Assembly (NCBI GenBank): GCA_008369845.1
Contig: MRSU01008419.1
Location: forward strand, 1 to 56,335
Length of the DNA stretch: 56,335 bases
Direction of reading: 5' to 3'
Origin: Trichomonas gallinae
Taxonomy: Eukaryota
A model generated the notes under the pieces. That model was not told the DNA's origin. It saw nothing but the letters and a program-made list of their open reading frames with translations, and did no database searches. Shown here piece by piece: positions 1-56,335 of the stretch (within the stretch, counting starts at the first letter, position 1; the number at the start of each line of letters is the position of its first letter). The position numbers were made by a program, and so were the translations under genes.

Positions 1-352
1 AAGACCACATATATTGTTGATAAAAGAAATAAGTACTAATTAAAGAAATACTTATTTTTTTTAAATTTTTGTCTGCTGGTTCACCTCTAATGGGGGAATT
101 TATGGAGATCCCGGTTGCTTTTGATGCTGAACCCCGAATAAGGAATATTCAATAATGACGTTTATCGGTGAATTATCGCAAAATTTAAACTTGTGCATTT
201 ATATTATAATATTATATTGACATCTGCAGTCAATTTAGATTTATATTTTGCACTCATTTCCAAGGATGGAGAACAAATAATGAAATATTGAAATTGTTAC
301 GGGGCATTTTTCAAAAATGAGCGATTTTATAGGTGCATCTTTTGTAGAGTGG

Positions 353-412
353 TCGGACAAAGCTGTCGGTCCGCGCCAAAAGTTGTCTAGATTCGGACAA
401 AGTTGTCGAGAA
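353..412. repeat. Three degenerate 20-bp tandem repeats (TCGGACAAAGYTGTCG core)
   Basis: Units start at 353, 373 and 393; units 1 and 3 share 15 of their first 16 nt. Confidence 0.65.
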
Positions 413-1129
413 AAGGAATAAAGCATAAAAATATACGCAATAACACTATCTATTATATGCAAATATATGTACTCATCTAATATAACAAATAAACATATTT
501 TTGAAAAAATAATATATAATTTTATTAATTATCTTCGTTTTCGTTTGCTCCATCATGATGAATATAATGATTGGATCCTGTAGGCAATATTCCATGCTCC
601 AAAATATTCATGACACTGAAAATATTGCTTTCAGTCAGTGTCTCTTGATGTTTGAGACTAATGACAATGATGTGCATGAAGGTAAGCTCTGTCCTGAATC
701 TGCCGACTAAATTAAGCGTGGAATGTTTGAAAATCTAAGCCAAGTATGCGAAACTCAATTCTGACATGTAAATGTCAAATTTAATTGTAAATATGCATAC
801 ATGTCAATAATAATGGTAGTGGATTATACACCATATATAGGTTTCCTCAATGACCTTCGCGATCCAATTCGTAACATTAAAATAGAGAATGAGCTCAGGC
901 AAGTAATTGATACAGATTTATTTATGAAAGCGTGGCGAAAACGCTTCGAAGAATATTTTTCATGTGGACAAGTTAATATACTTCAATTAAAAATATTTTT
1001 CAACATAACAAAATGGAAAATTATTATTTGTCAATAAACTAAAATTTGCCGTGTAATATAACATAAACTATTTTACATATCAAATATTTCCAAAAAAAAG
1101 GAAATCTGCAGATACCCAAATGAAAGAGT

Positions 1130-2029
1130 TTATTTCTTCTTGTTCTTCTTGATGATTACGAATGTGCCGAAGATGAGAATAAGAAGGATAATTCCGATCA
1201 TATAATAATAGAAACATTTGCTCTTCTGATGAGTTTCTGCTTTCTCTAATGATTTGTTACCAGCCCTAATCTCTTCATGTGCTTCGATAACAATATTATC
1301 AATGCGATCGAGCATTGTACCTTGTTGGATGATGAGAGTACCTAAGTCTGCGAAAAGTTCGTTCAGCTGGTTCATCATTTGAATCATCTGTGTTAACTCT
1401 TGGTTACGCTGTCTAAGCATCAAGTCGTTTGCAACAATTTGGGAAGTTTGTTCACCTGTTAAACCAGGGTCGAAATCATCGAGGCTAATGCCATCTTCAT
1501 CACTGTCAAGATCTTTAGCAGCTGCTTGTGCTCTATCATTGATCTTTCTGAGATTTGTGATATAAGCAGCTTGCATGTCTCTAAATCTGGATGTAAGATC
1601 ACGGAGTTTAGCAACAAAGCCAATTCTCATGTTATCTTCAATCTGACCTCGTGTTGTAGCTGAGCTGTATTTATCTTCACGAATTTGATCGCGTAACGAT
1701 GTAATCTGTGTGGAGATTGATCTTGTCTTAGCTTCAATAGCAGCATCTTGTGTTTTATTATCCGAAAAATTAGCTTTGACGCGTTGTTTATGCATTTCTG
1801 CCAGGGTGTTCATTTCACTCTGGATTGTTTGGAACTGGGCTTCGATAGTGCTAGCTGCAGTGACAACTGAATGATCACCGCGTGTTTTGATATCATTCAT
1901 TGGCGGGGCGCTGATTAAACCAACAGAAACATCAGCAGCTGGTCCAGAGGATTGTCCCATTGAGGTTCTGAAATTACGGAATTGGGTTGTTTTATCTCTA
2001 ATAAATCCAAGATGAACTTCTTTCGACAT
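1130..2029 (-). CDS. STX16: Qa-SNARE, syntaxin-16/Tlg2-like
   Basis: N-peptide RDKTTQFRNFR, Habc helices, SNARE motif ...LIIQQGTMLDRIDN... and a C-terminal TM (YYYMIGIILLILIFGTFVII). Start moved from the TTG at 2071 to the ATG at 2029, which is preceded by a TCAT initiator. Confidence 0.85.
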   Translation of the reverse strand: MSKEVHLGFIRDKTTQFRNFRTSMGQSSGPAADVSVGLISAPPMNDIKTRGDHSVVTAASTIEAQFQTIQSEMNTLAEMHKQRVKANFSDNKTQDAAIEAKTRSISTQITSLRDQIREDKYSSATTRGQIEDNMRIGFVAKLRDLTSRFRDMQAAYITNLRKINDRAQAAAKDLDSDEDGISLDDFDPGLTGEQTSQIVANDLMLRQRNQELTQMIQMMNQLNELFADLGTLIIQQGTMLDRIDNIVIEAHEEIRAGNKSLEKAETHQKSKCFYYYMIGIILLILIFGTFVIIKKNKKK

Positions 2030-2047
2030 TAAAAATTTATGATAACC

Positions 2048-2132
2048 GATTTTGCCAAGTAAATTATTCAAAAAATCATAAATGACATGTAATCTTTCAA
2101 ATCTGAGATTTTGCCACGTAAATCATTCAAAA
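2048..2132. promoter_or_regulatory. Duplicated 26-bp promoter element upstream of syntaxin-16
   Basis: GATTTTGCCAAGTAAATTATTCAAAA (2048) and GATTTTGCCACGTAAATCATTCAAAA (2107) are 24/26 identical and flank TGACATGTAA at 2083. Confidence 0.55.
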
Positions 2133-2338
2133 TAACATGTAAATTATCAGCATTTTTCGATTATTGCCATAGTAGTTGATTTAAAATGCGATTTAAGTGT
2201 ATGCATCAAAAAACAATATCTCAACTCAATACAAAACCTGCATACTATCACACATTTCTTATATGAAAAATACATACATATCATCTAAGAATTCTAAATT
2301 ATTACCAATAATAATATAATTTAACAGTTAAAAAAACA

Positions 2339-5296
2339 TTAATTAGAATAATTTGTGATAACCGCCTGATTTGTCAAGTACTTGCAACTCTTGACAGCTT
2401 CCTTAATCAAGAAAGTGAACTTATCAATGACAGCTTGATTCTGAACAATACCATTTGAAATCATTCCGAAAACGAATTCAGCAATTTCACTGACACCGAA
2501 GCCGGCATAAGATCTGAGTGGGAGCAAAGTCAGCACCCAGTCATTGAAGATCTGTTCTGTCGGCATCGCAGCAAGGCACCTAATTACTGCGAATATTGTT
2601 TCGATGTCGCTAATATATCTATCTCTTTGTAACGATTCAATAAGCTCAGCCATGTACTGGAGAATATCAGCTTGGATTTCTTGCGGGCATTTTCCTGATT
2701 CTATTATTGCCAAAATAACAGTGCTTGCAGCGCGTTTAATGAACAAATCAGCATTCAATGATCGAATTGTTTGAACGATTTCATTCAAGTTTTGATCCAG
2801 CACATTTGTGTATTTAATTAGAATAGAGTAGAAGAAGAAACCATGCTCCAACTGCATTGGAATGAATTCTGTGTATGGGATGATATACTCAACAAGTACA
2901 GGGCGAATTGTAACAGCAGATCTTATCATCAAAACTAATCTAATGAGAAGATTTTCGCACTGTGTTGCCGGTTTGCATGTTGAGTTTTCTTTCTGCAGAT
3001 GCATTTGTAGTTCACCTGTGACTTTTTCTAGAATCTTCCTCAAGTCTTTGATAGTCTTATGCGATGGAGCAACGTATTTGTTGTATTCCACCAGTAGAAC
3101 CCTGAAAAGATCGCAGAGATTAATTGCTTTTTCAGTTGAGCAGTCTTCCATGTTGTTGAAGAAAGCAGAACGTGCAGCACCAAATAATGCTTTCATGCCT
3201 GTGAACTTTTCATAGTCTATGTGACGGGGGAGCATGCAGGCAACTCTGAATGCAGCCCTCGTGAGTCTGAATGACAAATCAGCCTCCATCCATTTAATTG
3301 CTATTTCGGCAACTGCGTCGACAATATCTGACAAACCAGTTGTATTGCTTAGAAGCACAAAAATTGTTTCCAATCCTTCATTGATCTCCTGTAAATCTGA
3401 TAACTCGTACAGCTTGTAAACTCCTTCATCCTCGCACAATACTTTGATGCCTTCAAAGTCTTTTTCGAATTCGTTGATGCTGACTTCTTTGTAAGGAATA
3501 TCCATCCTCGCTGCAGTCAAAATGTTTTCAATCAATACTTCGATGTTTTGCTGGACCATTTGGCTTATGTTGACCATGTACATGAGACGTCCATATGCGC
3601 TGTTTACGATATCTCGTTGTGATGAAGTCAAATTTGTTACATCAATTGAACTTATGAATGATATGATCATTTCATTGACACGTTCAAGATCATCACCAGA
3701 TAGGCAGTGTGTTAATGAGCATAGGACATCGAAAGCAGCGAAAACTTGTTCATGATCAGAATTTTCTTCCCCAAATGAAGAAATTACTGGATTGATAAGC
3801 TCATTTACGCCATCGCAGAATGGAATAAAGTTTTCTTTGAGACGTTTTGCAAGTGTGGAAATGATATTCAAGAGTTTAATTGGAAATTCATTAATGAACG
3901 AGGAAACAATTTCCAAAACAGCAGAGCACTGCTCAACAGATATGTGTGATGTCTTATCAATGAAAATACTCAAAGCTGAGATTTCAATATTTCTGCAGAA
4001 GTCTTCTGTTTCATTTGCTATAACATTATAGATGAGAGAAAAGATTTCATCATTGTCTGCTTGTATTGCTTCATCGATAACTTCAATTTCTGGATGATAT
4101 GCATTAAAAACATCAACAAATGCTTGAAATGCATCATATCTGATTAAAGTATTTTCACATACAAAGGAATTTTTGATTATTGGAATGATATCACTGCGAA
4201 TAAATGAATTAAATATATCATCGAAAGGTTTGATTGTTGCTTGTATTAACATAAACAACTGATGCTGTGCATTCGGATCCTGCTCTTCTGATTTTTCTTC
4301 GAAAATAGCTAAAATGCTGTTTCCGATTTCTGGATCATCAGAATATGTTTTAGAAATTCTTTTAATTGCGTCTCTTGCAGATAACATTGGAATATATGTG
4401 TTAATTTCGCCAAATTGGAACTCATCGATCTTGTAACACAGCATTTCAGTCAAAATCTGAATATATTCTAGTGCATTTCCATTGAACTCATTTGGAAAAC
4501 TATCTATAAATATCGTCATGATTTCCATTGCTATGCATTTGAGTTTATCTTCACCGTTGTTTATAATTTCAATTAAAGATTGGAAAATCGCTGGTGTTTG
4601 CTCGCCAAAGAATGTTGGATGCTCCTCGACGAAGGTCCAAAAGTCAGTGAGAACTTTAAATTCCACTGTTGGAACTAAAATTTGCGAAAAATCGATTAAT
4701 TGTTGAAAATTCGGATATAACTCTTGAGACTGAACGCAAGCATATAGTAATGAAAGAGCATATGTAAGAGACTTGTTAATTCCCAGTTGCGCAACTTCTA
4801 AAATCAAATTATTAATTGCTGGCACAAAAGCGGATGAATCGGCAATTTTTGATCTAAATATAAGTGATAGACAGTCAATAAGTGCTAATTTTGCTTCTGG
4901 CGAAACATTTGGAAAATATTGAAATATTTTGTCGAATACAAAACTAAATTGTCCTTCTGGTAAATAAATTCTTGTAAGACGGAATATGCATGTAGATAAT
5001 GGAATAAATAAGAGTGTATTTGTATTATTGACCAAAATTTCGAATAAACTGTCACCAAGTTGTTGAGGCAACTCCGAATTTTGCACCTGTAGCAATTGTT
5101 TTCCAAGTACTGATAACTCACGACCAAACAAAATCGCCGATTTCTGAGCAGATTCGTGCAAAGATTTGATATTCTCTATATTAAGCATGAAAAGCTGAAC
5201 AGGATTTTCCATGAGCATCTGATGGTGGACACCCAGCGTTTCAGCGTCACCAGAAAACAATCTATCAAGAAAAATTCGAAAATCCTGTAAATCCAT
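2339..5296 (-). CDS. Large HEAT/ARM-repeat protein, importin-beta (karyopherin)-like
   Basis: 985 aa, acidic, all-helical amphipathic pattern, HEAT-like motifs (e.g. NTLIRYDAFQAF). Size fits the importin-4/5 class. Family assigned by pattern only. Confidence 0.55.
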   Translation of the reverse strand: MDLQDFRIFLDRLFSGDAETLGVHHQMLMENPVQLFMLNIENIKSLHESAQKSAILFGRELSVLGKQLLQVQNSELPQQLGDSLFEILVNNTNTLLFIPLSTCIFRLTRIYLPEGQFSFVFDKIFQYFPNVSPEAKLALIDCLSLIFRSKIADSSAFVPAINNLILEVAQLGINKSLTYALSLLYACVQSQELYPNFQQLIDFSQILVPTVEFKVLTDFWTFVEEHPTFFGEQTPAIFQSLIEIINNGEDKLKCIAMEIMTIFIDSFPNEFNGNALEYIQILTEMLCYKIDEFQFGEINTYIPMLSARDAIKRISKTYSDDPEIGNSILAIFEEKSEEQDPNAQHQLFMLIQATIKPFDDIFNSFIRSDIIPIIKNSFVCENTLIRYDAFQAFVDVFNAYHPEIEVIDEAIQADNDEIFSLIYNVIANETEDFCRNIEISALSIFIDKTSHISVEQCSAVLEIVSSFINEFPIKLLNIISTLAKRLKENFIPFCDGVNELINPVISSFGEENSDHEQVFAAFDVLCSLTHCLSGDDLERVNEMIISFISSIDVTNLTSSQRDIVNSAYGRLMYMVNISQMVQQNIEVLIENILTAARMDIPYKEVSINEFEKDFEGIKVLCEDEGVYKLYELSDLQEINEGLETIFVLLSNTTGLSDIVDAVAEIAIKWMEADLSFRLTRAAFRVACMLPRHIDYEKFTGMKALFGAARSAFFNNMEDCSTEKAINLCDLFRVLLVEYNKYVAPSHKTIKDLRKILEKVTGELQMHLQKENSTCKPATQCENLLIRLVLMIRSAVTIRPVLVEYIIPYTEFIPMQLEHGFFFYSILIKYTNVLDQNLNEIVQTIRSLNADLFIKRAASTVILAIIESGKCPQEIQADILQYMAELIESLQRDRYISDIETIFAVIRCLAAMPTEQIFNDWVLTLLPLRSYAGFGVSEIAEFVFGMISNGIVQNQAVIDKFTFLIKEAVKSCKYLTNQAVITNYSN

Positions 5297-5533
5297 GGTC
5301 CAAAAAAGTGAAGGAATTCATGATTTGCCTTTAAAACGAACAGACAAGTCACGTAAAATATGACTGCCGAGAAGCCTACGGACATATCATATTAAGCTTG
5401 TTCTTTGTTATTCGTGGCAGATCTTTTGATAAATTTTATTATAAATAACATAGTATTTTAACGCATAATATCAGTATTTCTACGGTCATATTATCAAACA
5501 CAAGTAGATTTTTTGCGAAAAACTTGGTAAATT

Positions 5534-6964
5534 TTACTGAGTAAGAATATCAATCAATTCTTTGACTCTCTTCTTCGTTGCATACTGAGTATTCTTAAGA
5601 GCATTGACCATGCCGCATTTCTTGAGCTTGTTTAGGCATCGTTCGTGTTCCGTTAAAACCATTGAAAGTGCAATCGCCTTTCCAAAGTTATCATCTTCGT
5701 TTTCAACAGTTTCTACAAGAGCCTCGCACATAGGAACGAGTTCTTTCGTGAATGTAACTTTTGCAATTGTATCACAGAATAAAATGCTGGCGTAACGCGC
5801 ATCAACTGTGCCAATTTCATCAGCAGTCTCAAGGAATGATGAAATAAGGCGCGCATCGGACATTCTTTTAACTAATTCGCGAGTAATCTTTACACGACGG
5901 AGAATTGTACAAAGAGCGAAGTGCATTGGAGTATTATGGAGGTCAACAAGTGATTGGAGGAATGGAACAAACTCTTCTGTTCTTGATAATTTATTTCTAA
6001 GATCTTTGTGCGAGAAAACGACAAGGAAAAGTCTGAATGTGTCTTCTGGTGTTGGAAGATCAGCATTCATCCATCTAGAATCGTCAGCGAGGATTCTTGC
6101 AACTTCAACTTGCTGTGAAGTGAGTTTCATAAGAACAAGTGTTGCCAAAACGTCATCCTGCGCAATCTTGAGGATGGACTTGATGAATTTTGGTGTTGAA
6201 TCTTCGAATGGCGGGCAAACAGCAAGATAATTTAAAACGCTCTTTCTTACCTGTTTGTTTGAGATGAATGTCTTGATCTCCTTTGAGGGGATCTCGATGT
6301 TATCGATATAGTTAGCAACAGTTGCAAGGCAATTGAAAGAGATTTCAACTACTTCATCGTCTTCTGATTTGAGTCCTTTGAGAGCAATTTCGTAAACTTC
6401 ATGGCATCTTCCTTCTCTGAATGATGGAAACTCGCGTGTAAGATACATCAAAAGGCTTATGTAATCAAATGCAGTTTCCTTCGAAAGGAAATACTGTTCG
6501 CCATTGAAAAGCATATCAATGAGTGGATATGGGTTTTCAAGATCGTCGAAGAATTGTGTATAGACTGAAATAAGAACTAACGACTTTTTCGGATTGCGAA
6601 TGATGAGTTTTGCGAAAAGATTTGCGAGATCTTCAGTAACAGCTTCTGGGCAACGCGTGATTACTGTATATAAAACATCGAGAACATTGTTTGTGAGGTT
6701 CTTTTGTCTGAAAGGTAAGTTTAATGCGAAATCACCAGCAGCAAAGTAACTCATATTCTTCTTAACTGCTAAAACGTGGTATAATGTTGTCAAAATCTTT
6801 TGTCCAATCTCAAGGGGAACCATTTCTTCGAAATGCTGAAGGACAATCCTAAAGAATGGCTTCGCCTGATTGGGCTGAAGATAGTCTTGAGCATTTTGGA
6901 GCTCTTGTAAGAATGCTTCTTCATCACTGTAGTCCTGAAGAATCTGTAGATTTACTTCTGACAT
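5534..6964 (-). CDS. Conserved hypothetical ARM-type helical repeat protein
   Basis: 476 aa intact ATG-TAA ORF with leucine-rich helical periodicity and no catalytic motif. Confidence 0.6.
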   Translation of the reverse strand: MSEVNLQILQDYSDEEAFLQELQNAQDYLQPNQAKPFFRIVLQHFEEMVPLEIGQKILTTLYHVLAVKKNMSYFAAGDFALNLPFRQKNLTNNVLDVLYTVITRCPEAVTEDLANLFAKLIIRNPKKSLVLISVYTQFFDDLENPYPLIDMLFNGEQYFLSKETAFDYISLLMYLTREFPSFREGRCHEVYEIALKGLKSEDDEVVEISFNCLATVANYIDNIEIPSKEIKTFISNKQVRKSVLNYLAVCPPFEDSTPKFIKSILKIAQDDVLATLVLMKLTSQQVEVARILADDSRWMNADLPTPEDTFRLFLVVFSHKDLRNKLSRTEEFVPFLQSLVDLHNTPMHFALCTILRRVKITRELVKRMSDARLISSFLETADEIGTVDARYASILFCDTIAKVTFTKELVPMCEALVETVENEDDNFGKAIALSMVLTEHERCLNKLKKCGMVNALKNTQYATKKRVKELIDILTQ

Positions 6965-7110
6965 TTTGAATTTTTTTTTTTGTAAAGGAACCTTAAAATT
7001 TGATTACACTTTTAACCTTATTAAAATCATCGTAGTGTCAGATTTTGACATTTTACATGTCAGATTTAATTGGATATTCTGTCAATTTGAATGATTCATA
7101 TATTGTGATT

Positions 7111-7350
7111 ATTGCAATAATAGAGTTTGAGTAAAAAGCTGTAGACAGGTCCTCAAAATTCGTTTAATGCATTCATTTATTGCATATAGTTATTATAAAC
7201 ACATTTATTGATGCGTCTATAACTTTTTGGACAAACTCTAATATATAACAATGTACAATCATCTATTGCATATAGTCATTATAAATACTGAAGAATCATT
7301 TCGAATGATTAAATAAATAACATTTTGAGCAAACTCTAATAAATAGCAAT
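7111..7350. repeat. Composite direct and inverted repeat (MITE-like relic)
   Basis: 7173-7252 is repeated directly at 7259-7350; 7111-7146 is an imperfect inverted copy of 7215-7252. Confidence 0.6.
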
Positions 7351-7668
7351 TTGGAATAACGAATTTTGATATATTGCGTTTACTGATCCATAATACTGAT
7401 TTGTATCAAAAAATTCAAAACTTCAAATTTTTTCTAAAAATATTTTTGAACTGATCAGATTTTGATGTCGTTCTTTGCACAAGGAAGTCATTACCTTATA
7501 TATTTGAGGATGAGTTTATTAAAAAAAATTGATCTAAAGGAAAAATAGAATTATTATGTGGGTTTTCATATTTATGATTTAAAAAAGTAGAATTGTGAAT
7601 TATTTGTTCGATTACTTTAGAGTATTGAGTTATTAAACATTGAAAAAAAAAAAAAAAAAAATTAATAA

Positions 7669-8355
7669 TTATAATTGAATCTGCTCTGAAGATAATATCT
7701 TCTTAACTGATTCCAAGCAAACAGAAGCAGCCATTTCACAGCTCTTGAAATTGAAGCCGAGCTCATTAAAAACAAATTTCCAGTCATAGTGTGTATCACC
7801 GAGGACAAACTGGCTATAACGGCCGGCAAAATCTTCATCTTGCGTTCCTGCACGACCCCAATCTCTCATTCTAAGAACAGAATTGTAAATCTCTTTTGAT
7901 TTGAAGCAAACTACGCAGCAGCAGTTCTTTAGTGTGAAAATATCGACATCTGCTTCATCCATTTTCTCGATGATGTAGTTTTCAGAATATCTAATTAAAA
8001 TTGGAGCTTGTTTCTTTATAGATGTTGACTTTTTCGCTTCAACGATCTGAACTTTTGGTGTTTGTGATTCCTCTGGTGTCGTTGTCGCTCCAAGAAACTG
8101 AATGACGCCCAAAAAGTCATCTGTAAGCACATAATCGCCTTTGGTGATTCCGAAAGCTGCAAGTGAGAGTAGTAAAGCTGACTTTGCAGAGTTTACTAAG
8201 CATCCATTTTTCATTCCGAAATGCTCAGCAAGCAAATTTTCCAGTTGGGCTGCCTTTTTTCCAGGTGCAAGCCATCCAGCTTCGAGTGTTTCTCTAATTG
8301 ACTGCTCGCAAAGCTCATTGAGTTCTGAACTTTCGTGGTACTCCTGATACTTCAT
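7669..8355 (-). CDS. Truncated/divergent DegT/DnrJ/EryC1/StrS family protein (RfbH/NDP-hexose 3,4-dehydratase-like)
   Basis: N-terminal GWLAPG..LE..LAEHFG..GCLVNSAKSALLLSL..GITKGDYVLT; RDWGR and YDWKFVFNELGFNFKSCEMAA are RfbH-type motifs. The C-terminal small domain is absent. Confidence 0.75.
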   Translation of the reverse strand: MKYQEYHESSELNELCEQSIRETLEAGWLAPGKKAAQLENLLAEHFGMKNGCLVNSAKSALLLSLAAFGITKGDYVLTDDFLGVIQFLGATTTPEESQTPKVQIVEAKKSTSIKKQAPILIRYSENYIIEKMDEADVDIFTLKNCCCVVCFKSKEIYNSVLRMRDWGRAGTQDEDFAGRYSQFVLGDTHYDWKFVFNELGFNFKSCEMAASVCLESVKKILSSEQIQL

Positions 8356-8980
8356 TTTTTATTTGAAAATTTTTGCCAGTTCCCCTCATTTAATTTTTAT
8401 CGTTCTCGTGTAAAACCCTGCATTAGGTGATAAATAACAAATTTCATTCTTTACCCAATAAATTAATTTATAAGTTTATGGATGTAAAATAGGCCCCAAA
8501 TTGAATTCATATTTTGCACAATCCTTAATTCATTAGATTCACTTTAATAAACTTTCAAAGTGAAATGCAATCTTGAGCCCTGAGATGAGCTAATCAACTC
8601 AATATAGGGGAGGAACACTTAAATAGGGGCCTAAATTAAGCGTGCCTATATTGGACAACATCGATGTGAATAGAGCAGTGATTGACAGACATAAAACATC
8701 AATGAAATTTCATGATTTTTATTGTGCATTTTTTAAGAATTCAATAAGTAAGGACAGTTATAATTATTTGTTGCATTGATAAGTATATCGAAATTATGAG
8801 AAAAAGCTCTTGACAAATTCATGATTGTTTTTTATTGAAGCATTCAATTAGGCTGTTTCATCATTTTTGATTTTTGCGATGATGTTCATAAATAATAATA
8901 GATTTGAACTTATTAAGAATGAACTCAAGAGATTAATCAAACAGCATGATGAATAAAAAGAAAGATTACTTTGTTTTTAA

Positions 8981-11854
8981 TCAAAGGAGACCAGATAAAA
9001 AAATCAGCCAAGTTTGATGTACTTTAGAAGCATCACGAAATCCCATTTTGATGATAGTATTTTGGATGATGATTTCAAACTTTAATGACACTGTACTCTT
9101 TTTATCTTTATCATCAATTGCAGTGAGATGAACGGTGTGTGTCCCTGGATTCAGTGTTTCACTGATATTAATTGTCATTTCCTGGTTTGTTAGCTGCTTG
9201 TTCTCGAGGTAGACAAGTGAATTAGATTTCGTTTTAAGATCATTTATATTGTGTGTAATATTGATGTAACATGGATAGTCAATGTCATTGATACTATACA
9301 AAATTGACAGTGTTTTGTCTTGGCCTTTGATGAATTTAGCAGGTTGTTTTGAAAATGAAGCATTTAATTTAGGAGGAGAATATGATAAATCAAAAGAAGA
9401 AGAAATTGTGGATGTTTTCTCTGTTTCATCTTTTGCAGTTAAATTATAAAGAATATTTCCTTCTTCCAATGTGTTGTTAATATTTGATATAGTAAAGTTA
9501 AATTCATGAGGATTTGTGGATGATATTTGAATCTCTTGGGTAGCATATGTGGTATTTTCAAGAAAGAGCGTTAGTGTGACTGATCCACTACCATCAGTGT
9601 CTATAACTGTGCCTTGGATTACTATTGGAGTGTCTATATTATTCGTGTAATTTGCTCTGTTGTTAGGAGACAATGAAATTGTTGGAGCGTTGTAAGAAAA
9701 ATTGAATTTAATTGGTTGTTCGCTATGAAGATATTCATCTGCCGCCCAAATAAAAATCATGTGTTGGCCTTCTGACAAATCTTGAGGAATATCAATAGTA
9801 AAGGATTGATCTGAAACCGAAACACTTGAATATTGAGATGTGTGTGTTTTGTAATCAGTAACACCACGAGAGTCGATTTCGTACTTGATAGTGACTTCGT
9901 TGGAGTCAATATCCTTTATGTCGTATGCAAATGTTAGCGATTTTGGATCTTTATTCTTTGTGAATGAATATGTACTCTGAAGACCTTTGAGAGTTAGCTC
10001 AGGGCTATTATACTCGAAATCGAAACTGACTTCTTTTGTTGTAAATTTGCCGCTATCATGGGTGGCTTTCACAGTGAATGTGTTTGTGCCATGGACAAGT
10101 TCGTTATTTTCGTTATTGTAATCGAACATGAAACCATAGATTGATGTAGAGTTAATTGGTATTGGAACTTCACTTATAATCCTATTATTCAAAATAAGGG
10201 AAACTGTGATTTTACCTCTGCCATCGGCATCGGAAACTGAACCAGATATTCGTATTTGATCATAGAAGTTTCTAAAAGATGGTTTGACTGGCCGAAGATT
10301 AGAAATAACTGGTGTATGGTGCTTGTAATAATATGTGTACGGAACAGTTTGTGATTGCTTATCATAATCATCCTTCAAATAGAAATAGTATGTATGATCA
10401 CCTTCATTTAAGCTGTGATTTACTGCTAGTGAAATTGTTTTTTCTGAAGGTTGGTTATAATCTGTAAGATCGAATTTAGATACTATTTTATATCCACTAT
10501 CGATGGCCATGTACAGTGGAGTTTCTCCATTGAGGTTAGCAAATTGAAATGTAAATGTGATGAATTCGTTATTTGTAAATGTCTTTTTTGTTGTGGGGCT
10601 TGTAAGTCTCAAAGTTGGAGTGTTATAGCTGTAATTAAAGCTAAGGTCATCTGATTCCTCTACAATTGAACCATGTTCGTGCCATTCAAAATATACTCTG
10701 ATTTTATGCTGCCCCTCCTCAAAATAGTATGGAAATGTGTAACTTAAATTAAAATCGTTTCCGTTCAAGAGTTGACCAGATCCTGTAGAATAATCATCAT
10801 CAATAGCAATCTTTGCTGTATATAGATCTTGTTTTTTGTTTTGTAAAGTTCCATAAATTGTAATGAATGCATCTTTTTTCATGAATAAATTGTCCTTGTT
10901 TATTGATATGTTTTCGATGATAAGTCGGCTTGGATAGATGATTATTGAGTATGTCATCGATTTGGGACCAATTCTTCCATTAGGGCCAATTACATAAAAA
11001 TATATCGGAAATATACTTGAATAGCTACCAGACTGATCATATTTTCGAATCTCAGACGCAAGAATTGTCAAATTTTTTCTGAATGTTTCCGCCGATTTTA
11101 ATGTAGTGAATTTTTCACTACGGTAAATCGTAAGATTTCTTTCTTCATCATATACAGCAATTTGATGAATACCTGGTTGAAAAGCGCCTTGAAAATTCCC
11201 AGGAATCTCAATATTTTCGTCCTCATAATATCTAGGTAAAAAAAAATGGAAATTATTAATAATATCATAATAAGGGATACTTGTTGTATCAATGTAGTGA
11301 GGAAGACGAAAATGAGGATGTACTAAAGATAATAGTTTATTATCTAAAGCATTTCTTTTGATACTTGATTTGGATGATTTCAAATCGAATTCAAGTTTTT
11401 TCCATAATATATTGTCATTTGCATCACATTTGGCTTTTGAATGAGGAGGAATACGTTTTCTTCTACAAAAGAATGAAACAAAATAATATTCATCATTTTG
11501 ATCAATATAAATTTCATCATCTGGAGAAATATTTATATTACTGCTTTGATTAATATTCGAAATAGAGATATGTGAATTGTTGTATGATAGAGAAAGAGAT
11601 GCTTTGGGGATATGTAGAAATGTTTTGATAGAAACTTGTACCTCATGATCATTAAGGTTATCTATATCATAAACATATGTTGAACGATTGAAATATGCTT
11701 TAAATTTGCAATTATGTAATATTTTATCTTCAATTTCTCGGAATTTTATCGAAATATCTTCATCACCGATGCTAAAAATTGTGTATGAACTAGTATTCTG
11801 TAGAGTTACATAGTTTCCAATACAAGAAAAAAGAGAAAAACAAATCGCTTGCAA
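8981..11854 (-). CDS. Bap-like surface protein with tandem Ig-like beta-sandwich repeats; no ATG at the 5' end
   Basis: Repeated units of about 105 aa (ISGSVSDADG...GTNTFTVKATHD; IQGTVIDTDG...GTHTVHLTAIDD) and a hydrophobic C-terminus (WLIFLSGLL). The ORF is open for 957 codons but the first ATG is codon 300 (10957). Confidence 0.75.
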   Translation of the reverse strand: MQAICFSLFSCIGNYVTLQNTSSYTIFSIGDEDISIKFREIEDKILHNCKFKAYFNRSTYVYDIDNLNDHEVQVSIKTFLHIPKASLSLSYNNSHISISNINQSSNINISPDDEIYIDQNDEYYFVSFFCRRKRIPPHSKAKCDANDNILWKKLEFDLKSSKSSIKRNALDNKLLSLVHPHFRLPHYIDTTSIPYYDIINNFHFFLPRYYEDENIEIPGNFQGAFQPGIHQIAVYDEERNLTIYRSEKFTTLKSAETFRKNLTILASEIRKYDQSGSYSSIFPIYFYVIGPNGRIGPKSMTYSIIIYPSRLIIENISINKDNLFMKKDAFITIYGTLQNKKQDLYTAKIAIDDDYSTGSGQLLNGNDFNLSYTFPYYFEEGQHKIRVYFEWHEHGSIVEESDDLSFNYSYNTPTLRLTSPTTKKTFTNNEFITFTFQFANLNGETPLYMAIDSGYKIVSKFDLTDYNQPSEKTISLAVNHSLNEGDHTYYFYLKDDYDKQSQTVPYTYYYKHHTPVISNLRPVKPSFRNFYDQIRISGSVSDADGRGKITVSLILNNRIISEVPIPINSTSIYGFMFDYNNENNELVHGTNTFTVKATHDSGKFTTKEVSFDFEYNSPELTLKGLQSTYSFTKNKDPKSLTFAYDIKDIDSNEVTIKYEIDSRGVTDYKTHTSQYSSVSVSDQSFTIDIPQDLSEGQHMIFIWAADEYLHSEQPIKFNFSYNAPTISLSPNNRANYTNNIDTPIVIQGTVIDTDGSGSVTLTLFLENTTYATQEIQISSTNPHEFNFTISNINNTLEEGNILYNLTAKDETEKTSTISSSFDLSYSPPKLNASFSKQPAKFIKGQDKTLSILYSINDIDYPCYINITHNINDLKTKSNSLVYLENKQLTNQEMTINISETLNPGTHTVHLTAIDDKDKKSTVSLKFEIIIQNTIIKMGFRDASKVHQTWLIFLSGLL

Positions 11855-12487
11855 AATGTCACTTTTTGATTTTTTACGCCAATAATATTATAATGAACTC
11901 TAATAATCAAGCACTATTTCGATGATTCTAATTGATGTACGTTTCCGACTTAAAAGTGACAGTTAACTCAATTTTTGTTAAATGAAAAGAAAATTATTGT
12001 CCTAATTAAAACAGCTAAAATTCGAAAAATTTAAAAAGTGTCACTTTTACATGCTCTTAATTTAAAAACTACGAATAATTATAATATTATCATTAATTAC
12101 CATATTTATCAATGAAATGTATTAAATTAAAACTCCAGAGAATAATTTAAATGAAGGAATTAAGACAAAATTGAACAACTTTTGTTTGTCATGTAAAGTG
12201 TCATATACTCTTAGAAATTATAAAATAAAAAAGAAGTCATAATATAACTTCCTTTATCTCGAAATATATACTGTGAATCTAAACAGCCTTTTATAATAGA
12301 GTATTATACCTTATTTTCGAATTTTTACATTTCTTCAGAAAAAATCGATAAAAATTAGGGTATTACACCTCCACAATAATTGAATGAATAAAAAATAGGG
12401 TCCATGTTTACAAATATTTTTTGTTTCTTTTTACATAAATATACAAAAAAACTATAAATAGTAAAAAATTTCGTTAATTTAAAAAAA

Positions 12488-15400
12488 ATGGGGGAGATTC
12501 CTGTTCCTAATCGGGGTAGAATAGAATGGGGTCTCCACAGGCAGCCACGAATCCCGTTGATGCTGCAGACTGTGTACTCGTGTTTTCATATCATGCAAGA
12601 TAATTTTATCGCGATTACAAATAAATCCGTTGTCTTATTTCAACCTGGTCAAATTCGAGAAGTATTAAACCTAAGTTTATCAAACGCTGTATACATTCCA
12701 GATCAAGAGATTATTATAGGAATGAGCGCAGGCAGAAGCCAATTTTATGTTTTAAATCCGAAAGAATTACAAGTAATTTTAGCAGAATCAATTGCAACGT
12801 GCCAAATAGGCGTTTTTAAAATGTATTACGCTCCAAAATCACATGTCATAATATCTATAGGCGAAGATATTCGATTTTGGGATTTTTCTGTTGAAGTAAG
12901 TACAAATAAACTAGTTTCAGCTACGGCAAAGTGTAATTTTACACTTCGAGCTAAACTAAATTACAATTTTAAAGGTAATTTCTTGAGTCCACCATCTTTT
13001 TCACCAACAGAAGAACTTTTAGTTGTTCAAAAGGACTCTGGATTCATTTCTTACAACGTAGATGGTGAACACGCCCGTTATTTTGCTAAAGTTGTCTCTC
13101 CTGCTAGAATTTGCACAGATTTATATACAAAAGATATGGTATTTATGACAGCAGATTGCATCAATGGATTAAACTTATGGAACAGATACTCAGAACCTAT
13201 AGGCAAAGTTCTCATTGGCGATTCTTCGATTTGTTATGCATCTTTTCTTGATGATGAGTATATTCTTTTAATAACAGAGCGTCTTGAGATCTATGTTGTC
13301 GATATTATCATTAATATGTTGTATTTTTGCATGACAATCGAAGAAAAGCCTTCATCAATTTTAGTCCACAAGAATTCTTTGAATTTCAGCATATTTTTAG
13401 CTATACATAACGGAATAGATTCATTTACAATTGATTTGCCATTTAGATCATGGCTCAAAGGCGTCAGCGAAACAACAATGTTAAAATTAATTCCTAAAAT
13501 AGGCAAAGCGCCGCGATTACTCGTTCAATCTAAGTATGCCTTCATCTTTTTCATCTCTCCCAAGGGTCCTTACAAGCTTACGACAGCTTCTTCGCCGGAT
13601 TCAGTTTCAATTCGAAGATATTATTATGACAGAGGTGTTAAAGGAGATCCACTTGATGAAACAGATAATATCATCATTGCTGAAGGCAATGGTGCATTAG
13701 ATATGTTCTCAACTAACTCTGTTCCATGTGAAATGATAAACTCGATAAAAGGTGAATATGTTGGTGCAACAGTATTTAATATGCCAGAAGGATCCTTTAT
13801 TTTAGCAGCTTCAATGTTCGGCGACGTTCTTTTCATTGACAAAAATAATTTCAGAATTTTGAAAAGAGTTTTAATCAATGTTGACAGAGTAGAATTTGCT
13901 ATTGGAGAATTTGTATACAATACATTTATTATTTTCTCGAAAACACAAATTATCAGATTTGATGTTCAAAACGCAACAGTTATCAATACAATAGATATCA
14001 GGATGCCAACAGTGTTAGAAATGGTTGATGATATGATGGTTTTTGGTTATAATGACGGGACATTAAAAGTTTTCAAAATTTTCCCACGAGAAATTCAAAA
14101 ATTCAGCGATGATGAATCTGAATTCCACCATGGACCAATTACAGGCATCTGTATGCGCGATGATATCATTGCAACAGTTTCTACGGATATGAATCTCAAA
14201 ATTTGGGACTACAAACTGAAATGTCTATGCTCAGTGCTTCTTCCAACACCTTTGGCTGGTGTCTGCATAATCAACGGCTTCAGGGATGTAATAGTTGGCA
14301 CTCCATCGAATTTAATGATTTTAACTGGTTCTTACCTATTCGAGTCACCTCCTGTAGAAGAGGATGTTGACTATGATACCTATTGTAAGCTTGATGACGC
14401 TTTATATGAAAAGTACATCAAATCAAAACCAGTTGTTATAGAAGAGACGCAGCACACTCAGCAGGAAACAAAATCACCGAGACGTGTAAGAAAACTCAAA
14501 ATCAACACATTAAGTTCACAGCATAAATCAGATATAGAGGATAATACGCAAAAAGACGACTCAAAAGAAGAAGTTGAGATGACAGAAGAAGAGAAAGCCA
14601 TGATGCTCGCTGAAATGTCGAACTTGACGAATGATTTTGATAATCCAAAACCTGTTCCTCAGCCACATCCACCTGCTGAAAGCACTGAGCAAAAAGAAGA
14701 GAAAGAAGAGGAAGACAAAAACGAGGAAGAAGATAAAGATCAGACACAGCAAAAACACAGAAAGAAGAAAATCATTAAGAAGAAGAAACACAGACAGTCA
14801 CTTGACGCTCCAGAAGAGCCAGAAGTGCACGAAGTTAAAAGGCTCGGAATTAAATCAACAAATCGTCGCCAGGCATCGAAAAACGTCGAAGAAAGCGGTG
14901 AAGTCAATCTTGATGGATTGTCTGCACGTCCTGAAGTCAGAAGACCGCAAAAACCAAACCCAAGGAATGCTGCAAGGAGGATTAATAATAATGTCACAGA
15001 AATGTCATCTGAGAGCAGAGCTGCAGCCAATGAATCAAATGACGAAATTCTTCAAAACAACGAGAATCAAGAAAACTCAATTTTCTGGGAAGACGGCGAA
15101 AAACCACCAGAAAAACACAACCTGTCTCCAGCAGAAAGTGAAGACGAAAATGAAAACAATAATCAAAGCAATGATCAAAAAACAAAACCAAAGCAACAGG
15201 CTTCTCCACAAAGAAGAACGAAGAAACAAAAATCAAATAAAACACAAAACGAAGAGAGTTCAAGTAAGAAACAGAAAAAGGTGAAAGGTGAGCATAAGAA
15301 GAAGAGGAAAGTCGTTGTCATCAAAGATGGAATTGAGATTGAAGAAGAAGAATATGATGAGTATTATTACGATTCCTATGATGACGAAGAAAGTAAAATC

Positions 15401-17155
15401 AATCTCGCCAAAAATGAAGATGGAGAGACTGGTTTCTATAATGAAAAAGGTGAGTTTGTTAAATGCGATCAAGATATGATTGTCAAAAATGAAAATGGTG
15501 AAGTTGGTTTTTACAATCATGAAGGCGAATTCGTTGCAATGAAGAATCCTGAAAATTCACTAGCAAATGGACCAAATACAAAAGTTGAATCAAGAGATGG
15601 AGGAATCGTGACAGTTAATGGAGTAAGAGGCTTCTATGACAAAGACGGAAAGTTCATTGCTTTCACAGGACGAAAAACAGATAAAGCGAATTCTGGAGGA
15701 GAGATAGGTTATATTGATGAAAATGGTAATTTTGTTAGAGTTCCTCCAAATGTACAGCTTGTTTCTAATAACGGAGCTATAGGATTTTATGACGTCAAAG
15801 GAAAGTTCCACAAAGTAACTGGTGGAAATCTGACAGTAAATGAAAAAGGAGAAGTAGGTTATTATAATGAGAAAGGAGAGTTTATTGTCAGTACACCACA
15901 GCAAAATAATAAAAGAGCAGTTATTATCAATGGAGAAGAAAAAAGAGGCTTCATTGGAAAAGACGGAAACTTTGTCGAGTTTTTGACGCCAGAAGGTGTA
16001 GATGCAAGAGTGAGATCAGAAAACTCCATAATAGCAAAGGTTGACAAAGAAACAATTAAAGATGGCTTGGTTAAAGGATTAAATGGACAGTACGGAATTA
16101 TTGACGAGAATGGAAAATTCGTTGCAGCGAAAGACGGGAAAATTGTTACAGGGCCAAACGGAGAAAGAGGAATTTACACAGAAGATGGAAGATTCATTCC
16201 ATTGCCAAATGGAGTCAATCTTGCTAAGAGCGAAGATGGAACAACTGGATTCATAGATAAGAACGGAAAATTTGTTAAAGTACAAAACGGAAAGCTCAGC
16301 ATAGGACCAGGCGGCAAACTTGGCTCGTACGATGAGAATGGAAAATTCATTGAATGTCCAGGAGCAACTTTAATTACACTAGATAATGGAGCTAAAGGTT
16401 ATTATGACATTGATGGTAATTTCATTATAATTATCCATGCATCTATAAACACCCCACTCGTTGACAATTCATTGCATCGACCGAAGTCAACATCAACTGT
16501 TCATATGTCTCCTAATCCTATTTTTGGATATTCAAGGACTCCGCGCTCATACAGATTTTCTCCGCAAAGACGTGCAAAGTCTCCGCCTACGAGAATATAT
16601 TGGACGCCTGATGTTATTCCTCCGAATATTGTTTTAGACAGAAATGCAGCAGTTCAAAGATTTTTGGATGGTGATTTAAGATTCCTTCAGTGCATCAGGA
16701 ACTTCCAAGCTTTGGATGGAAGGATGGACATCGACGTTTTCAGGTATATAGAGCTCTACAGACAGACAATTGTCCCTCAGATAGGCTTCTTCACTTTCGA
16801 AGGATCAATGGCAACTCCTGTTCGCAGTCCTTACGACTACAACGGCATCAGTCCCACCAAATATTTGTATACATCACCAAGAGCGAGGACAGCTCGCAAT
16901 GGACATATAAACGACTATGCGCCGCGTGAGCCATGGTCAGCGAGGACATCATCGGAAAGATACGCAAAGAGAAGATATTATAACGAAAGCCCAACTTTAT
17001 CACCTCGCGGAGCAATTGTTACACCAAGAGTTCGAAAATCTTCTAGCGGTAAATTCGCTATGCCATTCAATGGAACAGCTCCTGTCAATCAGATATTCCC
17101 ATGTACGAATTATTCTCCTCTCATTGTGAGGAAATTAATTCGATCACCAAGATAA
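12488..17155 (+). CDS. WD40/beta-propeller protein with a charged low-complexity linker and 12 GxxGF(Y/I)DxxGxF repeats
   Basis: WD motif HHGPITGICMRDDIIATVSTDMNLKIWD, E/K/Q-rich middle, repeat array at about 15400-16430, S/P/R-rich tail. Confidence 0.75.
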   Translation: MGEIPVPNRGRIEWGLHRQPRIPLMLQTVYSCFHIMQDNFIAITNKSVVLFQPGQIREVLNLSLSNAVYIPDQEIIIGMSAGRSQFYVLNPKELQVILAESIATCQIGVFKMYYAPKSHVIISIGEDIRFWDFSVEVSTNKLVSATAKCNFTLRAKLNYNFKGNFLSPPSFSPTEELLVVQKDSGFISYNVDGEHARYFAKVVSPARICTDLYTKDMVFMTADCINGLNLWNRYSEPIGKVLIGDSSICYASFLDDEYILLITERLEIYVVDIIINMLYFCMTIEEKPSSILVHKNSLNFSIFLAIHNGIDSFTIDLPFRSWLKGVSETTMLKLIPKIGKAPRLLVQSKYAFIFFISPKGPYKLTTASSPDSVSIRRYYYDRGVKGDPLDETDNIIIAEGNGALDMFSTNSVPCEMINSIKGEYVGATVFNMPEGSFILAASMFGDVLFIDKNNFRILKRVLINVDRVEFAIGEFVYNTFIIFSKTQIIRFDVQNATVINTIDIRMPTVLEMVDDMMVFGYNDGTLKVFKIFPREIQKFSDDESEFHHGPITGICMRDDIIATVSTDMNLKIWDYKLKCLCSVLLPTPLAGVCIINGFRDVIVGTPSNLMILTGSYLFESPPVEEDVDYDTYCKLDDALYEKYIKSKPVVIEETQHTQQETKSPRRVRKLKINTLSSQHKSDIEDNTQKDDSKEEVEMTEEEKAMMLAEMSNLTNDFDNPKPVPQPHPPAESTEQKEEKEEEDKNEEEDKDQTQQKHRKKKIIKKKKHRQSLDAPEEPEVHEVKRLGIKSTNRRQASKNVEESGEVNLDGLSARPEVRRPQKPNPRNAARRINNNVTEMSSESRAAANESNDEILQNNENQENSIFWEDGEKPPEKHNLSPAESEDENENNNQSNDQKTKPKQQASPQRRTKKQKSNKTQNEESSSKKQKKVKGEHKKKRKVVVIKDGIEIEEEEYDEYYYDSYDDEESKINLAKNEDGETGFYNEKGEFVKCDQDMIVKNENGEVGFYNHEGEFVAMKNPENSLANGPNTKVESRDGGIVTVNGVRGFYDKDGKFIAFTGRKTDKANSGGEIGYIDENGNFVRVPPNVQLVSNNGAIGFYDVKGKFHKVTGGNLTVNEKGEVGYYNEKGEFIVSTPQQNNKRAVIINGEEKRGFIGKDGNFVEFLTPEGVDARVRSENSIIAKVDKETIKDGLVKGLNGQYGIIDENGKFVAAKDGKIVTGPNGERGIYTEDGRFIPLPNGVNLAKSEDGTTGFIDKNGKFVKVQNGKLSIGPGGKLGSYDENGKFIECPGATLITLDNGAKGYYDIDGNFIIIIHASINTPLVDNSLHRPKSTSTVHMSPNPIFGYSRTPRSYRFSPQRRAKSPPTRIYWTPDVIPPNIVLDRNAAVQRFLDGDLRFLQCIRNFQALDGRMDIDVFRYIELYRQTIVPQIGFFTFEGSMATPVRSPYDYNGISPTKYLYTSPRARTARNGHINDYAPREPWSARTSSERYAKRRYYNESPTLSPRGAIVTPRVRKSSSGKFAMPFNGTAPVNQIFPCTNYSPLIVRKLIRSPR

Positions 17156-18155
17156 TATATATATTTGTTTGTTATTTTTAATAAATATGTTTGCGAATTT
17201 ATGTAATTATCTCATTTATCAAATAACTCCTTTTAATAATGAAATCTCAATTTAAAAATTTTGCTCAAATCCAACAGAGTTCGTTGAAAATTGGCTATAT
17301 TACATAAATATACTCTCATGTATATATTCAAGCTAATGTCGTAATTTCTTATTAATCTTAAGATATTTAATTCATTCTAGTATTTATAAGACTGTATATG
17401 ATCTCAAACATTAATTCCAGTTCTAAGGATTTCGTATGATGCATCCCCTGTAGTCCCTTCTCGTAATAAAAAGTCAAATCTTGAAATTTCATTGCATATT
17501 ATTGAATACAAGACTACATGATTAGCAAAACATTTTAATGGGAATCAGAGTGTGTTAAGTCTACTAGCGATTTCACTGTTGTCGTTAATATAATTGAATG
17601 GATTATCACATAATAGATTGAATCTTAAAGATCCCATGCATTTAAACCTACTGGAGAAGAGAAATACAGCTGCGATTTCTGTAAGTGTCACAATTGTATG
17701 AGATGTCGATGAATGATTCAATTAAAACACAAATTTGAACCGTCGCAACACCCAATGCTTTGCATGAGTGCATATAATCTTCTCAAGCGATTTCAAAGTC
17801 TTAATCAAAAAGATTGAATTACAAATTTGTATTACATTCGCGATCTCAGGTTATTCGCTTCACACAATAACAGGACTAATGAAAATTCGCCTACGATTTC
17901 AAATTATCTACTAAAAACCATCAATAATCGCGAAAAATGAACTGAAAAAAATTAAATCGTCACGTCGATCATTTTCCCCTCAATTATAATCGTCACATTT
18001 TACACTATTGACTGATATTTGATGAAGAATAGTATTTTGATGATAAAAATGATTCTGTCACGCCCGTGAAAGTAAAGAATTTTTGGTGATTTGAGAACAG
18101 ATTGGTCGAAACTTTTTTTTTGGGAGAACTGAACACTTATTATTTTTTATAAGGT

Positions 18156-19787
18156 ATGGCAACAACATACTACGACGAGAAGTCTGGATTCAAGCTCCAA
18201 ATCCACTTCGAGCCAACACTCGGTGAGGACTTCGGAGCTATTGTCGAAGAGTACAAGCCAAAGGTTGCTAAGGCTCTCGATCTCATCAAGAGAATGGAAA
18301 ACGGTGAAATCGTTAACCACACAGAGGTCAAGGCTGAGTCCGAGGACCGCATGGTTGACCACTACAACCTTCGTATGGAGAAGGAGCTCGTTAAGGGCAA
18401 ATCTCTCGCACACACACTCGCCATGTGGGAAGAGGCCAAGAAGTTCGCTGAGGATGTCATGAACGGCGTTATCAAGACATCTGCTGGCAAGAAGTACGAG
18501 GCTATCATCTTCAACGGCATCGGTGGCTCATATCTCGGCCCACTCATGCTCATCATCGCTAAGTATGGCATGGACTTCAACACAACAGCTGGACTCCCAA
18601 TGAAGATCTACTTCATCTCCAACACAGACTCTGATATGTTCCATCAGATCACATCTAACATTAACATCGATGCTTCCATCATGGTCCACCTCTCCAAGTC
18701 TGGCTCCACATCCGAGACAGCTGGTAACACACAGACATGGATGAAGCTCTGCCGCGATCGCAACCTCGTTCTCGGTGAGCACAACGCTGCTGTCACAATC
18801 AAGGACTCCCTCCTCGACAACGTTGCCAAGCAGAACAACTTCATCCGTACATGGCACATGGAAGTCGACACAGGCGGCCGTACATCCGTCTGCTCCGCCA
18901 TCGGCTTCGTCCCATTCGCCTTCGCCCGCTGCGACTACGCTCAGTTCATCAAGGGTATGTCCTACATGGACACACTCACACGCGCTGAGGGCGAGAACCC
19001 AGCCGCTCTCCTCGCTACAGCCATCGATGCTAACAACCACAAGGTTGGCCACCGCAACATGATCGTTCTTTGCTACAACGAGTTCATGCGCGAGTATGCC
19101 CACTACCTCCAGCAGCTTTACATGGAGTCCCTCGGCAAGGAATACAAGGTCGACGGAACAGAGGCTAGACAGGGCCAGACAGTTTTCGGTGGTGTTGGCA
19201 CAGGCGAACAGCACTCCTTCATGCAGCAGGTCCAGAAGGGTATCGCTGATAACTTCGTCCGCATGGTCTCCTTCGAGAAGCGTGAGCACGATTACCTCAA
19301 CGACCAGGCTGGCTCCATGGGTCGCCAGCTCCTCGCCTTCTTGATGGGCACACAGAAGGCTCTCATCCAGAACAAGCGCTCCTTCGCTACATCCACATTC
19401 GCTGAGCGCAACGAGTTCACATTCGGTATGATGATCGCCCTCGAAGAGAGAATCGTCACATTCCTTGGCTCCTTCTTCGAGATCAATGCTTACGATCAGC
19501 CAGGAGTTCAGGACGGCAAGAAGGCTGCTACAGGCGTCAACGCTACATCCAAGAAGATCGTCGCTGGTCTTGAGAAGATCACAGCTCCAGTCTCTGGCTC
19601 AACAGCTGAAATTCTCAAGGCTATCGACTTCGGCGCTGAAGTCCCATACGAGGCTGAGTCCATCCTTGTCGATATCGTCCAGAACATCAACGTCGACGAG
19701 TCATATCCAACACTCAAGGGCGTCATCAAGGCCGAGAGGAAGTGGTGCAACAAGGGCAAGCACTTCTTGTTCACATTCTCCAAGTAA
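18156..19787 (+). CDS. GPI: Glucose-6-phosphate isomerase
   Basis: GIGGSYLGP, SKSGSTSET, GGRTSVCSAIG, QQLYMESLGK, GTGEQHSFMQ and AYDQPGVQDGKK motifs. Strong C-ending codon bias typical of a highly expressed gene. Confidence 0.97.
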   Translation: MATTYYDEKSGFKLQIHFEPTLGEDFGAIVEEYKPKVAKALDLIKRMENGEIVNHTEVKAESEDRMVDHYNLRMEKELVKGKSLAHTLAMWEEAKKFAEDVMNGVIKTSAGKKYEAIIFNGIGGSYLGPLMLIIAKYGMDFNTTAGLPMKIYFISNTDSDMFHQITSNINIDASIMVHLSKSGSTSETAGNTQTWMKLCRDRNLVLGEHNAAVTIKDSLLDNVAKQNNFIRTWHMEVDTGGRTSVCSAIGFVPFAFARCDYAQFIKGMSYMDTLTRAEGENPAALLATAIDANNHKVGHRNMIVLCYNEFMREYAHYLQQLYMESLGKEYKVDGTEARQGQTVFGGVGTGEQHSFMQQVQKGIADNFVRMVSFEKREHDYLNDQAGSMGRQLLAFLMGTQKALIQNKRSFATSTFAERNEFTFGMMIALEERIVTFLGSFFEINAYDQPGVQDGKKAATGVNATSKKIVAGLEKITAPVSGSTAEILKAIDFGAEVPYEAESILVDIVQNINVDESYPTLKGVIKAERKWCNKGKHFLFTFSK

Positions 19788-20126
19788 ATCCATACTTTCC
19801 ATCAGGTGAAAATTCACTAAATTTACAAAATTTTTATTTTATTACAAAAATATACTCAAATAAGTCATATATGATCAAATATTCGATAAAAAGATGGAAT
19901 ATTTTGTTAGCAAATGAGTGTTGAGCAAGATATTATTAATAAATTTGAAATTAACAAATAATCTTAAAATTTTTCATTCGATTTTTAAGCAATTAGGTTT
20001 GTTAATGCTGTATTTGATTGTGTTTAGCTTTTGGTTATGCTATACGCAATATGTCATGTAAAGTGATGTCGATGTCAAAAATCGGACCATTACATTTTAC
20101 ATGTCAAAAAGTATACGTTATTTTGG

Positions 20127-23100
20127 ATGAGTGAAGAGATAGATGAAAATGAAATCGGTCAACAATCGTATACAATAGTTTTTAAGGATGAGACAATTAT
20201 TATTGACGACCCTTTAATGTTATCTCAAGTTTCTCCTTACTTTAAGATGCTTTACCAAAAAAATCCTTTAAAAGTTGTTATTGATGATACAAATCACTCC
20301 AATCACGTGTTTCATTTACTCTTGGACGGTTGTCATAACAAACTTACACACTTCTATTTCGATTATATTTTTGAATTATATTCAATGGCAAAAGATTGGA
20401 TGGTACAATCATTAATTTCACGATGTGAAAGTTATATTAAAACTCAAGGAATACAAGAGCAATCTGTCGAAGTTATTGTCGAAAATTTACAAAAAATAAA
20501 TCCGCGAAAAACAAGTGAAAATGATAGAATAGCAATCAAAAATGCTGCAGCAAGTTACGAGAAAATTCTTACTGATCCAAATCACTTAATTTACTTAGTC
20601 AATCCAAATATAATCATTCAAATCGTAAAATTAGCAGAAAATACAGATTACAATCAAGAATTATTTGCAATAATGGTATCTCAGCTCTACAATATGGATA
20701 AAGAAAAGGCAATTTTCCTATATAAAAATTATCAATGGAATTTATTATCAGATGAGCAAATGAAAGGTTATTTTTCTGGTTTCCAAGTAGCACAAGAGCC
20801 AAAGCAAACAAAATCATCAGAAAAAGCAAAACAAAATCATCATCACCATGTTAAATTACCAGCAACTGAGCAAATTTCAGTGACAACAGAACCAACAGCA
20901 TCAACATCGCGTTCCAAATCTAAAGAAGTCAAGAATATAACTAAAGCGAAAGTCTTACAAGCATTAAACATGCAAAAAACTGTAAAAGTTGTTCCTCCAC
21001 TCAACAAATCTAAAAATATTCAAGTGTTAAACAGGCCAATACACAGACGAACACAGTCATCTATGCCTATTCCATCTCCTACAACTGTTTCTTCTCTAAA
21101 AGCACAGCCATTATTAAATCCAAACGATGTTGATTATAGAAGAAAACTCGTCATGAGATTAAACGACGAGCAATTTTTCGACCAGATGATGGACAGGTGC
21201 AACACAATGACCTTAGACAAAGCATTCGAGCCTTTGGCTAAAGGATACTTTGAGGCATCAAGGGCTATTGTTTGGACATATGATTTCAAAGAGAAATTTT
21301 TCTTCTCGAGAGCGAAAAATCACAGAATCAACGCAAACACTCCATTATTTGAACAAATCAGTTCTCAGAAGTCTGTTTTAACATTACCTGACATAGGAGA
21401 TGAAGAACAAGCCAAGCAAATCTTCTCTGAACCAACTGATCATCAACTCTTTATTCCTCTTTATATAAACACTGGACTAACAATCGCTATTTTACAGGTG
21501 ACTCGCGAAGAAAGTTTGCCTCAATTTGCTCCTTCGGATGAAGAAAAGGCAGCCTTCTTCATGAGGAAGTTTGAAATATATGGAGGTGCTTTCTTCGGCC
21601 CTCCAATGAAATTAATGATGGCATCAAACATTGCGCAAATTTCATCACCAGTAAAAACAGTCGAAAACATCATCGAAACATTGCAAAGAGTCATTAAATC
21701 AAAGACAATCGAATTCTGGTATTACGACAACCGCGCCGATGAATACGCGAAGTTCATGAGCGAAAATAGCAATTTTACACTGTTGTATAGATGTTCTATT
21801 GGAATTGTTGCGAACTGTCTTAAAAAATGTCAGGACGTGAATTTGCCAAAATGTGGAAATCATCCAAACTACAACGAAAGAGCTGACGGAGACCCAATGA
21901 CTCCAATACTGGTGTCGACGATGCAGTTCGATGGAAGGACTTGGGCAATGGTAATGAGAGAGAGACTGGACTATGATTTCTTCACGCCTTATGATTCTCA
22001 ATTGACTTCATCTTTGATGCCTTTCATTATTCGCGCAATTGCTTTTTCAACTGGTTTCTCTGCTACTCCAACAAATAACGATAACAATAATGATATAATT
22101 ATCACTAGATTGCTTGATGCTGCTTCTGATGTTGCTTCAACATTAGATTTAAGAGATTTAATTGTGAGAATCGAAGAATGTTCAGCGAGTTTGTTAAATT
22201 GTCAGACAGCGAAATGCTTTATATCTGATACGCAAAAAGGAGAATTTCACTGCGATTTTGGTGATGACATAACTGAATACAGAGCTTTTCCTATAACAGA
22301 AGGTTTGGCTGGTTATATCTATAATTCAAGAATGACAGCAACAGTTGATGATCCATCTAAAAATGAATATTTCACGCATGATTTCGATGCAGGCAGATTG
22401 GAGACTGTTAATAATCTCATCGCATTTCCTGTTTCAGGACAAGGTGGAATTATTTTGGCTGTAATTATCGCTTTCAACAAGAAGAGTGCTTTTAATGATA
22501 CTGACATAACAACAGCACAATCATTCTCGAATATCTGTGGCGTTGCTTTGCAAAACGCAATAAATCATCACAGATCTATTTCTATAACTTCAATGCTTTC
22601 AGAAATGAACCAAGAAATAACTTTAGATGGTGGAGATCTAAAAATTGCTGATGTACAGCGTTTATTGGATGCAATGTCATCGAAAGCAATGAAATTCACA
22701 AGCTCGGCATCTTCAGCACTTTTCTTGGCAATGCCAGCAGTTTCTGGTTTAGATGTTTCATTATTCAAAGAAAGTGGAGGAGATGGAAACCAATTTTATG
22801 AGTTTGCACGCGAAGCAATCTCTAAAGAAGGATATTCGGTGCAAGTTAATGACCTGCCTGTAGATCCTGATGCTGCAATTGAAGACGTGAAAACATCATC
22901 GAGATCTTATGTTTCAACAAAAAGCACTGCAACAGCAAGATCAATAATTAAACCACTGAAGAATGTTGTGATAGGTTCTCCTATTTTCGATGAAGATAAA
23001 CCAGTCGGAATTTTCATTTTCTCAGCTTTGTCAGCTGCGACAACCGAAGAGATTCAAATGATCAAAACTTTCTTCGCGATTTCTCTTTCAACATTTGGCC

Positions 23101-24605
23101 CTCAGCAAGTTAAGTCTCTCTCAAAGATGTGGGATAAGAAGATGCACTTAAGGAGATACATCAAAGATGAAGATGATTCTCCTGCTGTTCCTCAGAGCTT
23201 GTTGATATCGGTCAAAGAAATCGATTACGCGGCAACTGATACAATTGATGACGCGTTTAAGATTGTCGTGTCAGGTTTCTATCACCTAGGATTGATTTCC
23301 CAATATCAGATTCCTGTTTCTAGATTAATAATGTTAGTCTTAGAAGTCTCAACTCGTTATCCAGAAGGTTTCAGGAGTTTCAGACATGCATTGGACACTT
23401 TCAAATATGTTGTAAGAGCTTTGAAACTCGAAGAATTCGCTGCTGTTCCTAAACAAAAATCGCTTTCGATGCTTCTCGCTACCTTGGCTTGCGAACTCGA
23501 CAGACCTGATTTTGAGGCATTAGGTGATATTGCTCTTGAAGCACTCGCTGAATGCAGCGGAATCTGTGTGGATTCAGGCTGCAACTCATTGACAGAAATA
23601 ATGAGAGCAGAAGAATGCAACATCGTCCAAAACATTGAAGACGATGAACTCAAAACTGTGTGGAAAGATTGTTTCAGATTTGCTCATGCAACAGACATGT
23701 CCAGGCACTTTGAGATGATGGATGCCTTGGCTGCAGCTGTTGAGGAAGAAGATGGATTCGATATTACAAAAGAGAATCATATGATGGCAATGTTGGATGC
23801 TTTAATGAAATGCGCAGATCTTCATGATGTTATTTTACCACTTGAAGAAATGGAAAAGAAGAAGCACGAATTTGCTGCCGATTTCTTCATGTTCGGTGAA
23901 ATATTAAGATGCAAAGGCATGGTTTTCAACGGTGATGCATCAAGAGCAACAATTAACAAAGAAGAGTCAAACATCGGATTCTTCACTTACATTTGCCTTC
24001 CTCTTTTCGCTGCTGTTGGACGAGCAATTGCTGGAATTGAGCCAGACGTCGATAATCTTCTTGCTGCAATTGCACACTTCAGAGAACAAATTGAACTTGC
24101 TGCTGAACAGAAAGAGAAAGCAGCAAACGAAGTCCAAAACAAAGAATATACTAAACCGGAACAAAAACCAGAAGAATCTCAAAACAAAGAAAATAATCAA
24201 GAAGAAAACAAAGAAAATGAACAGAAACCAACTGATGAAGAAGCTAAAGAAAAATCTGAAGAAAAACAAGAATCTGATAAAGATACCGAAAATAAAGAAG
24301 AAAATGATCAAAATGATCAGCAGGAAGATAAAAAAGGAAATGGTGATGAAAATAAAGAAGAGAATAATGAAAAACCAAATGATGAACAAAGTAAAGAAAA
24401 TCAAAAAGCAGAAAAGAAAGAAAATGATGATAAGGATGAAAAACAAAAAGAAGAACAGAAAGATAAACAAGAAAGTGAGCAAATTCAGAAGGTTGGAAGT
24501 AAAGTTAATTTCAAGAAAGAGAGTAGTGAAGAACAGATGGAGTTGAAGAAGGTTGCAACAAAAGGCAACTTCGCTAACACTTCTTATGAAGCATTTATTG
24601 AATAA
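20127..24605 (+). CDS. GAF-domain cyclic nucleotide phosphodiesterase-like protein (degenerate catalytic domain), with a BTB-like N-terminus
   Basis: GAF motifs (GLAGYIYNSR...DPSKNEYFTHDFD...AFNKKSAFNDTD), PDEase-like motifs (RHALD, ATDMSRHF, MKCADL, GFFTYICLPLF) and an E/K/N-rich tail. Confidence 0.8.
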   Translation: MSEEIDENEIGQQSYTIVFKDETIIIDDPLMLSQVSPYFKMLYQKNPLKVVIDDTNHSNHVFHLLLDGCHNKLTHFYFDYIFELYSMAKDWMVQSLISRCESYIKTQGIQEQSVEVIVENLQKINPRKTSENDRIAIKNAAASYEKILTDPNHLIYLVNPNIIIQIVKLAENTDYNQELFAIMVSQLYNMDKEKAIFLYKNYQWNLLSDEQMKGYFSGFQVAQEPKQTKSSEKAKQNHHHHVKLPATEQISVTTEPTASTSRSKSKEVKNITKAKVLQALNMQKTVKVVPPLNKSKNIQVLNRPIHRRTQSSMPIPSPTTVSSLKAQPLLNPNDVDYRRKLVMRLNDEQFFDQMMDRCNTMTLDKAFEPLAKGYFEASRAIVWTYDFKEKFFFSRAKNHRINANTPLFEQISSQKSVLTLPDIGDEEQAKQIFSEPTDHQLFIPLYINTGLTIAILQVTREESLPQFAPSDEEKAAFFMRKFEIYGGAFFGPPMKLMMASNIAQISSPVKTVENIIETLQRVIKSKTIEFWYYDNRADEYAKFMSENSNFTLLYRCSIGIVANCLKKCQDVNLPKCGNHPNYNERADGDPMTPILVSTMQFDGRTWAMVMRERLDYDFFTPYDSQLTSSLMPFIIRAIAFSTGFSATPTNNDNNNDIIITRLLDAASDVASTLDLRDLIVRIEECSASLLNCQTAKCFISDTQKGEFHCDFGDDITEYRAFPITEGLAGYIYNSRMTATVDDPSKNEYFTHDFDAGRLETVNNLIAFPVSGQGGIILAVIIAFNKKSAFNDTDITTAQSFSNICGVALQNAINHHRSISITSMLSEMNQEITLDGGDLKIADVQRLLDAMSSKAMKFTSSASSALFLAMPAVSGLDVSLFKESGGDGNQFYEFAREAISKEGYSVQVNDLPVDPDAAIEDVKTSSRSYVSTKSTATARSIIKPLKNVVIGSPIFDEDKPVGIFIFSALSAATTEEIQMIKTFFAISLSTFGPQQVKSLSKMWDKKMHLRRYIKDEDDSPAVPQSLLISVKEIDYAATDTIDDAFKIVVSGFYHLGLISQYQIPVSRLIMLVLEVSTRYPEGFRSFRHALDTFKYVVRALKLEEFAAVPKQKSLSMLLATLACELDRPDFEALGDIALEALAECSGICVDSGCNSLTEIMRAEECNIVQNIEDDELKTVWKDCFRFAHATDMSRHFEMMDALAAAVEEEDGFDITKENHMMAMLDALMKCADLHDVILPLEEMEKKKHEFAADFFMFGEILRCKGMVFNGDASRATINKEESNIGFFTYICLPLFAAVGRAIAGIEPDVDNLLAAIAHFREQIELAAEQKEKAANEVQNKEYTKPEQKPEESQNKENNQEENKENEQKPTDEEAKEKSEEKQESDKDTENKEENDQNDQQEDKKGNGDENKEENNEKPNDEQSKENQKAEKKENDDKDEKQKEEQKDKQESEQIQKVGSKVNFKKESSEEQMELKKVATKGNFANTSYEAFIE

Positions 24606-24688
24606 ATATGTTTGTATTTTGGTAAAATAATATAAATTTTTATTATAACATACAACATAATAAATAAAACAATAAAAAAGAAAATAAA

Positions 24689-27472
24689 TCACTTCTTTCT
24701 CAAGTAATAAGGAGGAGTGGTTCTAAGTGCATCAAAATTGGCATCGAATGAGAATTTTGCTTCTAAAATCTCCCAAATATCATATTCTTCCTCTTCCTCT
24801 TCAAATCCTTGGTTCATGTTCGGGAAATCCCAGTTAAACTCCAAAGCAGGAGGCTTAGATCCAGAGCTCTTCTTCCTCCTCCTTCTTCTGTGCTTCTTCT
24901 CCGGCTGTGGATCAGCAAAGCTAACAATTGGCCCGTCCATCATAATCGTCTGCATCGGAACATCAGGATCCAATGATTCGTCTTTTATATCTTCTTTAAA
25001 TTCGACTTTGTTTTGCTCTGGTTTAAGGAACAATGGCATCTCATCATTATCTGATGCAATATTCGTATTAAATATCGCTATCCTTTGCCTCTGCCTCGGT
25101 GATTTTCTGTGAGATCTAGGATTATATCCTTCGATATCAGTTTTTTGGTGCTCGACAGCAACTTCACCTAATGTCATTGGATCCCCAACAGTTGCTGCGC
25201 CTGATCTTCCGTCAAACTCGTCGTTTGTCAGGCTGTTGTTGTCTGTCGCGCTCGTGCACAATGACTCCGGCTCTGGCTCAGGAGGAACGTCAACTGTATT
25301 CGAAGCAAGTTGAACAACTTCGTTCGCAAAGTGAGGCGAAGGATTATGTGTTGACTTTTGCAAAATTACGTCAACCTTGCTCTCAGGACTCTTTATCCGT
25401 GGATGCGAATGGTGACGTTTGGACCTGCTGGCCATTTCTGGATCCAATGTTTTGGCTTCTGCGAAACTGCCAAGCTCAAACAATCTTTTTTCGCGGACGG
25501 GAGATTTCGGTGTATCAGATTTTTTGTCATTTTCTATTTTCGGTTTTTCTGACTCGCTTTGCTGGTCTGGTACTATATATATTGGAAAAGATGGACACTC
25601 TTCCTCGTGGAAGACGTTGAGCATCTCTGATGATGATTTCGAGAGATTCATGATTAACATGAATTCTTTTATGTCTTCTCTTGCGATTTTGCCTGAATTC
25701 ACTAAATGTTCGGAATCATTGAACGGAAAACTGACAAAAACTTTGGATTCTGAAGCTGTTTCGAGAAAATCTTTAAATTTGTTTGCATTTGTTGGTTTTG
25801 TGCCATCAACGACTAAAACTCTGAGATTTTTGGCCTTTTCGAGTAGAACTTGATATTGGACGAGTGAATCTTCGCCTCCTGCGTTGTCTGAAAGATCTAA
25901 ATAATCTATTTTTGTTTCTATTGCTGCTTCCACAAAATTCTTCAGGAAATTAGCAATAGACTTCGACTTGTAGCCTCTGAGTGAAAGAGAAGTGAGATTT
26001 TTCATGATTTCAAGACTTTCAAGAAAATTGTGGAAAATTCCGTAGTTTGAGGCCTCAAAGCACCCATTTATGCTTAGATATGAAATATTCTCGTTGTGCT
26101 CAAGGAATTCAATGAAGGGATGAACAATAGGATTATTATCCCAAATAAGCGAAGAAAGCTTAGTGTAAGGTATAGATCCAAGGAAATCAAAGACGTTCGT
26201 CCAGCAGTCATAGTCCATCTTCGCATTTGCAATTGACAATTTCAAACCATTTCTGTAAGAACTGAAAATTAAATCTAAAAATGTTACAAATGAGTCAGAA
26301 TCCCATTTTATCTCATTCATTGAGAATGATTCGATCGACTGTGGAAGTTTTACTGTTGCTAAACCAATAGAAGAGGAACATTCGTTTTTTGATAAGTTTA
26401 ATGCGACTAAATTTGGAAATCTGTATTTGGAAATTGTTATTAGTGACTTAACAATGTCTAATTCGCAGTTTTCTAGCGATAAATACTGAATTGATAAAAT
26501 ATTTGGTAAAATCAGCGATAATGATATGTTTGTTGAACGATTTAGATTTAAGTATATCAAGTTGTCGCCGATTTCACTATTTAGAAATGAATTATAGAAG
26601 TGTTTCATAGATCTCGAATTTATTGCTTTGTTAAACGTAAGAGATCGAATTTTCTTTCTTGTAATCAATTCTTTTAGTCTGTCTAGATGCGTTTCGTAGA
26701 AGTTGCTATTCGAAAAACCAAGTCCATACAATGGAATTGTTCGATTATGCTTCAAAGATGAAACAAATCTGTTAAAAGTGCCAGAAACTTCACCATCAAC
26801 GCTTATATATTCAACACTGCAGCGCTCTTTAGCAAAAGATTTAGCTATTTCAAAAGTATCGATATTATTTGATTTTTGGACCTCAATGCTAATTAGGTTT
26901 GGATAAAGAGGTAAAGCGTCCGAAATCAGGCCGTAAATGTCTTCCTGTAGTGAAATATCCTGGATTTTAACAGATGTTTGCGAAGTATAAAAAATATTTT
27001 CGAAATTGTTGAAACTTTTCTCGTCAATGTTGATTTTTCGGTTGTTTATGAAGGATTTCGCGCGCTGTAGGGCTGAATTCGCAGAGGGTTTGAAAATTCG
27101 ATCTTTATATGGCGAAAAATTGAGTTTTTTGAGTTCTGTGTATTTTAAAATTTGCTGTATGGACTCAGATATTTGTTGCATGACCAGATAAATCTCGTTT
27201 GAGAGCCAGAAATATCTTTCTTGATCAAACTGCAACTGGACGGTTTTCTCTTCATACGATAAGTGGTTTAGCTGTATCCATGAGTGTCTCTTCATGAATT
27301 TAAATGGGTCAGCGCTAAAAATCAAGATATTCGTTTTCGAAATAACAATAACGTTTTTTTCAGAGCTTCTCACATTGTGAGATTCGTCAACTACCTTCAT
27401 TATGCCGATGTAGAGAGGCTTTATGCCCCTTTCCCTTGCAGCATTCTCTGCAAGGGAAATTACATCACTCAT
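24689..27472 (-). CDS. Leucine-rich repeat protein (RNI-like; CARMIL-like PH+LRR architecture)
   Basis: LRR units (LIYLNLNRS, IQYLSLENCEL, LVALNLSKN, IDYLDLSDN), a beta-rich N-terminus and a disordered C-terminus. Confidence 0.7.
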   Translation of the reverse strand: MSDVISLAENAARERGIKPLYIGIMKVVDESHNVRSSEKNVIVISKTNILIFSADPFKFMKRHSWIQLNHLSYEEKTVQLQFDQERYFWLSNEIYLVMQQISESIQQILKYTELKKLNFSPYKDRIFKPSANSALQRAKSFINNRKINIDEKSFNNFENIFYTSQTSVKIQDISLQEDIYGLISDALPLYPNLISIEVQKSNNIDTFEIAKSFAKERCSVEYISVDGEVSGTFNRFVSSLKHNRTIPLYGLGFSNSNFYETHLDRLKELITRKKIRSLTFNKAINSRSMKHFYNSFLNSEIGDNLIYLNLNRSTNISLSLILPNILSIQYLSLENCELDIVKSLITISKYRFPNLVALNLSKNECSSSIGLATVKLPQSIESFSMNEIKWDSDSFVTFLDLIFSSYRNGLKLSIANAKMDYDCWTNVFDFLGSIPYTKLSSLIWDNNPIVHPFIEFLEHNENISYLSINGCFEASNYGIFHNFLESLEIMKNLTSLSLRGYKSKSIANFLKNFVEAAIETKIDYLDLSDNAGGEDSLVQYQVLLEKAKNLRVLVVDGTKPTNANKFKDFLETASESKVFVSFPFNDSEHLVNSGKIAREDIKEFMLIMNLSKSSSEMLNVFHEEECPSFPIYIVPDQQSESEKPKIENDKKSDTPKSPVREKRLFELGSFAEAKTLDPEMASRSKRHHSHPRIKSPESKVDVILQKSTHNPSPHFANEVVQLASNTVDVPPEPEPESLCTSATDNNSLTNDEFDGRSGAATVGDPMTLGEVAVEHQKTDIEGYNPRSHRKSPRQRQRIAIFNTNIASDNDEMPLFLKPEQNKVEFKEDIKDESLDPDVPMQTIMMDGPIVSFADPQPEKKHRRRRRKKSSGSKPPALEFNWDFPNMNQGFEEEEEEYDIWEILEAKFSFDANFDALRTTPPYYLRKK

Positions 27473-27573
27473 AATTTTTTTATAAACTGCCTCTCAAATT
27501 TTTTATTTTAGAATATAACATATTATATAGTAATGGACTAAAATCAAAATTCAAAGAAAACACTCAATTTATA

Positions 27574-27610
27574 AAAGTGACAAAATGTAAAAAGTTTATA
27601 TAAAAGTGAC
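27574..27610 (+). promoter_or_regulatory. Tandem AAAGTGAC (Trichomonas motif-2-like) elements
   Basis: AAAGTGAC at 27574 and 27603. The same word or its complement also occurs at 11858, 11953, 12040, 35386 and 53188, all in 5' flanks. Confidence 0.55.
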
Positions 27611-27734
27611 AATAAAAAAGTGATAGTTTTTAATTTTCATTTTCCAAAATAATGATAAGGATGTCATAACTTTTATCACATATTGCTTTTAAGCATCTCT
27701 GTGGGTGAAAACATGGATATCTATGATGTAAATA

Positions 27735-27835
27735 TACAACTGGACAGCTTTGATTTTTGCTTCATCATGTAGTTATCAAGAAATTGTCAAACACTATCTC
27801 AAAGTTCCTGGAAAAGATGCCAATGCAAAAATATA
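27735..27835 (+). pseudogene. Ankyrin-repeat gene fragment
   Basis: Translates as YNWTALIFASSCSYQEIVKHYLKVPGKDANAK, a single ankyrin repeat without start or context. Shares ACAGCTTTGAT and CTCAAAGTTCCTGGAA with the 49.0-49.4 kb relic. Confidence 0.7.
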
Positions 27836-28167
27836 TATAATACATGAATATTATGGTTTAATTCTCTGTTTATATGAATTGTGCTCAAAAAAAAAAACTG
27901 TTAATTTACAGTACATGATAAAGATTTATTAAAACAAACCGAGCATTATATATACGGCGGGCTCACATCTTAAGCTATTAATAATAATACTTATAAGAAT
28001 CTGAAGCACATTTGAAAATCAGAAAAAAATCCTTTTGTGAAATTTTTCGGGTCCAAAAAGAATCGATTTTTGATGTTGATAGCTGTGTATCTGCTTGTGA
28101 GGAAGGCTTCTGAGGGATGCAAAATGGGTTTAAATCGTTATTCCGTGTCTATGAAACATTATGAGTT

Positions 28168-29463
28168 CTATGATTCTTTTTGTTCCGCAGTGGCATGTTT
28201 GAGTCTTTTGATAATTGGTTTGAATTCGCTTTGTAGAGCGTAAGCCATTGCATCATTTCCTCTGTCATCAACTACATCTGAATCTGCTCCTTTTTCCAAA
28301 AGCAAGTCAACTATTTGTTCGTTCTTTGCAATGACAGCAAACATCAATGCTGTCTGATTAATTGAGTTCTTAATGTTTATATCTGGATTGTATTTCAAAA
28401 TTAACTCGACAGCTTCAAAACTATTGACACTGCAGGCAAGCATCAGCAAGCTCAGGTCATGATGGCTGGAAATGTTTGGATCAGCGCCAGTGTCGAGTAA
28501 TTTCTTCAAAATGTCAAGCCTGTAGTTATATATGCACATTATAACTAACGGATTTTGTTTCGGTAAAATTCTGTTTAAATTTGGCTTCTTTTCTAGAATA
28601 TAATCAATAATTGGAACAAATCCCAAGTCTACAGCAGCGTGTAAAGCTGTGGATCCCTTAAGATCAACGTATTCGACGTCATTAACTTCGCAAAACTTAT
28701 GGAAAAAACAGAACAAATTATATGATTCTAAACACTCTGAATACGAAAAATTAAAATCATACTTCGAGAGAATATAAAACAAGCTCTCATTCCTGTGCCA
28801 TCTCACGCAGTTTAGCAGGCAATTCTTTGTTGCTGGATAAAGTTGCTCGCATAAATTAATTATTTCGAAATTGTTGCCAATAAATGCTTTCTCAAGCGTG
28901 TGGACACTTAATCTGACTTTGTTTACATATAAATACTTGAAGCAATGCACTGCACCGTATTTTGCAGCCATATCAATTAATTTTTCGAAAGAAACCATGC
29001 TATTGAAATCAAAGTCAACGCCAGATGATAGCTCACGTAATTCATCTACGTTATCCCAGAATAATGCGTGTGCTATTGAATTAATTGGATATAATTCGTA
29101 TAATTCTTCTTCTGATTTATTTGCAAACCCATCTACAATGGATCCATGTAATATTCCCTTATTTATAAGTATTGATCGTAATTCATAGCACGAAAACGTA
29201 ATATCTCTCGATAATTTGAGATCTTCGAAAATTTTTTTGCATAATTGCACAAAAATCTTTAGCATATGGAGTCTATGACTTGCAATTTTATTGATCATCG
29301 ATATTATGTCGTTCTGCTGAAAATTATGAATTTTGATACCTAAATTTATCAACGTAACAATATCATTTATACTTTCTTCTTTTATATTCCATATGTTTTC
29401 CGTCACATTTACATAGTATTGGAGCTTCTCCGGCAGACTTAAGACAAATGATCCATCCAACAT
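28168..29463 (-). CDS. DUF3447-type ankyrin repeat protein
   Basis: LIDMAAKYGAVHCFKYL (DUF3447-like) followed by ankyrin repeats (GSTALHAAV, QTALMFAV). ATG at 29463 follows a TCATT initiator. Confidence 0.85.
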   Translation of the reverse strand: MLDGSFVLSLPEKLQYYVNVTENIWNIKEESINDIVTLINLGIKIHNFQQNDIISMINKIASHRLHMLKIFVQLCKKIFEDLKLSRDITFSCYELRSILINKGILHGSIVDGFANKSEEELYELYPINSIAHALFWDNVDELRELSSGVDFDFNSMVSFEKLIDMAAKYGAVHCFKYLYVNKVRLSVHTLEKAFIGNNFEIINLCEQLYPATKNCLLNCVRWHRNESLFYILSKYDFNFSYSECLESYNLFCFFHKFCEVNDVEYVDLKGSTALHAAVDLGFVPIIDYILEKKPNLNRILPKQNPLVIMCIYNYRLDILKKLLDTGADPNISSHHDLSLLMLACSVNSFEAVELILKYNPDINIKNSINQTALMFAVIAKNEQIVDLLLEKGADSDVVDDRGNDAMAYALQSEFKPIIKRLKHATAEQKES

Positions 29464-29557
29464 CAACTCCAAATGACCTAAAAATTAGATATTATAAAAA
29501 TATAGACGAAAATATGTAATATTCATCATATAATTTTTGTTTAAAAATCATTTTTTG

Positions 29558-30295
29558 ATGAGGAGAATATTCGTAACTGGCGCGGCTCAAGGCATAGGTG
29601 CCAGTATCGTCAAAGAGTTCGTAAAATCAGGCGATAAAGTTGCATTCTGTGACATACAAGATGAAAAAGGAGCAGAATTAGCGAAATCTTTAGGTGAAAA
29701 CTGCGTTTTCTATAAATGCGACGTTACTGATGCTGCAGCACTGCAGAACATCTTAAATGCTATCTTCGAGGCGTGGGGAGACATTGATGTTATCGTTAAT
29801 AATGTTGGATATTGCACATTTGTTCCAATTATTGAGCAAACTATCGAGCAATTCGATAAGCAGCTTGCCACTAACCTTAGACCAGTCTATATCACATCGA
29901 GAGCACTCGCAATTCATCGTAGTAAGCAAGTAGAAAAGAATCCTTATGGAAGAATCATCAATATTTGCTCAACACGCTTCAAACAGTCAGAGCCTGGAAC
30001 AGAAGGCTATGCTGCTTCCAAAGGTGGTGTTTTCTCAATCACTCATTCATTAGCAATGTCACTTTCTGAATATAATATAACTGTGAATTCAATTGCACCA
30101 GGATGGATACAAAACACAGACTATGACAATCTAACAGAAGCAGATCACCTTCAGCATCCGTCAAAAAGAGTTGGGCATCCAGAAGATATCGCAAGAATGG
30201 TTTTATTCATTTGTCAGAAGGAGAATGATTTCATAAATGCAGAAAACATCGTGATTGACGGTGGAATGACAAAGAAAATGATTTATGTTGAATAA
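29558..30295 (+). CDS. Short-chain dehydrogenase/reductase, bacterial type
   Basis: TGAAQGIG, NNVG, YAASK, VNSIAPGWI and IDGGMTKKMIY motifs. ATG at 29558 follows a TCATTTTTT initiator. Confidence 0.93.
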   Translation: MRRIFVTGAAQGIGASIVKEFVKSGDKVAFCDIQDEKGAELAKSLGENCVFYKCDVTDAAALQNILNAIFEAWGDIDVIVNNVGYCTFVPIIEQTIEQFDKQLATNLRPVYITSRALAIHRSKQVEKNPYGRIINICSTRFKQSEPGTEGYAASKGGVFSITHSLAMSLSEYNITVNSIAPGWIQNTDYDNLTEADHLQHPSKRVGHPEDIARMVLFICQKENDFINAENIVIDGGMTKKMIYVE

Positions 30296-30460
30296 TTTAT
30301 TAATCAAGTAAAAAAATAGCCAGTTAGTAAGTAATATTTTCATTATTATCTAAATATTCATAATATTCTATAATTTTGGGATATGTTATAATATGCGTGA
30401 TTATTTGAAGAAAAAATGATCTGAATAAAACTAAAAGCATATATTTACAAACAAACATGA

Positions 30461-31789
30461 TTAAATTTCATTGATGCAATCTCTTACGTTCGAGATAGCA
30501 TCATTCTTAAGCATTTCAGCAACTTTATCGAAGTGACTGAGGCCAAGCTGCTTGATAACTTTGCAGAGAATCATTCTTTTCTGCCATGATCCGCGCATCA
30601 ATCTTTCTATCATCTCTGACTGATTGGAAGTGTCTTCTTTAATGAGATGGACCCAAAGGTTAACGCTTTCAGTCCTAATAACAGCTGTCTGATCTTCTGA
30701 ATAAATTTCCGCAAGTCTAACAAGTCTGGAGCCCAATTCTGGAACAAACTCCTCACACTGCTTCAACAATGCGAATCTTGTCCTCCAATCGTGGATCTTT
30801 GTAGGATCCAAAAGATCGAGGAAATCATTCTTATTTGAGAATGCAGACGCAAAATCATGAAGCCTCCATGCAAAAGGTGTGAATGAAATCAGCTCTGACG
30901 CTGCTCTTATGTATAAAGGCTCTTCTGATTTGATATTTGCTTTCTTGACTGTTTCTAGCATGGCAACAGCAGCATCATTCTTGTCGAGTTTTATTGCCTC
31001 GAAGAATGAGTCAATGATCTGGGAGAAAGAGTTCTGTGCGATGATTTCCGGCAAAGATGGAAATGCGTAACGGATTATTTTTGGATCTTCGAGCAATTCC
31101 TTGAATTCCTTCAATAAAGAGGGGCATACGTTGCCCATTACACTAGCAGCGACCTGTCTAACGCCAATAAATGGATCTTTTACGGCTTGAGACATAATTG
31201 ACTTAATTGAGTCCTCGTCGCAGACGCAATTAGGCAAAATCAGTACAACGGCGCCGCGGATTGTTGAAGATTTGTCCCTTGATAAAGTCTCCAAGAACGG
31301 AAGGATTCTCCAAAAATCGTTAACAATGGGAATGAGGTGGACGGCGAGGCCTCTGGTGCTCTGGTCATCATCGAGGTAGTAGCGAGAAATCAAATCGATG
31401 ACAATATCATCTCTATAGTATCTTGGTATCACAGAAGCGATTTCGAGAGCAAGGTGTGTAAGGTCACTTGCCTTCCTGGGACCTCCAAATTTGATCGTTG
31501 ATTGTATTATCGGGAATATTTCATTCTTTAAAAATTCTGAGCCTTCCTCTGGGAAATTATCCATTATCATGCGGAAAAGTGTTGGCATTGTATCGAACTT
31601 CGTCTTCTTATCCTGTTTGATTACGCTTTTTATCTCAGGGAGAAGATGTGACTCGACAAATTCCATCGAGAAGTCATTATTCTCGATGGTCTGGTTCGAG
31701 AATGGAGAGCACTGCCTATGTACAAACTCAGGGTCCTCAAGGTTACAGAGCCTGAGTGAAGGAGAGCTCATGCCAATCGAATCAATCAT
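30461..31789 (-). CDS. HEAT-repeat protein, PP2A scaffold (A) subunit-like
   Basis: HEAT motifs DKSSTIR, DPFIGVRQVAA, DWRTRFALL, DQTAVIRTES, WQKRM, DAISNVR. Confidence 0.7.
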   Translation of the reverse strand: MIDSIGMSSPSLRLCNLEDPEFVHRQCSPFSNQTIENNDFSMEFVESHLLPEIKSVIKQDKKTKFDTMPTLFRMIMDNFPEEGSEFLKNEIFPIIQSTIKFGGPRKASDLTHLALEIASVIPRYYRDDIVIDLISRYYLDDDQSTRGLAVHLIPIVNDFWRILPFLETLSRDKSSTIRGAVVLILPNCVCDEDSIKSIMSQAVKDPFIGVRQVAASVMGNVCPSLLKEFKELLEDPKIIRYAFPSLPEIIAQNSFSQIIDSFFEAIKLDKNDAAVAMLETVKKANIKSEEPLYIRAASELISFTPFAWRLHDFASAFSNKNDFLDLLDPTKIHDWRTRFALLKQCEEFVPELGSRLVRLAEIYSEDQTAVIRTESVNLWVHLIKEDTSNQSEMIERLMRGSWQKRMILCKVIKQLGLSHFDKVAEMLKNDAISNVRDCINEI

Positions 31790-33165
31790 TTTTTTAATTA
31801 TTTAATCGTCAGCTTTCTAAAAAGTTGAAATACGGGTGAATAATACCATTTTAGCAAATAGTCTTCGCCATTCATTCAAAACTTATTCTGAGAGTATTCA
31901 ATTTATATAAATTTTGATTGAATAAACAAATGAATAATATTGGTTATATATCCGTATTAATGTGTTTTTTCATGCAAATGAAGTTAGCTAAAATGCCTCA
32001 CAAAAAATAAACCAATGAATTATCCTTCCATTTTGATGCTGTACTTGCATTCCTTAATAGCTAGCGTCGACAATTTCATAAAATATACTAATTAATTTTC
32101 GAACATTTTTAATCAAATCTTTATAACATCGCTATTTTTGGCAAAAAGATAAATATTGGGAGCTTACCAAGCCTAACAAGCCTATAATAACGAAATCAAG
32201 GCACAAATATTTGGCGTTAAAATTTATCGATTATTTAAAACCCTATAGTCATATACTAAATGACCTGTATAATTGCTTGGAAAATAACCTTTGAACTTCG
32301 GACATTTCATCTGATATCAAAATTTACTCCAAAAATCTTTTAAAAACATATAGATAAGTCCATGGAAGTCATATATCCATAAAGTACACCAATTTATATT
32401 ACGAACGATAATTTTTTTTTACAGAATTTTTTCTATTCAATTATTACTAAAGAATTAACGGGTGTGCTTCCACAATGATTAGGTTATATAAATAGGTGAT
32501 ATTTTAGGATATTTTTAGGTTGAGACAACAATGAATTTTGAATTGATTTTTATCGTACTTCAAAAATTTATAAAATTTAACTCAAATTTTTTATAACAAA
32601 ATAGTCAGATTAAAAAAATCAAAAAATAATATATGAAATAGGTTTTTATGATGGATTTGGTGATAATATTCCTTTATGATAAAATCTCATCGGCGTGGAT
32701 TTGGAACTTCATTGGATGCAATGTGTATAATCACCAATCTATATTTTTAGTGACAAATTGCAAAAAGACACCTTTTCTCCTCAATTTCTCCTTGACTTTC
32801 GGAGAACACGAAAACAACACTCATATATGTGAAATACTCACGAGAACATAACAACCCGCGAAATTATCCGTCCCATTCTCTGATGGGCGAATCTACAGGA
32901 TTCGAACGATTTGAAAATTATGACATGTATATTTCAAAATGTCATGTAAATAATAATGTTGTCAAAAATTATCATGTAAATTACATTTTGTCAAAAAATC
33001 AAATTACCAATATTTTGACTTTCAGATAGGCTCCTAAAATTGATAAGTGCTAAAATGTAACCCATATTTTGGTACACACAAGTTATTTTTCTTGATAGGC
33101 TCGAATTTTGAAAATAAAGTAATTAATTAACGAAAATGTAATATATATTAAGTTTTAAAGCTAAA

Positions 33166-35265
33166 TTACATATTATGAATAAATGTAACAACAGTTCTTC
33201 CTGGGTTAAGCTGGAAGACGCCATATTTCTCATACATTTCGAGAGTCCTGATCAAGTCGTCCTTCGTGAACCCATTATTTAAGATAAGCTTCTCGATTTC
33301 AGAATAATTAACATTAGTCTGACCTCTAAATGCTGTTGTAATCTTCGTGTAAACGTTCGTGATGACGTCTTGTTTGTTCTGATCTTCCGCCTTAGTCATC
33401 AAGCTGAGTTTCGAAGCCTTAACGAGTCTGAGAGCTTCATCGACATCATCGACAGTGACAACTTCAGCAAATCTAAGCCTAGCTAAAGCCATCGAAAGTC
33501 TGAGAATAGCAAGAAGATAACGAGGAGTGATTGGCTCCTCCTGGTTCTCCTGTCTCATTTCAACATAAGCGGACGATATATATCTCTCTAATTCTGTTGG
33601 GACGACAGGAGTGAACTCCTTAGCCTTCGCGATGTGGTTTCTGAGTGTCTTGAGAGAAACCCTCGCGACTGTGTCTGGCGCCTTCGTGTTCATGTGGACG
33701 AAAGCGATGTGCTCAGCGAGCGCTCTGTCTTGTTCTACTGTTGTCTTATCGAGGAGCAAGAAGAGAAGATCGAATCTTGACAAAAGTGCAGATGGAAGAT
33801 TGACGTTCTCAAGGAGGCTCCTGTTGACGAGATATCTGGAATGTACTGGGTTAGCAGCTGCCAAAATTGATGTTCTAGCATTCAATGTTGTTGTAATGCT
33901 GGCTTTTGCAATAGAAACTGTCTGCTGTTCCATGACTTCGTAGATTGCCGTTCTATCACCATCAAGCATCTTGTCGAATTCATCGATGCAGCAGATGCCG
34001 TTGTCTGCAAGCACCAAAGCGCCGCCTTCCAAAGCCATTTCGCCTGTAACTGGGTCTTTGAGGACAGCAGCTGTCAAACCAACACCGGATGAGCCACGGC
34101 CTGTTGTATATACGGCTCTTGGTGAGATTCTAGCGACGTATTTAAGTAATTGAGATTTAGCAACACCAGGATCACCCATAAGAAGGATGTTGATGTCACC
34201 TCTGATACGAACACCATCTTCGAAAGAGCGTGTGACACCACCAACGAGTTCGAGAAGAAGAGCTTTCTTAACATCTTGTAATCCGAAAATTTCTGGTGCG
34301 ATTGAAGAAGCGAGAGCATCATAGCTGAGCTCCTCTTCTGCTGGTTGGTTCTGTTCGTCCTCTGCTTGCTCGTCATACTTAGGAGCAACGATAATATTCT
34401 GTGCTTCGATATATGTTTCGCTGATGAGGCTTTGGCGGAAAGCTTTGATTGGCAATGGCAAGAAGATACCTGAAACTTCAATAACATCGCCTGTGTTGCA
34501 TCTTTGTACAAGAGAATCTCTTGCATAAATTGTCATTGTGCGTGGAATGTGTCCAGCCGGAACTTCGCTTGAAATTTCCTGAATTCTTATGACCTGGAAC
34601 TTTTCAAACTTAGAGCCGCGTGTCTGTAATGTGAGCTGACCTGGTTTTGCAGAATTTTTGCATGTCTGTGATTCACAAATTGTCTTTGGAATGAATGTAG
34701 GAGTAGTGACTGTTTGGAATGTTTCTTCAGAGCATTGATTGCACGTATAAGTAGCAACAGATATTAACGGCTTTACTTGCGTCACTCTTGTGACGAGGCC
34801 ACGCATCCTAACGAGCTGGCCGATGCAGTCCGCCCTGACGTTTCTCATTGGGAGAACTTGCTGCTTTGTCGGTGGTAAGAAATGTACAGCAAATCGGCGA
34901 TGTAATTCTGGTGGGAATTTCTTAGGAGCACCAGCTTCGTTGGCTGCTGCAATACGAGCCATTGCAATAGCTTCGAACTGATTGCTCATATCTAAGGTAT
35001 CCGGAATCATTTCATCGACAATTTTAGAAACAAGATCAATATAACGGTGAGTATTTTGAATGATGTTACTCGCGAGGTCAGGTCTGAAGTCCTGAACATC
35101 GTCGAGCTCGATTTCCAACGTATCTGATTTCCTTTGGATTATATCGTCGATTTTTGCTTTGTATTTTTCCTCGCCACCCGTTCCCTGATACGTGTCAAGG
35201 AACTCCTTCAGCAACTCTGTTTGCACATTATAGTTGATGAATTGGCTTTTCGTCTTGTCGCTCAT
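33166..35265 (-). CDS. MCM7: DNA replication licensing factor MCM7
   Basis: Zn finger CNQC...CESQTC, QTRGSKF, Walker A MGDPGVAKSQLL, IDEFDKM and the arginine finger SRFD. Confidence 0.93.
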   Translation of the reverse strand: MSDKTKSQFINYNVQTELLKEFLDTYQGTGGEEKYKAKIDDIIQRKSDTLEIELDDVQDFRPDLASNIIQNTHRYIDLVSKIVDEMIPDTLDMSNQFEAIAMARIAAANEAGAPKKFPPELHRRFAVHFLPPTKQQVLPMRNVRADCIGQLVRMRGLVTRVTQVKPLISVATYTCNQCSEETFQTVTTPTFIPKTICESQTCKNSAKPGQLTLQTRGSKFEKFQVIRIQEISSEVPAGHIPRTMTIYARDSLVQRCNTGDVIEVSGIFLPLPIKAFRQSLISETYIEAQNIIVAPKYDEQAEDEQNQPAEEELSYDALASSIAPEIFGLQDVKKALLLELVGGVTRSFEDGVRIRGDINILLMGDPGVAKSQLLKYVARISPRAVYTTGRGSSGVGLTAAVLKDPVTGEMALEGGALVLADNGICCIDEFDKMLDGDRTAIYEVMEQQTVSIAKASITTTLNARTSILAAANPVHSRYLVNRSLLENVNLPSALLSRFDLLFLLLDKTTVEQDRALAEHIAFVHMNTKAPDTVARVSLKTLRNHIAKAKEFTPVVPTELERYISSAYVEMRQENQEEPITPRYLLAILRLSMALARLRFAEVVTVDDVDEALRLVKASKLSLMTKAEDQNKQDVITNVYTKITTAFRGQTNVNYSEIEKLILNNGFTKDDLIRTLEMYEKYGVFQLNPGRTVVTFIHNM

Positions 35266-35655
35266 TTACGTCCGTTTATTTTTGAAATGAAAGAATTTTC
35301 GGATTTTGACACTATTTTTGACTTTAGGATATTATAATGTTTCGTTTGATATCGAAAAAATGCAAAAAAATTTGATGCATTACCAAAAGTGACATTAAAA
35401 TGACATGTAAACCTAAAATGTCAAATATTTTATATCTCAATGAAAGTAACCATTTGAGCTCCTTTTACTAGTTGTCATATCCATATATATGAGTGATACG
35501 ATTAGAAAATATGCTATAAATATAAAAAACAGATTTTAAAATCGAATTTCAGTAATCTTCTGCAGATATCTTAATTACTGATGTGGTTACATGGCTGCAT
35601 CAGTTTGGAAAATTCTCAAAAATCATTTTTTTTTTTTTGTTTGTTATCAAATTTG

Positions 35656-37017
35656 ATGTTTGATAATGATATCGATAACAAGATAAACAAAAAGAGGAAT
35701 CAAATAAGCATCAATATAGAGTCTCAAATCCAGGATAATGAGGGGCAAAATGATGATATTCAAAGAAATAATCAAGCAAAAGAATTAATTTCGGCATTAG
35801 AAACAATTTTATCGGATGAATCATACTCACACTCGATTGCTCTAGTTAAAATACAAGAATATATTCAATTAATCGGTGAAAATTCAACTCAATATTTCGA
35901 AATTCATCATTTAATTCGATTGTTATCATTTCTCAATATACAGGAGTTATGTTATAACTCTTTATTTACTTTAAGTTTAATACAATCATATACAAATAAA
36001 TTCACCCAATTTTTTTTCGAGTCAGATTTTCTCGATACCGTTGCAAATCATATAACTAATTACCAGAAAGGAGAAATATTTATGATTTGTTCACTTTTAT
36101 CAAATATAATTATCGACGATTCAAGATTCGTTGAAGTTCTGCTCTCTAAAGATATATTATGCTACATTATAGGATCTCCATTCGGAGGACCTGAAAAAAG
36201 AAGATTACTCTCATTAATATTTCTTCATGATAATAATAGAGAAAACATTTCAGCGTTAATAGACGTGTTTTATCAGCTATTTCTAACTAAAATGGAGGAA
36301 TCTGATAAACAAGAGATTAAATTTCCATACATTCAAGCAATATCGAAAGTATTAAAAGATCAAAATCAAAATGATGAGAAAAAGCAATTTATTTTAGCTT
36401 ACTTTAAAGAAAACATCAATGTATTCATGCAAATACTAATCCTATCATCGCAAAACCAAGAATATCATATTTGTCGCGAAATTCTTCAAATTCTTTTCAT
36501 TATTAATGATAAAACAATTGATTTCACTCCTCTTCTTACTGTTCTCCCTGCTTTGATACAATCGGGTAATCAGGAACTTTCATGTTTATCGATGAAATTC
36601 GTTTCGCTTCTTATTACATTAAAAATAGAAATGAATCAGCAATTTATTAATTCTATCATCAAAACTAATTTCATTGTTAGGATCAAGACTGGTGGGTATG
36701 AGTTCATTAAAGAAATCTTATCATTTCTCGCTCATTTTCTACCTTTAACTTCTTCAGCTCAAAAACAAAACATTTTATTCAAAAACAATAACGAAGATTT
36801 CTTAATGGAACTTGTTGAATTCGTTCCTGTTGCTGAATCGAAGTCAGACATACTACTTGTCATTCATTATTTCATATCAGATGAAAAATGTCAAAATTTA
36901 GTCAATCAAACACTTAAAAATTCTAGCTTCTTTGATTATATCGAAGAAGTGCTGGATTCAACAGATGATGAGACTATATCTCAGCTTGCAAATTCATTTT
37001 TAGATTTTTCAAATTAA
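35656..37017 (+). CDS. Hypothetical ARM-like helical protein
   Basis: Long intact ORF. The ATG at 35656 follows a TCATTTT initiator at 35623; an upstream in-frame ATG at 35581 is also possible. Confidence 0.55.
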   Translation: MFDNDIDNKINKKRNQISINIESQIQDNEGQNDDIQRNNQAKELISALETILSDESYSHSIALVKIQEYIQLIGENSTQYFEIHHLIRLLSFLNIQELCYNSLFTLSLIQSYTNKFTQFFFESDFLDTVANHITNYQKGEIFMICSLLSNIIIDDSRFVEVLLSKDILCYIIGSPFGGPEKRRLLSLIFLHDNNRENISALIDVFYQLFLTKMEESDKQEIKFPYIQAISKVLKDQNQNDEKKQFILAYFKENINVFMQILILSSQNQEYHICREILQILFIINDKTIDFTPLLTVLPALIQSGNQELSCLSMKFVSLLITLKIEMNQQFINSIIKTNFIVRIKTGGYEFIKEILSFLAHFLPLTSSAQKQNILFKNNNEDFLMELVEFVPVAESKSDILLVIHYFISDEKCQNLVNQTLKNSSFFDYIEEVLDSTDDETISQLANSFLDFSN

Positions 37018-37396
37018 ATCTTAACAAGCAACTGTCAACTTTTCAGGCTTAATTGTTGGCTCTTTATTTTTGCATCAATTGTTTTCAAAATAGTTATATT
37101 TTAAGATTATCTGAGCAACAACGAGATTCACGATATGTATTATATGAAGTCATATAAGAATAGAAATTACTCATAAGATAAAATGAAGCCTAGGCTAGAA
37201 ATATAAGAATCATGAATCAAATAAATATATTTTGATTAATATTGAGGAATCAAGATTAAAAATAATAAAATTTTGCAACTTTGTTTACGAAATAAAACAT
37301 TTACTAAAACAAAATCTTTGTTATTAGTCATAGGAGATGAGAGTATTAACTATTTTGTAATGAAACTAAAGAATTAAAAATAAAAATAGAAAAAAG

Positions 37397-37468
37397 CTCG
37401 GTCCCCGGGAATCGAACCCGGATCAAAAGAACGACAATCTTACATGATAACCATTACACTATGACCGA
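37397..37468 (-). tRNA. tRNA-Asp (GTC)
   Basis: TCGGTCA TA GTGTAATGGTTATCAT G TAAGA TTGTCGT TCTTT TGAT CCGGG TTCGATT CCCGG GGACCGA G forms a cloverleaf with G73 and a downstream oligo-T pol III terminator. Two stem mismatches. Confidence 0.88.
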
Positions 37469-37549
37469 CTTCGAAAATAGAATTTAATTATGATCTTAGA
37501 CATTTCATAAATTTATCAACAGATTTTCGCTGTACGTTAAAAATATAGA

Positions 37550-39079
37550 ATGACTGAAATTCCGCAGATTGATTTCCGGCCTCGTCCGCCTGAGAAATCG
37601 GTCAGGAGACGGTCAGCTCGCAGACATTTATACGAATCATCAGTAATGAGAAAAGAAAATTCAACAGAAAGAGGAAATTCAGCCAGATCTCATCCAAAAC
37701 TATCGCAAAGAGAACTTATGACCGTCAAAGCTAATAAAGCGAAATACAATGCGTGGATTAAGAAATGGGAAAGTGATTCACCAATTAAAAGATTTATGTT
37801 ATTAAAAGATATCATTGATAAATGCAAAGGTTATTCGAAAAATCAACTCGACGAACTCTTTGGAAACGCAAGCGAATTAGTTTTCATGAGAATATTCGTG
37901 TTTATTCGTTGGAATTGTCACTCAACTATTTCTATTGACCTACAACTTCAAGCGCTTCGTATATTTTTCGATGCATCTTCGGGTTTTTGGTACTCAGAGC
38001 ACTTCTTGAAGAACGGAGGTGTTGATATTTTGCTTTCTTTTCTTGAGCAAAGAAGCGAATTATCAGAAGACGATCTTTCTGAAGTCTGCAAAACATTCTT
38101 ATCACTTTCACAGCAAGGAGCTCATGCTGTTCAATACATATTAGATACGAAATTCCTTACGATTTTCCTAGATACGCTTTCATTATTCAAAAATGAAGAA
38201 AATCTTAACTTAGCTACAATGCTTTTGCTGCAGCTTAGCGAAGGCAACGATTATTACGCTGAAACATTTACATTAGCTTTGATGTCGAGATTCAACTCGT
38301 TATCTGAAGATGATGATGCTCTTCACTCTGTGTCCCATGTATTTAGAGTCCTTTTGACTGCAAAAATCGCCGCAGAAATAGATTTGAAAGGAAATTACAA
38401 CGATTTACTGGTTTTAGGAAGCAGTTCTAACCTAGATATACAGAATGATGGCGTTATTGTCTTCTCATTGATTGCCGAGAACACAACAAAACTCAGAAGA
38501 GACTTCTTATTTGATAATTTGCTCGAAATCATGTTAAATCCTTTAGGAATGATAAATGATAAAGTTTCAAGACAACAAACATTCGCAGCAAAACTTCTTC
38601 TCACGATTACAAAGACAAAAGGAGTTGCAGGACAACAGTTACAATCTGATTTCGAAAGATTTGTAGTTCCTTTGACAAGAATAATAGGTAATACGATTAA
38701 TTTCAGTGCGCAGAAGTCAGCCGCCAAAATACTAGTCTATTACTACTCTAATGATGAAAATATCAAAACTTTGCTCGAAAATGCGATTCCTAGCGACTGG
38801 ATCCATAGTTTGATATTCAACCCACACGCTTTTTGCTTGACAATTACTCCAATTCAAGCAGATTTCTTCCTTTCCTTGGAGCCGGAAGCTTTCTTGATGG
38901 ATGTCACAAAGAAGCCGACAACACAGAGACATTCATCGTCAAGGACCAGACTTGAGCTCAAAAATCGTTCTCAACAGCCTCAATTCGGTGCCATTTTCAA
39001 ACCAAATATTACTTTGAGAGAATCTCCATTTAGATTCGTTCCTTCGTTGAATATTGATGTCTCCTCCCTATTTAATTAA
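37550..39079 (+). CDS. ARM-repeat hypothetical protein
   Basis: 509 aa with ARM-like segments (FLKNGGVDILLSFL, NFSAQKSAAKIL) and a basic N-terminus. Confidence 0.6.
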   Translation: MTEIPQIDFRPRPPEKSVRRRSARRHLYESSVMRKENSTERGNSARSHPKLSQRELMTVKANKAKYNAWIKKWESDSPIKRFMLLKDIIDKCKGYSKNQLDELFGNASELVFMRIFVFIRWNCHSTISIDLQLQALRIFFDASSGFWYSEHFLKNGGVDILLSFLEQRSELSEDDLSEVCKTFLSLSQQGAHAVQYILDTKFLTIFLDTLSLFKNEENLNLATMLLLQLSEGNDYYAETFTLALMSRFNSLSEDDDALHSVSHVFRVLLTAKIAAEIDLKGNYNDLLVLGSSSNLDIQNDGVIVFSLIAENTTKLRRDFLFDNLLEIMLNPLGMINDKVSRQQTFAAKLLLTITKTKGVAGQQLQSDFERFVVPLTRIIGNTINFSAQKSAAKILVYYYSNDENIKTLLENAIPSDWIHSLIFNPHAFCLTITPIQADFFLSLEPEAFLMDVTKKPTTQRHSSSRTRLELKNRSQQPQFGAIFKPNITLRESPFRFVPSLNIDVSSLFN

Positions 39080-39418
39080 TATTTACTAAATCTTGTTTGT
39101 ATTTTTCGTTTAATTTATCGAAATATTTTTATTATCTCAAAAATTGTCAACGTAACCCTATGATTCTGTTTTGATATATTGATTATAGATATAAAATATT
39201 GAATATTGCATTATTTCAGACGAAGTGAAATCGGTTTTTTAAAATGGAAAAATAGAAAATTAGAAAAAAATGAACAAAAAAGTATTAATGTTATCAAGTC
39301 AAATTTTAATTTTGACTGAACAAATAGGGGAGATATTCAGAGATTATTGCAAATATCGAAAGAAATCGTCTGAATTTTGATTATACAATTTTGTGATGTT
39401 TACAAATTTATTTTTTAA

Positions 39419-40660
39419 ATGTTTTTCCTTCTTCCTTTTCGTATCCAGTCTTTGTCATTTAATTTGACACAGGAAAATTACTCGACGTACATGTCGAATC
39501 CTGCGAGAAAACCGGTCATCATCAAGTTTTGGGCAACTTGGTGTCCTCATTGCAAACAATTTGCTCCGATTTGGGATAATTTCTCAGAGCAAGAGCACAA
39601 TTTCGATGTAGCTCAAGTAGAGTGCGAAAGCAATCCCGAAATTTGCAAGAGATTCCACAGAAACGGCTATCCAGCAGTTTTATGGTTTAATCCTGAGGAT
39701 GAACAGGGTGTTGCTTGGTATGTTGTCAATGATGTTCAACAATTAAACAATTTCTGCGAGAAACAGAAGCATTTTCCAATCAGAATCATAACAAAGGACG
39801 AAATCGACTCAATGAAGGACGTCATAGCAACAACAAAGTTTTTACTTGTTACAGACAGCCAAGAATCGACAGAATATACCACTTTAAAGGAACTGGCAAT
39901 GAATTACAAACATTATAACACAGAATTCTACGCAATTATCACAACAGAATACGCTAAATCTCTCCAGGCATTCACAGCCAATCCAGTCGAACAGATGTAT
40001 AATGGCGATTACTCTAAGGAAAGTCTTCAAAAATTCATCACACTTCACATGTATCCATTCCTTTCATATTTCGCGCCGGAAATTGCTCACTTCCACGTCT
40101 ACAACAATATGACAGCGTTCATTATCATTAAACCTCAAAAACTCACTAAGACTACAATAAACACTGCTGCAGAGCTTTCGAAGGATTTCCCACCTTTCGT
40201 TATCTCATGCAACAGGAACAGATACCTTTGCAGATACACATTCATCGGACCAAAGACTCGTTACTTACTTTTCGATCAGAAGAATCTCCATTATTGGACA
40301 CACGAAGAAGGTGAACAGGAATCTATCGTTGAATGGGTCAACGATGTCATCCGCGGCAATATTAAACCATCAGGACCTGGAAATAATTGGATTTTGAAGA
40401 AAGCTTATCATATTTTCGCAGCAGAGCAGTTGATTCCTATTCTCACAGGCTTCATTATCTTTGGTCTCATTGTTATTTCGATCCTTATCTATAAACTTAT
40501 TCAAATGAATAAGAGATCAAAGGCAAAATCTCATGCAACAAAGCCACAACAATCAAAGCCTCAAATAGAAGCTGAAAAGAAAGAAGAAGAAAAGAAAGTT
40601 GAAGAAAATCAAAATGAAAAGAAAGAGGAAGAAAAGAAGGATGAAGGAAAGGTTGAGTAA
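39419..40660 (+). CDS. Thioredoxin/PDI-family type I membrane protein (TMX-like)
   Basis: Signal peptide MFFLLPF..., active site FWATWCPHCK, GYP cis-Pro loop, TM LIPILTGFIIFGLIVISILIY and a charged cytosolic tail. Confidence 0.88.
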   Translation: MFFLLPFRIQSLSFNLTQENYSTYMSNPARKPVIIKFWATWCPHCKQFAPIWDNFSEQEHNFDVAQVECESNPEICKRFHRNGYPAVLWFNPEDEQGVAWYVVNDVQQLNNFCEKQKHFPIRIITKDEIDSMKDVIATTKFLLVTDSQESTEYTTLKELAMNYKHYNTEFYAIITTEYAKSLQAFTANPVEQMYNGDYSKESLQKFITLHMYPFLSYFAPEIAHFHVYNNMTAFIIIKPQKLTKTTINTAAELSKDFPPFVISCNRNRYLCRYTFIGPKTRYLLFDQKNLHYWTHEEGEQESIVEWVNDVIRGNIKPSGPGNNWILKKAYHIFAAEQLIPILTGFIIFGLIVISILIYKLIQMNKRSKAKSHATKPQQSKPQIEAEKKEEEKKVEENQNEKKEEEKKDEGKVE

Positions 40661-41710
40661 TAATTAATGTTTTGTTTTACATCAATATTTACATCATATG
40701 TAAACAAATATATCTTTATGAAATCAAAAAAATCAATTTTAATCAGTCATAAATTTCAAAATCGCTTAGAATTCTTACAAAAAAACATAAAAATATAATA
40801 TAAAGTATAACTTGCCGGTAAAATTGATTTTCAAATTCGCATTGACTCATTATCATCGCATGAAAAGCATGTTTTTGCTTGATATTGACAGTGGGTCGGA
40901 TTATTATCGACTCAATTGTGCGTAATCATACAATATTGTTTACAAATAAGATTGTTTTTGTATTATCTCGATATCTCGATGGATAACATAAATTTAGGGG
41001 CTGATTATTGATTTCCTATTGATTGGCATTATTATAGCAAAAAAGTCTTTACATTGATGCCTCAGCCGATTGAATGAATGGATCTACTATGCTCTAAACA
41101 GATAATTGTGGAATAATCTGTGGACAAGAAGTCGATTGAGGGATCAAATAAAAATAATTTGAGAGATCTGCGCTCAAAAACTGAGTTTTAACACTTCTGA
41201 ATTATAAAATATTGACAAGTTCCTAACATAAATATATATTTTATTCCATGAATCATAAATTTCCGGTTCAACTTTTTTCTTTGTCGGAATTTACACAACA
41301 AAAGATTTTAATTTTTGACAAGTAAAATCCAAATTTTTACTTTAAGTGAACTTACTAACGATATTTGAGCCTTAATACTTCTATTATATAATCATTATAT
41401 GTAGAGAAATATAATATTTAGTTTACTAAGATTTTTGATAAAGAATATTTGAGATATGAAAATCAAAAATTTTTATTGCTATTTTTTCCCGATTAAATAG
41501 TTTTTATGGTTGTGTTTTGGATAATGATAGATTTAGAAATAAAAAAATTTATTTTACATGACAAATGATTTTAATTTTTGACAAATAAAAAAAAAAATTC
41601 AACGGATTTCGATTGAAAAAATAGGTTTGGATTCGTATTCTTTGCAAATACAGATTTCGAAAAATAATTTTTTTTCTGATTTTAGCAAATTTACAATTTT
41701 ATCAACCTGG

Positions 41711-43534
41711 ATGGATCAAGTGCGAAGCAGTCTATCCAGGTTGACTGGGCCCAAGATTATACAGCCGATGGTCAACAGCAAGAACACACGGCCACCCCCA
41801 CAATCGGATTGCGAAAATTTAACATTCGAAGACAGTAAATCTCTAAAATCAGTCGATTCTACTGAAGGCATCGCGCTTATTAAGACTCATAGAATGATTC
41901 AGATCCCTGTGGCTGATACTGGATCAAATATACAGCATTTCCACAGCGTTTCCAGTCAATTCTTCGATTTGAATATGCCGATTAAATTTACAGTTGAGCC
42001 AAAACTAGAAGATACACCATTGGCGAAACTGAATGCTCTATTCCTGTCTAAATGCAACATGTGCTGCCAAATTTGCAATTTCAACGATCCAGAAATTCAA
42101 AAAGAGGATAAACAACAGAAAACAGAGATCCTCCAGGATATAATGAAAACCATATGCAACATGGAGGTTATCGCTCAGCTTACGGAAGCGGAATATCACG
42201 CTGTCTACAAGATGTTTATAAAAAATGTTATAAGAACATCTCCTGCTGCACCGCCGCTATGGTTCTCACCAATAAATACAGATCTTTGCCAGGAAATGGT
42301 CGAAGAGGCTGCCTGGCCACATTTAGCTTTATGTTATGATATATTGATTTCGTTAATTTCGAGTCCGAAGTTTTATCCAACGAATTGTCCGAAAGAAGTT
42401 AACACTCTAGCAAAATCGATCGTTGAAATCTTCCATTCGCCAGATTCTCGTGAAAGAGACAAACTTATGAAATTATTCCACACATTTTACAGAGTATGCA
42501 GCAAGCACAGATCAATAATGCGTCAGTCAGTCTACAGGTTCTTGAATGACTACTTGGAAGGTGCTTTTCTTGCTGTTGGAGTCAGCGAATTATTAACAGT
42601 TACGTTTTCCATCGTGAGTGGCTTAAAAGTTCCACTCCACGAGGAATACACGGACTTCTTCACCAACAACATCGTACGCTTGCACGGAGATCCTTTAACT
42701 TTGCAGTTCCAGCGTCAATTATTTAATTTAGTCAATACTTTCTGCGTGAAGCAGGCAAGTTTATCATTCGAGCTTCTCGCATATCTTAGGAGGCACTGGC
42801 CTTCGACGTCTCCAATGAAAGAAGTGCTTTTCTTATCGGAAATCGAAAATTTAATCCAATATATTCCAGTATCAGGGGCCCATGAGCAGATAAACCATCT
42901 CATTACAGTCGTTTCCCTCTGCTCGTGTAGCGACAATTTCGCAGTTGCAGAAAGAGCCTTGATGATGTGGACGAACGAAAATTTTGCCAATCTTATCTTA
43001 GCATATTCGACGACAACTTTTCCGAAACTGCTGCCTGCTCTGTTCAAGACTGCCAACTACCACTGGAACCAGTCCGTCTGCACACTCGCCGTCTACGTCC
43101 TGAGAACACTCAAAGGCGGCGACACGCAGACTTTCGACGAAATCGGCGCGAAGATGAAGAACGCCGAGAGCGAAAGAATAGTCAAAGAGATCGAAAGAGG
43201 CCACACTTGGCAGAGGATATTGAACCAGCACGCAGAGAGCGACGAGCACCGTGACCATGTCCTTGAAGAGATCGCGAGGACATATATAGGCAACGAGAAC
43301 GCGCTGAAGAAGCAGCAGGAGAAGGAGAAGGCGAGTCAGCCGCTCAATCTTCAGCTGCACACTCTGCAGGCGAACTCCAGCAAGGTCTTGAGTCCGGTGA
43401 AGTCGATCGGGAGTGCCTTCCACGGCGCTGCGCTCAATCATCGCACGTCGCAGGGCAACTTAGTGCCGAAGAAATTGGGGGACTTGCCGCCTCCGAGATT
43501 GGTCGCGGGAAAAAGAAAGAAGTACACAATTTAA
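41711..43534 (+). CDS. PP2A regulatory subunit B56 (B') family
   Basis: EEAAWPHL, FHSPDSRERD, VSELL, PLHEEY, HWPSTSPMKEVLFLSE, NFAVAERALMMW and HWN motifs. First ATG at 41711. Confidence 0.92.
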   Translation: MDQVRSSLSRLTGPKIIQPMVNSKNTRPPPQSDCENLTFEDSKSLKSVDSTEGIALIKTHRMIQIPVADTGSNIQHFHSVSSQFFDLNMPIKFTVEPKLEDTPLAKLNALFLSKCNMCCQICNFNDPEIQKEDKQQKTEILQDIMKTICNMEVIAQLTEAEYHAVYKMFIKNVIRTSPAAPPLWFSPINTDLCQEMVEEAAWPHLALCYDILISLISSPKFYPTNCPKEVNTLAKSIVEIFHSPDSRERDKLMKLFHTFYRVCSKHRSIMRQSVYRFLNDYLEGAFLAVGVSELLTVTFSIVSGLKVPLHEEYTDFFTNNIVRLHGDPLTLQFQRQLFNLVNTFCVKQASLSFELLAYLRRHWPSTSPMKEVLFLSEIENLIQYIPVSGAHEQINHLITVVSLCSCSDNFAVAERALMMWTNENFANLILAYSTTTFPKLLPALFKTANYHWNQSVCTLAVYVLRTLKGGDTQTFDEIGAKMKNAESERIVKEIERGHTWQRILNQHAESDEHRDHVLEEIARTYIGNENALKKQQEKEKASQPLNLQLHTLQANSSKVLSPVKSIGSAFHGAALNHRTSQGNLVPKKLGDLPPPRLVAGKRKKYTI

Positions 43535-44402
43535 TGGATGTATTGTTTTTATAGTAAAATAAATTTTGACTATGTTATTGTATACGAAATATAATGTATT
43601 TTTGCAATTTTAATAATCTTGAAGGAAAAATCAAAACTGTTTTGTTGTCATTGTTTTTTTTTTTTTTGTGTGTTTGCATCTATTCCAGGAACTATCATAA
43701 GGAATCTGATAACTTCATGATGTCTATTTTTTGAAAAAATAATTTCAAATTATTGCATTGATATTATAGAAGTTTCCCAAGATTCATTATACTAGGGAAT
43801 ATGTAAATTGATGAATTTATCCAGAAAATATAGGGATTTCTCCTTTATTTTGATATGATTTTGATTTTTTTTCATTTTTGAAGGGTGTCTTTATGTGAAA
43901 AATCATCTCTCACTTATATAAGAAATAATGATAGAAACAAAATTTATCAAACTTCAAGAATGAAATTTGAATTGATGATTATATAATAATTCTGGAATTG
44001 ACTACAAAATTTTAAAAATGTTCATAAAGATTATAACATTTCAAATGCTCTAAAAAAACAAAAATGATATTTTATCTATTGATTTTTTCTTATTCGTGTT
44101 ATATTAAAAAAGGAGAAAATAGTTTGACTTAAATATTGGCAGTAAAAGATTTAGTCGGTATAAAAAGACATATTATGCAAGTTTATTATCGGCCAAAGTA
44201 AATATTGCTTAGAACCAAATCTAATCTCAAAAGTTCAACAATATTTATCACCTATTTTCATAATATACATATAAAAATCAATAATTTTGATGTTATTGAA
44301 ATTTGATTGAATTTCTCAAAATTTCGTAGTGAATTGGCATTTTCAGGCTGCCACACATCCGAATCAACCACATTTTCGATACGAAAAATCACAAAAATAT
44401 TT

Positions 44403-47369
44403 ATGAGTCACGAGGAGCTTAAAGAGTTCAAGATGGACCAAGCTTACTCGCTTGATGCTCACGCTGACCACCTCCTCGCCAGCCTTTATTCAGTCAAGAA
44501 AGCACTGGCTGAATACGAAGCAGATTTCTTCAATTCGAAAATTAATTCGCAAATTATTGATGCTATTAAGCGTGGGAAGTCAGTGAATGACCCTAAATTC
44601 CAAATTGGACACGATAAGGTTATGAGAATTGGCACAACTCTTCGCCAATCTTATATAACAATTTGTCACTTCCAAAAATTCCAAAATAACTGCTTACACA
44701 CACTCCTTGATGCACAAGATGCTTCAAGATCCTTTAATCTTCAATGGAACTCAGAATTTATTATTCCTCTAATTAGAATATTTGTGAAATACATCAAAAT
44801 ACATCTAATGATCTCACAAATCAAGAATATCAAAAATGTACCGATTCTTTATTATTACTGCAAGAACTCAATCGAAAGAGATGATTGGAACTCTCAAATT
44901 CTCGAATTAAGCAAATATTTAGAAGGAAGAACATCATATACAATACTCGAGGCTGAGTTGCAGCCACTTGTTAAACGCTACGAAGAGGTTTGTATTACAA
45001 TCAAAAGCATTATTCACAACATTATCACAGCAGATTCGTCATCCAACTGGTCTTTTTACTCATTACTCGAGAATCCGCAAATTAACTCAGCAAGGAGCCA
45101 TTTCATGAACTTGGAATATTTCGTTGGTATGAATTTAGAATTATTTGCTGATTTTCTTGTATGCTTCTTTTTGGTCAATGTTCCTGCTGTAGCACAGTTT
45201 TCTGACCTTTTCTCAGACCTCTGTTCAGTCAGACCGATATTTCCTTTAATTGCAGATATTTCGATTCCTATAGCATCGATTTTTGACGCTTTGCACCGCT
45301 CAAGGACAAAGAGGGAAGACTTAAGCTCATCATTCTTCGACAAAGCAGCTTCTCAAGCCATCGCTGACAAAGATAAGAATTTGTATCGAATTAAGAAGAT
45401 AGAATCCTTAATCAGAGAGTACTGTTTAGCTGGTATGGCTGATATAAACGCGCTGTGCATGAAGATGCCTGTTTTCCTTTCACTTTTAGGCCAAGGATAT
45501 TTCTTTGTCACTTCTGGCTTGATGAAATCGAGAAATGACAGCAGTGTTCCACTTCATGACACAGTTGTCAGCCTTTTATCACAGATAATTCTCTCATATT
45601 TCTTAGTTCTGAAAAATCAGAGACAAATTAAGAGATTTTTCATCTACAACTTAAGAGAATACGATTATTCTTACTTGCTAAGCAATGTTACACTGCTCAG
45701 ACTCGAGAAACAGCTTTACGACAAAGTTACATTTTTAGCTCACAGTTTGGAGACGTTAGAAATAGATACATTCGACAAAGGTGAAGACTACGACACAATG
45801 CCAATTGTTTTCGTTGTCGGAGGCATCCAATCTTCTTTCAACAAATATTCAACAAATCACGGTGTAGTACATCTTCCTCCTTTGTTCCAGTTACTCGCAG
45901 AAGTCTCATTGCATGCTAGACTGACGAATTCTCCGCTGCATTTGATGTTCGAAGTCGCTCCTATCTACAAGTTTTGGTGCTTCAGGAATTTGCTCAAAAA
46001 TCACATCATTACTCGCTCGGAATCGCAAAACTCCAACACAATAAGCTTGATGGGCCTGGCTCACTTCTATATATATGACACAACGATCGGAGCTGAACAT
46101 TCAGTTTTCACGCAAAAGATAAACAAATACTATAATATCATGGAGAAAGCAGCGAGCGCGATGGTGACGAACTGGATCCACCAGCAGTGGAAACTTGAGA
46201 CATCTAAGAAAGCGCAGCCTAAAGAGTTAAGATTCGGCGAGAAAAGACTCGGAGAAGCTCTGCAGATTTTGGCTGACATCGGAATAATCAACATCATCGA
46301 CCAAAGGATTAATTTACTGCAGAGAATTCTCCCTGTCATCAAAGATGCTGTTCCAACAGTTTTAGAGCGCTCTAAAGGATTTATTCCTCCAGATCAGATG
46401 CTTGAACAGCTGAACTCTATGAGAAGCTTCTTCATGGCTCCTTTAATAGGCGTCGGTGTCAATCCTTACAAAGTTTTCAACGAAAACAAAGCTGAAATCA
46501 CTTCTGTTTTTATATCGATTGATCTGGGAGTTGCAGAAATTGATGGCAAAATGGGCAGAGTCATGCAGTTGTATTACGACGCGTACAAGAACTTTTTGAT
46601 GCAGGATATTACATCAACATATTATTCACCTGTTTTGAGAGCGTTTTTGGATGTTGATTCTCATCCTAAGATTTCGGCGCCAACAATTTTGTCATTTCCG
46701 GCTTTGAGAGCTCTCACACAGGTTCTATCCAAGGATTGCATGAAGGCCATTGACGCAATGTTCGCGCAGTGCGCAATAGAAGTCTTAACAAAAACAGCAA
46801 ACATCATTGAAGAGATGGCGACAGGCAATGATGTACAAGCATCAGCTGCCTGCACATCATTAATCCATGCCGCATCAATTTTGACTGCGAGAAAGATGCT
46901 GCTAGAGTCAATGAGCGATGTTCACGGAGAGTCAATTGATGATACTGAGTTTGTTAAGAGGATTGGACAGAGCTTGATTTTGCAGACATTCGACTCAAGA
47001 ACAATCGGACAAGTTTTCACACAGATTTTCTCTTGCAACTTTTGGAACAATCTTGCTTTTGATGCAGTTTCGGGTGGATTCACAAACGATGCTCATCTTA
47101 TGCCTGTTGTTATGGACGCAATATATGGCGCACTCAAGCTTATTAACCCACAGATCGACTTGTACGCGAAATACAAGAAGTTATTAGTCGCAATGATTCA
47201 AGGCATCAACCAGATAAGAAAGGAAGACAAAAAGCTTTTGATGTACATCCTCATTGATTTCTGCGTCAAAGATTCTCTTTACGCAGATTACTCAATGACC
47301 GCAGACCTGTTGCCTTACCAATTAATCAGGTCAGTGTATTCGGATATTCTCCAAATACAAAATCAGTAA
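44403..47369 (+). CDS. NAP1/HEM (NCKAP1)-like WAVE-complex subunit, divergent
   Basis: About 990 aa helical protein with segments recalling NCKAP1 (YIKIHLMISQI, SFPALRALTQVL, GGFTNDAHLM, DLLPYQLIRSVY). First ATG at 44403. Confidence 0.6.
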   Translation: MSHEELKEFKMDQAYSLDAHADHLLASLYSVKKALAEYEADFFNSKINSQIIDAIKRGKSVNDPKFQIGHDKVMRIGTTLRQSYITICHFQKFQNNCLHTLLDAQDASRSFNLQWNSEFIIPLIRIFVKYIKIHLMISQIKNIKNVPILYYYCKNSIERDDWNSQILELSKYLEGRTSYTILEAELQPLVKRYEEVCITIKSIIHNIITADSSSNWSFYSLLENPQINSARSHFMNLEYFVGMNLELFADFLVCFFLVNVPAVAQFSDLFSDLCSVRPIFPLIADISIPIASIFDALHRSRTKREDLSSSFFDKAASQAIADKDKNLYRIKKIESLIREYCLAGMADINALCMKMPVFLSLLGQGYFFVTSGLMKSRNDSSVPLHDTVVSLLSQIILSYFLVLKNQRQIKRFFIYNLREYDYSYLLSNVTLLRLEKQLYDKVTFLAHSLETLEIDTFDKGEDYDTMPIVFVVGGIQSSFNKYSTNHGVVHLPPLFQLLAEVSLHARLTNSPLHLMFEVAPIYKFWCFRNLLKNHIITRSESQNSNTISLMGLAHFYIYDTTIGAEHSVFTQKINKYYNIMEKAASAMVTNWIHQQWKLETSKKAQPKELRFGEKRLGEALQILADIGIINIIDQRINLLQRILPVIKDAVPTVLERSKGFIPPDQMLEQLNSMRSFFMAPLIGVGVNPYKVFNENKAEITSVFISIDLGVAEIDGKMGRVMQLYYDAYKNFLMQDITSTYYSPVLRAFLDVDSHPKISAPTILSFPALRALTQVLSKDCMKAIDAMFAQCAIEVLTKTANIIEEMATGNDVQASAACTSLIHAASILTARKMLLESMSDVHGESIDDTEFVKRIGQSLILQTFDSRTIGQVFTQIFSCNFWNNLAFDAVSGGFTNDAHLMPVVMDAIYGALKLINPQIDLYAKYKKLLVAMIQGINQIRKEDKKLLMYILIDFCVKDSLYADYSMTADLLPYQLIRSVYSDILQIQNQ

Positions 47370-47744
47370 ACTGTTGTTTTTAATTTTTTTTTTTGAAACT
47401 ATTTTGATATTACTCGCACTTAAAAACAGTATCTTTCACGAAATTGTTCATTCTAGTTAAACGTGCATTACGGAATTAGCTGAACCATTTTGACTCATAC
47501 TTGAAATATTATATATATAAGTTATATATAAGTATAAGTATATATAATAGGTATAAGTTTTTTAAAAAACCTAGATATTACACCTCTGTAGTTAATAGGA
47601 ACATGGCTTCTAATGATATATAAGGGATCTGCTGTTGATATTAAAAATTTGAATATTTGACTAATAAATTTTTATATGACAAAAATCAAATTTACATGAC
47701 ATATTGTCAAATTATTAATTGGAAAAATTCGTGACTTATTTTCG

Positions 47745-48632
47745 CGAGTTTCTGCCTTTATTATCATTGTCAGTAGCTACTTTATATGGATATATCGACC
47801 AAATTTGCCCAAATGCATTCTTAATTTTGAAGAAAACGAACAATTAAATACATCAATTTATATTGCGCAACTTATAGTATCTCAGCACAATCTCACACGC
47901 TTTTATACATCATATGCGATATGGGGAAAACAAATCGCGTTTCATTTTTCTAATTTAACTTATACAACAGTTTCAAGTCGAATTATATTGAATATTACAG
48001 GCAGAAGTTTGAGGTATTACATGCATGAGAAATGGAATATTTTGAATCGTGACTTACTTTACGGTAGTTATGTTTCTATAAAAGATTTCTTAGAAAATAC
48101 GAATTATTCATGGTATTTCAGGACGACAGACGATGTTTTAATCCATATTCCAAACTTCAAAAGGTTAATTAGCGATTTAGAGAATAAATATAATCCATTG
48201 AAAGATTTTGTGTTTAAAGGCCAATTATGTGGATCATATCTTCATGGAGGCCCAGGCTGGATAGTTTCGAGAGCATTAGCCGAAAAAATTGTACAAAAAT
48301 TGAATGATAAATATGATTCTCCTGATGATCTTGCTTTTTCGCAAATTGTTTCTGAATTTATGAAAAATCCAAGAGAATGGAACTCAGATAAGTTCGTTGC
48401 AACGCCATTACACAAATTTTCACTAAATATGATCGAAAATAACAGTTTTGATCAATTGCCTCCTTGTAGAACTCAAATATTTGCGAGAGTTAACGATATA
48501 GCAGTATGGCATGCTGGGGACCAAGATATGAGAGTTGTAACTCATGGAATCGATTTAATTGAAAAGCTTCCGAATTCTATTTACATTGGGAAATACTCTG
48601 ATTCTCATGCAGGATTTTGCCAACAAACATAA
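47745..48632 (+). CDS. GT31 (galactosyltransferase/fringe)-like type II membrane glycosyltransferase with a non-ATG 5' end
   Basis: WYFRTTDDVLI, YLHGGPGWIVSR and PDDLAF motifs. The frame is open upstream to a TGA at 47697 and encodes RVSAFIIIVSSYFIWIYRP (signal anchor). The first in-frame ATG is at 48021. The start coordinate given (CGA) is inferred. Confidence 0.75.
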   Translation, partial: RVSAFIIIVSSYFIWIYRPNLPKCILNFEENEQLNTSIYIAQLIVSQHNLTRFYTSYAIWGKQIAFHFSNLTYTTVSSRIILNITGRSLRYYMHEKWNILNRDLLYGSYVSIKDFLENTNYSWYFRTTDDVLIHIPNFKRLISDLENKYNPLKDFVFKGQLCGSYLHGGPGWIVSRALAEKIVQKLNDKYDSPDDLAFSQIVSEFMKNPREWNSDKFVATPLHKFSLNMIENNSFDQLPPCRTQIFARVNDIAVWHAGDQDMRVVTHGIDLIEKLPNSIYIGKYSDSHAGFCQQT

Positions 48633-48997
48633 CATAAATATATGTATATTATATATGATATTCTTCCACTAATCGCAACTTTCGATTTAACATCATAAAC
48701 TATTTCAATAATTACAATAAAAAACGTGGGTTGAACGAGTAATTTTCGAGATTAATATCGGTTTTTATATCCATATTTGACAGTATTTTCGTACTCTCCT
48801 AGGTGTAAGATTAATAAATTCTCTAATATATGCTTAATTGTTGGAAAAACCAAATCAATTCAATATGTTCAAATAATAAGATTGATGAATTTTACGAAAT
48901 ATATTGACTTAGGAATACAGCAATAAGATATATAATCAATATGGTATATAAAAAAGCAGTGACTTTTTGTTAGTTCTACGTCGAGAAAATTATTATG

Positions 48998-49390
48998 AGC
49001 AAAAGACTGATACAACAAAACAGCTTTGATTTGGGCTTCAACTAATGGTGATCATGTGGTTGTCAAACTACTTCTCACATTTCTTGGAATAGATGTCAAT
49101 TCAAAAGACTATTTATACAAGACAGCTTTGATTTATGCTACAGATAAAGGATATACAGAGGTTGTCAAGGTACTGTACATGGAATAAATGCCAACATAAA
49201 AAACTATTTAAAATCAAACAGCTTCAGTATATGATAATCCTGAATTTGTCAAGGTACTTATCACAGTACCTGGAATAGATGTTAACGCAAAAGTAGATTA
49301 CAACGATACAGCTTTGATAGGAGCTCCAGAAGAAGGTCATCATGAAGTTGTCAAGCTTCTTCTCAAAGTTCCTGGAATAGAGAAAAATTA
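48998..49390 (+). pseudogene. Ankyrin-repeat pseudogene
   Basis: KD*YNKTALIWASTNGDHVVVKLLLTFLGIDVNSKDYLYKTALIYATDKGYTEVVKVL, then a frameshift or deletion, then VKVLITVPGIDVNAK..DTALIGAPEEGHHEVVKLLLKVPGI. Confidence 0.85.
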
Positions 49391-49944
49391 ATATTAGTAA
49401 TACGAAAAATTTCATATCATCTTGTTTAAAATATTTTAAAAACAAGTCAAATGAATGAAATATCTAATAGTATAAATGAAATTATTTATATATCAAATCA
49501 AATTTGTTAGTTTTCCAAAATATAGAATATATTTTCGTGAATTTTTAAGTAATAAGCTATAATCTTTCTTCCAAACAAAAATATCAGTATATTATAACTA
49601 TATGAATGTAGTAATCTATAAAAGCTATAAAATTCAATTCATCTCAATACTAAGTTAATATTACAGTAGAATCTTTAGTATAAAACAACTATATTAGATG
49701 ATTGACTGATAAGGGAATAATAATTTTTATCTATTTACATATAAATTAATTAATTTTTTAAAAAATGAATTTTGCGCGGCAGTTGTTGAGAGTTAATGTT
49801 ATTATTAACTTACTTGAATATAATTGTTCAACAATGATTAACCTAAAAGTCTTGATTGCTTAAATTTGTAGCTATCTCAGTTGATATAAAATAAAAAAGC
49901 AAATCAAAGATAGATAGGTTTATAAACAAAGCTAATATAAAAAA

Positions 49945-50811
49945 TTACATATTATAATAAACAGCTGGGCGTTGAACGCCATCAATTTCGTTCTCGAATC
50001 CGTTATCGATGAGATATTGCAAAACATCTCTTCTGCGTCTGATAACGGCACAATCCATGAAGGATTCGTTATAAATACCGCTTTCTATGATATACTTAAT
50101 CATTGAAGTATTTCTAGATCTTAGGCATAGGTCAAAATCAGGCTCGAAATCATTCATCTGTTGAATAATCCACATGGCAATATCGTTTCTGTGGCATATT
50201 ATAGCATCTTTCAAATATTTATCGAAAGAAAATCCGCATTGGCTGATGTATTCTGCGATTTCAGGATTTCCACTGTAGACAGATCTCATTGCAGTCTCTT
50301 GTGTAATCTTGAAACCATTAAAATTCAAGAATTTGAAACATTCAGCAGCTCCAAAATAAGCAGCAGCATCAATGAGATTGAAATTCTCAGCAGTCCAGCT
50401 GTCTGCCTCGCAGAAGCTAACTTTCATATTATCAAAGTTTGGAAAAGTAGAAAATTGAATTAAACTTTCAATATCGTCATGTAGAATAGCATAACCAATT
50501 GATCCAACTGGGAAGATTGATGAAGATAACGTAATGCTTTCATCGGTGGCCTCAATGTTTCGAAGATATAGCTGCATTTCAAAATTTAATAATGATCTGT
50601 TAAGTTGAGGGAGAGCTTTAATTACCTCAGCGAAATACTGATAACAAAACCTTCTCTGATTGATCGCAGCTGGAATAATTGCACTAATCTGATCTTTTAA
50701 AGAATTCCATTTATTTGATAAAAGCTTAGCAACATCCTGATAATTGCATTCGTTAATGTTGAACAAGCCTTCTTCGATTTGTATAATGTCATCGATGTTT
50801 AATGAAGACAT
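49945..50811 (-). CDS. DUF3447/ankyrin-like protein
   Basis: YAILHDDIESL, LIDAAAYFGAAECFKFL, SVYSGNPEI and AIICHRNDIAMWI are signatures of the expanded trichomonad DUF3447 family. Confidence 0.85.
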   Translation of the reverse strand: MSSLNIDDIIQIEEGLFNINECNYQDVAKLLSNKWNSLKDQISAIIPAAINQRRFCYQYFAEVIKALPQLNRSLLNFEMQLYLRNIEATDESITLSSSIFPVGSIGYAILHDDIESLIQFSTFPNFDNMKVSFCEADSWTAENFNLIDAAAYFGAAECFKFLNFNGFKITQETAMRSVYSGNPEIAEYISQCGFSFDKYLKDAIICHRNDIAMWIIQQMNDFEPDFDLCLRSRNTSMIKYIIESGIYNESFMDCAVIRRRRDVLQYLIDNGFENEIDGVQRPAVYYNM

Positions 50812-51126
50812 CCCTAAAAAAAATAAAAAATGATTTTATAAATCAAACCGCTAAATTTTCTTTACAATTATGGCCATGTAACAACTCAAAAAGAGGAAAT
50901 TTGTCAGATAAAATTGAGAGGATATCTTTATAGATTTAGCATGTAGATATGCTATTAATCAACTTTTCACAAAATCATAAATTTATTGAAAAAACTATAT
51001 TATTTATAATCAAGTATATATAAATCTTCAATGAAATTCAATAAATCAAAGAAATTTACGACAAAGAAATCTAATATTATTGGGGTTTATAGTCATCATC
51101 GTTTTTATTGGAATCACCATGAATTT

Positions 51127-51191
51127 ATTCGAATAAAGTGAATTTGGAATAATGCAATAATTTGGAATTAAGTCGGCATTTGGAATAAAGT
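51127..51191. repeat. Degenerate ~18-bp tandem repeat (ATTTGGAATAAAGT core)
   Basis: Copies at 51127, 51142, 51160 and 51178. Confidence 0.55.
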
Positions 51192-51659
51192 TCAATTATT
51201 ATGGAAGATGGGCCAATGACATTATAGTATCACCACGCAATGTCGTTCAAAGATTCAATGCCCTTTCCTGAGGAAGTATACAATTTTATTAAAGATAATG
51301 CATATTTCACAAAATAAGAACATGCATAAACGATGACATAGAAATGGAAACAAAGGATTATAGCTTCAAGATCCCAGATTTATCTCGAGTAAAAGATGAT
51401 TTCGAAAAGTCACAGATAAAATCCCAAACGATATAAAATGGAAACATTTGCTTATCAATGGTTATTTTGAAAATTTAACTCAGCGAGAACTCAAAGCTGA
51501 AGGAAATAGTTAATGAAAAGCTCATACAATATTTCATCCGTATCTTTATTTACATTATTCTAATATGGTGCATAATAAAATTTTTATAATTGATGTTGTA
51601 TATTAAAAATTTCATTTTTATCAACAATAACAAAACATTGATATTATAGTGATTATAGC

Positions 51660-53165
51660 TTATACATTATATAAGTTGGACATATTTTCAAGTATAGGTG
51701 ACATATATTCGCCATCTGCCTGAATATGCAGTCCTTCCAAGTAATTGATGCATCCGCTAATGAAACAATTCTCATTACAATGCATTAAATCATAGTTTAC
51801 CATGTTTTTAGCGTCAATGTAATGAATTTGAGCAGCTTCTGCAAGAATTTTTGTTCTTTGATCGCAGTCCATGTTAAAATGAGAGAATTCTACGAGAATA
51901 CTCCCAGAATTCATGAAGTAAGCCAGTTCAGAGCCATGATATTTAATTGCAAATAAAATTTTTGATCTTGATATATTATAAAGAATTCGAGGAATCATTT
52001 GTATTGAATAATTTATAACTTGTAACTCATATGATGGGAATTTTTCTTTAATAGCATTGATGACACTTGTTGAATTTGATTGACTCATAATAGGATCATG
52101 AAGAAAAGTTATGACATTCTCAGTCCGTGATAGATTAAAGTGTCTTTTGAAGTTACTATTTGGAATGTACAAAGAATCAGCAGAATATGGAGAAATATTA
52201 TTTTTTTGACTTTTGTCGAATTTGGACAATCCAATAATAGTATTATCATACAAAACATTATGCGCATTTATTCGCGTCGAATAGCTGCCGTTTACAAAGA
52301 TCTTCATGAAATAATCATTTTCAGCTGAGTTTTCGACTTCAATAAACGTGTGTTGTAGCTTGTTTGATGGATCATAGGCATTGAACATTAAATCTATGGG
52401 CATATATACGTCAATTAAACGATTTAAAAACGAATTTCTAGAATCATGAACACCAACTGTCCCAAATAGAACCAAATTATCCTTAACATAGTCAATAGAA
52501 GTTTGCATTGGGTTATTTTGCTGCAAAACTTGAGTGCTATCGATTGCTCTATACTTGGCGAACGAATTATTGATTCTTGCTCCTAATGATAAAAATTGTT
52601 CAGGGAATTTGTAGTTGCATGGATAATTAATGATGAGATTAGGCCCAATTGTTGATATATTGCGTGCTAAACAGTGCTGAATTGGATCTCCAAAGCATTT
52701 TAATTGAGTATATTTTGAATTTTCTTTAAAATTGGTAAGATGTAATTTAACGACATATTTATATCGAGTTGCCTGCTGATCTTTAAAATTGTTCGATGAT
52801 TTAGCACAAAATAAAAGTCCAGGATTTTCTTGAACGAATAAAAGCGGGAAATTTATTGCTAATGTATTATTATCGAAGAAATATGCATTTGTGATAGATT
52901 TTTGAGGGCAAAACAATTCACTATGAAATTGAATCCCTAAGAATGAAAAATACGAAGCAATTTTCCATGGATTATATGATGATATGGTTTTGTGGAACGA
53001 TATTTGTATAGTATCTCCGTTTGTCGTAACATCTCGAATTTGATTGCAAATATTTTGTGGATCTTCAAGAAAATCGTTCATATTCTTGAAGAATACTTTA
53101 TAAATGAAGTATCCTGCAGATATGCTGTATATTATACTGCAGAGGCCGAGTAATATTGAAACCCG
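51660..53165 (-). CDS. GT61 (DUF563)-like type II membrane glycosyltransferase with a non-ATG 5' end
   Basis: C-terminal SRSKILFAIKYHGSELAYFMNSGSILVEF resembles the GT61 HGAGL..F...VIE motif. The TM VSILLGLCSIIYSISAGYFIY lies upstream of the first ATG (53081), with an in-frame TAA at 53225. The start coordinate given (CGG) is inferred. Confidence 0.65.
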   Translation of the reverse strand, partial: RVSILLGLCSIIYSISAGYFIYKVFFKNMNDFLEDPQNICNQIRDVTTNGDTIQISFHKTISSYNPWKIASYFSFLGIQFHSELFCPQKSITNAYFFDNNTLAINFPLLFVQENPGLLFCAKSSNNFKDQQATRYKYVVKLHLTNFKENSKYTQLKCFGDPIQHCLARNISTIGPNLIINYPCNYKFPEQFLSLGARINNSFAKYRAIDSTQVLQQNNPMQTSIDYVKDNLVLFGTVGVHDSRNSFLNRLIDVYMPIDLMFNAYDPSNKLQHTFIEVENSAENDYFMKIFVNGSYSTRINAHNVLYDNTIIGLSKFDKSQKNNISPYSADSLYIPNSNFKRHFNLSRTENVITFLHDPIMSQSNSTSVINAIKEKFPSYELQVINYSIQMIPRILYNISRSKILFAIKYHGSELAYFMNSGSILVEFSHFNMDCDQRTKILAEAAQIHYIDAKNMVNYDLMHCNENCFISGCINYLEGLHIQADGEYMSPILENMSNLYNV

Positions 53166-53542
53166 CGAAAAAATCTGAATTTTTAGTGTCACTTTTTGAA
53201 ATATGAAAAAATTATCATGATTTTATTTTGGATGTAACTCATCACACAATCAATAATTTCCAATACAAGTCAAACCATCAGATACTATAACATTTATATA
53301 TTAGATTAATCTATATTTCATTAACCGGAAAAAGATCATGATTGATATTTTATCAATTTTAATATTTGTCTAATATTTTCGATTTTTTGACACTTTACAT
53401 GACATTTTTTTAAAAAAATCGTTTTTCTAAAAATTATACATGTTTGTTGCAACTTGCTTGTTGAATAAGTGTTTCGTGCTACATAAATATTTAAATAGAT
53501 TTAATTGTTTTACAATACAAACAAAATATATAAAATAAAATA

Positions 53543-54826
53543 TTATAATGTTAGGCGAGCAGAGTGATAAGTTCGCGGCCTGTAAGTTGGGATCGAATTT
53601 GGCATCCTTGGGGTTCTTTTGAGAACTTCATCTTTAAATGAATTCCTTGTTACTGAATTGTAGTCGCGCGCTTCATCTAAGCACTTGGTTCTGAATGACT
53701 TCCATAGATGCTTTCTGAGATTCTCTATATAATCGTTAACAACAGTTTGATCATCACGCTGATCTAAAATGTTTTTCAAAATTTCCTTTTGTACTACCAT
53801 TGGAATCAGAGAGAAGAAGTCACGATAATCAAGCAACATGCCTTTCACCCTTCGCACAACTGATGCTTTGAATTCATATAATTTAGAAGTATATACTTCA
53901 GGGAGAGCAAAAATGGTATTTTCACCATAAGTAGCGGCAACAAGAGTTGATTCACCTTCTGGAAGCTCAAAATCAAGTTCGCCAATATGTAATTTCTCTG
54001 GTTCGACGGATATTTTTGTAAAATCGATATTTCTATGGACTTTAATAAGTCCAGACTTAATCAAAATGAATCCATTGTGAATCGGATTTGAATTTTCGAT
54101 TAATGTGCCTTCTTCGATCTCGAAATCCTTGAGAGACTCTGCAACATACTCCAATATATCCGGATAATCGAACAAAGGCTCGAGTTTTGTGATATTTAAA
54201 ATTAATGCTGTTCTTTCTTGAACAATTAAGTTGTTAATCGTTTCTAAAACGAATCTGAATGTATATGGATCAACCCTGAGTACTTCAGTTTCGCCAACAG
54301 CAATGCAAAATTGTTTTCGATAAGAATTTGTGAGCATTTCTTCTCTTCCGACATCTTCTGAAACAGTAGCTCTTCTAACAATGCGAAAATGTTGCTTTCT
54401 AAGAACAGGATTGTGAATTCTGCGAATATATTTGCTTGATAATATTTCATCTGGATCTGTAGGCTCTTTATCGCATTTTTCGACGAGAATGACATTACCT
54501 GAGTATATTAAATACCATCCATCATTCAAATCATCAAGCTTATAAACTAATTCGCCGTCTTTGTAATTTTCGAGTTGAATTGCTTTGCAAATATCTTTCT
54601 GTACTCTTTCATTCTTCGCAATTGACGTGAAAACAGGCCATTCTTTGAGGTATGTGTATATAGCTTCGACATTTAAGAGAGAGCGTTGGTTTGGTGGCGT
54701 TTGAAGAGATCTGTAGACAGCGGACATTGCAAACCTAGGAGTCAGTGCATAAGCAGGCAATCTAGGTACGACAATGATTCTCTGGCGGCGAGCTGTTTTA
54801 GGAGAAACCCGCGCAGAGTAAGACAT
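53543..54826 (-). CDS. Cyclic nucleotide-binding domain protein (two CNB-like domains)
   Basis: LENYKDGELVYKLDDLNDGWYLIYSGNV and GFILIKSGLIKV CNB beta-roll motifs. ATG at 54826. Confidence 0.8.
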   Translation of the reverse strand: MSYSARVSPKTARRQRIIVVPRLPAYALTPRFAMSAVYRSLQTPPNQRSLLNVEAIYTYLKEWPVFTSIAKNERVQKDICKAIQLENYKDGELVYKLDDLNDGWYLIYSGNVILVEKCDKEPTDPDEILSSKYIRRIHNPVLRKQHFRIVRRATVSEDVGREEMLTNSYRKQFCIAVGETEVLRVDPYTFRFVLETINNLIVQERTALILNITKLEPLFDYPDILEYVAESLKDFEIEEGTLIENSNPIHNGFILIKSGLIKVHRNIDFTKISVEPEKLHIGELDFELPEGESTLVAATYGENTIFALPEVYTSKLYEFKASVVRRVKGMLLDYRDFFSLIPMVVQKEILKNILDQRDDQTVVNDYIENLRKHLWKSFRTKCLDEARDYNSVTRNSFKDEVLKRTPRMPNSIPTYRPRTYHSARLTL

Positions 54827-55215
54827 CACAAAAAATAAAAGAAAAATGCAAAAATTTTTGAAGAAATAAATATAGAATTGGATAATAAATCAAATTCACA
54901 CTTTAAATACACAAAACAATTTTTCGTTTTTAAATTGAATTGAAAATAATCGACACTTTACATCAAAAGTATTTTCAATGAATTTAGCTTATATATTTAT
55001 TCAATCATGAAGACCTTCCACCAATGTCATTTTTAATCTTAGTAGATTCATATTTGTTAGCAAATATTTTAATATTACTGTATTGTGATGATATTCGTCA
55101 AAATATTTTAATTAACTAACTTGAAAAACAATTAAGTTATTTCGTCGCATTATGATACGGATATTTCAACAATATTTATATTCTTTTTTGATGATGATGC
55201 AAAAGAAATGATGGT

Positions 55216-56166
55216 TTAATTCATGGACGTTGAGGCAACTAGTAAACTGAATTGCTTCATATGAATGAAGTTATCATGCAGACATGTCTGCTCTTCTTCT
55301 GTAACTTCTTCGGAACAAGACATCGTTAACGGTATATTTATATAATTCTTTGATAAAGCATTGCCATTAATCGTTATTGATTTTTCAGGCACTACATCAC
55401 TATAAAAGCAGTTTACAAATACCGAAAATCCATCAGATTCATATATGAAGCGTAATCCTTCATAATTCGAACCCCATAAACTATAAAGATTGATGAAGTT
55501 ACATGCAATAAAAAATGTATTATATACTGAAAAATAACATGCAAAAATTTCAATATCTTGAAAAAGGCAATTTTCAACAAAATTTGTTGTTTCTTCTTGA
55601 TTCTCATGCTTATGTATACCAACAATTTCACAACCATAAATAGAATTATTATAAAAAACATTATGGTGCATTTTTATTAATCCAATGTCATCACACATAG
55701 TATTTGGTTTTTTATTTAATGTAAAATTAGTGCTAGACATTGTGTTTTCAAGAGATTTAATCCTTATTAAATAGCTGTAAGTATTTAAAGATGAGATGCT
55801 GCATTGATCTATAATAATTTGTGATGCATTGCTTATTCGTGCATGTACTGTTTTATATTCATAATAAGATAGTGAATTCACATGACCTACCTTCTCTTGA
55901 ATACAAATGCCATTATACATATCTATTGCCATCCCATGATAATTGTTATTATAACCATTATATTTAAAAACTAAAGAATCAAATATCACACATGCAATCA
56001 AAACATTTGCATAACATTCAAACAGTAATACAGTGCAAGAAATGTTTTGGAATGTAACATGTTTAATGTTATATTTTACTAATGTACAGTAGCTGACATT
56101 TAATGAAACACTTTCATTGTAATGCTCAGCATTATCATAAAAACGTTCCCAATAATTATGAGACAT
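55216..56166 (-). CDS. Hypothetical Cys/Asn-rich protein, possible parallel beta-helix (trichomonad-expanded family)
   Basis: 316 aa with repeats such as IDQCSISS, FVENCLFQD, FIACNFIN and FVNCFYSD. Confidence 0.55.
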   Translation of the reverse strand: MSHNYWERFYDNAEHYNESVSLNVSYCTLVKYNIKHVTFQNISCTVLLFECYANVLIACVIFDSLVFKYNGYNNNYHGMAIDMYNGICIQEKVGHVNSLSYYEYKTVHARISNASQIIIDQCSISSLNTYSYLIRIKSLENTMSSTNFTLNKKPNTMCDDIGLIKMHHNVFYNNSIYGCEIVGIHKHENQEETTNFVENCLFQDIEIFACYFSVYNTFFIACNFINLYSLWGSNYEGLRFIYESDGFSVFVNCFYSDVVPEKSITINGNALSKNYINIPLTMSCSEEVTEEEQTCLHDNFIHMKQFSLLVASTSMN

Positions 56167-56257
56167 GTAATTTATAATATCTTAAATTAGCTCATTCATG
56201 CTTGTAAAATGAGCAACAATGAAAATATTAACCAAATTTTTAACCGCAGATTTCGTA

Positions 56258-56335
56258 CAGTCACCCTAAAAACCCGTCGAACGCTGTGCAAACCCGTCTA
56301 ACGTCGTTTTTTTAGCGTAAAAATAGCATTTTCTT
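56258..56335 (+). mobile_element. Probable left terminal inverted repeat of a Tc1/mariner/pogo-like DNA transposon
   Basis: TA|CAGTCACCC start, plus internal direct repeats AAACCCGTC(G/T)AACG at 56270 and 56290. The other end lies outside the window. Confidence 0.5.

Follow-up and report, generated by a model that had tools for sequence, protein, structure and literature searches.

A gene for a GT31-fold glycosyltransferase that has no early ATG is real and is conserved in this state in a relative. It lies in the 56,335-nucleotide stretch of DNA analysed here (hereafter the window; 34.5% GC), where its frame runs on the plus strand from 47700 to 48632. The frame is closed directly upstream by a TGA (47697-47699) and the first ATG after this stop is at 48021 (codon 108), in agreement with the coordinates of the initial annotation, which had proposed a non-AUG start. 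Because the stretch preceding this ATG has the properties of coding sequence and the relative likewise lacks an early ATG, translation probably begins at some non-AUG codon. Among the specific explanations, we favour near-cognate initiation at an AUU codon assisted by a downstream element, a reading suggested by sequence comparisons and held at slightly less than even confidence.

The GT31-fold protein and its N-terminus

The description of the product as GT31-like holds by structure model, profile and Foldseek search. The model (pLDDT 91.9) had CHSY3/CHPF, B3GNT2, C1GalT1 and Fringe as its top Foldseek matches (E 4e-9 to 8e-7, TM ~0.5), and a profile of 31 family members matched B3GLCT (7.9e-9), C1GalT1, CHSY3 and Manic Fringe. 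The curated Pfam threshold was not reached, PF02434 Fringe scoring 18.3 bits with a cut-off of 21. The protein carries the motifs RTTDDV (DxD-type) and HGGPGW (GGxG), with D130, G168, G169 and G171 invariant in 31 sequences; the metal-binding T-D-D motif of DxD type is encoded at 48126..48134 (plus strand) and its last Asp is invariant in 31/31 aligned sequences. A GT-A fold, a DxD-type motif, a GGxG motif and an N-terminal anchor are held in common with the GT31 glycosyltransferases B3GLCT, C1GalT1, Fringe, B3GNT2 and CHSY3, but the structural matches have just 10-15% identity and the subfamily found here is parabasalid-specific. T. vaginalis has annotated members of the same family, and promoter words of T. 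vaginalis type are present in the window. Together with its GC content, a DUF3447/ankyrin gene and the absence of canonical intron motifs, these features mark the window as parabasalid DNA of trichomonad type.

No ATG lies ahead of the anchor and the first catalytic strand. The first ATG corresponds to residue 93 of the structure model, and the anchor helix, the strand E34-43, R52 and W60 all precede it. This strand aligns with the first strand of B3GLCT, and R52 and W60 (numbered from CGA) are nearly invariant in the family. The signal anchor recognised initially (...DLFSRVSAFIIIVSSYFIWIYRPNLP...) was confirmed: the hydrophobic stretch AFIIIVSSYFIWIY (47754..47795, plus strand) forms a helix in the model. 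An N-terminal hydrophobic 17-mer was found in 84/100 homologues of at least 290 aa, and Met comes first in 94/100. Searching metagenomes with the family alignment retrieved five loci, four of them parabasalid-like with both an ATG and an anchor; the fifth was distant and was not used. No loci were found with this alignment in viral and prokaryote collections. The product is a predicted type II membrane glycosyltransferase with an anchor-like stretch. Four out-of-frame ATGs occur before 48021, so a scanning ribosome would hardly reach that codon.

Two observations were made on homologues. Comparing P0147 with P0160, the T. vaginalis G3 protein TVAG_110220 is annotated with 229 aa and no anchor, and a Logan protein identical to it over these 229 aa has 325 aa in total, the 96 additional residues including an anchor. 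Locus L070 contains a 337-codon frame (4103-5113, minus strand) whose first Met is at 68 and in which a sequence resembling a signal peptide begins at an ATA/TTG position.

The relative was found in a bird-metagenome DNA run (X1), long pieces of which are ~89-97% identical to the window. A single X1 contig (depth 23) showed 62 differences and no gap over 47653-48634 (982 bases; ~94% identity). The initial annotation had allowed that orthologues or raw reads might show an ATG at the start position; the relative's contig has none there and likewise none before the anchor. The missing ATG is therefore no assembly error, and this cause was excluded. A run of 65 bases (47721-47785), spanning promoter words as well as codons, is unchanged in the relative, which is expected at ~1% for this divergence. 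Just upstream, four changes fall within 8 bases: three at 47717-47720 and one that creates a new in-frame stop at 47712 and thereby places the start of translation after 47714. Of 27 differences in the stretch compared here, 21 were located, and the other 6 probably fall between 47653 and 47712 or at its end. Two RNA runs from the same study as X1 contained nothing mapping to these genes, which says nothing about their expression.

The substitution pattern, an estimate from one relative, one contig and modest counts, says that the GT31-fold gene has apparently stayed under selection while lacking an ATG. Between 47745 and 48020, 7 synonymous and 10 non-synonymous changes were counted on 59 and 217 sites (dN/dS 0.39-0.50); by itself this pre-ATG part did not differ significantly from neutrality (p 0.054-0.13). 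After ATG 48021 there were 22 non-synonymous and about 13 synonymous changes, the latter number obtained by subtraction and not by direct counting (dN/dS 0.42-0.57). The parts before and after the ATG showed no difference in synonymous excess (Fisher p 1.0), and comparison of the whole gene with neutrality gave p about 0.002-0.027, varying with the assumed transition bias. The probability of no stop arising under neutrality was about 0.05. The change found in the R52 codon of the relative is synonymous.

These data bear on the possibility of a young or leaky pseudogene, which would have lost its ATG before the lineages split and would make little or no full protein; the word shared between gene starts (see below) would then be a promoter-type DNA site or due to chance. 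Pseudogenes that are transcribed from normal promoters are numerous in trichomonad genomes according to the accessible sections of PMC4223856, the ATT discussed below is one change from ATG, and 3/23 window genes lack an early ATG. The short, anchorless annotation of the T. vaginalis G3 member (229 aa against 325 aa for the Logan protein) and a dN/dS near 0.5, i.e. weak constraint, point the same way. Against this, 62 substitutions since the split have left the frame open and free of gaps, with a synonymous excess and with both lineages lacking the ATG, and the catalytic motifs are intact. Neither neutral divergence nor stops or frameshifts were seen, the dN/dS of 0.39-0.57 coming from one relative and modest counts. 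The transcribed pseudogenes and the readthrough genes described for T. vaginalis in the available parts of PMC4223856 and 10.64898/2026.08.31.748405 resemble the present case in having intact promoter words and a frame without a usable start, but the GT31-fold frame has remained open and constrained across ~6% divergence without an ATG. We consider a pseudogene unlikely; simple decay, like a canonical intron or readthrough, is disfavoured.

Candidate start codons and a word shared by three gene starts

Three of the 23 genes listed in the window have no ATG inside 45 codons of the upstream stop: the GT31-fold gene, a GT61-like gene and an Ig-domain-like frame (8981..11887, minus strand), which we take to be Bap-like. 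The last has 968 codons, its first Met at 311 and a signal-peptide-like start; it contains an in-frame ATT (11845) 12 bases after a match to HCAHW, the initiator pattern, and is without the CGCG word described below. A fourth long ATG-less frame is the antisense of the GPI gene and was not counted.

The GT61-like frame (51660-53222, minus strand) has its first ATG at 53081 (codon 48), directly after a hydrophobic anchor, and is ATG-free across three upstream stops. It had been credited with the same defect as the GT31-fold gene. This stands insofar as no ATG precedes the anchor; the defect is milder, since ATG 53081 comes right after the anchor and no out-of-frame ATG occurs before it. The gene could start at ATG 53081 as an anchorless protein. 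Its family label has ESM Atlas features as its single source (0.92, 184/256 features shared, all 30 matches GT61); Pfam gave no GT61 match for it, and a word search for homologues found none. A 620-base piece of this gene showed 22 differences and no gap in the relative. At 51950 one contig from the relative departs from the gene with at least 255 unrelated letters, which may represent an insertion, a paralogue or a broken copy.

Other features of the window were recorded alongside. It contains a DUF3447/ankyrin gene (Pfam) and a tRNA-Asp (GTC) at 37396-37468 on the minus strand. The region ~48990-49390 is ankyrin-repeat-like, contains short frames and is covered by run X1 at very high depth, indicating a multi-copy, probably broken repeat gene, and broken short frames at ~17400-17940 resemble a decayed gene. 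No ORF follows TTTTCGCG at 17934 (minus) or TTTCGCGGGTTG at 32862 (minus). The latter belongs to a GC-richer non-coding stretch (~32740-32900, minus) located after TTTACATGACA words; it has no ORF and no match in Rfam, and is possibly a non-coding RNA gene.

Both ATG-less glycosyltransferase genes have an in-frame AAAA-ATT-C 13-16 bases ahead of the shared word (47727, 53180), which the initial annotation had missed. In the GT31-fold gene it occupies 47723..47730 (plus strand), and its ATT (47727-47729), unchanged in the relative, is the putative start of a gene extending over 47727..48632 with its first ATG (48021) within the catalytic domain. In the GT61-like gene, AAAA-ATT is at 53178..53184 (minus strand), just after AAAAGTGAC (53196-53188), and ATT 53180-53178 would start a gene covering 51660..53180. 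Of 1100 overlapping, arbitrary promoter points in 20 genes, 4.8% have an in-frame AAAA-ATT within 10 codons, so that a site of this kind in two of two genes has a probability of ~0.2%, a figure found post hoc. AAA at positions -3 to -1 was seen in only 4/20 ATG genes.

Words resembling T. vaginalis promoter motifs surround both candidate starts. The initiator-like TCAAA (47707..47711, plus strand), a match to the low-information motif HCAHW, would leave an 18-base leader before the ATT. The GT31 ATT is preceded by matches to HCAHW at distances of 18 and 26 bases, the GT61 ATT at 7, 17 and 24 bases. These distances are within or near the range observed in ATG genes, 13/20 of which have a match 3-30 bases ahead of the start, the gene for a cNMP-binding-domain protein being without one. 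The GTGAC at 47731..47735 (plus strand) is the core of the T. vaginalis M2 motif (AAAGTGAC) given in the accessible text of PMC4223856. The recurring word TTTACATGACA (47691..47701, plus strand) includes the closing TGA and has six exact copies in the window (12197, 20062, 32950, 41553, 47691 and 53394), found upstream of genes together with TGTCA/TGACA half sites. It is not among the T. vaginalis motifs given in the available parts of the literature on those promoters. Many other X1 contigs map onto 47645-47718, the region of this word. The positions originally assigned to TTTACATGACA, GTGAC and TTTTCGCGAGTTTC (47691, 47731 and 47739-47752) were all correct.

The word TTTTCGCGAGTTTC (47739..47752, plus strand) reads F-S-R-V-S and is unchanged in the relative. 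Its counterpart in the GT61-like gene, TTTTCGCGGGTTTC (53158..53171, minus strand), also reads F-S-R-V-S, and the reported 13/14 identity in the same frame was confirmed. With up to one mismatch, TTTTCGCGAGTTTC has two matches in the window, one of them the query itself, where 0.04 are expected; two or more were obtained in 0/100 shuffles. Of the three in-frame words richest in GC that are shared within 253 pairs of gene 5' ends, one belongs to the GT31/GT61 pair and the other two to pairs involving the cNMP gene. The start of that gene (54804..54826, minus strand), overlooked initially, has an ordinary ATG at 54826 and CGCGGGTTTC at +14 in the same phase (M-S-Y-S-A-R-V-S), the core word being placed at 54813, 14 bases into the gene. 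The core, CGCGRGTTTC, has four copies in the window against 0.04 expected. Three of the four are at gene starts in one phase, beginning at +17 of ATT 47727, +14 of ATT 53180 and +14 of the cNMP ATG; the fourth (6436) is internal and in another phase. The single phase at three gene starts also counts against a pseudogene. As neighbours, the three genes may be non-independent. Their 5' regions, however, align only over short words, and a duplicated 5' module common to them was therefore rejected.

Outside the window, no copy of the core word was found in 48.9 kb from four other parabasalid-like loci, where the homologues begin with ATG. In viral and prokaryote collections, scans for the motif yielded 156 matches spread over 154 loci, the level of chance; five had a long in-frame ORF and none was ATG-less. 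The supplement of PMC7370421 has no copy of the core word.

Proposed initiation and competing readings

The simplest reading places the core word downstream of the start codon, as position and phase in the three genes suggest. Transcription would begin at the initiator-like TCAAA (47707), and a scanning ribosome with Met-tRNAi would accept AUU 47727 in its A-rich context. The GT31-fold protein is predicted to begin M-R-D-L-F-S-R-V-S, followed by the anchor, and the GT61-like gene would start likewise at ATT 53180. CGCGRGTTTC at +14 to +17 would act as a downstream element and not as the start, which is the least certain step. Its role might be to delay the ribosome at the start codon or to set the position where transcription begins, and the adjoining ordinary ATG gene would use it as well. 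Protein output would be below the AUG level, as follows for near-cognate starts. In support of AUU initiation, an in-frame codon with one mismatch, in a favourable context and with no AUG alternative, precedes a coding region that is conserved. Against it, the patterns in ATT and spacing come from three adjacent genes of a single window and were noticed post hoc.

A shared hairpin was rejected as the basis of the element, with fold z-scores of -1.31, 0.35 and -0.34 in one set and 0.92, -1.95 and -0.96 in the other. For a stable downstream hairpin of the PTEN-beta type, one of the three downstream folds is near significance (z -1.95; the others 0.92 and -0.96), and in the fold of the GT31-fold gene the AUU itself would sit within a 10-pair stem. 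Since no hairpin is shared, the word could act through a bound factor, as a TISU-like transcription element or through the peptide S/A-R-V-S. A wider reading is that CGCGRGTTTC is a dedicated signal that defines the start without reliance on AUG in one group of genes, chiefly of the secretory pathway, either by an upstream AUU at fixed distance or, in the extreme case, by the arginine codon itself; this is conceivable but doubtful.

The initial annotation had put the start at or near the CGR or TCG codon. Transcription would then begin just after GTGAC and translation within the word, by an undescribed mechanism. GTGAC lies downstream of the ATT in the GT31-fold gene; if transcription starts after GTGAC, the ATT is outside the mRNA and the CGR/TCG codons return as candidates. 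The word is the longest shared feature (13/14), in frame and unchanged in the relative; TTATTTT ahead of it resembles a degenerate initiator at the usual distance, one homologue (P0091, 1/150) starts M-R-V-S, and the ATG of the cNMP gene overlaps a GTGAT word and could be upstream of that gene's start site. However, CGA, CGG, TCG and GCG need two to three changes to become AUG, and a one-change ATT in AAAA context is at hand upstream in both genes. In addition, no HCAHW match occurs within 32 bases of the GT31 CGA, the same core stands 14 bases after a normal ATG in the neighbouring gene, and the accessible portion of PMC5666671 holds no precedent. A start within the word is thus improbable.

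The word could alternatively be an M3-like upstream core-promoter element, with transcription starting at CCTTT 47755 or TCATT 47764 and translation at an ATT, ATC or ATA inside the anchor. The M3 consensus attributed to Smith et al. 2011 is reportedly one base shorter than CGCGRGTTTC, so that a single inserted base would separate the two. CCTTT (M5) at 47755 starts 12 bases past the word's first C, TCATT comes next at 47764, and TCAAT follows the GT61 copy. Against this, a scan for this consensus found no match in the GT31 or GT61 5' regions, the GT31 anchor would shrink to ~12 residues, and both the fixed phase and the copy lying behind an ATG would be left without explanation. We regard such an element as highly improbable.

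Finally, the start could be supplied by readthrough of TGA 47697 from an upstream ATG, by an intron or by RNA editing. An in-frame ATG missed initially (47676..47678, plus strand) lies seven codons ahead of this TGA and is the basis of the readthrough version, for which readthrough claimed in Trichomonas (10.64898/2026.08.31.748405, in its available part) also speaks; introns in 5' regions exist according to the accessible text of PMC12316389. Yet the relative has a second stop at 47712, and the GT61-like frame contains no ATG over a span of three upstream stops. For the spliced 5' end considered in the initial annotation no sign was found: type A/B intron motifs, with donor and fused branch/acceptor (patterns from the available part of PMC13548475), had no match in the window, no branch-site word was found near the GT31-fold or GT61-like gene, and where the GT31 word has AG, the GT61 word has GG. 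Together these routes are given very little probability.

Relation to known systems and implications

In the available text of PMC5666671, two eukaryotic proteins start at AUU: TEAD1 does so solely from this codon, and PTEN-beta does so with a hairpin 18 bases downstream. The same source gives Kozak's hairpin at 14 bases downstream and a precedent for A-rich context, so that mammalian AUU starts have known elements at 14-18 bases downstream. The present genes would have in common with TEAD1 and PTEN-beta an AUU start, context dependence and a GC-rich element, here 14-17 bases downstream. They differ in having no stable shared hairpin, an element that is a word common to unrelated genes, a parabasalid origin and a start that we infer. 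TISU, an element that could act in both transcription and translation of short-leader mRNAs, has an invariant ATG (accessible sections of PMC2518114). The likeness lies in a word near the start of short-leader mRNAs with a possible dual role in transcription and translation, but CGCGRGTTTC contains no ATG and lies 14-17 bases after the proposed start.

The T. vaginalis promoter motifs described in the accessible parts of PMC4223856, PMC13515687, PMC4450334 and PMC7370421 are Inr (HCAHW), M2, M3, M4 (AAAAT[T/G]) and M5 (CCTTT), and AAAAT[T/G] is termed translation-associated in the first of these. Words like M2, M4, M5 and Inr all occur around both starts; CGCGRGTTTC, in contrast, fits none of the motifs and keeps reading phase. 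By their definitions the word is not TISU or M3, and the arrangement works like near-cognate initiation. Trichomonads are held to use AUG only because of a single construct test in T. vaginalis, in which no alternative start was found (as given in the available part of PMC4223856). No account of non-AUG initiation in trichomonads turned up in a literature search that did not extend to most subscription papers.

Should conserved membrane glycosyltransferases start at AUU alone, automatic annotation would strip them of their anchors and wrongly class them as fragments or pseudogenes, and the secretory proteome of the parasite would be undercounted. If CGCGRGTTTC is a dedicated start signal, many trichomonad proteins annotated without signal anchors would be mis-started. 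A word that follows AUU and AUG starts alike at a constant distance would represent a new element for short-leader initiation.

What the first reader, a model, noticed from the sequence alone, without database searches (positions are those of the whole stretch)
53081..53195. Second ATG-less type II glycosyltransferase with the same in-frame motif (TTT TCG CGG GTT TC)
Seen on the minus strand: AAAAGTGAC (motif-2-like) - ACTAAAAAT - TCAG initiator-like - ATT TTT TCG CGG GTT TCA ATA TTA CTC GGC..., encoding FSRVSILLGLCSIIYSISAGYFIYKVFF. The frame is closed by TAA at 53225. The first ATG (53081) lies after the TM helix, and the following 473 codons are intact. The CGCG word sits exactly where ATG follows the initiator in neighbouring genes. 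Independent occurrence in a different GT family, in CpG-poor flanking DNA, makes chance or simple start-codon decay unlikely (inference).
Basis: partly seen in the sequence, partly recalled or inferred. Interest (0 to 1): 0.85.

Follow-up and report, generated by a model that had tools for sequence, protein, structure and literature searches.

The report
ATG-less Golgi enzyme genes share motif
In a trichomonad parasite, a sugar-transferase-like gene encodes its predicted membrane anchor upstream of its first ATG, and a second, unrelated one nearby does the same behind a near-identical 14-base motif, so both are likely translated from a non-AUG start, which would explain why many such enzymes look truncated in annotations.

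Summary
Observation confirmed. The minus-strand frame 53222-51663 is open for 520 codons; its first ATG (53081) is codon 48. The protein is GT61-like (POMGNT2 fold). The pre-ATG segment aligns without gaps to the N-terminal anchor of a Met-initiated homologue, whose Met falls on the TTT codon (53171) just before TCG CGG. A Fringe/GT31-like gene at 47700-48632 also lacks an ATG before its anchor and carries the same in-frame motif (13 of 14 bases) built from rare codons. The T. vaginalis sister protein is annotated from a Met about 140 residues in, with a 630-base gene-free gap upstream. T. tenax GT61 models have long annotated 5' leaders (n=6). No intron consensus or sign of homopolymer error was found. 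Best reading: non-AUG initiation of a full-length type II protein (0.5), most likely at an in-frame AUU helped by the motif; a start on the motif itself is the bolder variant (0.2). Against: no RNA, proteomic or orthologue DNA evidence was reachable; trichomonads carry many pseudogenes; one published test found no alternative start; the 10-base core also occurs just behind the ATG of the neighbouring gene.

The parts
51660..53222 (-). Open frame of 520 codons plus stop, GT61-like type II membrane protein; first Met at codon 48
   Evidence: family:
53188..53197 (-). AAAAAGTGAC, matching the published M2 motif AAAGTGAC; contains an in-frame GTG at 53192
   Evidence: motif name from PMC4223856 passages
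53172..53184 (-). Candidate near-cognate starts ATT 53180 (AAAA-ATT, M4-like context) and ATT 53174, around the initiator-like TCAG 53178-53175
   Evidence: M4 as translation-associated motif in PMC4223856; start site not measured
53158..53171 (-). Shared motif TTTTCGCGGGTTTC, read TTT TCG CGG GTT TC; the TTT codon aligns with Met1 of homologues P0004 and P0007
53088..53162 (-). Predicted signal-anchor helix VSILLGLCSIIYSISAGYFIYKVFF (Kyte-Doolittle 1.81 over 19 residues)
53079..53081 (-). First in-frame ATG, immediately after the anchor
53216..53218 (-). Out-of-frame ATG opening a 9-codon frame that ends at the TGA inside the M2 motif
   Evidence: read from the sequence
47700..48632 (+). Second ATG-less gene, Fringe/GT31-like, 310 open codons, first Met at codon 108; motif TTTTCGCGAGTTTC at 47739-47752, in-frame AAAA-ATT at 47727

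Best explanation
The gene encodes a GT61-like protein whose predicted membrane anchor lies upstream of its first ATG, and it is likely translated from a non-AUG codon in the 28 bases from 53192 to 53165, giving a predicted Golgi/ER type II enzyme of about 500-510 residues. Inferred mechanism: transcription would start just downstream of the M2 motif, leaving an mRNA with no AUG for about 95 bases; the ribosome would initiate with Met-tRNA at an in-frame AUU (53180 in the AAAA-AUU context, or 53174), and the UUUUCGCG(G/A)GUUUC element a few bases downstream would act on the RNA to hold the scanning complex there. The Arg at CGG would then give the positive charge before the anchor. Within the 0.5, I put about 0.3 on an AUU/GUG start and 0.2 on a start on the motif itself. 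Shown: open frame, anchor homology, motif, fold. Inferred: transcript start, translation, start codon, localisation, activity.
For: BLASTP aligns the frame to P0004 from frame residue 19 against P0004 residue 2 with no gap for more than 60 residues, so the homologue's Met maps to TTT 53171. The 47 pre-ATG codons score 45 against P0004 and 41 against P0007 (shuffle p 0.0055, 0.0095); upstream regions of 20 ATG genes score 13-30. 10 of 19 aligned homologues have a hydrophobic segment of 2.0 or more ending 10-20 residues before the conserved Cys; here 18. The model has a helix at residues 2-36, mean pLDDT 85.5. CGG is 6 of 515 Arg codons and TCG-CGR is 0 of 35 Ser-Arg pairs in the 20 ATG genes, yet both ATG-less genes use it, at the same distance from a T[C/G]A. 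GTGAC lies within 60 bases upstream in 3 of 3 ATG-less frames and 1 of 20 ATG genes (post hoc). The T. vaginalis sister (100/100) is annotated at 373 aa in two assemblies, matching from query residue 140, with 630 gene-free bases upstream. T. tenax GT61-family models have annotated 5' leaders of 7, 34, 75, 109, 124, 371 bases against a median of 14 in 15 other genes (p 0.02). All three ATG-less frames of the window are otherwise unbroken and no internally broken gene was seen in the gaps.
Against: No transcript, ribosome or peptide data were reached, and no DNA of any orthologue, so dN/dS and conservation of the motif are untested. Only 2 of 11 homologue N-termini scored above shuffles, and the anchor is less hydrophobic than all 10 clear homologous anchors. 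T-rich leaders can mimic anchors: the untranslated leader of the neighbouring gene scores 1.80. Woehle et al. 2014 report many transcribed pseudogenes and no use of alternative starts in the one ATG-less construct tested (PMC4223856). A paralogue in another parabasalid has a plain ATG and no motif (L001), and the same gene was called from its internal Met elsewhere (P0020 against P0035), so short database models prove little. The T. vaginalis gene has other neighbours, and N-terminally short models are common in all T. vaginalis CAZyme classes (49 flagged rows). The 5' region folds no better than shuffles (z -1.19). The motif core also follows an ordinary ATG at 54813.
Confidence: 0.5

Rival explanations
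1. Start-loss relic: the gene recently lost its ATG (ATT 53174 is one base from ATG) and is an untranslated pseudogene or yields only a cytosolic 473-residue product from Met 53081; the shared motif is coincidence or a promoter-proximal DNA element.
For: ATT 53174 lies one codon from the homologous Met. Trichomonad gene families hold many transcribed pseudogenes (PMC4223856); the GT61 family is large (14 models in the held part of the T. tenax file). The motif core occurs behind a normal ATG. Anchor hydropathy is at the low end.
Against: A start codon is a 3-base target against 900-2900 bases of frame, yet the window has three start-less intact frames and no internally broken gene seen. The second gene has TTA, not a near-ATG codon, at the matching place. 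The distant T. vaginalis sister (42% identity) is also annotated without its N-terminus.
Confidence: 0.27
2. The true ATG is the out-of-frame one at 53218, displaced by an assembly error in a homopolymer, by a natural indel, or reached by ribosomal frameshifting at the A-run before the TGA.
For: The ATG and runs of T and A are there; the second gene also has an out-of-frame ATG (47696) whose frame ends at the TGA of GTGAC.
Against: 166 A/T runs of 5 or more lie in 37,104 bases of unbroken coding DNA. The two genes would need shifts in opposite directions. The product would have about 57 residues before the conserved Cys against 39-51 in 9 of 10 anchored homologues. Both ATGs lie upstream of GTGAC. 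It leaves the shared motif unexplained.
Confidence: 0.1
3. An upstream mini-exon (cis- or trans-spliced) supplies the ATG; ACTAAAAATTCAG (53187-53175) is a branch point and acceptor, leaving ATT TTT TCG CGG in phase 0.
For: The stretch resembles the fused branch/acceptor, and trichomonad introns are often near 5' ends (PMC13548475 Results). An upstream ATG directly followed by GT exists near 53276.
Against: Validated trichomonad introns keep CTAAC and AC/AAACAG strictly (PMC6260720, PMC13548475); here the site reads CTAAA, no donor of either type is present, and 0 matches to either consensus lie in the window. The second gene has no such acceptor.
Confidence: 0.06
4. The functional protein starts at Met 53081 and is a soluble enzyme; the anchor segment is a vestige in the 5' leader.
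For: The Met lies right after the anchor and keeps all folded domains; P0003 in the sister clade is called from a Met at a similar place.
Against: Eight Cys positions are invariant or nearly so in the alignment and 10 N-glycosylation sequons are present, as expected for a lumenal domain; a 95-base leader is long for the group; the first Met of the T. vaginalis sister and of the second gene falls much further in; the P0003 call may be a gene-caller artefact like P0020.
Confidence: 0.07

Closest known systems
CAZy GT61 enzymes: POMGNT2 (AGO61) and EOGT (Pfam PF04577)
   Same: Profile of the family alignment matches POMGNT2 at E 1e-15 and EOGT at 3e-10; the model matches POMGNT2 at E 7e-13, TM 0.47; N-terminal anchor then lumenal domains.
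   Different: 10-13% identity; the window protein alone does not match PF04577; an extra beta-rich region follows the anchor; donor and acceptor unknown; no ATG before the anchor.
T. vaginalis TVAG_174640 / TVAGG3_0974430
   Same: Closest relative, 42% identity, sister in the tree; annotated without its N-terminal part, with room upstream.
   Different: Different neighbouring genes; its upstream DNA could not be read, so an open frame or motif there is unverified.
Near-cognate (CUG, GUG, ACG, AUU) initiation of N-terminally extended proteins in eukaryotes (recalled; reviews seen only as search listings)
   Same: In-frame near-cognate codons upstream of the first AUG add a targeting segment.
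   Different: Here the non-AUG form would be the only properly targeted form, the leader would be about 10 bases, and two unrelated genes share a sequence motif; no hairpin signal.
Trichomonas core promoter and start motifs Inr, M2 (AAAGTGAC), M4 (AAAAT[T/G]) as quoted in PMC4223856 and PMC13515687
   Same: M2 and an M4-like AAAATT are present; spacing from TCA is similar to the 10-base leader of mp50.
   Different: TTTTCGCGRGTTTC is not among the motifs in the passages I saw; the original motif paper (Smith et al. 2011) was not held.

Membership tests
GT61 glycosyltransferases | Match to Pfam PF04577 | tested here: inconclusive
   Window protein: no match; 10 of 20 alignment members match; Atlas top three hits are PF04577 clusters at 0.92-0.93
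GT61 glycosyltransferases | POMGNT2-like catalytic fold | tested here: met
   Foldseek E 7e-13, TM 0.47 on a pLDDT 85.5 model; profile match E 1e-15
GT61 glycosyltransferases | Catalytic and UDP-sugar-binding residues, transferase activity | not tested
   No residue-level comparison was made; activity needs an assay
Type II membrane proteins | Single N-terminal hydrophobic helix after a short basic tail, at the family's distance from the lumenal domain | tested here: met
   applies to the frame as read from upstream of the ATG
Non-AUG-initiated eukaryotic genes | No in-frame AUG before a segment conserved as coding | tested here: met
Non-AUG-initiated eukaryotic genes | Start codon or motif conserved in orthologous DNA | tested here: inconclusive
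   No orthologue DNA found; one paralogue has ATG
Non-AUG-initiated eukaryotic genes | Measured initiation at the codon (footprints, N-terminal peptide) | not testable with these tools
   No such data in reach
Trichomonas type A/B introns | Donor GYAYGY or GTWYWD with RCTAACACAYAG or TCTAACH(1,2)AACAG | tested here: not met
   0 matches in the window; consensus from PMC6260720

The most novel reading that the evidence does not exclude
Trichomonads have a dedicated, motif-defined way to start translation without AUG: a 5'-proximal UUUUCGCG(G/A)GUUUC element about 10 bases from the cap sets the start on its own Ser/Arg codons for a whole class of Golgi type II enzymes, which annotation has therefore cut short or filed as pseudogenes across the genus.
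Probability: 0.2. Interest if true: 0.9.

Novelty: new variant of a known kind. Interest (0 to 1): 0.62.

Why it matters
If true, a set of trichomonad glycosylation enzymes now annotated as soluble fragments would be full-length Golgi proteins: in the T. tenax table 17 of 30 GT8/31/47/61/64/82 models have neither signal peptide nor anchor predicted. It would overturn the published view that these parasites use no alternative start codons, offer a translational control point for surface-glycan synthesis, and, if the start is on the motif itself, be an initiation route without close precedent. The claim is cheap to test, because public Trichomonas genomes and long-read transcriptomes exist.

Tried and rejected
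No whole genome is held for the window. No RNA holder was listed; two same-study RNA contig sets gave no cover of either gene; this says nothing on expression. Word-based homologue searches: none for the GT61-like protein, one 90%-identical 203-aa call for the second gene, none for the third frame. Scans for orthologue DNA: none in metagenome contigs with the pair alignment, one paralogue with another alignment, none in viral contigs or prokaryote genomes; two 21-residue matches (L011, L012) are taken as chance. The motif scan of viral contigs gave 9 loci of 47-65% G+C, taken as chance. No Rfam match at 53000-53600. No significant 5' fold in 4 of 4 stretches. A single-sequence model of the second protein failed (pLDDT 36.5) and its PDB sequence search gave one unrelated hit. 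The sigma-70 scan is not applicable. Short database models (P0003, P0006, P0012, P0014, P0020, P0021, P0023) were rejected as evidence, since P0020 is a truncated call of an ATG gene. A start at CGC was rejected: that frame closes after 12 codons. Ten paper searches found no report of this motif or of non-AUG starts in trichomonads; the library lacks most subscription journals, so prior description is not excluded. The motif and peptides were not found in the readable supplements of PMC11288935; its protein FASTA and Table 2 were too large to read and may bear on the claim. Figures and supplements of PMC4223856 were not seen.

Full report
Setting. The window is intron-free, 30-37% G+C in most parts, with densely packed eukaryotic genes. 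The best named relatives of the gene are from Trichomonas vaginalis (42% identity) and Tritrichomonas foetus, so the source is a parabasalid, probably a Trichomonas relative. No whole genome was held.

Observation. On the minus strand the frame is open from 53222 to the stop at 51662-51660, 520 codons, closed upstream by TAA 53225-53223. The first ATG, 53081, is codon 48. Upstream of it lie AAAAAGTGAC (53197-53188), TCAG (53178-53175) and ATT TTT TCG CGG GTT TCA ATA, encoding FSRVSILLGLCSIIYSISAGYFIYKVFFKN. None of 20 ATG-started genes that I took as controls (overlapping antisense frames left out) has 47 stop-free codons upstream.

The protein. A full HMMER scan gave 26 hits; I aligned 19, leaving out five fragments and two weak, probably unrelated hits. 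10 of the 20 rows match Pfam GT61, the window protein not among them. The alignment profile finds POMGNT2 (E 1e-15) and EOGT; the model (pLDDT 85.5, helix at 2-36) matches POMGNT2 at E 7e-13, TM 0.47; the Atlas agrees. It works like a GT61 enzyme; catalytic residues were not tested.

Is the pre-ATG segment coding? 10 of 19 homologues have a hydrophobic stretch of 2.0 or more ending 10-20 residues before a conserved Cys; here it ends 18 before, with 1.81. BLASTP against P0004 starts at frame residue 19 against residue 2 and runs ungapped through the anchor into the lumenal domain, which puts the homologue's Met on TTT 53171, between ATT 53174 and TCG CGG. The 47 codons score 45 against P0004 and 41 against P0007 (p 0.0055 and 0.0095 in 2000 shuffles); 9 other N-termini gave p 0.12-0.95; upstream regions of the 20 control genes score 13-30. 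So the segment was, and probably is, the family's signal anchor.

The motif. The Fringe/GT31-like gene at 47700-48632 has its first Met at codon 108 and reads TTT TCG CGA GTT TCT before its own hydrophobic stretch. The 14-mer occurs exactly twice in the window (0.0013 expected, post hoc). CGG is 6 of 515 Arg codons, and none of 35 Ser-Arg pairs in the control genes is TCG-CGR, so the likeness is in the bases, not only in the peptide. Both genes have T[C/G]A eight bases before CGCG, but that relaxed pattern occurs 8 times in the window. Both have an in-frame ATT in AAAA-ATT, 12 and 15 bases before TCG, matching the M4 motif that PMC4223856 calls translation-associated. Against specificity: the 10-base core also lies at codons 5-8 of the ATG-started neighbour and inside another gene, and unanchored 13-of-14 matches occur in 6 of 190 ordinary pairs. 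The 5' RNA folds no better than shuffles. A third frame (11887-8984) also lacks an ATG for 310 codons, follows AAAAAGTGAC, and has no CGCG.

Other species. No orthologue DNA was reachable. The T. vaginalis sister (100/100) is annotated at 373 aa in the 2007 and 2022 assemblies, matching from query residue 140; supplementary Table 1 of PMC11288935 shows 630 bases without a gene upstream, enough for the missing 400 or so, though with other neighbours. In the held, cut part of the T. tenax gene file 14 models carry PF04577; I queried 12 (leaving out a 387-base fragment and a 2.9-kb model), 6 have an annotated 5' leader: 7, 34, 75, 109, 124, 371 bases, against a median of 14 in 15 consecutive other leaders (Mann-Whitney p 0.021). 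In the T. tenax CAZy table 17 of 30 GT8/31/47/61/64/82 models have no predicted signal or anchor. These are indirect: 49 T. vaginalis CAZyme rows of all classes are flagged as N-terminally short, some GT8 members are cytosolic (recalled), and one paralogue whose DNA I could read has a plain ATG and no motif (L001) while the same gene was called elsewhere from its internal Met.

Rivals. Splicing: no match to either strict intron consensus in the window (consensus from PMC6260720 and PMC13548475). Indel or frameshift from the out-of-frame ATG 53218: 166 A/T runs lie in 37,104 unbroken coding bases, the two genes would need opposite shifts, and the tail would be longer than in homologues. Soluble product from 53081: at odds with conserved Cys and 10 sequons. 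Start-loss pseudogene remains the serious rival: ATT 53174 is one base from ATG, and PMC4223856 reports many transcribed pseudogenes and no translation from one ATG-less construct. Against it, three long frames have lost only a start while no internally broken gene was seen in the gaps.

Mechanism. I favour non-AUG initiation (0.5): a short-leader mRNA starting behind M2, Met-tRNA initiation at an in-frame AUU, helped by the motif (0.3), or a start set on the motif itself (0.2). Transcript start, translation and codon are all inferred.

Literature. Seen: passages of PMC6260720, PMC6679479, PMC4223856, PMC13515687, PMC5009743; abstract, Results and supplement list of PMC13548475; one passage and supplement rows of PMC11288935; a term search without hits in bioRxiv 10.1101/2024.12.22.629724; general non-AUG papers as search listings only. 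Ten searches found no description of this motif or of non-AUG starts in trichomonads; subscription journals are mostly missing. Earlier notes of this scan held nothing on this genome; three loose parallels came up.

Verdict. A real, unusual feature with good evidence that the ATG-less segment is a homologous signal anchor, moderate evidence for a shared nucleotide signal, and no direct evidence of translation. New variant of a known kind; interest 0.62.

Noticed in passing
window 8981-11887 (-): Third ATG-less frame: 968 open codons, first Met at codon 311, weak Ig-like matches. Behind AAAAAGTGAC come in-frame ATT 11857 and TTG 11854 and a signal-peptide-like stretch (ILQAICFSLFSCIG). It lacks the CGCG motif, so ATG-less secretory genes here may not all depend on it.
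   Followed up: partly
window 54804-54817 (-): The ATG-started cNMP-binding gene next door reads GCG CGG GTT TCT at codons 5-8, the motif core in the same frame; it holds 1 of the 6 CGG codons in 20 genes.
   Followed up: partly
window 53218-53189 (-) and 47696-47734 (+): In both ATG-less transferase genes a short out-of-frame ATG frame (9 and 12 codons) ends at the TGA inside GTGAC; chance or stop-start coupling.
   Followed up: partly
L001 9980-10004: GT61-like paralogue in another parabasalid with CCCGGGTTTT, then TCAG-TT-A, then a normal ATG: a TCAG initiator-like word before a canonical start.
   Followed up: partly
window 32852-32864 (-): TTTCGCGGGTTG in the 1.4-kb gap between two genes, with no long frame behind it.
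   Followed up: no
window 7669-8355 (-): 228-aa frame that reads like a short DegT/DnrJ-type aminotransferase relative (resemblance recalled, not tested); possible bacterial origin.
   Followed up: no
earlier finding e1-621991: An unchecked note reports a Cryptosporidium GT34-like gene whose anchor is conserved upstream of the annotated start without ATG in eleven genomes; a possible parallel in another protist.
   Followed up: no
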